Shown in pieces: positions 1-64,000 of a stretch of DNA of 64,000 bases. The stretch is from the human T2T-CHM13v2.0 reference genome, Homo sapiens. The DNA is taken from assembly GCF_009914755.1 (NCBI RefSeq), contig NC_060932.1, one strand, 5' to 3'. The position numbers and the translations under genes are program-made. Every line of letters begins with the position of its first letter. Position 1 is the first letter of the stretch. The notes below the pieces were generated by a model, which saw only the letters and a program-made list of their open reading frames with translations, was not told the origin of the DNA and ran no database searches.

Positions 1-54
1 CTGCATATTATCCTGATACGATTTCTAAAAATAATTTAACATGAAGTTTCTGTT

Positions 55-2737
55 TTAATTTTCAATGTTTGTGGGTATATAGTAGGTGTATATATTTGGG
101 GTACATGAGATATTTTGATACAGGCATGCTAAGCAAAATAATCACATCATGGAGAAAGGGGTATCCAGCCCCTCAAGCATTTATCTATTGATTTGCAAAC
201 AATCAAATTACACTCCTTATTTTAAAATGTACAACTTATTATTGATTATAGTTACCCTGTTGTGCTATCAAATAGCAGGTCTTATTCATTCTATTTTTTT
301 GTACCCATTAACTATCTCCACCTCCTTCCCAGCCCCCAACTACCCCTCTTAGCCTATAGTAACCAACCTGCTACTCTCTATATCATTGAGTTCAATTGTT
401 TTGATTTTTAGATCCTACAAATGAGTGAAAACATGTAATGTTTGTCTTTCTGTCCCTGGCTTATTTCACTTAACATAATGATCTCCAGTTCCATCCATGT
501 TGTTGCAAATGACTGGATCTCATTCTTCTTTGTGGCTGAATAGTACTCAATTGTGTATACGTACCACATTTTCTTTGTTCATTCACTTGTTGAATGAACA
601 CAGGTTGCTTCCAATTTTTAGCTATTGTTAACAGTGCTGCAACAAACATGGGAGTGCAGAGATCTCTTTGAGGTACTGATTTCCTTTCTTCTGAGTATAT
701 ACCCAGCAGTGGAATTGCTGGATCATATGGTAGCTCAATTTTTAGTTTCTGAAGAACCTACAAGCTGTTCTTCATAGTGGCTATACTAATTTACGTTCTC
801 ACCAACAGTATACAGGGTTCCCTTTTCTCCACATCCTTGCCAACATTTGTTATTACTGTCTTTTGGATATAAGCCACTTAACTGGGGTAAGATGATAACT
901 CGTTGTTTTGATTTGCATTTCTCCGATGATCAATAATGTTGAGCACCTTCTCATATACTTGTTTGCTATTTGTGTGTCTTCTTTTCAGGTGTCTATTCAA
1001 GTCTGTTGCCCCCCTTTTTTGATCAGATCATTACATTTTTTTTCTGCGGAGTTGTTTGAGCTCCTTATATAGTGTGGTTATTAATCCCTTGTCAGATGGG
1101 TAGTTTGCAAATATTTTCCACCATTCTGTAGGTTGTCTCTTCACTTTGTTGATTATATCCTTTGCTGTGCAGAAGCTTTTCAACTTGATGTGATCCCATT
1201 TATCCATTTTTGCTTTGGTTGCCTGTGCTTGTAGGATATTGTTTAAGAAATCTTTGTGAGGACAACGTTCTGGAGAGTTTCCCCAAAGTTTTCTTGTAGT
1301 AGTTTCATAGTTTAAAGCCTTGGATTTAAGCCTTTAATCCATTTTGATTTGATTTTTGTATATGGTGAGAGATAGGGGTCTAGTTTCATTCTCCTGCATA
1401 TGACTGTCCAGTTTTCCCAGCACCACTTATTGAAGAGACTGTCTTTTCCCTCAGTGTATGTTATTGGCAGCTTTGTTGAAAATGAGTTAACTGTAGGTAT
1501 GTGGATTTGTTTCTGAGTTCTCTATCTGTTCCATTGGTCCATGTGTCTTTTTTTATGAGAGTACCACGCTGTTTTGATTATTATAGCTCTGTAGTATAAT
1601 TAGAAGTCAGGTAATGTGACTCCTCCAGTTTTGTTCTTTTGCTTAGGACAGCTTTGGCTATTCTGGATCTTTTCTGGTTCTATATAAATTTTAGAATTGT
1701 TTTTTCTGTTTCTGTGAAGAATGACATTGGTATTTTGATAGGGATTGCATTGAATCTGTAGATTGCTTTGGGCAGTATGAACATTTTGACAATATTGATT
1801 ATTTCAATCCATGAACATGGACTATTTTTCCATTTTAGGTGTCCTCTTCAGTTTCTTTCATCAGTGTTTTATTGCTTTCCTTTCACTTCTGTTAAACCAA
1901 GTTCAGTCTAAAGCTGCCTCCTTACATATGTTAGGTTTGGCCTAGAGGTTTCTCTGTACATCATGAACTATAACAAGTGGAGGTGTAAGTAGACCATAGC
2001 ATACACTTGTGCGAATCACCGAATTTGGGCCCATCAAACGTTGTAACCAATCCAGCTGTTTCTGTACCTCACTTCCATTTTCTGTACATCACTTTCCTTT
2101 TTCTGTCCATAAATCATCTTTCACCACATGGCTGCGCTGGAGTCTCAGAGCCTACTCTGACTTCAGAGGCTGCCTGATTCATGAATTGTTCACTGCTCAA
2201 TTAAACTCCTTTAAATTTAATTTGGTTATAACACTTCTTTGGTGAAGTTAATTAATAGGTATATAATTTTATGTGTGGCTATTGTAAATGGAATTCCTTT
2301 TTAAATTTCTTTTTCACATTGTTAACTGTTGGCATATAGAAATGCTACTGATTTTTGTATGTTGATTTTGTATCCAGCAACTTTACTGAATTTGATTATC
2401 AGTTTTAATAGTTTTCTTGTGGAGTCTTTATCATATTATCTGCAAACAAGGATAATTTAACGTCTTCCTTTCTAATTTGGATGCCCTTCATATATTTCTC
2501 TTGTCTGATTGCTCTAGCTAGGACTGTCAGTACTATGTTGAATAACAGTTGTCATAGTGGGCATCCTTGTCATGTTCCAGATCTCAGAGGAAAGGCTTTC
2601 AGTTTTTCCCCATTCGGTATGATACTAGCTGCGGATCTGTCATTTATGGCTTTTATTATGTTGAGGTATGTGCCTTCTGTCTCCAGTTTTTTGAGGATTT
2701 TTAACATGAAGGGATGCTGAATGTTATCAAATGCATG
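55..2737 (-). mobile_element. Old L1 (L1MA-like) 3' portion with ORF2 remnant, split by an LTR at 1890-2233
   Basis: T-rich antisense L1 3'UTR/ORF2 sequence; the minus ORF 2570-2752 reads as L1 ORF2 RT ([41 protein letters not shown]). Confidence 0.9.
1890..2233 (+). mobile_element. ERV1 solo LTR, MER57-like, inserted in the L1
   Basis: TG...CA termini, 4-bp TSD CTTC (1886-1889 and 2234-2237), ATTAAA near 2200; the L1 sequence rejoins across it. Confidence 0.8.
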
Positions 2738-4285
2738 AAGTTTCTTATACAAGTCACATCTATACAGCTATACATAAAAATAGAAAAGTATTTAAATTCT
2801 TTAAAAATTTTATTCACACAAGTGAATGAGTATTCTTGTTGTTTAATAAGAACAACAAATATATGCTGGAACCCTATGTGTGTTATATTGAACATTTTCT
2901 GAATGAAGGAATAAATGAATAAAAGAGATAGTAGTAGTAGCAATAACAACAATGTCACTTAGTATTTTCCAAGTGCTTACTATGAACCAAGCATTGTTCT
3001 GAAAGAATTAGAAGTAACTTAATTCTTATAATAAGACAATTAACAGAAAAATTTTCCCAAAAAAACACCCATACTTTGCCTACTTGTGTTTATCTACTTA
3101 TTTATCTAAGTATATATGTATCTATCTCTCTAGAAAAGAATTTTTCATATATTAAGGGCTTGTTTCCTTGCCATCGAGGACAAAATCCAAACTTATAAGA
3201 CCATATTTCATGCCTCAGTGGGCATATCCAATGGTGGGTGAATAATTCCATGATTGAAAGATTATATTCCATGCATGGAATCTGACTATTCATGCTAAGG
3301 AAGCAAGGTTCCATGTCTAGGAAAACCAACTTCCATGACCAAAATCTAAGTTCCATGTCTGGAATGTCAAGTTCTGCATTTGTATGGCCATGTTCCCTTT
3401 TTGGAATTTGTGGTTCTAAACATGGAGTGTCAGTTGCCCTGCTTATATGGTCATATTCCATTCTTGGAGACTGAGATTGTATACACTGAATGGCATATTC
3501 CAAAGATAATATTCCATGCTGAAGACTAAGATTTTATACATGGAGTGGCATGTTCCATACGTGAAAGCACAGTTCTACAGTTGAGGGCCACATTCAACAC
3601 CTGGAGATGTATGATGTCATACTGAGAAAGCCATATTTTATCCACAGATAGCCAAATTCCAAACATTTAGACTCAGATTCCATATTTAGGGATCAAGTGC
3701 TAAGACTAAAACATCTCGTTTCATTCCCAGAAGTACAGGTTAGATATTTAGAAGTCCAGAGTTCAGATCTAGATGTCCAGGAACCATTTCTAGTGGGCCA
3801 GATGACATGTTTTGAGATTCAGGTTTCATCCAAGAACCTGAGGGTCCAAGCTTGGTAAAAGATACTTCACATAGGTCATAACCTGTGGCATATCTGAAAG
3901 ACTACTCCATGGCCAGAAGACAAGGATCCATATATAGCAGCTCAGGCTCTATACCTAGGTTAAGTGTGTATGCTTGGAGAGGCAGGATTTATTTCTGCAG
4001 AGACATTCCATGTCTGAATAATCAGATTCTGTGCTTGGAGAGTCAGGGTTGATATTTTTAAGGGCCACATTAAACACCTGGAAGGCCAGTGTGCCTGCTT
4101 AGAGGGCTAGATTTTATGCTGGAGATGATGGGGTCAAAGTTCTATGCCTTTAGGGCCATATCTCATGTGGAGGACCAGATTCCATGTTGTATGACCAAGT
4201 TCCATGCTTGAAGATTGAGATTTTATATATGACATATCAGATTTTGTGCCTGGGAGACTGGTTTCCATTTCTCAGAGTGGCAACA

Positions 4286-4843
4286 TGTAAGGGGTTCCTT
4301 TAAGAGATTTGGGGCTAATCAGGGAAAGAGATATGACCACAAGATGCAGTAACACCCAATAAGCTTTATTGTGTGGTGCTTAGACAGGTTGGCATAGAGG
4401 GGAAGTCCCTACAGGATGAGTCCATCCAGAGGCTTATGGTGAGTGGGCCATCATCCAGAAAAGGAGGAGGCAAGGGAACCTCGGGTTAAGGGGATAGAAG
4501 AGGGAGGCTGTGTATCTAAGTGATGTTCATTCAGCAGCATAACAGAGTGTCTCTGGGTCAGAAAACTCAGAAGGGCAGCAGCAGCACCTTGGTGTCTTAT
4601 AACCACAAGACTCTACCTTATCAATGGCTAGCAGATATTGGGTGTAGTTTCATTGAATATGCAAAGCAGGTTGGCCCTAAATGCCAAAATTATGCTTGTT
4701 TGGGAGCATTTTTAAAACAATTAAATGTGTAAAAATTTAAGTGTGAGATCAGTAGGCTTTTGAGCTAATGGTTCTCAACCAGCAGTGAAGAAATAACTTA
4801 GGGACCAATACACAGAGGCCATCTTTGGCTCATTTACATAACA
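4286..4843 (-). mobile_element. Solo LTR (probably ERVL class) inserted in the 21-bp array
   Basis: TG...CA ends, near-perfect 5-bp TSD CAACA/CAGCA, minus-strand AATAAA at 4365-4370; array periodicity stops and resumes at its ends. Confidence 0.75.
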
Positions 4844-7800
4844 CAGCATCTATAACTGAAAATTCAGGTACCAACCATGTCTAGGTTGCCAGTTTCCACA
4901 CTTGTAATATCAGTGTTCCATGTTTGATAAGTGAGAGTCTGCACACAAAGTGCCAGGCTGTATACTTGTAAGGCCACACATAGTTTGCCATATGCCTTGC
5001 ATGTGGAGTCATGTTCCATGCATGGAATTTGAGACTTCATACTGGAAATGCCAAGTTTCATGCTCATAAGTTTCCATCTTTGGAGACTGCGATTCCACAC
5101 ATGAAGTGACATGTTCCATACCTCAAGGCACAGTTCTATAAATGGGGGGTCAAGTTCAATGTCTGGAGAACTACCTTACCACACTCAAAAATTCAGGTTT
5201 TACTTATAGATGGCCAGTTTTGAACATGGAGAATTATATTCCATGTCTACAGTCAAATATCAAAACTGGAAGGTTTTATTTCAGACTTAGAAGTTCAGAT
5301 TAGATATTTTAGGCCTAGATGATCAGATTCCACAGTTGTTGGGCTACATAACATCTCTTTAAATTTTGGTTCTACCACTAGAAGGCTATGTTTTAAGCCT
5401 GGAGAAAGAGACATCAAACGGGTAGGAAGTCATGGTTTGCCTCCAAGGTCTAATTCTATGGCTAGAGGCTCTGATTCACATCTTGAATTCCAGATTCCAC
5501 ATGAGATTCTAGAAGGAGTGATTCTATAGGAATGATCCTATAGGAATGATCCTATGTGTGGAAGGGCAGGATTCACATTTGGATGGACTTTCCACGCCTA
5601 TAAAGTCAGATTCTATACTTGAAGGGTCAGGACTCATGTTTAAATAGCTACATTCAACACTTAGAGGGCCAGCCTTCATCCTTAAAGGGCTGGGTTCCAT
5701 TACAGGAAGTTTAGACCCTAAGAAAGTTATACTAAGTCTCAGTGGAGAACCAATTTTCATGCCTGATCTGGATTGCTGTATTGCACAATTGTAAGACCTT
5801 GTTTCATGCTTGGAGACTGAGATTCCACACATGAAGCACCATGTACCATTCTTGTAGGCTCAGGCTTCATGCTTGGAGATTGAGATTTCACAATCTCTGG
5901 TTCACTGCCTAGAAAACCAGGTTCCATATCTTAGGGATACAACCTCTCTAACTGAAATGTCAGGCTCTGTGCCTTGAGTGCTAAGCTTCTCACATAGAGG
6001 CAATGTTCCGTGCTTGAGGTTTAGGATTTTACAAATGGGATCAATGCTTGTAAGGCCAGGTTACATTCTTAGAGATTAAGATTCCACCTTTATAGTACCA
6101 TGTTCCATTCTCTATGTAGGGTCAGGTTCCATGTATGGAGGTAGAGTTTCCTCCCATGAGATGCCAGGTTCTTTGTTTGTAGGGCTAATTTTCATTTTCA
6201 AAGATTGAAATTTTACACATAGATATCAGGTCCCATACTTTTAATGTTAGGCTTTATGCATAGTATCATGGGTACAATGCCTAGGAAATCAGTTACCATG
6301 ACTTGGCCGAAGACTATGATTGAAATGCCAAGTTCTGTGTCTGAAATATAAGGCTCCACACATGGGAGGCCAAGTTCCATATATGTAGGTTGAGGTTCTA
6401 CCATGGAGTGTCATTTTCCATGGTAGATTTTGGGTACCCTCATAAGGAGTGTCAATTTCGTCCTTGTAGACCTAATTCCATGCTTAAAGAATAGGTATTT
6501 AAAATGTGGAGTTCCAAGTTACATGCTTTTAGAGCAAGGTTCTGTGCACAGAGATTGAAGTTCCACAAGTTGATTGTCAGGATTCATGCGTGGAGATTGA
6601 GATTCTATGCATGGTGTACCAAGTATGATGCCTGGAATCTGTGTTGCATCTTTTATAGAGCCAAAGTCTATTATTGCAACACCAGTTTCCAGGTTTGTAG
6701 TGCCACACATGTCACGCCATGTTCCATGCTTGTAGTTTGAAAGTCCACGCATTGAGATCTGGGTATCTTGTTTGAAGGGTTATGTTCAATACAGGGATCA
6801 TGGCGATTCTGCATGTGAAGTGTCAGGTTTCTTGCTTTAGGGCCAAGTTTTATGTTTGAAGATTGATATTCCATACAGAAAGTTCCAGATTCCATGTCTT
6901 AGAGACCAGGTTTCATCAACTGGACTGAAATAAACTATGTCAATGAGTGATGAGGAAATGTACATGCCAAGGTGCCGTAATCCACACTTCTGCAGTCAAG
7001 TTTCATATTTGTATATTCTAAATCTACACATGGAGTGCCAGAACCTATCATTGTTGGTCCATGTTCCCCACATGAAACATTATATTTCAGACATGGTGAG
7101 AAATGTTGTGTGCATGCAGATTTATAATCCATTTGGGTAGTAATAAGTTCCATGCTGGGAGACAAGTTTGTATGTCTTGGAGAGCCAAATTCTAGGAGTC
7201 AGACCTCATGTTCCCTGTGTGGAATGACAGTTTTAAAATGTATGAAGCCAAGTTACATGTTTGGAGATTAAGATGCCAAGCATGTTGCATGCTTCCAACT
7301 TGATGATTTAAATTACACACATGGAATTCCAAGTTCCTTTTTTGGGGATGATGTAGTCCATACCTGGAGATCAATAATCCATATATGACATGCCAATTTC
7401 CATGCTGCTAAGACCTGGTACCATGCTTGGAGATTGAAATTCCATATACTAAATGCTGTTTTCCATGCTTTTAGAAACAAGTCCGTGCTTGGAGGTTGAG
7501 AACGTATATGTGTGTTCAAAATTCCATGCCAGGGAATGAAGTTTCCTTGCCCTGGAAAGCCAAAGGCTATACCTCAAACTGCTGTTTAATGTCTAGAGTG
7601 CCAGGTTCCATTCAAATAAGACTATGTTTCATGCTTGCAGTTTGAGATTATAGATATGGAGTGCCTGGTTCTATGCTCAGTAGGCCAGGTAAAATGCTTA
7701 TTGATATCGATTCCAAACATAAAGTGCCAGTTTTCATTTTAATTGAGCAATGTTCCAATTGACCATTGGCATGGAATTTGAGATTTTACACATGGAATTC

Positions 7801-8477
7801 CATGTGGATTCATATGGTTCTGGATCATGCTTGGAGATTGAGATTTCACACATAGAGTATCAGTATAATGCTTATAGGACATGATGCCATGTCTGGTGAT
7901 TGAGATTTCAGACATGCAGCTCCAAGTTGCATAATTTTAAGGCTAGGTTATATGCTTTGAGATTGAGATTTCACATGTGGAATGCCAGGTTAAATTCTTG
8001 TTGGGCCAAATTCCATGTGTGAAGATTGATATTCCACATATCATTGGAAGTGCCAAGCTTGTAGGACCAATTTCAATGCTTGGATATTGAGATAATATCC
8101 ATGAAGCACAAAATATCATGCATAGTTTTACATAATGTAGTGCCAATTTACATAATTTGAGCATTAGACTCCATGTTTTGAATGCCAGTTTCAGTACATG
8201 TAAGGCCATATCTGTCCCATGCATGGAGATTGAGATTCCACATATGGAATGCTAGATTCCATGCTTGTGGGTTCATGTTCCATCCTTGGATTTGAGATTT
8301 CACACTAGAACTCCGGGTTCCTTTTTTTAAGGACATATACTATGCTCAGAGATTGAGACTCCTCACATGGAGAGCCAGATGCTTTGTTTTCAGTGCCAGC
8401 TTTTATGCTCAGAGATACAAATTACACAAGTAGTATAACAGGTTCCATGTTTATAGCACTTGAGATTTAGATTCCTT

Positions 8478-8878
8478 ACATTATATCGGACTGCCATAAC
8501 AAAATATCACAGGCTGCGTGGTTTAAACAACAGAAATTTATTTTCTCACAGTTCTGGAGGCTAGAAGTCCAAGATACGGTGCCAGCAAATTTGGCTTCTG
8601 GTTAGGGTTCTCTTCCTGGCTTACAGAAAACTACCTTCTCACTGTGTCCTCAAATGACCTTTCCTCTCTATGCACGCAGGTAGAGAGTGATCTCTGGTGT
8701 CTTTTCCTCTTTTTACCCCGCTTATAAGGACACCAGTCCTATAGGATTATGACCCCACCCTATAATCTTTCTCAACCTTAATTACCTCCCTAAAGGCTCT
8801 ATATCTCCAAATACAATCACATTGGGAGTCAGAGCCTTGACATATGAATTTGAGGGTGACATAATTTAGTCCATAACA
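8478..8878 (-). mobile_element. MaLR LTR (MLT1A-like) inserted in the 21-bp array
   Basis: Typical MLT1 text: ctgccataacaaaatatcacagg...aaacaacagaaatttattttctcacagttctggaggctagaagtccaagat...gtccataaca. Confidence 0.85.
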
Positions 8879-11239
8879 CATGCTGCACCAGGTATAATGC
8901 CTTGTAGGGCAGTTTCCATGTTTTGGAGAGTCAATGTCTAGGATTGAAATGCCAATTTCCATGCCTCAAATACTGGGTTTCAAGCTCATTTGGTTAAGTT
9001 TCATGCTTGTAACCCACAATGGAAGTGCCAGGTTTCATTTGTAGGTCCAAACTCCATGCTTGGCAATTGAGATTCCACACATAGAATGCCAGCTTCTGTA
9101 CTTGTATATTGGATATCCATACTTGGATATTGAGCCTCCATGCACAAAGTGCCAGGTTTGGTGCTTGTGTGGAGTTTCTGTCCTTGGAGATTGATTATAT
9201 ACATGGAATTCTAGGTTTCTTGCCAGGAAGACTGCATTCCATATGTGGAGAGTCAAAATCTATGAGATAAATATAGATTTCCATGTCTTGGGTGTCAAGA
9301 TACACACGTGATACATGTGAAGCCATTCTCTGTGCATTCACCTACTTGGACATTGGGATTAAATACATGGAATTCCAGGATCCATGACTAGGAAACCAGT
9401 TTCCAAGTTCTGGAGAGTGTGTATGTATGGCTGAAATACGAAGTTATATACCTGGAGGATCATGTTTCATGCTTGTAGAGTCAAGTTCCATGCTTTGAAA
9501 ATGACGTTCTATATATGAAGTGTCAAGTTATAAGCTTGTAAAGCTAGGTTTTATGCATGCAATTTTAGAGTTTACACATTGAATGCTAGATTCTATGCTT
9601 GTTGGGCCAGTTTTTATGTTTGGATATTGAGCATGCATATGTAGTGTAGAGTAGTCCCATGCTTGGGAGACATGAGACCATATCCTGGAGAGACAAATTT
9701 TATAACTCAGATGCAAGGTTCCAGTCTGAGGTAGCACACTCACCACAGGTAAGTTCATATCCCATACATGGAGATTTGGATTCCACACAAGTATTGCCAA
9801 GTTGCATGTTTGTGGGGCCAAGTTCCTTGACTGAACATTGTGTTTCCACTAGTGGAGTGGCAAGTCCATGCTTGTAGGGTCAGGTGTCATACTCTGAGAT
9901 GGAAATTCCACACATCAGTTTTTATGATTATAGTGCTAAATTCCATGTTTGGAGATTAAGATTACATATGTGTAGTGCAAAATTGGCGAGGTTTTGCATG
10001 TTGGATAGTCAACATGTATTCTATACCTAGATGTCTATGAGCCACATGTAGAAGTCCTGGTTCCAGACCTAGAAGGCCAAATTCTATGCCTAGAGGAGTA
10101 GGATTCATATTTGGAGCTACTTTCTGTGTCTGGAAAGTCGGATGCTGTACTTAGAGGTCTACGTTCCATGACTGAATGGCCAGGAAGGACAGATTTCATG
10201 CTTAGAGGGCTGGTTTCCACTCCTGGAGATCTAAATTCATGCTTGTAAGGCTGGATCTTATGTGAAAAACCATATTTTATGCTTGGAAAGGCATAATTTA
10301 TACCTAAAAGACATAAATTAATGCCTTAAAAACCAGATCCATAATTGGTTGGTCAGATTCCATTCCTCTAGGCTCGTGTTCTACACCTGGAGATTGAAGT
10401 TCCTTATTTGTAGGGTCAAACTCTATGTCTAGGGCCAAGTTCCATGCCTTGAGTGCAAAGCTCCATGCCTGAATGCCAGTTTTCACAAATGGATGACCAT
10501 GCTTCATGCTGGGAAGGCTGGATTATGCATCTGAAAGCTCAGGCGTCATGCCTAGTGTGTCAAGTTCCATTCATGTACTAAGATACCATAGCACAAAGGC
10601 AGATTACATACTGCAGTGACTGCAGGGTCTCTTCCCATATCTAGAAGGACAGATTTTACACTTAGAAAGACAGAATGTATGCTTGGAGGAGGCGAGTCCA
10701 CATATGTGGAGTGTGGTATATGACTGCATACAATTTTCCATGTGTAGAGGGTCCATTTTCACACTGAAGGATGGAAATGCATGGGGCCAAGTTTCATGCC
10801 CAGGTGGGAGTAGGGGGCTGTCATTCCATGCCTGCAGGACCAGATTCCATGCCTCAGGAACCAGGTTCCTATGAATGGAATGCTATTCTCAGGCTTGAAG
10901 GACCAAGTATGAAGCCTGGATTGCCTGGTATTGTGGTTAGAAGGCTAGGGCCCATGCTCCAAAATCAGGTAATCTAGCTACAACTGTATTCTAGCGGGAA
11001 GGAGAGTTTACCTCCAAATTTATTGCTACAGAAATGGCCATTCTAATTACCACACTGAGGCTGCGTTGTGATGTAAGTGACCCAAAAAATGAGCAGAAAA
11101 ACGTATGAGGCCTTCCAGGTGTTTTTATACAGTGGCACATTTAAGAAGTGCCCACAATGAATAAATTTTAAGGAGACAGTGGAAGAAAAATATGGAGTAT
11201 TTTTGTAACATACTTCCAGTATGACTGTTTGACTTAGTC

Positions 11240-11440
11240 ATTAGATTGGCAATTACTGAGTGCTAACCATGAGTCAGGTGCTTTGCTAAGTCTATAGCTG
11301 CATTGTATCATTTAGTTCCACAGGATAGTTTCGATTATTTGACAAACCAGAAAACTATGACTCAGAAAGCATTTTACTGATTTTCCCAAAGTTTCCCAGC
11401 TGGTATACAGTAGAGCAATGATATGAACTCTGATACATTT
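11240..11440. mobile_element. MIR fragment
   Basis: MIR-like text (tactgagtgctaaccatgagtcaggtgctttgctaag...aaactatgactcaga). Confidence 0.55.
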
Positions 11441-13421
11441 AATGTATTTTAAATGATAATAGGTTATGTCTGCAGTGTTGAATGAACCCAAAATGAAAAG
11501 TAGTTGGTGCTACTTCCCTTGCTGCACAGCAAGACACAGCTGCCTTTGTGGTATGATACCCATAACCTACATTTTGAACAGCAGAATAATCTTAAGTGGT
11601 ATAAAAAAGAAATGGCATATCAACTCCAGTAAGTATTCTTTCTAGCAATAAAAAAACAAGTTCTATTCAACTTCAGAGGTATGAATTTATGGTATCTATA
11701 CATGTGATATTTATAATTAGTTCTTATAAGGCAGTTTTTATCCCTGAAGCACTTTATGAAATTAACTAATTAATCTTCATCATATCCTTTAGAGAGAGAT
11801 AACTGTAGCCTATTTGCAAAGAGCCTCTGTTATGGGGCTCAAGATGATTTATGAATATTATATACAACGATAAGCAGACTCAAGGCACTTCAGATACACA
11901 CAAGCTGACAATGAGGATTTAGGATGCATTCATTCCCTAAGCAAATGTTTATTTAGTGTCATTACTATATAACCTAGGGGCTGATACCTGTAGGAGGTGA
12001 GACACTGTCTGCCTGGTTAAAGGCAGTGATCATGAGGGTGGGATGTTGTCTTTAGAAAAGACAACAAATCCCTGTTGACCTCTTTGACCCAAATATAAAA
12101 TGACTGCCATGAGGGCAGTTCACCCAAGTGCAGAGACTGCTTCTTCCTTCTGCTCACATTTTCTAACCTGCAGAGTTTATTTCTGACTTGGCTAGGACTG
12201 CCTGGAATTTACAGTGCAATCCTCTGGTATTTTCATTTCTCATCACTGGTGACGCTTCCCACTGCCACATCTCCCTGCTCATTTTCAGCCCTGTTCCAAT
12301 CCCTAGCACCACCCTCAACTACAGTCTAAAAAGAATTAAGCATCCCTAGCTCAGAGATCCAAGTTTTACTATTCCATCATCTGTCATGGTAGTCTAACAC
12401 CAAAGTACTAATACTTTCCTTTTTAACTATGCTAGTGTCTTATCTTACTTGAGGTTCCCTAGAAGCAGAGTCTGAAATGATTGGGCAAATAATTTATAGT
12501 CAAAATGCTCTCAGAAGAAACCAGTCAGGGAGTGAGAAAACCAGAGTAGTACAGGAATTTGAGCAACAGTTTAGGAATAAGTCTAGCCTCAGCCTGATCT
12601 CCTGACCCCAAGGGTGCAATTCTCATTCCAGAGGTAAGGGGAATATGTTACTAAAATAGGTCTGCAGAAGTCAATTTTTGGATTGACCTCCCTCCACGAG
12701 GGACCAGGTCCACAACTGGGATATCTCTAGGTAAGATGGTGCTCATCAGTAGAAAGTTTGTCAGCAGCCAACACCTGCAGTACCTGGGGGACAGGTGCAC
12801 TGGCCTGGCAAAGGGCATCTGGGCAAAGCACCACCACCATTGGCTCCAGCCCACTTGGCACCACTCAGATTTATTTACCGCTTGTATTAAGTTTTCTCAA
12901 TATACTCACAGCTTCTTCTGGTTTTGGTTTAGTCATAATTTCTGAGTAAAAATTACAAGATGAAAACTAGTGAGACAAACTACAGCCCCGCTGTTGCTAT
13001 TGGTCCTGAAAAAGCAAGTGAAACTCATGATGACCTTTCTTTACCACTATTCTTTATTGCTTTCAATCTCAGTTCATATGTCTGATGGCCTAGGTGGCTT
13101 GCCTGCTGGCTGGCCTAGGCTCACATCCCTGAGGGTTCTGAGCCCTTGATTACCATATGCTTATCAGGCCATAGTTGAATTTGCCCATTTTAATTAAAAT
13201 TGGACTTGGGAGGTGACCTAGAGATGCCTAGTGGATAATGTGTTTGCCAAGCATATTTCTCCCTGCCTCTCTTGTACACCACCAGCCTTATATTCTCACG
13301 ATTATCCACATGGTATCTCATTTCTTTGTCTGCTGGTCTATTGAAACTATAATCCCAAAGTAAATAGGTAGCACAGGTAACAGCCACAGCTTTGTGTTTA
13401 GTAAAACTTTTACTGAGTCCT

Positions 13422-14020
13422 AACTAGTTCAACCATTGTGGAAGACAGTGTGGCGATTCCTCAAGGATCTAGAACTAGAAATACCATTTCACCCAGCCAT
13501 CCCATTGCTGGATATATACCCAAAGGAATATAAATCGTGCTGCTATAAAGACACATGCCACGTATGTTTATTGTGGCACTATTCACAATAGCAAAGACCT
13601 GGAACCAACCAAAATGTCCATCAATGATAGACTGGATTAAGAAAATGTGGCACATATACACCATGGATTACTATGCAGCCATAAAAAAGGATGAGTTCAT
13701 GTCCTTTGTAGGGACATGGATGAAGCTGGAAACCATCATTCTCAGCAAACTATCGCAAGGACACAAAACCAAACACCAGATGTTCTCACTCATAGGCGGG
13801 AATTGAACAATGAGAACACTTGGACACAGGAAGGAGAACATCACACACTGGGGCCTGTCATGGGGTGGGGGGAGGGGGGAGGGATAGCATTAGGAGATAT
13901 ACCTAATGTAAATGATGAGTTAATGGGTGCAGCACACCAACATGTTGCATGTATACGTATGTAACAAACCTGCACGTTGTGCACATGTACCCTAGAACTT
14001 AAAGTACAATAAAAAAAATA
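13422..14020 (+). mobile_element. 5'-truncated L1PA with poly(A)
   Basis: L1 ORF2 C-terminus (MFIVALFTIAKTWNQPKCPSMIDWIKKMWHIY...SLIGGN), 3'UTR, A tail; 19-bp TSD AAAACTTTTACTGA(G/A)TCCT at 13403-13421 and 14021-14039. Confidence 0.95.
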
Positions 14021-15628
14021 AAAACTTTTACTGAATCCTTTGGTGAAAGTATTCCCTTTCCAGGAACTAGGATCTTCATTCCTGCAGAGTCTAAACTTAC
14101 AGAGGTGAGAAACACAAATTCCGCAAGTAGGTCACTGGGAATGATTGTGACTCGGGCCATTTCTATTTCTGTGACTTAGTTTCTAGATCCAAGTGTTCTA
14201 TCTGTTGGGAACACAATACCATGTAAAGGTTGTTGATTTCAGGCATTTACCCTGAAGAAGAGTGCTACACATTTGCAGGTATATTGCATCTGTAAACAAT
14301 ATGTTGTAGGAGCAGTGGGTCCTCCCATCATCATGTGACCACTACTGTTCCTCCTTTACTATAAAGTGAGTCTCTTGGTCCAAGGCAATGTCATATAGGA
14401 TATCATTTTTTCTTAAAGCCAGTACTCTGGTGATGGTACTGTTTGAAGCACTATGGAAAGGACAGGTTAACCCATATTTCTATCTCTTTTTCAGGGAAGA
14501 AGTAGTCCATGTAATCAAGTTGCTACCAGCTGTCTGATTTATCTCCTTAAAGGATGATCCCATATCAAGGGCTCAGGGGTGCCCTTTCTTATTGGTCAGA
14601 TATTTAGCAGTGGCATTAGCTAGATCATCCCTGGTGAGAAGGCACCTATAGCTTCGGGCCCATGCATAGTCTCCATTTTTGAAACCACACCTGCTCCATT
14701 GATGAGCACATTGCACAAGCACAGGGGTAGACAAGGACAGAGGTGACAGGCAAGAAATCTTATTCACCTGGCGGTTCAGTGCCTCATCTGCACTGAATGT
14801 TTTCTGGCAGGCATTAATGTAGAATAAAGATATTCACATTTTGTGCCCACTTCCCCAGGTATACCAAGGTGCCTTTTACTTAGACCTCATTGCCCCCAGT
14901 CTTCTTATGTTGCTTCTTCCAGGTCACTGATGAATCAGTGAAGCCATTTATCACTACCCATGATTCTATGTAAAGTCTTAACTCGGACCATTTTTCTTTC
15001 CATACAAATACATTATGAGGTTCTCTGTCAAAGAGCTCTGTTCTTTGGGAGGAGCTTACCTCACCACTGTCTTTTAGGGCCACCCATGTGTTAGGATGTA
15101 GTTAATCATCAGTCCATTTTCAACCTGCAGAACATACTGGGCTAAACCAACTTTGAGCCAAGCCTGCATTTTTTTCCTCCTCTGTCACCTGATCTTAGGG
15201 AGCCCTACAGACTATAGTGAGAGCTGAAGGAGAGGTATTGGTTCAAAAGTGCTGGATGTAGAAGGTTTGGCTCACCTGTTCTTCTAGATTACTCTTGCCT
15301 TCTAGACATACTGAAGCCCAATCCCAAATATTCCACCTCCCCTGGAAGACGGATTTCTGCTGATCATATGACAGTGAGTCTGACGGAACTCAGTTCAGGG
15401 TAGATAGCTCAGGGTTTATGGTAAACTAATGTCCCATAATCATGAGCTCACTATCCACTAGGGCCCATAAACTTGCCAAAAGATGCTTTCTAATTCTTCA
15501 TATAGTTCTCTGCTGCAGGCAACATGGCCTGCATCCTGAACCTTAGGCATCTGTAATGTGATTCTCTTATTAGGCCTTGCTGGAAATTCCACACAGAAAG
15601 CTCTACTACCATGGAATCCATTGGGTCA

Positions 15629-15982
15629 TGTATTAGTCCATTTTCACACTGCTGATAAAGACATACCCGAGAATGGGCAATTTACAAAAGAAAGAGGTTT
15701 AATGGACTTACAGTTCTGCGTGGCTGAGGAAGCCTCACAATCATGGTGGAAGGCAAGGAGGAGCAAGTCACGTCTTACATGGATGGCAGCAGGCAAAGAG
15801 AGAGCTTGTACAGGGAAACTCCCCCTTACAGGACCATCAGATCTCAGAAGACTTATTCACTATCATGAGAACAGCACAGGAAAGACCTGCCCCCATGATT
15901 CAATTACCTCCCACTGGGTCCCTTCCACAATACAAGGGAATTCAAGATGAGATTTGGGTGGGGACACAGCCAAACTATATCA
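15629..15982 (-). mobile_element. THE1 (THE1B-like) MaLR solo LTR
   Basis: tgtattagtccattttcacactgctgataaagacatacccgag...ggggacacagccaaactatatca; 5-bp TSD GGTCA/GATCA. Confidence 0.9.
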
Positions 15983-17378
15983 GATCATATGGCCCACTAG
16001 GCAGGGCTGCTTGTACCACAGCCTAAACATGCTACAAAATACTTTCTTGCTCTGAATCCTACTCAAAACAGGTAGCCTTCCATATGACTTTATGAATGAT
16101 TTGAAGCATTTCCACAAGCAATGTATGCTGCTTCCAAAACCCAAAGAGGCCTATTTAGTTGTGCTTCTTTCTTAGTTGTAGGAGGGACAAGGCAAAATAA
16201 CAGGTCCTTCACTGTGAAGGAAGTGATTGGCATATCCCACACTACTGACCCCTAAAAGTTTTTCCAATATAACATGCTTCTCAAATGTTTCAGGGTTTAG
16301 CTCTCACCCTCTGGAGTATGTGTCTTATCAGTGCATCTAGGGTACCTGCCAATTTATGTCCATTAATTTCAAATAAAATATCAGCAATATAATGGACCAA
16401 CATTAAGGTCCATGGGATACTGAGATGATCCAGATGGTTTTGAATAATGTTGTAACAGATATCAGGAGAGTTAACTAGCACTGGAGCAAAACTGAGAATA
16501 CATTGTCATCTACATCTTACTCACACCACATAGGAGTGTGAACTCTTTTTGATCTTCCTTCTTGATGGCTGGAGGATGCATTTTCCAGATAAATAGCCAC
16601 CTACCACATACTAGAGACAGGAATATTTATCTCTTTTAGTAAAGACAGTACATTTGGCACAGATAGCTATTTGGCTAATTTTGCAGTATCTACTGCCATC
16701 GACTGTATTCAGTTCTTGCAGGGCCAACCTGATGAATTAAATGGGGATATGATGGAGTCTACCACTCCTATATCCTTTAAGTCTTTGAGAGTGTCACTAA
16801 TCCCTACCATTCTACCCATAGTGTGATACTATTTTTTGTTTACTATTTTGAAAAGGGAAGTTTCAGGGGATTCCACTTGGCCTTTCCTACTCCAGTAACT
16901 CTTCTTCCACAGGGGAAGGAACAAATGTGACAATTCAGCCAACTAAATATATTTCTTCTTATTTTACACTTATGAATGGGAAAAATGACCACTGGGTAGG
17001 TCTGTGGGCCCAGTGGACCAATCGGGTAATACACCCAAGACAGTACTCTACTTATTATGTGACCTCCATTGACTGCTGCTGTAATGTGGGAAGAGGGGCT
17101 TGTAGTGGGATTTAGGGTTTCCAAGTGTTAGTGTCAGCTCAGACTCTATATCCAACAACCTTCAAAAACTATGGGTATCTCCAGTGTACAATTACACAGT
17201 AAATATCTGTAGGTCCCTTTAGGGGAATTATTGGGAGTTAATACTTGCTGTGGTATTGTGGGGCTCTTTATTCAAGGTGGCTTAATTCCTCTTTTAATGA
17301 TTAATTCTGAGAACTGTCTCAAGTCTGAAAACTGGCTGAGAGATGATGCCTTTCCTTTGGGCAGCTTGTGTTTTGTGG

Positions 17379-17379
<1 letters not shown>

Positions 17380-17414
<35 letters not shown>
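17380..17414. repeat. (GT)n microsatellite
   Basis: Direct inspection. Confidence 0.95.
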
Positions 17415-17416
<2 letters not shown>

Positions 17417-17825
17417 AACTGGCTATCCATGTATCTTGCCTCTGAGAACACCATGTTTTATGAGCCATCTCCATAAATTCTTGAAGGCCAGGCCCCCTGG
17501 CCGCCATTCTGACCTTACTGCCCATAACAGTAATCATACTCGTCTTGTCTCTGGTAGTTACATGCTGTTGCCTGACTTCTGCTATTCTGAGATCCATCCT
17601 TCCCGTTGTTATTAAGGAGCCCACTTCTGTAACAGTATCTTCCACTATCAACCTACAGGGGACAGCCACCATTGTGCTTGTCAGTGATTATAGAATCCCT
17701 CTCACCAGAATATTCCTTCTTGCCAAAAGAAATGTTCTTTGGCCTTTCCCAGGGAGTCAACTAGTGGATCTTCCAGTTTTACATAATAAATTTAGCAATC
17801 TCACTTCTCCAAAACTTTTGATCCC

Positions 17826-18900
17826 TATCAGGGGAAACTGCCCCCAATATTTCAACATAGGTTCTTTCTATTTTCCATAAGTTTTGGCCGGCTGAGAAAT
17901 ATAGAGAAAGAGTACAAAGAGAGGAATTTTACAGCTGGGTTGCTGGGGGTGACACCACATATCAGTAGGACTGTGATGCCCACCTGAGCCTCAAACCAGC
18001 AATTTTTTTTAAGGGTTTCAAAAGGGGAGGGAGTGTAAGAACAGAGAGTAGGTATAAAGATCACATGCTTCGAAGGGCAAAAAGCAGAACAAAGATGACA
18101 TGCTTCTGAGGGAAGAGGACAAAGGGCAAAAGCAGAACTACTAATAAGGGTCCAACAAAGATCACAAGGCAAAGGACAAAAGCAGAACTACTGATAACGG
18201 TCTATGTTCAGTGGTGCACATATTGTCTTGATAAACATCTTAAACAACAGAAAACAGGGCTCGAGAGCAGAGAACTGGTCTGACCACAAATTTACCAGGG
18301 CAGAGATTTTCCCCACCTTAGTAAGCCTGAGGGTACTGCAGGAGACCAGGGCATATCTCAGCCCTTATCTCAACCGCATAAGACAGACATTCCCAGAGCG
18401 GCCATTTATAGACCTCCCCCAAGGAACGCATTCCTTTCCCAGGGTATCAATGTTAATATTCCTTGCTAGGAAAAGAATTTAGTGATATCTTCCTTACTTG
18501 CACGTTCATTTATAGGCTCTCTGCAAGAAGAAAAATACGGCTCTTTTTGCCCGATCCCACAGGCAGTCAGACCTTATGGTTGTCTTCCCTTGTTCCCTAA
18601 AAATCGCTGTTATTCTATTATTTTTCAAGGTGCACTGATTTCATATTGTTCAAACACACATGTTTTACAATCAATTTGTACAGTTAACACAATTATCACA
18701 GTGGTCCTGAGGTGACGTACATCCTCAGCTTACGAAGGTAACAGGATTAAGAGATTAAAGTAAGACAGGCATAAGAAATTATAAAAGTATTATTTGGGAA
18801 CTGATAAATGTCCCCATTAAAATGAAATCTTCACAATTTATGTTCCCCTGCCACAGCTCCAGCCGGTCCCTCCATTTGGGGTCCCTGACTTCCTGCAACA
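17826..18900 (-). mobile_element. MER11 (ERVK class) solo LTR
   Basis: ~1.07 kb with internal aaagcagaac repeats, ends ...ggggtccctgacttcctgcaaca; perfect 6-bp TSD GATCCC (17820-17825, 18901-18906). Confidence 0.9.
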
Positions 18901-18939
18901 GATCCCTGCTTAAACTGCCTGAGAACATTCTTTTAAAAT

Positions 18940-20797
18940 GTATTTATTTATTTATTTCATTAGTTAATTTAAAGATTCAGGGGGTACCTGTGCAGGTGTG
19001 TTACATGGGTTTATTGTGTGATTCTGAGGTTTAGGCTTCTAATGATTCCATCACCCAAGTAGCAAACATGGTACCCAATAGGTAGTTTTTCAACTCTCTC
19101 TCTTCTTTTAGAATCACCAGTATTTATTGGCCCTATTTTTGTGTCCATGAGTACCTAGCATTTAGCCCCTACTTGTAAATGAGAACACATAATACATGGT
19201 TTTATGTTTCTGTGTTAATTTGTTTAGGATAATGGCCTCCAGCAGCCTTCATGTTGCTGCAAAACACATGATTTCATTATTTTTTTATGGCTGTGTAGTA
19301 CTCCATGGTGCATATATATCACATTTTAAAAATTCAGTCTACCATTGATGGACATCTCAGTTGATTCATGTCTTTGTTATTGTGAATAGTGCAGTGGTGA
19401 ATATATGAGTACATGTGTCTTTGGGGTAAAATGGTTTATTTTCCTTTGGGCATATACCCAGTAATTGAATTGCTGGGTCAAATGGTAGTTCTATTTTTAG
19501 TTCTATGAAAAATATCCAAACTGCTTTCCACAGTGGCTGAATTAGTTTACATTCCCATCAATTGTGTATAAGCTTCCTTTTTCTCCACAACTGTGCCAAC
19601 ATCTGTTATTTTTTAACTTTTTAATAATAGCCATTCTGACTGGTGTGAGATGGTATCTCATTGTGATTTTGATTTGCATCTCTCTCTCATTATTAGTGAT
19701 GATGAGCATTTTTTCATATGCTGGTTATCCATTTGTATGTCTTCTTTTGAAAAGTGTCTGTTCTTGTCCTTTGCCTACTTCTTAATGGGGTGGTTTGTTT
19801 GTTTTATAAATTTGTTTAAGTCCCTAATAGATGCTGGATGTTAGACTTCTGTTACATGCATATTTCTCCATTCTGTATGTTGTCTGTTTACTCTGTTGAT
19901 AATTTCTTTTGCTGTGCAGAAGCTCTTTAGCTTAATTAAGTCTCACTTGTCAATTTTCATTTTTGTTGTGTTTGCTTTTGAAGACTTAGTCATAAATTCT
20001 CTGCCTAGGCCTATGTCTACAAGAGTATTTCCTAGGTTTTCTTCTAGGATTTTTATAGTTTGAGGGCTTAAACCTTAATGCTTAAACCTAAGCCCTAAAT
20101 ATTTAGTTCATCTTGAGTTGATTTTTTATTTTTATTTTTTTTTGAGACAGGGTCTTGCTCTGTCACCCAGGCTGGAATGCAGTGGTGCCATCATGGCTCA
20201 CTGCAACCTCCGTCCCTCAGGCTCAAGCGATCCTCCCACCTCGGCCTCCTGAGTAGCTAGGACCATAGGTGTGCATCACCATGCCTAGATATTTTGTTTG
20301 TTTTGTATTTTTAGTAGAGACAGGGCCTCACCATGTTGCCCAGGCTGGTCTTGGATTCCTGAGCTCGAGAGATCCACTTGCTGCAGCCTCCCAAAGTGCT
20401 GGATTACAGGTGTGAGCCACCGTGCCCAGCCTTGAGTTGATTTTTCTAGATGGTGAGAGGTAAGAGTCCAGTTTCATTTTTTTTGCACATGGTTAGCCTG
20501 TTTTCCCAGCACTATTTACCAAATACAGTATCCTTTCCCCATTGTTTATTTTTGCCAATCTTGTCAAAGATCTGTTGGTTGTAGGTGTGTGGCTTTATTT
20601 CAAGGGTCTCTATTCTGTTCCGTTGGTCTATGTGTCTATTTCTGTATCACTGTTTTGGTTACTATAACCTGGTATCGTTTGAAGTTGAGTGATGTGATCC
20701 CTCTGGCTTTATTCTTTTTTCTTAGGATTGCATTAGCTATTCAGCCTTTTTTTTTTTTTGGTTCTGTATGAAATTTAGAATAATTTTTCTAATTCCC
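18940..20797 (-). mobile_element. L1 (L1PA/PB-type) 3' portion, split by an Alu
   Basis: Antisense L1 3'UTR/ORF2 text (aatagccattctgactggtgtgagatggtatctcattgtg). Confidence 0.9.
20124..20431 (-). mobile_element. Alu (AluJ-like)
   Basis: Full dimer antisense, T-tail, TSD TTGAGTTGATTTTT on both sides. Confidence 0.9.
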
Positions 20798-23768
20798 TCA
20801 AAGTAGTCTTACTTACTACATTATCTGACTTCCTTAAAGAGCAGGACTTCAGGCTTCACATCAGGCCCCAGTATGGCAGGGCTCTAGTGTATGGAAAGAG
20901 AGATGTAGCATCCAAGTTTCTCTGGACAGTTTATTGAATCTTGGACTCAGTACGAAAATTCAGGTGCAGTACCAGATTCAGGAAAAGTACTCTGCCCCAT
21001 GCCTGTGATGGTCTATCCAGTTACCTTTACCAGGCTGTGTGCCAGTTCCCCAGCTGCTTTGGGTCTTAGCTACTGTCAGCTCAAATCTACATCCTGATGG
21101 GAACTTACTCTTCTCCCCATCTCCAAGCCCCACATGACAAATGCCTGGCTGCTGAGGCAGTATAGTGGTCTAATCTCAGTAGGACTGACTGGGGAGGGTG
21201 CACAAGTACCCCCAGAAAGAACGTGAGTGTGCCTCAGAGTAATTTGGAGGGTGCGGACTGAAGTGGGAGGTGTGAATGAAATGCAAGATGCAGGAGATTT
21301 TGTCAATATAGGGAACTCTCCCAGTCTCCTGGTTGTTATGTCCTGGCAAAGGTCTCTAGAGCTACTCCTAATACACTTGCTTCTGGGATCATGCTTGGAA
21401 GCTTGGACAAAACTGTGGCCTACATAAATCTAGCAGAGATGGCAGAAGCACTGTGGCTACAAGGTCATCTAACTAGCATCAAGCCTCTTGCAAACTGTAT
21501 GATCTTGGGATTATTTAAATTTCTGAGGCTCAATTTTCTTGTGAATGAAATGGGGATAACAATAATACCTACGTTATAGTGGGAGAATGATAAATGAGTT
21601 CTGAGAAGGACATGTGATTCTAAAAGGCCCTGGCTCCATTTCAGAAATAAAAAATATCGTTTTATCACTACTGTAAGAGTTCTTTGATGGATGTTATTTG
21701 CTTGGGACTCGGAATATTGCCTCTTCCTGCATTCCCCAGGGCTTTACTGAACTCGTGTGTTGGAAACCAATGCTCTCCCACCCCAATCCTGCCTCATATT
21801 AGTCTCTTTGGATATGGCTGCCACCTCCTTCCTGGATCCCAGGTTCTGTCTGCTGGCCTCCACTCCCAGTGGGCAGATCTGGTTCTTAACTCCAGCCCCC
21901 TCTCAACTATCTCTCACTTCCTCTCAGTCTGCATTGGGTGGAAGTGGTCCCACCCCTGGAAGAAGTACAATGGAGTTTACTATGGTCTCTGTGCTTTGGA
22001 ACTAATCACATTATGAAGCAAGAGCCAGCTTCAGAGTGTAAGAGTCTTCAAAACCACCATGTCATTTCATTTATTCAACTTCAATGCTTTAGAATATATT
22101 TGTACTGTATCGCTGTCTCATTTTGCAACTGAGTATTATTTTCAAGCATGATTCGTTCATGTCACATAAAACGATAAATTTGTTCATTTAGAACTGCAAA
22201 TCTAGTTATTCATGCTTTATGTAAGCAAATTAAATTTTTTTCTTTGGGATTCTTGACAATATTTAATATTATGAATTCTATCAAGGTGTTAAAAAGGGAA
22301 TCTGAATTTTAAGAATCATAGTAAATTGCAAAATGGGTTTATTAATTTGGGGAGGAGAGGTGTTGCAGAAGAGGTGACATGTGAGCTGGGACTTGGAGGA
22401 AGAAGTCAAGTTCCCCAAGTGCAGATATGGGGTAGGGGAGAGCAGAGAGTTGGATATACTGGAGAGAAGATGGCATGAGCAAAGGTGTGGGGAAGGGAAA
22501 GGATGGGGTTAGAGTGAGACAAATCTACTGGTGCCCAGTTTGGAACACAGTCCGAACAAATGGCTAGAAAGGTATTATGCGGACACATCTATAGAAATCC
22601 TTGAATAATGCATTTTTGATGTATCCATGCTTCAGCCTTGTTGCTTAACAGCAAATGAAATTAATTCATTTGTGATAATAAAACCATAGGTAATGTTATG
22701 GGGTGTTGATATACATACCAAATCTTTTGAGGTTAGAGTCACAGTGGATCTATTGGAGAAAAGCAGACCCAAAATGAAAATTATTCTCTTCTTATTTATG
22801 ACAAGTGCTATGGTATCATAATATGACCATCTATCTTAATGTGAAATGCTTAAAAATATAAATAACTGCAATATTTCTGATTATAAAATGTATGCAGTCA
22901 TTTGTTGTAATTTTTAAATACGAAAAATATTTAGAAAGAAGGTCAAAAGTCACTTGAAATACTTTCATCCAGAAAAAATGGCCATTAATGTTTTGCATTT
23001 TGGTGATCTTCCTTCCCAAAGTCTTGTGTGTGTGTGTGCATGTGTGCATGTGAAGGTAAGTATATGTGCACATGTATGTGTGTGCATAGGCATGTATGAG
23101 CGTGTGTCTGGAAGGTGGGCTCATGGGGAGAGAGGCAATCAGACTTTGCAGAGTCTTGAGAGCAACACAATGGATATTTGGACTCAGTCTCAAGGTCAGT
23201 GATGGCCAATGAACATTTATGAACAGAATAAAAAATGAGATAGTATGTTCAAGATTGTTGCTCTGACTGTGACATTAATAGGGAAAGGAAATATGAGAGG
23301 TCAGGTATTTCAGGAGGAGGCTATAACTCTGGAGTTGAGGTAGTCAGAGAGGTGAACTAGGGCAGAAATTCAGGCAGGTAGAGGGCTGTGCATTCCAGAA
23401 CTATTTATGTGTTCAAATTCACAAGACCTTGCGGATGACCAGATTTGTGAGAGATGAAGGGAATCAAAGATGATTCTTACTCTTCTTTAAAAATAAAAAG
23501 ATCAAAGTGTTCATCAAAGCGTGTCCTGTTCTCTTGCTCATATTCACAAGGCATTACAAAGAGATTTATAAAATTGCTTATTACATAAACTAATGATAAT
23601 GAACTTTACTGAGCAATCATTTTGAGCCAGAGGTCAGACATTTCATTTAATCCTCACAACTGTCCTTAGGTCAAATGATTGACCTAAGGACACACAGTTC
23701 AGAAGTAAAAGAACCTGTGCAAGACCTAATTCTCTCCCTCTCTCAAAATTTCACATTATAATGATGAC

Positions 23769-24108
23769 TGTTATGGACTGGATTTTTCGCCACCCCACCA
23801 CCCAAATTAATTTGTTAAAATGAGGTTGCAAAGGTGGAGGTTTAATCCAATAAGGCTGGTATCCTACCAAGAAAAGGAAGAGACACAAAAGCTCTCTCTC
23901 CACACACACATATAGAAAAAGTCATGTAAAGGCATAGCAAGAAGATAACTGTTTACAAAAGAGGAAGAGGGCCCCTGCCAGGAACCAAATCAACTGACAC
24001 CTTGATCTAGGACTTCCCAGCCTCCAGAATGGTGAGAAAATTAATTTCTGTTTTTTCAGCCCCCTAGTCTGTGGTATTTTGTTATGGCAGCCTGAGCCAA
24101 TTAATAGA
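23769..24108 (+). mobile_element. MaLR LTR (MLT1A-like)
   Basis: tgttatggactg...gacaccttgatctaggacttcccagcctccagaatggtgagaaaattaatttctg...ttgttatggcagcc. Confidence 0.8.
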
Positions 24109-25959
24109 ATGCCTTCTAGTAGCAACAATCAAAGAGAATCCAGTGACGTTAGGGAATCCTTTTAAACCTAAAGCAAGTTTGCCAATTGGAAGATGGGCAG
24201 TTCACTTAAAAGAATTTTAAAAGTCCAACTTCTTAGACATTAAGTATCAGTTAAGGCTAGTGGAGCAGAGCTTCATGATTACTTAGAAGTTTTTTTTATT
24301 TTTGAAATGATCAGTATTGTTAATTTTTAAAGTGTTAATGCTTTTAAGCCAAAACTTTCTCCTTTTTTTTTTTTTTTAACAAAAGACAAATTTGAAGCTG
24401 TGAAGGAAATTGGAAGGAGGAAGTCACTGTTGTTGTTAAGCTCTGAGAATTTTCCCAAGTGTAATTCAGTCTGTAAATTGCTTTTGTAAAGTAGATTCTT
24501 TGGAAAACGTTTGCAAAGATGTAAATAAAATGCTGTACTTTATATAGTACCTACATAGGATTGAATCTACTCACCTCAAGGGTGAACTACGATCCACAAG
24601 GACTAATTTTGTTCTTAAAAAATGTTATAACAGGTTTATGTTGTTGGTTCTGAAATGTCTACTAGAAGAATAGCTGCATGAATAGAAGAATATAATTTCC
24701 AACTCATGGAGTGAAAAGCAGCTTAATAAATCTAGTTCAAAAATCACTTTAAAATTGTTTCAAATAACCTTGGCTCACTCACAAGCTAAGTAACGTATTT
24801 TAGCGTTCAGGGGTTCTGTTTAGAGAAATTGTTAAGTGGTCCATCTGTTTTATATGTATTTCCCTAATTAGAAGCTAATTTGCACAGTTTAAGGGAAATG
24901 TCAAATGCGTTACAGAAGCCCCTTTGCATATATAAAGGAGCAACCAAGAGCAGAAAATGGAAACCAGGGTGAAACTGGGTGCTTTTACCCTCTCGATAAT
25001 TACAGGCTTATGAAGAAAGTCATGACTACCACAATGCCTGCCAAGGTGAAGAGTGGGCACATTATGGCATTCACAGTATCATGCACCTGCCTCTCTTTAC
25101 ATCTCTTTGAGGTTAATAAAGTTCATGATACTGTACACATAATGATGATCCTACTGTGCACGGGTTACTGATTTATTCAACTAGTATTCACTGAGAGCTG
25201 GGACACAATGAACAAAACAGACAGGGGCTGCCCATAGAGTATTCACAGCAAAATCTTCATCCATTATCATGAATCTCACAAAAGTCTTATGAAGTGGCTA
25301 TTATTATCTGATCTTTAGAAATAAACTTAGGGCTTGGACAGGTTAAGTGACTTGCCCATGGCTCAGTGGCTGGCATGGCAAAGTTGGATGCGGCTCCCAA
25401 ATCCTGCCCCTACTGCATTTCTTCCTAATGGTTCCCCAGGGTTTAGTAACACATCTTTAGGAATTTACTGTGAGATTCCTAAATGTCCCCATTAGTGTGA
25501 ATAGGCCAAGTCTGAAATAAATTAAGCCTTTTTTTTTAGGACCTGGGCAAAACCCTCAGGGCCTCTATACAGAGTTGCCAGATCCTCTCTTCCATCTCCC
25601 TACATCTCCCTTAATTAAAAAAAAAAGTAGATGCAAAATTATAATAGCTGTTTTCTGCATTTTCTGACTGTGACATGGTAGCTTAATTCATCAAAGTTTA
25701 ACCTTTCTTTTTGGGGGAGGCAGGGTTCCTGTGCTTTGTTTCCCTAAGCACATCCTTAATTTGCCACTTGGTGACCCAGCCCTCAGATCTGCCCACCTCT
25801 AGAAGCCGATGCTTATAAATCTTTCACCAGATTTTGAGGCCTCTCTGCTTTGTCTCTGTATCTTTTTAATCATCAATTCACGTAATTGGACGTTATGACA
25901 AGGAAGCAGCTAACATCATTCAATTTCTTACTCTGATGCCTATGTTCAGTATAAGATTG

Positions 25960-27480
25960 ATTTAGCCTTTCCTTCCTTTGTTCATTCATTCCACATTCGA
26001 GTGCCTACCATGTGTGTAGCAATATACCAGGCACAAGATACAGATGAAAAATAGAGTTCCTACTCTGAAGCATCTCAGAGTTCAGACAGGCAGGCAGAGA
26101 AGATACTAAAAAATCATTTTTAAAAATATGATAAAGGACGTGAAAGGGGTACGCAGAGAGTGCTATGGAAACAAGGAGGAGAAACCAATCCAGCCCGGGG
26201 GATTGGTGGGGTTGGAGCAGGGAGGAGGCTCTTCTGCAGAGGAAAAGATGTCTGAGCTGACTCTTAAAAAGCCAACTAAGTGATGGGCCACATGATTAAG
26301 AAAGGCATGTATTCTAGGCAGATAATGCCAAGGGCAACGGCCCAGGAGCATGGGAGAGCAGTGCACATCCAGGGATCTACAAGTAATGATAAATAGACAC
26401 ATTTTTTTCTGTCATTATTTTTGTGCAGGCTTCTATGCTAAGTGTCTTGCATACATTATTTAACTGAATTCTCATCTAAACACTGTGCAGCAGGTACCAC
26501 TCTTATTTCTATTTGAGAGTTGAGAAAAACAGAGGCTAAATAACATACCTTAGTATTAACCAAAGATAATAAGAAGTTAGGCTGGGCTTCGAGCACCAGT
26601 CTTTTGAATATCATAATTTGCCTGCTCAACCACTCCATGCCACTCCAGTAATTCTGTGTGGCTAGAATGTTGAGGCTGGGAAGGAGGCAGGGAGAGAAAG
26701 GCAAGAGATGACACAGAAAAGGTGATTTTACTTTAAAGGCTCCAGTGAGCCTCTGAAGGATTTTAAGCAGGTGTGTGCTATGCTTAGATGTGCATTTTAG
26801 AAGCCTCACTCTGTGGAAAGGATAAAGTACAGATGAGAAGAGAGCCAGATTGGAGACAGAGAAATCAGACAGGCAGCTGGGCACTGCTCCTGGTGAGAGA
26901 TGACAGGTTTTTGGTCGCATATAGTGGCGATAGAGATGGAGAGGAGAGGAGTGATTCCAAAGATAACCCTTGCAACTGATTAGAGAGAGGTGAGGATGGG
27001 ATAGAGGTAGGGTGAACGACAGTGAGGGAAGGAGTCCAAGTTTATTTTGGGGTTTCTCTTTTGGATGAATTGGTGAAGGTTGATGTTATTCAACAAGTGA
27101 TGGAGCATAAAATAATTAGGAAAAAATGATGAATTCCTTTTTAGACATGCTCAATTCAAAATGCCTAAGAAACATTAATAAGAAGACGTGTACCAGTCAG
27201 ACTGAAATATGAATCTACATAGTCATCAGCCTACACATGAAAAATCATGGGCTTGGGTAATATCAGTGTATGGAGGAAAGAAAGAGAACAAGAATGGGAA
27301 GGGAGCAGATGAAGCAAGGGTACAATTTAGAAAATGTAACATCTAGAAGGCTAGAAGAATTAGGAGACTCCATGAAGACTAAGGAGAGTAGGAGGAACAT
27401 GATCAGAAAGAAAAAGCAAGAGTTTCAAGAAGGAGGGGAAAATCTGTAGCATCCAGGACAATAGACAGCAATGTCTTGGT
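25960..27480. mobile_element. L2 fragments with an embedded MIR (~26400-26640)
   Basis: L2-like purine-rich text (ttcattcattcc...gagtgcctaccatgtg...ggatttta agcagg...gagatgacagg). Confidence 0.55.
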
Positions 27481-30324
27481 CACAGTGACCACCACTGCTC
27501 ACCAGACCCGCATGTTCCAGACACCATACCCTACCGGGTACTTATGTGAAGTCTCTCTGTTCTTAACAACATGGTTGCAAAGCAGTGGTGCTGGTGGGGA
27601 AAACAGTGACTAACTGTTGAATACCTGCTTTGTGCCTACTGTTTACTAAGCTCTTTGCACACAATACCTCATTCTTGCTTTTACAGATGAGAAATTTTGC
27701 CCGTGATAAAGATAAAGACAGGGAACACTAATTGTAACAACACATAGGGTTAAGGGAGGATACTAGGCACTGAGGATTTCTTTTCTTTTTTTGCTTCAAA
27801 ATGGAAGAGCTCCAAGTTGAGTAAGCTAGTAGCACACAGTGGCATAACACAAAAATGTATCCTCAGGGTAAAATAGTTCATAGGAAGATCACCATTATTA
27901 GTTAATAATTTTGGCCCATGGCACTTACTACTCCTGAGTCCTAATTTTGCCCTCTTCAGTTAGATAAACGATCACACAGAATAGGCACTTATGGGGAGAA
28001 GTCTCTTTCTCTGTCCTGCCTCAGCCTTCACCACAAACATCTGGTGTTACTCTTGTCTCACTGCATTAAAATTATCTATTAAAATAGTGTTTCCTTAAGT
28101 TGTGTATGTTCTGCAAAGGCAAGGCCAGTCCTTTTTATCATTTCCCCAGCTTGCCTGTCAGTTGCCTGGATTGAAGCAAGCAATCAATAAATGTCTGAAG
28201 ATAATTAAATGTTTTAAACAGCTATTTCCAATGACTTAACTATGGCCTTCTTTAACACTAGAAATTTAAATTGAATTTATCTGTCAGAATCCAAACATAA
28301 AAAACTAACTTTGACTAAGGTAAAACAGAAAAGAAAGTTTTGGAAGGATACTAGGTCTCTCAGGAAGTCGGCAGAAAGCCTCGAGATCAAGATTGGAGGA
28401 CAGGGCTGCTGAAATCACAGAGTGCCATTATCCATTTGATTAATTCATCCTCAGGGCTCCCCTGGCACTGTGGCCACACTCAACACTACACTGTGAGTGT
28501 CTACTGCCATTAATAAACTTCCCCGCACATCCCTTGATTCAGGTTTAAACACACAAGTGAAGTGTCCTATCAGCTGAGCCTAGCTCTCAGCCTGTGCTCC
28601 AGCTACCAGAGAAGAGGGAGAGGATCTCCTTTCTTTCCTTCAGAAGGGGCGAGTTCTGCCCCCAGTCAGGAAACACACCATGGGGATAGGCACTTAAAGC
28701 GGAAGGGGATTTGGATCCTAAGCTGCCAAGGCAACAAAAATGTCCACTAACCTGACTGAAAGGATTCTGAGTCATCACTCAAAAGGGAAGGATAACCTTC
28801 CCTAGAATTTAAGATATAAATAAGATAGATTCCCAGCTGTCTGAAATGGTTTAGATAATAGTTCTTCTACAAGGCAGAGATGGATTGAAATACAATATAT
28901 TCCCACACAGCTATCATCTCCTGAAATGCTAGAAATATCTTCACGTCAAAGTCTTATCATAGGAAGCCTGAGAGCTGGAATCTGGAATTACATTTCTATT
29001 TTTTTTAGGCCCTTGCTACAAAGAAGTTGCATTTCCTCCCTCAAGTCGGTTGTCTGCTGTTTGTGACTGATACTATGCACAGCAGTGAGGCATGTGTGTT
29101 TCACGAAAATGTGTGAAAACTGCTTTCAAAAATGCATGCCATCTAGATAAAAAGAAAACTATAAAAATATGTTTGGTTGCCACTTCGTAGAGCCTATTGA
29201 ATTTGTCTGTGAATGTGAATCTAATTGCCATTTTTTCTACTACAGCCTCTGTGAACATTACATTTCCATTAAAAAGAGAAGTCAGTTACAGCAGAATGTA
29301 TTCCTGTGTTCACATAGGAATCATAAAAATAAATAATGATCGGTTGATTGCTTAATAATTTATGTTTCTCCTTGATAGACCATTAGAGGAAATAAGCAAA
29401 TCCACAGGTACAGAAAATGTCATTCATTGTCAGTAAAGTGTTACAAACAGCTTCCTGTAACTGAAGTGTTTGTAACTAAAGTGTTACAAACAGCTTCCTG
29501 GTTTTGAATGATGACTGCTGATTATTCTCCTGTTCTTCATTTATAATCAGAGAAAGTCTCCTTTATTAACTATTCTTGTTACCATGGGATTGGCATAAAA
29601 ATATTATCACTTGTGTGGTTGAATTTGAGGGCTGAGGGACCCGCACAACTTGGGTTAGAGGGGTCAGACTTAAACTGCACTTGTTGCAGAAAAATCTATT
29701 CCATTCTTCATCCAATGGCAGGAATAAACAACATGTTATTTTGATAAATTCAGTAACTTGATGTTAATGGTTGACAGCCCCCCTCCTTCTCGTGGTTTTT
29801 CTCCTTCAGTGATTTGAATGACCTGTGTCTATCTGATGGGTTGACCAGTATGTTTTTTTTTTAAATGATTTTGTATCTATTTTGATGAACAGTTGTCAAA
29901 GAGAAGGGTCTATTCTCACTGTTCAGGTAAGGAAATTTGCAGTTAATTAGGAAAATGCACATAAAGATGTCAGATGAATATTCCTAAAGCACAGCTCCAA
30001 TCAATATCTCACCCCTGATTAAGTTTAATGTCTCTAACTCTCTACCTAATTAAGTCCAGAGTTCTATCCCCGGGCTTCACAGATTTTCATCCTATAGCCT
30101 CTGCCTATTTTCTGAGATTTTATTCTACTTTTTTCCTGTACTGTATGTACAGCACAGTTAAGTTTGGTGATTCTTAATCCTTGCTGCACATCAGAATCAC
30201 ATGGAAATCTTCAAACAAACAAACATTAATCCACTGGGCCCACCGCATACTAATTGAAAGTGAATTTGAGGATGAAGCACAGGCATCAGTTTGGTTTGTG
30301 TGTGTGTGTGTTTGTGCAGGGAGG

Positions 30325-30905
30325 GTTAGCTCCTTATTTTGGTTATCTATTGTTACAAATCCAACCACCTCAACACTTATTTGTATGAAACGGTATACAT
30401 TTTATTATGTTCCCAATTCTGTGGTCCAACTGTTCTGACACAGCACAGCACTGGTAGTGTGCCTTTACTCCATGATGCCTGGGGTTTTGGCTGGGACAAC
30501 TCACATGGCTAGGGATGTCTGCAAGAGCTGGGAGCTGGAGTCATTTGCAGGCTTCCTCATTGACATTTCTGCTGCTGAGGCTGGGATAATGCAAAGGCTC
30601 TGCTTAGCTATACCTGTAAGCCAGGTGTCTACACTTGCCTTTCCATATACCTTGGGCTTCCTCAAAGCATGGTGGCTTAAGGTAGAAAAACTTCCTATAC
30701 GGAAGTTCAAGAATCCAGGAGCAAATCCACTGTAAAAAGTGGAATTGCAAAGGCTTTTATGCCCCTACCCTCGGAAAGCACATAGCAACACTTCTGTTCC
30801 ATTTCATTCATTGTAGCAGTCACAATCTTTCAGATTTAAGGGGAGGGGACCCACTTCTCTATAGGAAGAATGTCAATGAATTTGTGGGCACATTTTAAAG
30901 TTACC
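30325..30905 (-). mobile_element. Old MLT1-type LTR inserted within a MER5-like DNA transposon remnant (~30170-30290 and ~30905-30955)
   Basis: MLT1-like text; flanks read as split MER5 (gctgcacatcagaatcac...ccaggtgattccaatgtacag...ttgagaacaactg). Confidence 0.55.
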
Positions 30906-32269
30906 ACACACCCCAGGTGATTCCAATGTACAGGCAGCGTTGAGAACAACTGGATTCATTTTTTTTTTTTGTAAGCACCCATCTACAAAGGAGCAGTGGG
31001 ACTTGGGTGAAGTGAACAAGACACCTAGGGTGCAAAATTTAAGAAAATCATTCTCAGGATCATGCAAGCACAGGATAGAGATTGAGAGCAAGTGCCTCCT
31101 TACATTCTGTGCTCAAGTGGCCCCACTTGCCACACCCTAGTCCTGAGCCTACTACATAGCAACTGTGTATGAATCATTAGGGTGAGGGGGACTTGGATTT
31201 CTGGACTAGACAGTACTTTAGTATTGGGATTTGGAAAGCCCAGGTAGGATCTGGGATTCTGTATGTTTATAGGAATCCCCAGTGGACTACTTCCAGCTTC
31301 CACGTGCTTTCCTGGTGCCATGCTTTGCTTACGCTGTTCCTTCTGCCTGGAAGTGTTTTCCTTCTATTTCTATCAAGCATGGAGTATCCACTGATTTTTA
31401 AGGTCCATTTCATATACCGCTTCTTTCATCAAGCTTTTATTGGTCCCCCCAGCCAGAGTGTAACCTGTCTCTCCTGAGAAACCCCTAGCATGTTTTACAT
31501 GCCTTTAAGACACTCACATGTTGATCAGCATTTTGGTTGTGTGTGGGCCTGTCTTATAGGAAGAATATGTTTACTTTTCTCCAAAGGCCACAAAATGGAG
31601 ATCTGGATCCTCCTCACCCGTTCTCACTGGTAGAGGCAGAGTCTTGTTTAGACAAGGTTCCCTCTTTTTTGCCTTATCTCGCTCCCAGATAGCTCAAGTT
31701 TGTAACCAACACATACACATTTTAGATGCCCAATAAACTGGATCTCTCTCCTGATGAAAGGTGTGGTCAGTTTCCTATTTTTACAGCCTTCGCAGAAGCC
31801 GTCAAATATTGAATAATTACCCTGGTTTAAATGCTTAAACACAGATAAGGACTTCGTCTTGTGACTTTGGGAAACTTCATATTTGAACATTACCTAACAA
31901 TCCTTGCCCCATAGCAAACGTTTCGAAGCCTACTCTAGGCAGAGTTCATAGCACCGCCTTTGTCAGCAGCACTGCCATAGGTAAGCCTCAGAACCCTCTG
32001 GGGTGAGACCGGTGTAACCATTTTACTGATGAGGAAAAGTGAGGCTTACAGGTTAAGTCCTTCGAGCGCAAGATAACACCGAATGGCTTAATCCCTACAC
32101 CAAACCAGCTGCTCCTCGATTGCTGGTATTCGTGAACCCTGCCCCCGCCTTTGGGGAAGGTCGGGCAGACAGGCCACTGGGACCAAAAGCAGAGTAGGTA
32201 GAACCTCTCTGAGTTCCTCCCTATTTATGGCATCCACTCAGGTGAGGCTGGGGGCGTCCTTACCTTGCG

Positions 32270-32850
32270 CTTTGGCTGCTCAGGACAAACGCCCTGCCAT
32301 TCGTCCCTTCTCTCTGTCCGGACGCCCTCCTCCATCCCTGCACTTGGGGCCGTCGTGGGGCTGGTAGGGGTCCCCAGGCTATCTCCAGCCGTGGCCGATG
32401 GCCGTGCCGGGGGCAGAGCCCGCTCCCCTCCGCGCGTTGCTACGTGCGGGGATGACATGGATCCAGACGCCGTCAACTACGGGAAGGAGGAGGCGAGAGT
32501 TGGAGCGCGTGGGAGCGCAGAGGCCGGAGGAGGGAGGGGGGGACACCGAGCGCGGAGAGCGCGGAGAGCGCGGAGGGAGGCGCGCGCGGGAGCGAACACC
32601 CTCCCGGATCCAGAGCCCGGCGGCGGCGAAGCAGCAGCTGCGGCCGCGCCCTTGCCAGAGCCGGTGCGTCCGCCTAGCCCCGCTCCGCCTGAGGCCGTCA
32701 GGGCTCCCGAGGATGGAAGATTCCCAGGAGACATCGCCGTCCTCCAACAACTCCTCGGAGGAGCTCAGCTCTGCTCTGCACCTGTCCAAGGGCATGTCGA
32801 TCTTCCTCGACGTAAGTACAGATGGTGGGAGCTGGGCGGTTGCTTCCCAG
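32270..32850. promoter_or_regulatory. NECAB1: CpG island / NECAB1 promoter and 5'UTR
   Basis: Abrupt GC- and CpG-rich segment in an AT-rich background; GCGCGGAGA-type 9-mer x3 near 32550-32576, half-CRE CGTCA motifs, upstream GC box CCCCGCC near 32143; contains the NECAB1 start codon. Confidence 0.9.
32713..32811 (+). CDS. NECAB1: NECAB1 (N-terminal EF-hand calcium-binding protein 1) coding exon 1
   Basis: ATG in good context (AGGATGG); translates MEDSQETSPSSNNSSEELSSALHLSKGMSIFLD, recognised as the NECAB1 N-terminus; phase-0 donor GAC|GTAAGT at 32812. Confidence 0.95.
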
Positions 32851-33299
32851 CACCTTTCTTTTCCCCGAAAGGAAGGGGTTCGGCTCAGGTGCTGACCAGC
32901 CAATGCTTTGTCCCCAGAACACAGGCGAGAACTACCGATGCAAATGCAGGAGGAACGACTGTCCCTTAACTTGCAGCTAGGGCTGTCCCAGACCTGCAGC
33001 TTGTGGCTTAACACCCTTAAGAAAACTGCAAAAGTTAGATTTTCCAACAGGCTGGGTTTCGTAGAGACACTATTGCAAATACAACAGACAACATTTGAAT
33101 GCATAGGACATTTTAAAGAGGCACAAGGTGTGGGGGGTGAGGTGGGGACAGTGTCCCAACTCATCTCTCTAACGCGCCCTATTCGCAGCCTTCACACTCG
33201 TGGATGCTCTCAAGCAACCCAGCCAGGGAAGCAGCAGCGATTGAGATGCCCTCGTTATCCTCCCCCAGACCCCCTCGGAAAACAATTACTTTGAGCATA

Positions 33300-33720
33300 T
33301 TTGTTTTTCTTTTTACAGCGGTGGGAAATATCATTTTCATAATGATTCTTTTTGTCACTGCCACCTCTTCTATTTTCCCTTTTTCTTCCCTGATATTCTC
33401 CTCCTCTCCAAGTTCTAATTACTACTGTCACCTCCATGAATTCTAGCTTTTGACTATTTTCCCTTTGGTCCAATTTCTCACTTCGGTATCGACTGCCTGC
33501 CTTCATTACTCTGATCTGATTACATCCTTTCTTTTCCTTCTGTGCTGTTTCTTTTTCCCGTATGGTGTGGTTTCTATCTTTACAGCACTTTTATTTCTTA
33601 TTTATTTCTCAATTTTGTTTTCCTCTCCTGCCTGCTGTTTCTGTTCTCTCTATTTTTCCGTCTGTTGCCTATCTCTTCTCTCTGCTTTGGGGTTTCTCTC
33701 AGCTGTTTGCCGGGCTCCAG
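33300..33720. repeat. Pyrimidine-rich low-complexity tract in NECAB1 intron 1
   Basis: Strong C/T bias on the + strand. Confidence 0.7.
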
Positions 33721-36527
33721 GCTCTCCCAGCCCCTCAGTTGTCACATTCATGCTGTTGCCGGAGGTCGTGTCTATCTCAGTGGGGACAATTCTGTCTGCT
33801 TCTTGTTTAGGCATGATAGAAAATGTCAAAGGACATGGAGGAGTGCTACGTGCTCTGTCCTTTACCCTTCTCTGAGTTATCTTTTCTTATTAAAGTCAAA
33901 ATGAGTGGGAGATGGGCCAGAAGCCAGATACATTTGTTTGTGGAGAGATGAAAATATGAGGAAATCAATTAGTATCATAATGGTGAGGCAGAGATAAAGA
34001 GGATAGGAGGATGTGAGGCGCTCTCCCAAGTTTATTTTGAATGGATTGGCTAGAATTCTTTTTAATTCTAGGGAAAGAAACTCCTATCAATAATTCAAAC
34101 TGTTGTAAGGCAAATGATAGAAGTGAGGTTCAACTGTGTGTACTGGCAGCCTTCACCCTTTATCACCTGGTGGCTCCAATTGGTGATCCAGGCATTCTGG
34201 GCTGGTCATCTCCTTCCCACCAAATCTCAGGTGTGGTCATTCCTATTCAGCCACCCAATCAGGTGGTTAAGTACCTTATCCTTCATGAGCATTTATCTCT
34301 GCCTGGCTTGGGTCAGTCAGATGGTATTATTGGTGCTCATGGCTTAACGGGCTGATCTTATTCAAGTTTTGCTGTTCAGGGCCATAAAGCACTTGAGGAG
34401 GTAAGCTGAGAGAAGAGAAGGGCACCACAACATGCCTGAAAAGTCAGGGCCCCTGGAAATCATGTCAGTTATGAGGCTGACAATTAAGGGGCCATGGAGT
34501 TGATTCAAAGGGGACAAGTGGGGCCTCCATTCATTCTGACCTGATCTTCACTCTGTCCCCCATTGAGATCAAGTGCTTCCCTGTGCTTTTTAAAAAGCAC
34601 TTAACAAACCCCGGTGATAGTGTGGAGATGAATGGATTAAAACTACACAAATGGAAAGTCATCCTCCTGACTCATACACCAGCCATTGCTTAAGTGTTCA
34701 ACTGCAATGTTTTCGAAGAGAAAATTAAAATTTCATTTTTTATTATGTATGCATGATTGTTTCCAAGTCTGTAAACAAATAGCATCAGGTCCCTGTACTA
34801 AAGGAACTTGTAGTCTGTGAATAGGGTGGTCTTGCCTTTTATATTTCAGAGATTTAAAAATAAAAATAGGAAACTGATTCCCTATGAGAGGTGTTGACAT
34901 GCTTGTTTGTCGGTAAAATGCTAGAGTCTACAAAAAAAACCTGCCATTGGATTTTGTGTCAAATGGAAAAGATTTTGTTTACACTTTTCTTTGAGTTATT
35001 TTGTGAAAAATCTAACACTGGTGAAATATGTGATATGAAAAATGATTTGTTACTTAGGGATTTGTGAATTATTCATTTCTGGATCATACCACTTTTAGCA
35101 AAATAAAATATAAAATATACATGCATCACTTTATTTATTTGATTTAATATATTCTATGGCACTAGCAAGAAAGATTACTTTTAAAATTATCTTCATATTA
35201 TAATACATAGGTGATAGATATTACCTGTTCCAAACTGGAACAGGTAATTTTCTGTGTGTCTTCTGTATCAAACAGACAATTTCCAAATTTGAGGAAAACT
35301 TTGATTTGCAGTGCTTTTTATTGCAATGTCACTGGAATAATCAATCATTTAAGAAATGATGTAAACTGCTACTGAGAACACTATTAATGACATGATACAT
35401 GACCAGCTGGTTGGAAACTAGAGACAGATTTTAACAAGAAAATCAGAGATAGATTTGCCACAACTGTTGGCTTTTCCTTCAGTATCCTCTCCAAATCAGC
35501 AATAGTAATCACTATGATACTTCCTTAGGCTGTTGTGAGTATGAAATAAGGGAAAATGGAAACAAAGCAAAAAGTATTGCATAAATTTGAAGTATTATGG
35601 TTATTTCAGTGCTGCACACTGAGTGTATTAAATAACAGTAACAGTAGCTAAATCCACAAACTGATGCAGGGACTATTTCTTCATGAATCTAATTTATAGA
35701 ATTGTCTTGCTAGAATATGACAGAATTAAGTATCGGTTCATCATAAATACTCTTGAATACTGATGGGAGGCTTAGAAAACCTAGCACTGGTGCCAAGGTA
35801 TGCCAGTGCATTGAGGCTGGAGCAAGCATTTGCATATGGCATGCCTGCCAGCCACAGGAGAGGGACTCAACTGGGTCCTGGCAACACATAGGACCACAGG
35901 GATTACTATTGCTTTTCCTTTTACACCAATGGACTATCATTTCCCCAGTTGCTGCAATCCAGTTAACAGAAGAGGAACTCTAGTTTGGAATACTAGTCTA
36001 TGTAGCATGTGTCTCCTCTTTTGAGTCATTACATTAATCAACTCCACTACTGTGAAAAGGGAGAAAAACAAACCTTCAACTCATCCCCAAAAGCAAGAGA
36101 AATTCCCAAACGAAATTAGTAGCAACTTCATCCACCCAATGCCACTTTCCTTTCCCATCAGTTTTCCTTTGATTTTTAACTGGAAGGGAAGTGACTGTTC
36201 CCCACTTCACTGCTAAAGTGGGAAAGAGGCTGGAAAGTTGTGAGGGGGATGAATGACTTTACTGCTTGTCTTCCCTTCCTTCCTTCGTCTAAGCATGCAC
36301 ACTCATGTACACTCTGAATGCAAGATACAGAGCATAGATGGTCAGGAACTTGGTGAAAACAAGAAATAGTTTCTTTTCACAAGGACACTTAATTCTGAAG
36401 CCCCATATATGCTCATTTGTATGATGTGTGAGATGCACAGAGGAATGTCGAAGCCGAATGAGTCTTCCAGATGCAATGGTTCTGTGACTGAACTCTGTTA
36501 TAGCCACACACCTCCCATCTCACCTCA

Positions 36528-36530
<3 letters not shown>

Positions 36531-36570
<40 letters not shown>
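36531..36570. repeat. (CT)n(CA)n compound microsatellite
   Basis: Direct inspection. Confidence 0.9.
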
Positions 36571-36575
<5 letters not shown>

Positions 36576-36699
36576 TCATTTGAGTGAGATTGTCCAGTTC
36601 AGAGGATGGCAGTTAACCCCATCATTGTCTACCCTCATTGGCAAGGCAAATGTCACTCTTGTAGTTATAGGAAACAGCAGAAATTAGGAAAAAAAAATT

Positions 36700-36830
36700 T
36701 AATGCATGCTGGGCTTAATACCTAGGTGATGGATTGATAGGTGCAGCAAACCACCATAGCACACGTTTACCTATGTAACAACCCTGCACATCCTGTACAT
36801 GTACCCCGGAACTTAAAAAATTTTTAAAAA
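36700..36830 (+). mobile_element. Short L1PA 3' end
   Basis: gggcttaatacctaggtgatgg...gcagcaaaccaccat...cacgtttacctatgtaaca...gaacttaaaa. Confidence 0.85.
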
Positions 36831-38754
36831 AGTATTTAAAAATACACTTAGTCTTACTGTTATCATACATTAAAAATTGTTTTCCCACACTGGGCCTACC
36901 CTAGGCAAAATTGAGAAGATGAAAATATGTGCACTGATTCCTTCTCTCCATCCATCTTTCAGTGCCTGCTTCCCCTTATCCAGTTTCAGGGCAACCAGTG
37001 GCCTGGTAGTAAAACTACCTGCTGGAAGTCTGGGCCCACCCACCCTGGTAATGGGAGAGACTCCCATCTGACCCCAGGCAGTCTAATGATTGCGACACCT
37101 GGGCAACACCAGGCATTCTAATGGGAGAGACTCCTGCCGACCCTGTGTGGTGGGACTCCATGTTCTGGATTAGTCCTGAGTCCCTGTCTTATATTCTAGT
37201 TTCTCAGGAATCTACCAAGGGACTATTTCACCTCATTATCAAATCTTAACCTGATTCATGGTAGGAGGCACTTAGAAATATTAGTTCAGTAAATTATGAT
37301 TGTGTCCATCTTTTAATGTTTCAAAGATAACATTTACATTTTAACACCTGCCTTCAATAACTTAAAGTGATGAATAAGGAATTTTAGTTGAGGCCATCAA
37401 AGAATATTTTTGAAATAAAGGAATCTATTTGATAATCTTTGAATTGTAGCGAAAACACAGTATTGCCTGTCTTCAAATTTTAAGCCTGACCATAATATTT
37501 AAATTTATTTACCATCTATCCAGTGGTAGCAACCTTAAGATCGGCTGACACAGATTATTCTGGTACCATAACATAATGAACTTGATTCTCATCCGGAGTA
37601 CATTTTTTATTAGTCTGTGGGATCAGAGGCAAAATTTGCAGCAGAGACAGTTCTGTTCATATTTAATTATAAGAACTGTCTTAATAACAAAAGCTGCTGT
37701 TTTTATTTCATCTTTCAGAGGCTAAATGCTACTTGAGATTGTTCTTTATGAAATGAAATGAACAGAAGTCCTGGGTCCAACTCTGTGGTGTGTGATTATT
37801 CTATTCTAGTTACTTCAAAATCCTGAGGACAAAATACAGCTTGAAATAGAATCTTAGAATGAACCAAAAGTAAGAAATAGGATGCGTTTCATGTCTCCCT
37901 GACTCTCAGCTGGGGCTCCATGGTTGCAGAGGACAGGAAGAAGCTGGTTGTGATAAGGGAATGAATCCTCAAAATCCCCTCTAGCAATTAACTCTGGAGG
38001 AAAAATAATCTGGGTCTCATTTTGCTTTAAGCATAACTCTTACTATTGAAAGCAGTCCTCCTGCAGTAATTACATCAATTTAGTAAAAAAGGAGGACCAT
38101 CTTCTTCTGCATGCGAGTCTAGGTGATACCTACCTGTTGCTGGAACAGTTTCATTGGTGAGATCTTTAATAGTAATACTAGTATCTTAAAACACATTGTG
38201 GCAATGATTAGATTTATCTATACCTCATTTCCGTGAAGTTGGCAGAATGAAAGGAGGATAATGTTTTTATAGTAGAAAGCAGTAAAACAGACAACTTGGG
38301 AATAAAAATGATTGCTCATGTTTCAAGCTGGCCAGCAAGAAGTGACGATCTAAATATAAGAGTAGCTCTGGTTATTTAACTATAACTACAAGTTACTTAG
38401 GGAAAAAAAGTCATCCTCAAGGGCCCCTTCCAAGCAATTAAAGTTTGTCTTTGCAATGTGCTAGTGGGGCATCCTCTTTGGTACTGTATATAACATAGCT
38501 CTGTAGTATGTTATCCAGATTATTTTCTATTAGCATATCTATCAGGGTTAACTTCATTGCAGCTAGCAGGAAAAATAATGCAAACTGTTTTAAGATTGTT
38601 TTAAAAAATAATGTATTGGCTCCTGTAATGAAAAAGCAGAGATCATCTCATCAAGATTACTTAATCAGAGACTCAAGGAGTGCTATCTGGACCCAGTTTC
38701 CCTAAGTCTCTGAAAACTACTTTCCTGGGTGTTGGTTCTTTCCAGGTTATATAT

Positions 38755-41486
<2,732 letters not shown>

Positions 41487-41924
41487 ATATCCAATAACAA
41501 AACGAATGACAGCAGTGCATTGCCTATATATTCCTAGGTTCAAAGTCAGCAGAAAGAAGAGTATGTCTCTCTCCTAACCACTCAGGCAAAACCATGACCT
41601 GTCATTCACTGGCCCTAATGTGCTCATCCCTGAGCAGTCACCGTGACCAGAGGGATATGACACCGTGTTTGTCAGACATAAGTGCCCTGCCCAACACTGG
41701 AGCACCTAGGCCAAGCATGTAGGAAATGTAGGCTTTCCAGAAGAACATTAGAAATCATTACTAAAGAGTAATGGATACCGGATGGCCAAATAGTTCTTAT
41801 ACATCAAGACAATTTAAAATACGTCCAAGATAATATGATTAATAAAGTATAAATAAAGTAGATATAGCATAGACATGTGGTTACTCTTTACCCATGATGT
41901 ATTATTTTTCTTTTATGTTTTGTT

Positions 41925-42390
41925 GAATCCCAGTTTTATTGAGGTATGATTGACTTACATTAATGTGCACATATGTAAAGTGTAAACTTGATGAGTTTTA
42001 ACATATGTGAAACCATTACCACATTCAAGATAATAACTATCTCTATCACCTGCAAAAGTTTTCTTACATCCTCTTGTAATCCACCCTCCCCTGCCCTGCC
42101 CATTCCTAGGAAGCTTAATCTGTTTTCTGTCCCTATAGATTAGTTTGCATTTTTAAGAATTTTATATAAATGGAATTATAAGTAGGTATTATTTTGCATC
42201 TAGGTTTTCTACTCAGCCTAGTTATTTTTGGTTCTATCCAAGTTGTTGTGTGTATAAATAGCTCATTCATTTTTATTGCTCAGTAGTATTCTATTGTATG
42301 GCTATACCACAGTTGGTTTGTTCATTCACGGTTTGTTTATCCATGGACATTTGGGTCATTTTCAGGTTTTAGATATTATAAAGAAAGATC
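41925..42390 (-). mobile_element. Old L1M 3' fragment
   Basis: ttttattgaggtatgattgac...tagattagtttgcattttta agaattttatataaatggaat... Confidence 0.75.
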
Positions 42391-42520
42391 TCAATTGGGA
42401 AACGCTTACTTAAAATTAGAATGTATTTTATTTAATTATGAATAAATTATGTGTAAGTGTAACGTTCGTTGCAATATTTATCTAAAATGCTGATAAAATT
42501 TTTTCCTTTTTCCTTTCCAG

Positions 42521-42545
42521 ATACTGAGGAGAGCAGACAAAAATG
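42521..42545 (+). CDS. NECAB1: NECAB1 coding exon 2 (25-nt microexon)
   Basis: Acceptor ttttttcctttttcctttccag|, ATA CTG AGG AGA GCA GAC AAA AAT G (ILRRADKN+), donor |GTAAGA; continues exon 1 in frame into the first EF-hand loop. Confidence 0.93.
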
Positions 42546-43717
42546 GTAAGACCAAAAATCTACAGTATCTATTTATTAATCTCTTACATTTTATATTACC
42601 TTATAAATAATAATCAGGAAAAAGGGGACAGTCCGGGAAAATTACATATAAAATACTACCTTATTGTACTAGTGATCGTTTTAGATAAGTTTTAGGCCCT
42701 AAATATTCATAAGAAGTTGGCAGAAGGATTTACATTTGAAAGGAATGTTTATGCCTTTGAAGTGAGGAGCTCTGCCATATTTGGACTCTGGCTTTTCCTT
42801 TTCATGCACCAAAAAATAATTTTGCAGCAATAGCAGCTTCTATTCATTGAGTGTCTACTGTGTGCCAGGCATTGGGCCAAGTGCTTTGTGCATATTATGT
42901 CCTAGAATTATTACAATACAAAGCTGAGACTGGACCCCAGGTCTGTATGACACGCAAGTCTGGACTCTCCACACTGAGCTTTAACATGGCTTTGGAGATT
43001 TTACTGTACTCCAAGAGGTCTGCCTGGAAACCTGCATTGCTAGCTTTATCTCTACCCCATTGTTCCTGGCCACTGCTTTCCTATTTGAAGTGTATGCCCT
43101 GGAAATGATAATCTATAGCAACAGAGAAGTAGGAGATGGCAACCTCGAAGTAAAAACTTGCTCTGTTGATTTAATGATGACTGCACAACATCTAAGTTGT
43201 CATAAGCAGTATCTTTCGACTCTATTATTCCACTAGAAACTTTGTCCCAGAGAACACCAAATAAAAGCTTGTTTTGTTTTTGTTTTGTTTTGTTTTTCTT
43301 TTTGCTGCTATATTATAAGTACCATGGTAGAGGTATATTCTTGACAAGAATTTCTTGACAAATTTAGGATACAAAGGGTTCTTTCCCTTTTTTGAAATCC
43401 CATTTATCTATGGGGAGAGATTACAGGCAGAGTCCAGATCTGACAGTTTAAAGACATATGTTGTGGTCTATTTTACCCTTATGCGGGCAGATCAAGAAAA
43501 GCTTGACTGACAAGACACACCTTTCTACACAAAAGAAGATTATTAATCCAAGGAACAATGTAATAGCATCCCAAGTCCCAATAATATTTAGTTGTGCTTG
43601 GCCATCAAAATATTTTCTCAGACTGTGTTGTGGTGATTGATATATTGTCAGTTCAAATGTGCTTTTTGTTCCCATTTGAAGCATTTCACTATTTTGTTTT
43701 TAGTTTTAGTTTTTGGG

Positions 43718-44026
43718 TTTTTTGTTTTGTTTTGTTTTGTTTTTGAGACAGAATCTCTCTCTGTCACCCAGACTGGAGTGCCGTGGTGGGATCTTGGCTT
43801 ACTGCAACCTCCGTCTCCTGGGTTCAAGCAATTCTCCTGCCTCAGCCTCCCAAGTAACTTGGAATACAGGCACACTCCATCACACCCGGCTAATTTTTGT
43901 ATTTTTAGTAGTGACAGTGTTTCACCATGTTGGCCAGGCTAGTCTCAAACTCCTGACCTCAAGTGATCCACCCTCTTCGGCCTCCCAAAGTGCCGGGATT
44001 ACAAGCATGGGCCACTGCACCCGGCC
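43718..44026 (-). mobile_element. Alu (AluS-like)
   Basis: Full antisense dimer with (TTTTG)n tail. Confidence 0.92.
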
Positions 44027-44994
44027 CATTTGATTACTTTTAAAGACAGAAATAATGATGGCATCATTTTGTCTTCTCATCTCATCCTTTGGTCTTTTGC
44101 CTGATATCCAGCCCCAGGGATGCCTGGTGTACAATTGAATAGCCCACCTGTCTCTATGCCACCTGCCTTGTATTTTAATAGCAGTCTCCAGCTCAGAAAT
44201 GCTTTTGCTCCCTCTCCACCCAAGCTCCTAGTTTTCTCAGGCTATACTTTCATTTCCTAGACCCCAAAGCTCTGATTTAGGTCCACCCTTACCTTTGTAT
44301 GTATTTCTCTTCTTTCCATCAAAATTAGGATAATCCACAGTCAGAACAAAAAGCACTGAACAAAACAATGCACATGATTCAATGGCTTATGATAACCTCA
44401 AATATCGTGCTGCATGAAGTGGTCACTTGCATTGGCAGACCCGTCTCATATTTCCTCACCTGCCCCCACTCTGCCTTCCTTACCGCCTCTCCTAATGTCC
44501 ATTCCAACATGCTGTCAAACTACCTGCCTTTCTGCTCTTACTTCTCAAAATCTTCCTCATGTATCCTCCTCTGCAGCTGCTGAAGCACTCAGTCCCCCTG
44601 GGCACCCTCCATCTGCCACACTGTTATGTTACCCTGCTGTGACCTCCGCCTCCTGTAACTTTCCACCCTCAGTCAGCTTGAGAACACTCACGCTTTGCTT
44701 ACATTCCTGCTCAAAGACACCTTATCTGGGAAACCTCCCCCAGTTCCCTTGACAGGGCCCCACCCTCTCCCTGTGTTCTCAGCACAATTGGACAAATTAG
44801 CACAATTGAGTGTTCTCAGCACTTTGGCACATATTGATTATTGTCCTTAAGGTGGAGACTGCTTGTTGGCTGGAGATTGTATTTCTCTAAGCCAAGCGTG
44901 CCTCTCTAAGGCAAGGAACTTATGTTACAAGTAGATGGTATGCCCAGCCAGTGCTAGATGCTCAATAGACATTTGTTTAATGAATTAAGAAGAA

Positions 44995-45500
44995 AATACA
45001 GTATATATACTATTCAGCCTTAAAAGAAAGAAGAAATTCTGTCATTTGTGACAACATGAATGGAATTGGAGACCATTATGCTAAGTGAAATTAGCCAAAC
45101 ACAGAAAGACAAATACCTCTTATACATCTATATCGAGCCTAAAACAATCGAACTCATAGAAGCAGGGGGTAGAATGGTGGCTACAGAGGCGGGGGAGTGA
45201 AAGGAGTAGGGAGGTAATAGTTGAAGGGTACAAAGTTTCAGGAGGAGTAAGTTTAATTTATTTTTAGATCAATTGCACAGCATAGTGAATATAGCTAATC
45301 ATTGAGTTCTGTACATTTTAGTACCACCGAGAGTAAATTTCTTCTAATGTTCTCATCACCAAGAAATCGCAAATATATGAGGTGATAGAGACATTAATCT
45401 TAATCTTTCCACATTGTATTCAAAAATCATAACATCACTTTTTATCCCATAAATAAATACAACTATAATTTGTCAATTTATGATAACAATTAAAATAAAA
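44995..45500 (+). mobile_element. L1M 3' end
   Basis: tactattcagccttaaaag...gaaattctgtcatttgtgacaacatg...tgttctcatcacc...A-rich end. Confidence 0.8.
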
Positions 45501-46564
45501 GAGGATTGAGGATGTTCTGCTCTATTATTTCTCTCTCTTCTCTCTGTCCACTTTTCCCCCTGCCTTTCATCCCACCTTACTCTTCTCCCTCATTCTCAGT
45601 GTAAAGTTGGAGGGAAGCAGAGTCAGGCAGTTTGGGTTTAAACCACAAGTATGCCACCTAGGAACCTTATAAAGAGCATAGGTAATGACCTCTACCATGT
45701 CATGTGGTAATTATGAATAATAAATGAGGGACTATCCATAAAGTTACCAGGCAAGTGCCTGGAATGTAGTAACAACTAAACACTTGCTCATTTTGCTGCT
45801 ATTATGATTAATATCATCTCTATTGCTACTGAAAGCTTGAGCTGTTTTTTCTGCTGTGATGACTTGGCTATCTGAGATACTTTTTAACATTTTAGTTATT
45901 TCTATTGCAGTGGAGTTTAGTAGAAAAGAAAAATAAAGCTATTTACCATATATGGAGTATTTGAAAGGGAAAAGGATAGTGGATAATCTAATGTAAATGA
46001 GAAGATAAAAGCATATAAAAGTAAGCATCCTTCTGTACCATGTGTTCATGGCATTCTGTATTTGCAAATAGACAGCTGCTACATGTATTTGAGCTCTTGC
46101 TAACAGACCCTCATGTGATAGAGTCCCTTGTGGACAGCATAATTGGTGACAGAATAACGAAAGGAAGAAGAGGCAATAGGCAGTATAATTGTTCGCCTGC
46201 CCAGAGGACAGATTTAGCTTTTGGAATCTATCTGACATCTGACGAAAAAGAGAAGCTGCTGGATAAATTGGGTGGGGTGGGAGGGATACACATTAACGAT
46301 TAGCTATAATAATGACATCTTGGAGAGATTTTTTTGGTTGGTTTTTTTTTTTAATCATAGGCTAGGATCCTAAACATAAAGATAGCCTTCAGAGTAGGAT
46401 TGCTTAGGAGAGATGCTAGTGCTTTGAGCCAAAGAAACCCAAATTCAAATTTTTAGAAATATAAAACTTCTGAGGAAGCTTATTTACAGGTTGAATGAAA
46501 ATGGAAATGATACATGGGTATTTATACAATTTGCAAAAATATTTTTTAAATTTAAATATATTTT

Positions 46565-46870
46565 ATTTTAAAATATTTAATTGGGAAATAAAGGTCAAAT
46601 ATATTCAAGGTATATAATATGATGATTAGATAAATGTATACATTGTGTAATTCTTACAATAATCAAATTAATTAAAACATTCATCACCACCCATCGTGTA
46701 CATTAGAGCCCCAGAACTTGTTCATCTTATAACTGAAAGTTTGTACCCTTGACTATCATCTCCCATTTCCTCCACCCCCAGCCCATGGCACCCACTATTG
46801 TACTCTCTGCTTCTACGAGTTCAACTTTTTCAGATTCCACATGTAAGTGAGATTGCACAGTATTTGTTTT
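46565..46870 (-). mobile_element. L1MA 3' fragment
   Basis: ccagaacttgttcatcttataactgaaagtttgtaccctt gac...cagattccacatgtaagtgagat. Confidence 0.8.
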
Positions 46871-47439
46871 TGTGTGGGGTGGGGGGCAAGAATAGCTTTG
46901 AAATCTTAGTAAGAGGCAAAATGAAAAGCTTCGTAGTAGTGAATAGCACCATTGGATTCCTCTTGTTGATTTGCACTTGCTAAGGTCTGCTATCATTCTT
47001 GATCAGTAAGTAGGAAGGCTATATGGGTGGCACAATTGATCCCTGTTTAATCACTGTTCCCTCTAAGAGATTGTTATAGTTCTCCTCAGGACTTTAGTCC
47101 AATCCAGCAGCCTGCACGTATTAAATTTGTGAGAGCAGAGATGGTGCCTATTTCACATACCCCCAGGTCCACCGTGGTGAGCAAAATGCCTGCTGCAACA
47201 CAGACATTCATTAATATTTGTGAATTATTTGTAAGAAATGCATAACCAACAATTTCACTGAAGAAATATAATCATATATATAATTTAATCAAACAAAGCA
47301 CTGTTGTTATTTATCTGTTGTTTATTAATTAATAATGTTCGATAAAATGTATGGAGGACATATTACAAGCTGAGTCCTACCCTCTGTGATTTATATACAT
47401 TGTCTTCAATCATTATGACAAGCCAACAGAATAAACAGT

Positions 47440-47810
47440 TTAGAGCAGTGGCGAGAACATAGGCTTTGAGGTCACACAAGCCCATGCTTGGCTGTGCCTC
47501 CTTCTAGCTTTATGACCTTGAGCAAGTTGTTCAAATTCCCTGTGCCTCAGTTTCCGCATCTGCAAAGGAAGGATAATAATATTACTTCTCATAAAGTTGT
47601 TTTGAGAATTAAATGAGATTATGCCTCTGAAACACTTATCCTGATCTCACCTAGTGATAATTGCTCAATATTTTTAGCTATTTTTATTATTTTCCCTATT
47701 TTTTAAGTGAAGCAAATGAAGCTCAGAGATGTCAGATAACTTTCTCCAGGTTACATTGTATGTTAACAGTAGCACCAGATTAGTGAACCCAGGTCTATTT
47801 CACTTCATAT
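47440..47810. mobile_element. MIR cluster
   Basis: MIR core tgaccttgagcaagtt...tgtgcctcagtttccgcatctgcaaa...gagaattaaatgagat. Confidence 0.75.
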
Positions 47811-49364
47811 TTGGTGATTTTTTTTCACTTTGTTGTATATGCACCTATGTCACCTATGTATGTATTTCAGACTACAAATATACAAATATAATTATAGTTA
47901 GAGCCTGAATTTGTATACATCTTGAATATGATGTTCTGATGCTTCAATATGTAGTAGTTTAATTGATTTAATGCATTTGATGTTTCCTTGGTAGTCTGAA
48001 TTATGAATGAATGACTAATACACCTCCAGAAAATAATGTTGGCAATGAAAATCCTAGCCTAAGAATAGTTGATGTAGTATTTATGTATTTAGAGATACTT
48101 TAAATACTTCATTGGATTATGATCAATTAATTTGGAATTGATTATGTAAGAATTGGTAATAGTCTTTCCAAACCGGTCACCTAAAGTTTGGTTTATTCTA
48201 TTAACATGTAAAAATATGACCTTGAGTAGAAGCTGGAACAAAGGTTCGGTACGTATGAGTATTTCCAATAAAGGCTGGGTCATCACCTAGCAACACTTCA
48301 GAGTCCCGCAGAGCTCTGTGATTCTGTCTTTCGCACTTGGGAATAAAGCTGCCCTTTGATGTGAGCTATTCAGTCAAGCATCACCACCCCGCACTGTGCT
48401 CTCCAGACCCTCTTATCTTCTAATCGGGGCTCCTAGCTCCAGGTAAAATGTAAAGATTAAGGGCCGGGCCCTAGAAATGAGGGACATTGACATAAGGCTC
48501 TGTATTTCATAATTCCTCATACTTTTTGCAAACATTTTTGGGAAAATAATGAAACTGAGAATCAGATAACTTATAGATTAGTAGGGTTCTCACATAGCTC
48601 TGTACTCATATGTTAACTCTCAGGTACATGCAGACACCTCAACTACACATCTACCAGCTCGAAAGTCAAAGCAAAGTCTATTAGAAGTGATTCATTTAAA
48701 AAAAGTGCCCTAGCAATGACCTTATTGCAAGAAATGTCTCCTCCACCACTGCAAAATATGTGGGAGAAACGCATGAGTGCAAGTTCTGACTGTAATGATT
48801 TTTTTAACAAAATAAAGAAAAATAAATTTTCTATTTTCATAGTATGACTTTTTTTTCTAAAATGCAAAGCACTTTCACACCCATAAATGTGTTACTTTTC
48901 TGTTAAAAGCAGAAAACGGAAAATTCTTATCTTTACATAGCTGGGTTTATCAGCTGCCACAGAAACAAACAGAAATTTCAGATTCACTTTCCTGAGCCCT
49001 CAAAATGGCTCCCAAGGGCTGTCAAAGGCTCAGAAATCAGGTCCTGCTCCAGATCCTGGAGGGCACACAGCATAGACTTATCCCAAAACGTGGCTGCTAC
49101 CTTAAGTGCTTTCTGTAATGGGCATCTGTGGTTGTCATCCCAGCCTTCCTTTCCTTTCTGTTCCTGCAATTTAATCGTCTACTCTGCTCCATCTAGATCC
49201 CAGAGATATGTAGCATAAGGGTTAAGCTTATGTATGATTTTGCAGTCAGATTACCTGGGCTCAAATCCCATTCCACTTACTGTGCAATTTGGGTAACTTA
49301 ATTTCCCCACCTGTGAAGTGGAAATAAAGGCAATGCCTCTCTCACAGACTTGTTGGAAAATTAA

Positions 49365-49771
<407 letters not shown>

Positions 49772-51663
49772 TTTTCATCCTAATTCTTATTCTTATTTGG
49801 CGGGACTGTCAATCACAATGTCCTGGTGCTGAATTTTTCACATGGCAGTGCCCAGAGGTCTGTCCATGACCACCTTACTAAGACTCCAGAGCTGCACTAG
49901 TGTTTGTTCTGCCTTTGCCCTGGTCATTCAGCTTTTCTTATTGTTTGCAAACCAATAATCCTAGTTGAAATTCTCGTGTGTCTTGGAGTTGGTGCTTTGC
50001 GCCCAGCCACCTGACTTGCCCCTCTAGATGTGTCTCCATCTCAGGACAGGAACCACCAAGCAACCCTTGTTCCAACCAAAAGTTTCAGAGGCTTCCACAA
50101 CTCTTCTCTTTCTCTAGTAATTCCACATCCAATCTATTAGCAGGGCCTGTTGGCTCCACTGTCAAAACATCTTCAAAACCTAGTCACTTCTTGCTATTTC
50201 CAAACCTTCAACCCTAATTAAAGCCTCCTTAATCTGGCACTTAGCATACAGCAAAAATTTCCATATTAGAGCTATTGAAGACTTCAGAAAATCAGTGGCA
50301 AAGATGATAGAGATAAGAAAATGCATTTGATACTTTTGGATATATAATTAGCAGATTTGGTAATTAATTGGAAGTGTTAAGTAAGAGAGATGAAGGCATT
50401 TACTGACGTGGACATGTGCAAGGTTGTGTATGTTTCAGATTTCCAGTTTCTGACTTCAGTAACTAGATGGATAATGAGGCTATTAACTTCTTTATGGTTA
50501 TGAAAGTGCCTTACATGTGAAAAGCTTGATTTTGTTGTAATATTGGTTACTTTTAGTTATGAGAGTTCTCCTGTGAATATCTGTTGATCTAGTAATAAGT
50601 GATATTTCTGTGTTTTTCTTAATATTCAAAATCACACCTAAGTTGTTAAAAAATACTGAAAAATGTAATAGCCTCTATATTATCAACTCTTTATGGCCAT
50701 GAGAATATTGGTTTAGACTTTACAAGAAAATATTACAGTAATAACAGTAAACAATCTTATTAAAAGATTATTATGCTGTGCGAGGCATAATTTTATTTAA
50801 TCTGTATAACAATATTGCAAGGAAGATACTGTCATTGTCCCAATTTTATTTATGAGTAATCTGAGACATAGGGAACTCATCCAAGGGCATGGAGTGAGTA
50901 AATAGGATTTGTATCCAGATTTTCTTCTAAACTAAAAGTCTTAGCACTTAACCAGGATGCTTCATTTGCTGTGGCTCATCTCTGTAGCAGAATTGTGCTG
51001 TTGAAATCTAGAAATACCAACATTTCCACATGGAGAATCCTAAATGATTCAGTGTAATTTAAAAAAAAGACAAAAGTATTTGAAATTATTTTGGCTATGT
51101 TCCTGTTTTAAGGTGGCATGGTATGATGGAGAGTTGGAACTTTAATCTGCCATTTGTTCATTCACTCATTCCTTTATTTGCTTAATATTTTGTGAGTGCT
51201 CTTTAAATGCCGGAGACTGTGCTAGATGGCGGGAATACAAAGACAAAAGAATACATTTACTTTAGTATACATTTACTTGGATGTGATCTTAGACTAATTC
51301 ATTAACCTCTCTGAGTTCATTTCCTCATTTTTTGAAAATAGGAATAATAAGAATTGGCAGGACTACTGGGAAGAAAAAGCCAAGTAAATATAGTTAAAGT
51401 CCCAAGGATGTTGTTTAGAATATTGTGAGTAATCAAAACATGTCAGTTCCCCTTTGCCTTCACTAATTTCTTATAGGTTCTAAAGATATGATTTCTTCAC
51501 TTGCGAACTAAGGAAGGCAGACTATAAAAAAACTGAGCCCTTACAAAATTTTACGTTACTAGGAAAAATTATATACTTATGTAATAAAGGGAACTCACCT
51601 TTGATTTTTGCACATGGATTTGAGAAAACTTAGTCAATAAACTCTAAACTCTTAGAGATTTGA

Positions 51664-52077
<414 letters not shown>

Positions 52078-53736
52078 AAAATTGATTAATTTTCAACATC
52101 AACGTCAACAGCACAACTCTGCTACAGCGAAGAGCTACAGCAAATGAAGCATCAATAATTTTCAATGGGTTCACAATGCAAGAGGCATCACTAAGCCAAA
52201 TGAGTGAGAAAACACCCTAATGCATTAGAGTTCTGAGGAGGAAGAGGTCTCTGGGATAGGATGGCCTAGGAAGGCTTATGGACTCATTGTCCTCAAATAA
52301 ATCTCCAAAGATGAATAAAAATTCAGATAGCTAGCAAAAAAGAAAGATGATTATCAATTAGGACCAATTCAGTTTAAGTGACAGAAAACTAATTCAGATT
52401 AAAGTAAAATTGGGAAATTGTTGGCTCCTATAATTGAAAAACCCCCCAAATGGTAAAGCTTTGAGTACAGCTTTATCTAGGTGTTCAGAAATTACTCTCT
52501 TTATCTATCTCCTTTCTTGTCTCTACATCTCAACTTTGGTTTGTGTCTGGTTGGTCTTCCTTTCAGGTAGGCTTTCTTATCAAGGTGGCGAGATAGTACC
52601 TAGAACCCATCCCACCAGTTCAACAGGTCAGAATAAAGAGAGAATTTCTCCTTTACATTAATTTTAGCAAAAATCTCAAGATTTTCTCTGATTTATCAAC
52701 TAGTCACATGCCCATCCTTAAAGCAACAACTGAGGGTTTGGATGAAGTGGTTTTCTAGGCTTAGATTATATACACACCCCCAGAGATGATGGGTGCATAA
52801 AGCTGCACCTCAAATAGAGTTGGAGAGACAGCAGATGATCTCTCAAGCAAAAATCAGTGTTTCTACCAAAAGAAGAGAGAATAGATGTTGACCAGGCAAA
52901 ATTAACAGATGTTCCTCTTTTGGAGGGTAAACTAGCTGAAAAAGCAGTGATTATCCAGTGAGAATGCAGGTATAGAGGAGGGGAAATGCAAGCGATTCGA
53001 TTATGTATTGTACTCCTCTTTCTACCTCTAATGCCTGTGTTAAAATATTTAATTTTCATTTACCAGTGAAATTTGTCTACAAATGGAGTATTCTTCACGT
53101 TGCTAATTTTGAATCTACATCCGCTACAAACTAAATATTCCTCCGACACGTTTCATCTGTCATTCTACGAAAGCCTGAGTAAATAGAAGTGTTTTTTTCT
53201 TACTTTTCTCCTAGGCTCACATAAAATGTTATTGTTAATTCTCCATGGAAATGACATTAAACGGATTTTTTTCACTAAATTAGGAGCACATTCTTTCTAG
53301 CCACGAAAACTAATACACATTCATTCCCTCAGAATGAAGACAGTTTTTTTCATTTTCCCAGCACATTTCCAAGTGACAAAAATATTTTGATGTAACAAAT
53401 GAGCCTTCCCCAAAAAGTACCTAAATATATGATGTCAAGTCAGTAACGAGCCAAGCATTTGACTGAATTATTCATTTTTCTACCTGATATCTGAGCATTT
53501 GGTTGATTTTAAACTGAGAGCAGCTTTAAAGACCCGCTTCCAGGAATGGGTCTCGGGAGGCGTGCTTTCCGGCCCCTCATCTGAATCATTTAACCTTGTC
53601 ATATTTCAGTTTCCTTCCCCTCCTGAAAAGACAAATAAGAAGATGAAACTACTTCAAGAAATTATTGTGACTATAGTCAATAAAATTTAGACTAAAAGTA
53701 CCTCGCAAAATAACAGACCAAAATATACTTACTTGT

Positions 53737-54044
<308 letters not shown>

Positions 54045-54324
54045 TATATATATATGTATACACACACACACACACACTTGTATAAGCAGTGACACATGAA
54101 ACGAATTTCATTTCTCCAAATAATCTGTAAAATACATGGAGCCAGGGTAGAATGTCTAGAGTTAAGAAACTGAATCTGTTGAGTCTATTACTGAGTTAAA
54201 TATATGTTATATTTCAATATCTAATATGAATAAGTATAACTAATTTTGCCATGTTGATAATGTAGAGTCAGCTTTTAATATATTTTAATATGTTAAAATA
54301 TTTTAATGCTACATAATTTTCATG

Positions 54325-54596
54325 TTTTATTATTATCATTATTATTTTAGAGACAAGATCTCACTCTGTCACCCAGGCTGGAGTGCAAGTGGCGTAATCA
54401 TAGCTCACTATAACCTTGAATTCCTGGGTTCAAGTGATCCTCCTTGTCAGCCTATTGAGTAGCTAGTACTACAGGTGCACACCACCACACCCAGCTAATT
54501 TTTAAATTTTTTTTGTAGAGACAGGGTCTCACTATGTTGCCCAGGCTGGTCTCAAACTCCTGACCTCAAGTGATCCTTCTGCCTTGGCCTCCCAAA
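54325..54596 (-). mobile_element. Alu (AluJ-like, 5'-truncated)
   Basis: Antisense Alu with (TTA)n tail and tcatagctcact / ctcactatgttgcccagg diagnostics. Confidence 0.88.
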
Positions 54597-54599
54597 CTA

Positions 54600-57500
54600 A
54601 TTTTTCAAAAAAGTTTTTGTTTTAAAAGTTTTAGATTTACAGAAAAATTGTGAAGCTAGTGTACAGAGTTCCCATATAACCCAAAACCAAGTTTCCCTTG
54701 TTATTAAACACATTATAATTAATTAGTATGGTACATTTGTTGTAACTGATAAATCTATGTTGATAAATTATTTGTCTACTAAAGTCCACACTTTGTTCAG
54801 ATTTTTCTTAGTTTTTGCCTAATATTCTTTTTCTGTTCCAAGATCACATCAAAGATACTGAGACTGCATTCAGTCATTATGTCTCCTTAAGCTCCTCTTG
54901 GTTGAAACAGTTTCTCAGACTTTCTTTGATTTGATAATCTTGACAAGTTTCAAGGAGTACTAGGTCTGCTATTTTGTAGCATGCACTTCATTTGGGATTT
55001 GTCTGGTGTTTTTCTCTTAATTAGACTGGAATTATGTGTTTCGGAGAGAAAGACCACAGAGGTAAAATGCCATTACATCATATCAAGGATACATATGATC
55101 AATATGATTTAGGATGCTGATGTTGATATTGATCACCTGGCTGAGGTGGCATTTGTCAGCTTTCTCCACTGGAAAGTTTACTCTTTCACCTCTTTTCATA
55201 CTTTACTCTGTAGGAAAGTCACTATGCCCAACCCACACCCAAGGAGAGGGGAGTTATGCTCTACCTCTTTGATGGTTGAGTATCTCCATGAATTATTTAG
55301 AACCCTTCTGCATGGGAGATTTGTCTATTTTCTTATTTATTTATTTAACATTTATTCACAACATTATGGACACATGGATATTTATTGTATACTTTGGATT
55401 ATAATCCAATATTACTCAATTTGTTTTGTTCTTCAAATTTTCCCTCTTTGGCCATTGGGAGCTCTTTTAGTTGACTACTGTGTTCCTTTGACATACCCTC
55501 ATAATTATGGGTGGGGAGTTTTTACATTCTGGTATTAACAGATGCTTCAGGCTCATCTTTTATAATCTCTACTCCAGTCCTAGAAAAAATTATTTCTCTG
55601 AGGAACTCAGGTCTTTTTTATCAGAGAATGTTATTAGAAACCAAGGTCTGGATAATTGTGCTCATTGTTACTGATGTGTCATCATTGCTTCTAAGCCCTT
55701 TCAGCTAAGAAGCAAGGAAATACATATGTGTATACTAACCCATGTATATGCACATATCTATAAATATTTCTGTATGTACCCATGGGTATCTATACTGAGC
55801 TAAACACGAGTTTATATTAATGTCTCAGACTCTAATCCATTACCACATGGATCGTTCTAGACTCCTGTCTTTGCTTGTCCATATCCTCTTACTCAATAGT
55901 GAGAAAACTGGCTCCTAGCCTCAGCCACCTATTTACATAATTGTTTAATCCCAGTCTACATGTGTACCAGTATCAGAATGTTTAACTCATAGCCTATGGA
56001 AAAAAACTTCATCGACTACAGCACAGTCTTATATACAGTTTCTTTTGCCTTTAGCTTATAGACTTCACTATTTTACAGTTACTTAAGTTAGCACCACTCT
56101 CCCTCAATCCCTCCAGTGAGATTGTTTTGTACATTCCTAATACAGTTAAATTGTTTTGTCACATTCTGCATTCTATCCTGAGATTCCCTGAACTCTTAAA
56201 TTATTTTTTAAGATTTTGCATGCATTAAAGTTCATTCTTTGCACAGTAAATTTCTATAGGTTTTGGCAAATGCATGTTATATATCTATCATAGCATGTCA
56301 TACAAAATAGTTTACCTACCTTCAAAAGTCCTCTGTTCTTGTCCTATTCACCCCTCCCTCCAACCTCCCCAAACTCCTGACAACCACTGATCTTTTTGCT
56401 ATCTTTATAAATTTGCCCTTTCCAAAAGATCATAAAATTGGAATCATATATTATGTAACATTTTCAGACTAGCTTCTTTCAGTTAGCAATATGGATTTAA
56501 GATTCATTCAAGTTTTTCCATGACTTCATAGCACAACTTTTTATCATTGTATAATATTTCATTGTGTGGATGTATCAAATTATTTTATCCATGCGTCTAC
56601 TTCAGTTGAGCTACTTCAGTAGAGACATGAATAAAATAATGTGTTTCCCATTTTTTGTGATTATGAACAAAGCTGTGATATACATTCACAGGCAGGTTTT
56701 TAAGTGGAAAAAATTTTCAAATGTTGGATAAACACCTAGGAATGTGATTGCTAGATAAGAATGTACCAAAATGTCTTCCAAAGTGGCTAAATTATTTTGC
56801 TTTTCTACCAGTAATGAATGTTTCCATTGCTCCACTTTCTAGCCAAAAATTGGTATTATCAGTTTTTTTCAGGTTTTGTATCTCATTACTGTTTAAATTT
56901 TCAATTCCCTAATGACCATATGGAACATCTCAAATGCTTGTTTGTCATCTGCATGTCTTCTTTGGTAAAGTGTCTGTTTAGATCTTTTGCTGATTTTTAG
57001 TTGGCTTTTGTTTTCTTACTGTTGAGTTTTAAGAGTTCTTTGTATATTATGGATATAAGTCCTTATTCAGATATGGGTTTCGCAAATATTTTCTCCCAGA
57101 CTGTGGCTTGTCTTTCATTCTCTTAACAGTTTCCCCTCCTCACAGAGCAAAAGCTTTTCATTTCAATGAAGTCCAATTTATTAATTTTTCTTTTATGATG
57201 TTGTATCCAAAAGCTCATCATTCAAATCACGGTCACTTAGATTTTCTCCTAATTTTTAATTTTAAATGTAGGTCTAATATCCATTTGAAGTTAATTTTCG
57301 CTATCTCAAAGGTGTTAGGTCTGTGTCTAGATTAAATTTTCATACATGGATATCCAGTGATTTATGCACTATTTGTTGAAAAGATGATCTATCCTTTCTT
57401 CATTGAAGTGCCTTTTCTCCTTTGTCAACAATCAGTTGACTATACTAGTGTGGGTATACTTCTGGACTCTAAATTCTGATCAGTTTATTTATGCATGTAT

Positions 57501-60500
57501 TGTTTTACAATACAACACTGGTTAAATTACTGTAGCTTTACAGTAAATCTTGCAATTGGGAAGTGTCTGTCCTCAAACTTTATTCTTCCTCTTCAGTATT
57601 GTGTTTCCTATTCTAGGTCTTTTTTGGAATCAATTTTTAAACACCACAGAGTACTTTCCTGGGATTTTGGTTGAGGTAACATTGAATCAATAGATTAAGT
57701 TGGGAAGGATTGACACCTTAATGATATTGAGTTTCCAACCCATGGACGTAGAATATCTCCTTATTTACTTACTTAGATCCTATTTAATTTCTTTCATCAG
57801 AGTTTTGTAGTTTTCTGCATTTAGAACCTTTACAATTTTGTTGGATCTACACCAAACTATTTTTCAGCTTCGATTATAAATGGTATTGTTTTAAATTTCT
57901 AATTCCAATTGCTTATTGCTGAAATAAGTAAAGCAATTGACTTTTGTATATTAACCTTGTATCGTATGACTTTGGTATATTTGCTTTTTAACTCTAGGGT
58001 TTTTGTTTTGTGTTTTGCTAATTTGGGAGATTTTCTACATTGATAATTATGTCATCGTGAAGAAATACAATTTTGTTTCTACCTTCCCAATCTATATAAT
58101 ATATATCCTTTATTTCTGCTTCTTGTCTTAGCAGCAGGTAGGACTTCCTATATATTATTCAATAGGATTGGTGAAAAAGGATACTTCCTAGGATTTCTTC
58201 TCAATCTTAAGGAAAAAAACATCTGCTTTCCCACCATTAAGTATGATGTCAGCTATAGATTTTTTTTGTAGTTTTTTTTTTATCAAGTTGGAGAAGTTTT
58301 TTTCTATTCCCAGTTTGCTGAGAGTTATTAATGGGTGTATGATTTTTCAAATGCATTTTCTTCATCAGTTGATATAATATGATTTTTTCCTATTTAGCCT
58401 GTTGATTTTGTGGATTACATTGATTGATTCTTAAATATCAATTCAGCCTTCCATACCTGAATTAAATTCCACTTGATCTTGGTGTGTAATTTTTAAGCAT
58501 TGTTGGATTTGATTTGCTAATATTTTGTTGAGAATTTTTGCATTTATGTTCATTAGCTATATTGCTCTGTTGTTTTCCTTTTTGTAATGTTTTTATTTGG
58601 TTTTGGTATTAGGCTAATGCTAGCTTCATAGAATGAATTAGGGAGTGTTATTTATGCTTCAGTTTTCTGAAAAAGATTATGGAGAATTGCTATCATTTGT
58701 TGCTTACATGCTTGGTAGAATTTACCAGTGAAACCATTTGGTCTGTGCTTTATTTTTTGTAAGGTTATTAATAACTGATTATTTAATATATATCAACCTA
58801 CGGAGATTAACTATTTCTCCTTGGCAGTTTTGTGTCTTTCAATGAATTGATCCATTTCAGGTAAATTATGAAATTATGGACATAGAGTTGTTCATAGTAC
58901 TACTTTATTATCCTTTCAATGTTTGTGGGAACAACAATGATTAACTCTTCCTTCATTTTTGATATTGATAATGTGTGTTTTCTCTCACTTTTCTTGCTTA
59001 GGCTGATTAGAGGTTTATCAAGTCTATCAATCTTTTCAATCATATTTTAGTTCTGTTTATTTTCTCCATAGTTTTCCTATTTTGAATTTCATTGATTTCT
59101 GCCCTAATTTTTATTATTTATTTTCTTCTGCTTATTTTGAATTAAATTATTTTTCTCTCTTTAGTGTCCTAAAGTTGAAGCTCAGATATTGATTTTGGAT
59201 CTTTCTTCTTTTAACATTTCTTGCAGAGCAATTCTGCTCACAATTAATTTGTTCAGTTTTATTTGTTTGAGAAGGACTTTATTTCACCATTACCTTTGAA
59301 GAGATTATCTAGATTGTGATGTTTTCTTTCAATACTTTAAATATTTCACTGCATATTCTTACTGCTTGCATTGTTTCTGACAAGAAGTCCACTGTAACTG
59401 CAATTCTTCTCCTTAGCCCTCTATAGCAGAGATGCTTGTTGTTTTCTTCTTGTTCTGTCTACATTTCCTCTTTGTCTTTGGTATGTTGCAGTTTGAATCT
59501 GATATATTGAGGTATGAGTTTGGTTTTGGGTGAGGGGAGATTGATCCTCTTTGGTACTCTCTGAGCTTCCTGGATCAGTGGTTTGGTTTCTGTCATGAAT
59601 TTTGTCTTGGCCATTATTATTTGAAATATTTCTTTTGCCCTGTACTCTCTTTCTTCTTCTGGTATTCCAATTACATGTAACACTTTTTGAAATTTCCCAG
59701 AGTTCTTGGATTTTTTTAAATTCTCTTTTTGCTATGCATTGTTGTTTCAGAAAGTCAGTGTTTTAAAAGTATAATAATTTTAAATGCTCACAAAAACTAG
59801 ATTAAAATTGTCACAGGGGAGGAGAAATACCGACATTTCTATTGACCTATCCTCAAGTTCTTTCATTCTTTCTTCAGCTGTGTCAAGTCCACTGATAAGC
59901 CCAACAGAGGTATTCTTCATTTCTGTAACAGTTTTTATTTATTTCTAGTATTTTTTTCATTCTCTGTTAGAATTTTTATCCGTCTGTTTACATTACCCAT
60001 CTCTCCTTCCATATTGTTTACTTTTTTCCAGTAGAGCCATATTAATCATAGTTATTTTAAATTTCTTGTTTCATAATTGTATGATTTGTGTCATATCTGA
60101 ATCTGGTTTTAATGCATGTTTTGTCTCTTCAGACTGTGCTTTTCCTTGCATTTTAGCATGATTTGTGAATTTTTGTGTGTGTGAAAGCCTGGCATGATGT
60201 ATCAGGTAATGGGAACTGAGATAAATAGGCCTCTAGTATGAGGATTTATGTCAATCTCACTAGGATGGGCTGTGTTTAATGTTTGCTCTAGTGGTAGGGC
60301 CAGAAGCTTCAAATTCCTTTTGTGTCTTTTTGTTTTTTCTGTTGACTCTGAGTTTCCCTAAGTATTCCCCCTCAAAAGGACTAAGTCTGGCAGCTCTTTC
60401 AGCTGTCATTCACCAATATCATACAGGAGTCCTTCTGTGGTGGTAAGGAGTGGGGAAGCAGACTTGATCTCTAAACTTATGATTAAATCTGAGTCTTTTT

Positions 60501-61120
60501 GTGGGCGTGTGTGCCTGGGCTGACACTTTTGCAGGTGTTTTTTAGCTGTCCATGCTCTTAGTTGAGGAAGAAAGGTTAGTATAAACTATGGTGAGAAAAA
60601 TGCCCGTCCTCTCAGGTGGGACAGGGCTCTGGTAAAGTCTTTGACCTGGAGAGTAGATCTTTTTTTAGGGAGAACATTTGGGGTATATTTCTTGATAACT
60701 CTTCCCCTTCCCCTGCCAGAGCCACAAAGGAATCTTTCTTACCTCCTCACTGTGAGAAACTGGTGAAGTTTCTGGAGGTAAAACCCACCAAAGTATGGAG
60801 GTTCCCCAAAGGCTGCACCCCCAGCAGTTTCTCCCTCTCATGCTCATCCACAATCAGCCTCCAGCAATTCATCAAAACTACCATTAAAGGGTCCCTCTCA
60901 GTTTATGGCTACAGTAGCTTCTGTTCCAAATAAGCAGGTCTTAGCTGTGATTCTCTGCTTTTACCTGTCTTTCCAGATTTGGGGTAGCAGTTTACCCTGA
61001 CTTCAGTTGTCCAATGAGTCGAAGAAAAGTCATTGAATTTCAGGTTTTTCAGCTTTTTGTTGTTTTAAGGACAGAAATGATGACATCTAAGGCTTAATGT
61101 TGGAGCTAAAATCAGAAGAG
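54600..61120 (-). mobile_element. Large old L1 (L1MC/MD-type) with 3'UTR, ORF2 and ORF1 remnants
   Basis: Continuous antisense L1 text; minus ORF 59459-59683 is L1 ORF1-like (VIGIPEEERE...IQEAQRVPKRIN...PQYIRFKLQHTKDKE). Confidence 0.85.
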
Positions 61121-61829
61121 GTATTTTATTTTCATTTATATATTGTTAGTAAGTTGTTTTAAAACAAATATATGACATGTAAAGGTCAGAATAGGAGTAA
61201 TTAAATTCAGTAATAATTTCTATGAGTTCATTTGGTTCTAAGGATTCCATTATTATTATTGAACATGATGTTTTCATTTTGATAAACTACAATATTTAAA
61301 GTGTTCAAAAATGCTAAAGTAATACATAAGTGAAAAACCAGTGTTTTGAGAGCATAATCATTTTAAATGCTCACAAAAACAGGATTAAAATTGCTGTGGG
61401 GGAGGGGCAATACTCAGATCAGAGCTCTAGTTGTTGTCATGTTTGTGGATGCAGCTTGAAGGAGACATTAAATTACTGTTTAAATAGTCTTTTTTTTTTT
61501 TAAGAAGCACTAGTTTTAAGATTTACAAACCTGATTACCTAAAAAAAAAGTCTGTCATTAAACATACCTTAAATACCCATTTTCTGTGTGTACTCAATAA
61601 ATATTTTTCAAGGAATAGTAGAAAATGGAAATTAAAAACACATAAATGATCTTCACTTAGCAAGAGTGAACTAGTAAATCCATATCTACCATTGTTGAAC
61701 TCTTACTATGTGCTAGGTGCTGTGTTAATTGTTTTCTATATAGCCTTTCTCTTAATCCTCTCAATAGCCAGGCATTTACGAAATCTGAAACTTAAAGGAA
61801 TTAGTTGGTACTTCCAACATTCTTTCTGG

Positions 61830-62665
61830 ACCCTTTTCTTCCTTGTTGTAGGCATTCTCCCTGGGAGAACTCACTCACTTCTAAGTCAATTACTTGGTAT
61901 TGGTAACTCCCAAGCATACACCTCAAGCCCCCATCGCCCATTGACTTTTCTAGACCCCTGTGATTCTACTACTGTGCACTAGATGCCTCTACTTACTCCA
62001 CAGGTACCCCCAATCTCAACATATCCAGAAGAACACTCTTGGCTCACTCCATGCTTTTGCTCAGTGTTCTTTCTAGCAATGAATGGTGATACCATCCATC
62101 TGTTGCTCAGTTTGGAAAGCAAGTCTTATCCACACTAAGGTTTCCAAAATATGACTGTGGCTCCTGAGCACTCTTGGGGTAAATTAAAATCTCTTTATCA
62201 CAATTTTGATGGTTTCTCATATTTCCTCTTCATATCTAACTCTGACTCTTCCTTCTATCCTCCAAATATATACCCTTTGGCTAAGTATAGTGATTTTTCT
62301 TTTCAGTTTCCAACCCAAGTCTTTTCTTGCCTCCTAGCCTTGTCATTTGCATTCCCTCTGCCTGGAGTACTCTTTCTCTTTAAAGATCTTCCTTCACTAA
62401 CCCCTATTTTTCATCTGTGTCTCATCACAAGTGCCACTTCTTCTGGGAAACCTTCCCTATCCCTTTATAGCTAGACTTTTTTTTTTCTTTTTTCAAAATG
62501 CTCTCACATCGCCCTGTGTCTCGTAGAATCCCCCTTATTATATCGTACCATTTACTGTGTCATAATTATAAGATCCATAAAAGCTTGTCTACCTATGTTC
62601 TTAATACAAAACACAGTTTTTTGGCACATACTAGGACCTTGATAAACATTTGATGAAAGAGTGGA
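61830..62665. mobile_element. L2 fragments
   Basis: L2-like text (aatctcaacatatcc...ccatccatctgttgctcag...ctgggaaaccttccct...ggcacatactagg...ataaacatttgatgaa). Confidence 0.55.
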
Positions 62666-64000
62666 TAAAGTGCCCTACTAGCAAATGGCAAAACGTGTTA
62701 AAAACTAAAGATTTTTTTATCCCAAGACTGTGGTCTAAGCAACTGCACTCTGCTGCCTCCATCTCAAAAAATTATTGGAATTTGGAACATAAGGCCAGGA
62801 TAATTTTTAAGTAAAGCAGAGGAGGGCCAACTATTTTCAGGATAAACTTGGACAAAGCATGTAATTCCAGTTGAAAAAGCTGAAAAACCTGTACCCTTTG
62901 GTGGTAAAAGTTCAAATTTATTACCATAGGAAATCAGACCTCACAAGATTTGGCTATTCTGTGAGCCAAACCAGTATAAATCAAAGGTTAACTCTGTTGT
63001 TCCATTTCAAAAGAAAATATCAACAGGAAAGTTGAAGTTTGAATAAAATGTTTCTAATACAAATTTATAATTGCTTTATAAATACAGAATCATACTACAA
63101 GGGAATATTTTTCCCTTTCCTTTAAAAAATGTAATACTTTTGTTTAACATTAAGGCTCTAGTCTACAACTCTTCAAAAGTAACTCTTTGCAATTGCTTAT
63201 TTAAAAGTGTGGCCACCTAAAGTGAAGTCTTTCAGGAATACTGCATGTGGTCACAACAGGTTTTCAAAGCATACTTTCCACCCTTCAAGCCAAGACTATA
63301 AGCTAATGCTTCCTTTTTCTTTTTATATATTTTTTTCTAATAAGAGGATTTTTTTCTAAATAAAAGTCTTTTAGCCCCAGAGAATCATCAGAGCCCTTAT
63401 TAATCGATGCTTTTATTTGATAGAATGCACATTATTATTTGAAATCACTTACTTATCATAATTATAAAGCAGTATTACAGGGGCCCACCCTATCCACAGG
63501 GTGCACAGGCAACCCAAGTGCAGTAATAGCCTGTTTCCACTCACCTGAGAAATATTAACCATTCACCAAGGAAAACATATTCCATCATCAATGTATTCGT
63601 ATTACATTCACTACATATCATAGTGTTGGAGATGGCAATAGCAGGTCGATTTCTGTTTTTTCTTTTTTCTTTATTTTTTTTTTTAAACAGTACATGAAAA
63701 GGTCTTTCTTTTTCACTCTTTAACCTCAGTCTGATTTGTGTCCAGTTTTTCAACCTGGCAATACATTTTTCATCAAAGCAAGGAGATACACAGTAGAAAT
63801 ACCACACTATGTCTTGTCTAGCATATCCATCAGGTTACATGGGGCTAAGTTTAAAATAGTCATATGAGGCATAAAACTACCTCATTCAAAAACAGAAACA
63901 CAAAATTAGGAAATTGATGAGCCTGGGGATTGAACTTCATTTTGCAATGGGTTGTTATGTCACCTGAATCGCTAAGCTGGCTTGGCCCAGGAGGACCCAG

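What the first reader, a model, noticed from the sequence alone, without database searches (positions are those of the whole stretch)
3160..10960. Cryptic ~7.8-kb degenerate 21-bp tandem array upstream of NECAB1
Seen: an apparently unique stretch is periodic. TTCCA-type anchors fall at 3246, 3267, 3288, 3309, 3331, 3351, 3372, 3393, 3414, 3456 and 3498, and the core TTCCATGCTTGGAG recurs through to ~10960. Net of the two LTRs this is ~6.8 kb, or roughly 325 units. It matches no Alu, L1, LTR or classical satellite family I recognise. Inference: the units are so diverged that standard tandem-repeat tracks may miss most of it, so it may be unannotated.
Basis: seen in the sequence. Interest (0 to 1): 0.85.

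Follow-up and report, generated by a model that had tools for sequence, protein, structure and literature searches.

The report
Fossil 21-bp satellite array near NECAB1
A 7.8-kb stretch upstream of NECAB1 is the worn-down remains of a very old tandem repeat built from 21-base units, with one sister array on chromosome 1, and it looks like a neutral genomic fossil, not a working element.

Summary
Window 3131-10959 is a same-strand, very degenerate 21-bp tandem array. Its lag-21 autocorrelation lies 22 to 24 SD above shuffles. It holds about 332 units and is split by two dispersed-repeat insertions, at 4290-4860 and 8485-8880. Default TRF covers only 194 of 7800 bases.

New here:
- The array is hierarchical. 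A 63-bp period shows in parts of it. A block of about 0.86 kb, roughly 41 units, recurs at 58-66% identity, against about 50% between arbitrary in-phase units.
- In T2T-CHM13 I found exactly one sister array, at chr1:205,410,766-205,415,761 (about 241 units). It shares the same block, but its flanks are not homologous.
- Block copies form a star tree with end branches of 0.24-0.34 substitutions per site. Identity is the same within and between loci.
- CpG o/e is 0.10. No ORF exceeds the shuffles, and there is no Pfam or Rfam hit. Decay follows base composition, not codon position.

Best reading, at 0.75: a relic of a satellite amplified on the order of 100-200 Myr ago, seeded at two loci, and decaying neutrally since.

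I could not test whether Dfam/RepeatMasker already names it, or whether other mammals keep it. Interest is modest.

The parts
3131..4289 (+). Array segment 1 of degenerate 21-bp units. It contains block copy 3421-4277.
   Evidence: Local lag-21 excess. The block HMM matches 3131-3322 and 3421-4277. No array signal in the 8 kb upstream of the window or in window 1-3100.
4290..4860 (.). Insertion 1: a dispersed repeat of about 570 bp that interrupts the array. It looks like an LTR (TG...CA ends); the family was not identified.
   Evidence: Periodicity drops to background here. The genome search's word-based first pass gave 187 candidate copies; the 39 other copies scored are 68-75% identical.
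4861..8484 (+). Array segment 2. It contains block copy 4979-5848 and the start of the stretch with the 63-bp period.
   Evidence: Permissive TRF rows with period 63 at 7355-7529 and 7596-8454.
8485..8880 (.). Insertion 2: a dispersed repeat of about 400 bp that interrupts the array. I recall it as a MaLR (MLT1-type) LTR on the minus strand; this was not library-tested.
   Evidence: Periodicity gap. A block-HMM alignment, 8180-9105, spans the insertion. 5362 first-pass candidates; the 39 other copies scored are 73-77% identical.
8881..10959 (+). Array segment 3. It contains the weaker block copy 9577-10280. The array ends at about 10959.
   Evidence: Permissive TRF rows with period 63 at 9014-9218 and 9426-9618.
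3421..4277 (+). Best-preserved block of about 0.86 kb (about 41 units) in the window.
   Evidence: Used as a single-sequence nhmmer query, 3420-4289 scores 207 bits to 4979-5840. On chr1 it scores 270 bits to 205414843-205415761 and 184 bits to 205413732-205414437. Most other array stretches score 12-56 bits. Alignment.
4979..5848 (+). Second block copy.
   Evidence: 58-64% identity to the other four block copies over 443-830 aligned bases.

Best explanation
This is the relic of an ancient satellite, meaning non-coding tandem DNA.

Proposed history:
1. A 21-bp motif was amplified head-to-tail by slippage and unequal exchange. This step is inferred.
2. Its units diverged, in places into a 63-bp three-unit period. 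The period is shown.
3. A block of about 41 diverged units, roughly 0.86 kb, was then amplified in a single burst. The star tree shows this.
4. Block-bearing array DNA came to lie at two unlinked places, 8q upstream of NECAB1 and 1q. The two loci are shown. The route, for example duplication or re-insertion of excised array DNA, is inferred.
5. Amplification and homogenisation then stopped. Both arrays have since decayed by ordinary point mutation, small indels and insertions of dispersed repeats.

The array lies in an intron of the predicted lncRNA LOC105375633. I see no sign that it does anything today.
For: - Strong same-strand 21-bp periodicity. A 63-bp period in parts of the array (unit lag 3 gives 0.511 against about 0.475 for other lags).
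- Block homology across both loci.
- The five block copies are 58-66% identical to each other, with no difference within versus between loci. The tree is star-like: end branches of 0.24-0.34, inner branches of 0.017 or less, with weak support.
- Only two loci were found in the genome. Three DNA searches returned only chr8 and chr1.
- A 22-mer scan gave 67 hits, 16 of them in the two arrays.
- A two-unit degenerate pattern gave 271 hits. All 36 hits with up to 2 mismatches were listed: 23 lie in the arrays and 13 are singletons.
- 0 of 24 singleton loci that I fetched are periodic.
- Neutral-decay signs: CpG o/e is 0.10 in the chr8 array and 0.15 in the chr1 array, against 0.20 in the rest of the window. 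The longest ORF in the chr8 array is 124 aa, against a shuffle mean of 114 and maximum of 157.
- Positions whose consensus is A or T keep about 0.70 identity and G or C positions about 0.60, with no 3-base rhythm.
- The array is older than both insertions, whose best-matching copies elsewhere are only 68-77% identical.
Against: - No other species could be examined, so conservation or constraint is untested.
- Per-phase identity correlates with the information content of the unit profile (Spearman 0.50, p 0.02). I attribute this to A/T positions decaying more slowly than G/C positions, but weak selection on the TTCCAT core is not excluded, and alignment bias favours the core.
- The way the array reached a second chromosome is not shown. 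The flanks share no detectable homology, so a plain segmental duplication that included flanking DNA is not supported.
- The scans would miss small or more diverged relatives. 171 of the 271 pattern hits were not listed.
Confidence: 0.75

Rival explanations
1. The array is the internal tandem-repeat region of an old, low-copy mobile element such as a DNA transposon, a Helitron-like element or a non-autonomous LTR element. Two copies landed on chr8 and chr1 and their ends have since eroded.
For: There are two unlinked copies of similar size (about 6.9 and 5.0 kb net) with the same internal block and orientation. Their flanks are unrelated, as expected after transposition. A 13-bp direct repeat with 1 mismatch lies near both edges of the chr1 array (3.7% of shuffles score as high).
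Against: - Only two copies exist despite four genome-wide searches tuned to the units.
- No inverted-repeat hits inside 3000-11200 (0 of 26).
- The sequence next to the array edges is not homologous between the loci.
- No flank repeat at the chr8 array (24% of shuffles score as high).
- The chr1 repeat sits about 50 bp away from the left edge.
- No transposase or gag-pol domain in the 8 longest ORFs.
Confidence: 0.1
2. The array is a functional tandem array kept by selection. It could be a multi-site platform for a DNA-binding protein or a chromatin-organising repeat (in the manner of DXZ4 or FIRRE), or a repeat domain of the overlapping lncRNA, acting on NECAB1 or its neighbours.
For: The TTCCAT core is the best-kept part of the unit (nearly invariant columns). 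The array has stayed about 7 kb long and lies 21.6 kb upstream of the NECAB1 start, inside the LOC105375633 span (hub annotation).
Against: - Core retention is matched by a simple difference between A/T and G/C positions.
- CpG is almost gone.
- Units average about 48-50% identity to each other.
- Two transposon insertions were tolerated.
- The annotated exons of the lncRNA lie outside the array (hub annotation).
- No Rfam family matched.
Confidence: 0.07
3. The array is the fossil of a protein-coding exon that encoded a 7-residue (21-bp) repeat protein lost in the human lineage.
For: 21 bp is seven codons. By my hand reading of the 63-bp consensus printed, four of six frames are free of stops. 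Stop counts per frame (106-125) are below those of mononucleotide shuffles (about 140.5).
Against: - Every frame of both arrays has 62 or more stops. The longest ORF in the chr8 array is within the shuffle range, and the shuffle test was run on that array only.
- No Pfam match reaches its cut-off in the 8 longest ORFs.
- No codon-position rhythm in the divergence between block copies.
- A low stop count follows from the unit consensus alone.
Confidence: 0.03

Closest known systems
Decayed tandem repeats in euchromatin, the class targeted by tools such as ULTRA or tantan (known to me from memory; no paper on them was read here)
   Same: Head-to-tail units so diverged (about 50% between units) that default TRF reports 2.5% of the array. 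Non-coding, CpG-depleted, and interrupted by later transposon insertions.
   Different: It is unusually long for this degree of decay, at about 6.9 kb net. It has a recognisable second level, a block of about 0.86 kb. It has exactly one sister array on another chromosome.
Higher-order-repeat satellites such as alpha satellite (recalled)
   Same: Hierarchical build: small units, then a multi-unit block that was itself amplified.
   Different: The unit is 21 bp, not about 171 bp. The location is not centromeric. There is no ongoing homogenisation: block copies are about 58-66% identical, not near-identical. The total size is in kb, not Mb.
Human satellites 2 and 3, the (CATTC)n family (recalled)
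   Same: They share the short ATTCC/GGAAT word within the unit core.
   Different: There is no 5-bp periodicity (lag 5 z -1.6). The period is 21 bp. The location is euchromatic.
Multi-locus minisatellite families and tandem repeats carried by transposons, such as MSR1 or the SVA VNTR (recalled)
   Same: A short-unit array present at more than one locus.
   Different: Only two loci. No recognisable carrier element or shared termini. Far older and more diverged.

Membership tests
Satellite / tandem-repeat DNA | Head-to-tail units on one strand, with periodicity above composition-matched chance | tested here: met
   Lag-21 z is 24.3 against mononucleotide shuffles and 22.3 against dinucleotide shuffles. 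0 of 26 internal hits are inverted. 332 units were parsed.
Satellite / tandem-repeat DNA | Higher-order structure | tested here: met
   Period-63 rows under permissive TRF. A block of about 0.86 kb shared by 5 copies at 58-66% identity.
Human satellite 2/3, (CATTC)n | 5-bp periodicity | tested here: not met
   Lag 5 match rate 0.252, z -1.6.
LTR retrotransposon / endogenous retrovirus internal region | A pair of similar LTRs in direct orientation bounding the region | tested here: not met
   No self-hit joins 4290-4860 with 8485-8880, or the array flanks with each other. The two insertions belong to different repeat families with different copy numbers.
LTR retrotransposon / endogenous retrovirus internal region | Traces of gag, pol or env coding sequence | tested here: not met
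   No Pfam family reached its cut-off in the 8 longest ORFs of both arrays. Shorter ORFs were not scanned.
DNA transposon | Terminal inverted repeats and target-site duplication | tested here: not met
   0 minus-strand self-hits in 3000-11200. The flank comparison is not significant at chr8 (24% of shuffles as high) and marginal at chr1 (3.7% of shuffles as high, and the repeat is misplaced).
Any named Dfam/Repbase repeat family | Full-length match to the library consensus or HMM | not testable with these tools
   No repeat library was available. Of five literature searches sent, one timed out and the other four named no such repeat, including one with unit words.
Protein-coding heptad-repeat gene or pseudogene | An open frame, or codon-position-dependent divergence | tested here: not met
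   62-125 stops per frame. The longest ORF in the chr8 array is within the shuffle range; shuffles were run for that array only. Mean identity by phase mod 3 is 0.61, 0.68 and 0.64, which is explained by A/T content.

The most novel reading that the evidence does not exclude
The chr8 and chr1 arrays are the last traces of an undescribed Mesozoic satellite family. They have been retained across placental mammals because the tandem TTCCAT-core units act together, as a protein-binding or chromatin-organising array upstream of NECAB1. Alternatively, they mark ancient heterochromatin such as a former centromere.
Probability: 0.06. Interest if true: 0.6.

Novelty: new member of a known kind. Interest (0 to 1): 0.3.

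Why it matters
Its main value is as a clean example of how much old tandem DNA standard tracks miss. A 7-kb array is 97% invisible to default TRF, yet a simple autocorrelation finds it at z above 20.

The two-locus, star-tree structure gives a dated snapshot of a satellite that died long ago. It could serve as a test case for tools that detect decayed repeats, and as a neutral-rate marker.

The array would become biologically interesting only if comparative or epigenomic data showed constraint. None of the evidence here points that way.

Tried and rejected
- A covariance or sequence model of the 63-bp unit (R1) could not be run on the genome, because the tool does not take models for this genome. 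I used patterns instead.
- One genome search with the whole chr1 array was swamped by a dispersed repeat of about 340 bp inserted in it, and told me nothing about the family.
- An ungapped dot plot of chr8 against chr1 was too sparse to read at this divergence.
- Unit-lag analysis did not show the 41-unit block as a global period, because most blocks are truncated or rearranged.
- A search for target-site duplications at the array edges was negative at chr8 and marginal at chr1.
- The apparent pattern that blocks end at a common model position while starting at variable positions cannot be trusted. The model end was set arbitrarily by where insertion 1 cuts my query, and generic units align anywhere. 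I draw nothing from it.
- I sent five literature searches. One, on the unit length, timed out. The other four found nothing on this repeat: unit words, decayed-repeat tools, NECAB1 with repeat terms and ancient satellites. Only the search listings were seen; no paper was read.
Full report
**The observation**

Reading the sequence shows TTCCA-type words every 21 bases.

Over 3160-10960 the base-match rate is 0.374 at lag 21 (z 24.3), 0.340 at lag 42 (z 18.4), 0.333 at lag 63 (z 14.4) and 0.298 at lag 84 (z 8.0), against 50 mononucleotide shuffles. With 100 dinucleotide-preserving shuffles the lag-21 excess is 0.122, against a mean of -0.0003, SD 0.0055 and maximum 0.018, giving z 22.3. All 46 sliding 7.8-kb windows that start at 11001 or later lie between -0.011 and +0.012.

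A 400-bp sliding profile places the array at about 3100-10900, with two holes at about 4290-4860 and 8485-8880. There is no array signal in window 1-3100 or in the 8 kb upstream of the window.

It has 30 matches with up to 2 mismatches, all within 3267-10837, where 0.88 are expected.

A cyclic 21-state Viterbi parse gives 332 units in 6863 bp net of the insertions. It scores 1628, against about -1861 for shuffles. All 26 internal BLAST pairs are on the same strand.

**Why it is cryptic**

- Default TRF covers 194 of 7800 bases.
- The session's TRF tool gives only five short rows inside the array.
- Permissive TRF (2 3 5 75 20 30) covers 4119 of 7800 bases. Its best row is 7596-8454, with period 63, 13.3 copies and 55% matches.
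- An alignment of 48 63-bp stretches has a mean column identity of 52% and no invariant column.

**Structure above the unit**

In the chr8 array, units three apart are slightly more alike (0.511) than units at other spacings (about 0.475). This agrees with the period-63 TRF rows between about 7355 and 9618.

I used 3420-4289 as a single-sequence nhmmer query. It gave near-full-length matches at these places:

| Place | Score |
|---|---|
| window 4979-5840 | 207 bits |
| window 9577-10280 | 97 bits |
| second locus (chr1), 205414843-205415761 | 270 bits |
| second locus (chr1), 205413732-205414437 | 184 bits |
| second locus (chr1), 205410765-205411236 | 99 bits |

Most other array stretches score 12-56 bits.

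A MAFFT alignment of five copies is convincing by eye. It shows block-specific stretches shared by all the copies. Pairwise identity among the five is 58-66% over 360-842 bases. Pairs involving the other array stretches show about 50%, which is the level of any two in-phase units.

So a block of about 0.86 kb, roughly 41 units, was itself copied. Most blocks are now truncated or rearranged, and the block does not show up as a global period.

**A sister array**

The window is T2T-CHM13 chr8:91,884,001-91,948,000. A search of that genome found related DNA only at chr1:205.41 Mb.

That region has the same 21-bp periodicity from about 205,410,766 to 205,415,761. It holds about 241 units in 4981 bp net. 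It is interrupted by a dispersed repeat of about 340 bp.

The evidence for further loci is negative:
- Three DNA searches, from chr8 and reciprocally from chr1, return only these two places. One search had 6 first-pass candidates, all scored, and all 22 matches fall in the two arrays.
- A 22-mer scan with up to 3 mismatches gave 67 hits, against 13 for the control. 16 lie in the two arrays. At least 12 belong to an unrelated dispersed repeat.
- A 32-place pattern spanning two units, with up to 3 mismatches, gave 271 hits, against 38 for the control. My script predicted 51 in the two arrays. The remainder is balanced, about 106 forward and 114 reverse.
- All 36 pattern hits with up to 2 mismatches were listed. 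23 are in the arrays and 13 are lone hits.
- I fetched 24 lone loci. None of the 24 shows periodicity comparable to the arrays. 0 of the first 20 have a unit-HMM hit. The other 4 show only the two-unit seed match itself, with no neighbouring units.

There are limits to this. 171 of the 271 pattern hits were not listed, and small or more diverged relics would be missed.

The DNA next to the array edges is not homologous between chr8 and chr1. The only shared flank pieces are distant common repeats, which I recognise from memory as L1.

**Age and mode of decay**

The five block copies form a star tree. End branches are 0.24-0.34 substitutions per site, and inner branches are 0.017 or less with weak support. 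The chr8 and chr1 copies are not significantly separated.

Identity is the same within a locus (0.64 and 0.65 for the long pairs) as between loci (0.63-0.66 for the long pairs). So the blocks arose in one burst, were distributed to both loci at about that time, and have not been homogenised since.

At commonly used mammalian neutral rates, which I recall at roughly 1-2.2e-9 per site per year, 0.25 substitutions per site implies on the order of 100-200 Myr. This is an inference.

The array predates both insertions. The best other copies of insertion 2 are 73-77% identical, from 39 scored out of 5362 candidates. The best other copies of insertion 1 are 68-75% identical, from 39 scored out of 187 candidates. 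A block alignment runs across insertion 2.

CpG o/e is 0.10 in the chr8 array and 0.15 in the chr1 array, against 0.20 in the rest of the window.

**Function tests**

- Every frame has 62-125 stops. The longest ORF in the chr8 array, 124 aa, lies within the shuffle range (mean 114, maximum 157, run for that array only). The longest in the chr1 array is 164 aa.
- The 8 longest ORFs give no Pfam match at or above a family cut-off.
- No Rfam family reaches its gathering score in 2500-11500.
- Among block copies, identity per unit position ranges from 0.53 to 0.82 and correlates with profile information (rho 0.50, p 0.02). Positions with an A or T consensus average about 0.70 and those with G or C about 0.60. 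There is no 3-base rhythm. This is what AT-biased neutral mutation predicts. It does not require selection, but it does not strictly exclude weak selection on the core.

**Conclusion**

The best explanation, at 0.75, is a fossil hierarchical satellite (21 bp, then locally 63 bp, then a block of about 0.86 kb). It survives at two loci and is decaying neutrally.

| Rival | Confidence | Main point against |
|---|---|---|
| Internal repeat region of a low-copy mobile element | 0.10 | No termini, no further copies |
| Selected binding or chromatin array | 0.07 | No positive evidence |
| Fossil heptad-repeat exon | 0.03 | No frame, no domain |

Two things stay open. No repeat library or literature record could be matched, so I cannot say whether a catalogue already names it. 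Of five literature searches, one timed out and four gave listings that name no such repeat. No other species could be examined either.

Noticed in passing
G000 chr1:205,410,766-205,415,761 (L009:766-5761): This is the sister array of the same 21-bp family. It holds about 241 units and shares the 0.86-kb block. Units 10, 20 and 30 apart are slightly more alike (0.517, 0.508, 0.507), which hints at a local 210-bp period not seen on chr8.
   Followed up: partly
L009:2850-3190: A dispersed repeat of about 340 bp is inserted in the chr1 array. The search gave 6157 first-pass candidates, and the 39 other copies scored are 77-82% identical. It is younger than the array. Its family was not identified.
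   Followed up: partly
L009:700-770 and 5760-5810: A 13-bp direct repeat with 1 mismatch lies near both edges of the chr1 array; 3.7% of shuffles score as high. The left flank resembles a truncated MIR core, by recall. Two minus-strand Alu-like elements with poly-T follow the right edge.
   Followed up: partly
window 5514-5555 and 3453-3557: Two younger local duplications lie inside the old array: a 14-bp unit repeated 3 times at 92% identity, and a 55-bp unit repeated 1.9 times at 82%.
   Followed up: no
window 1-1300, 13420-14033, 19161-19977: These fragments are related to each other at 68-70% identity. They resemble the 3' part of L1 ORF2, by recall. The copy at 387-745 is inverted relative to the one at 13469-13828. 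They are common repeats, not termini of the array.
   Followed up: partly
G000 chr8:1,137,526 and 1,137,771 (L042): Two 3-mismatch hits of the 22-mer lie 245 bp apart in subtelomeric 8p. The locus has no unit-HMM hit and no 21-bp periodicity. It is probably a different local repeat.
   Followed up: partly
window 2059-2110: TRF reports a 21-bp unit repeated 2.5 times at 87% identity, with a different consensus, 1 kb left of the array. The unit HMM does not match it. It is probably a coincidence.
   Followed up: partly
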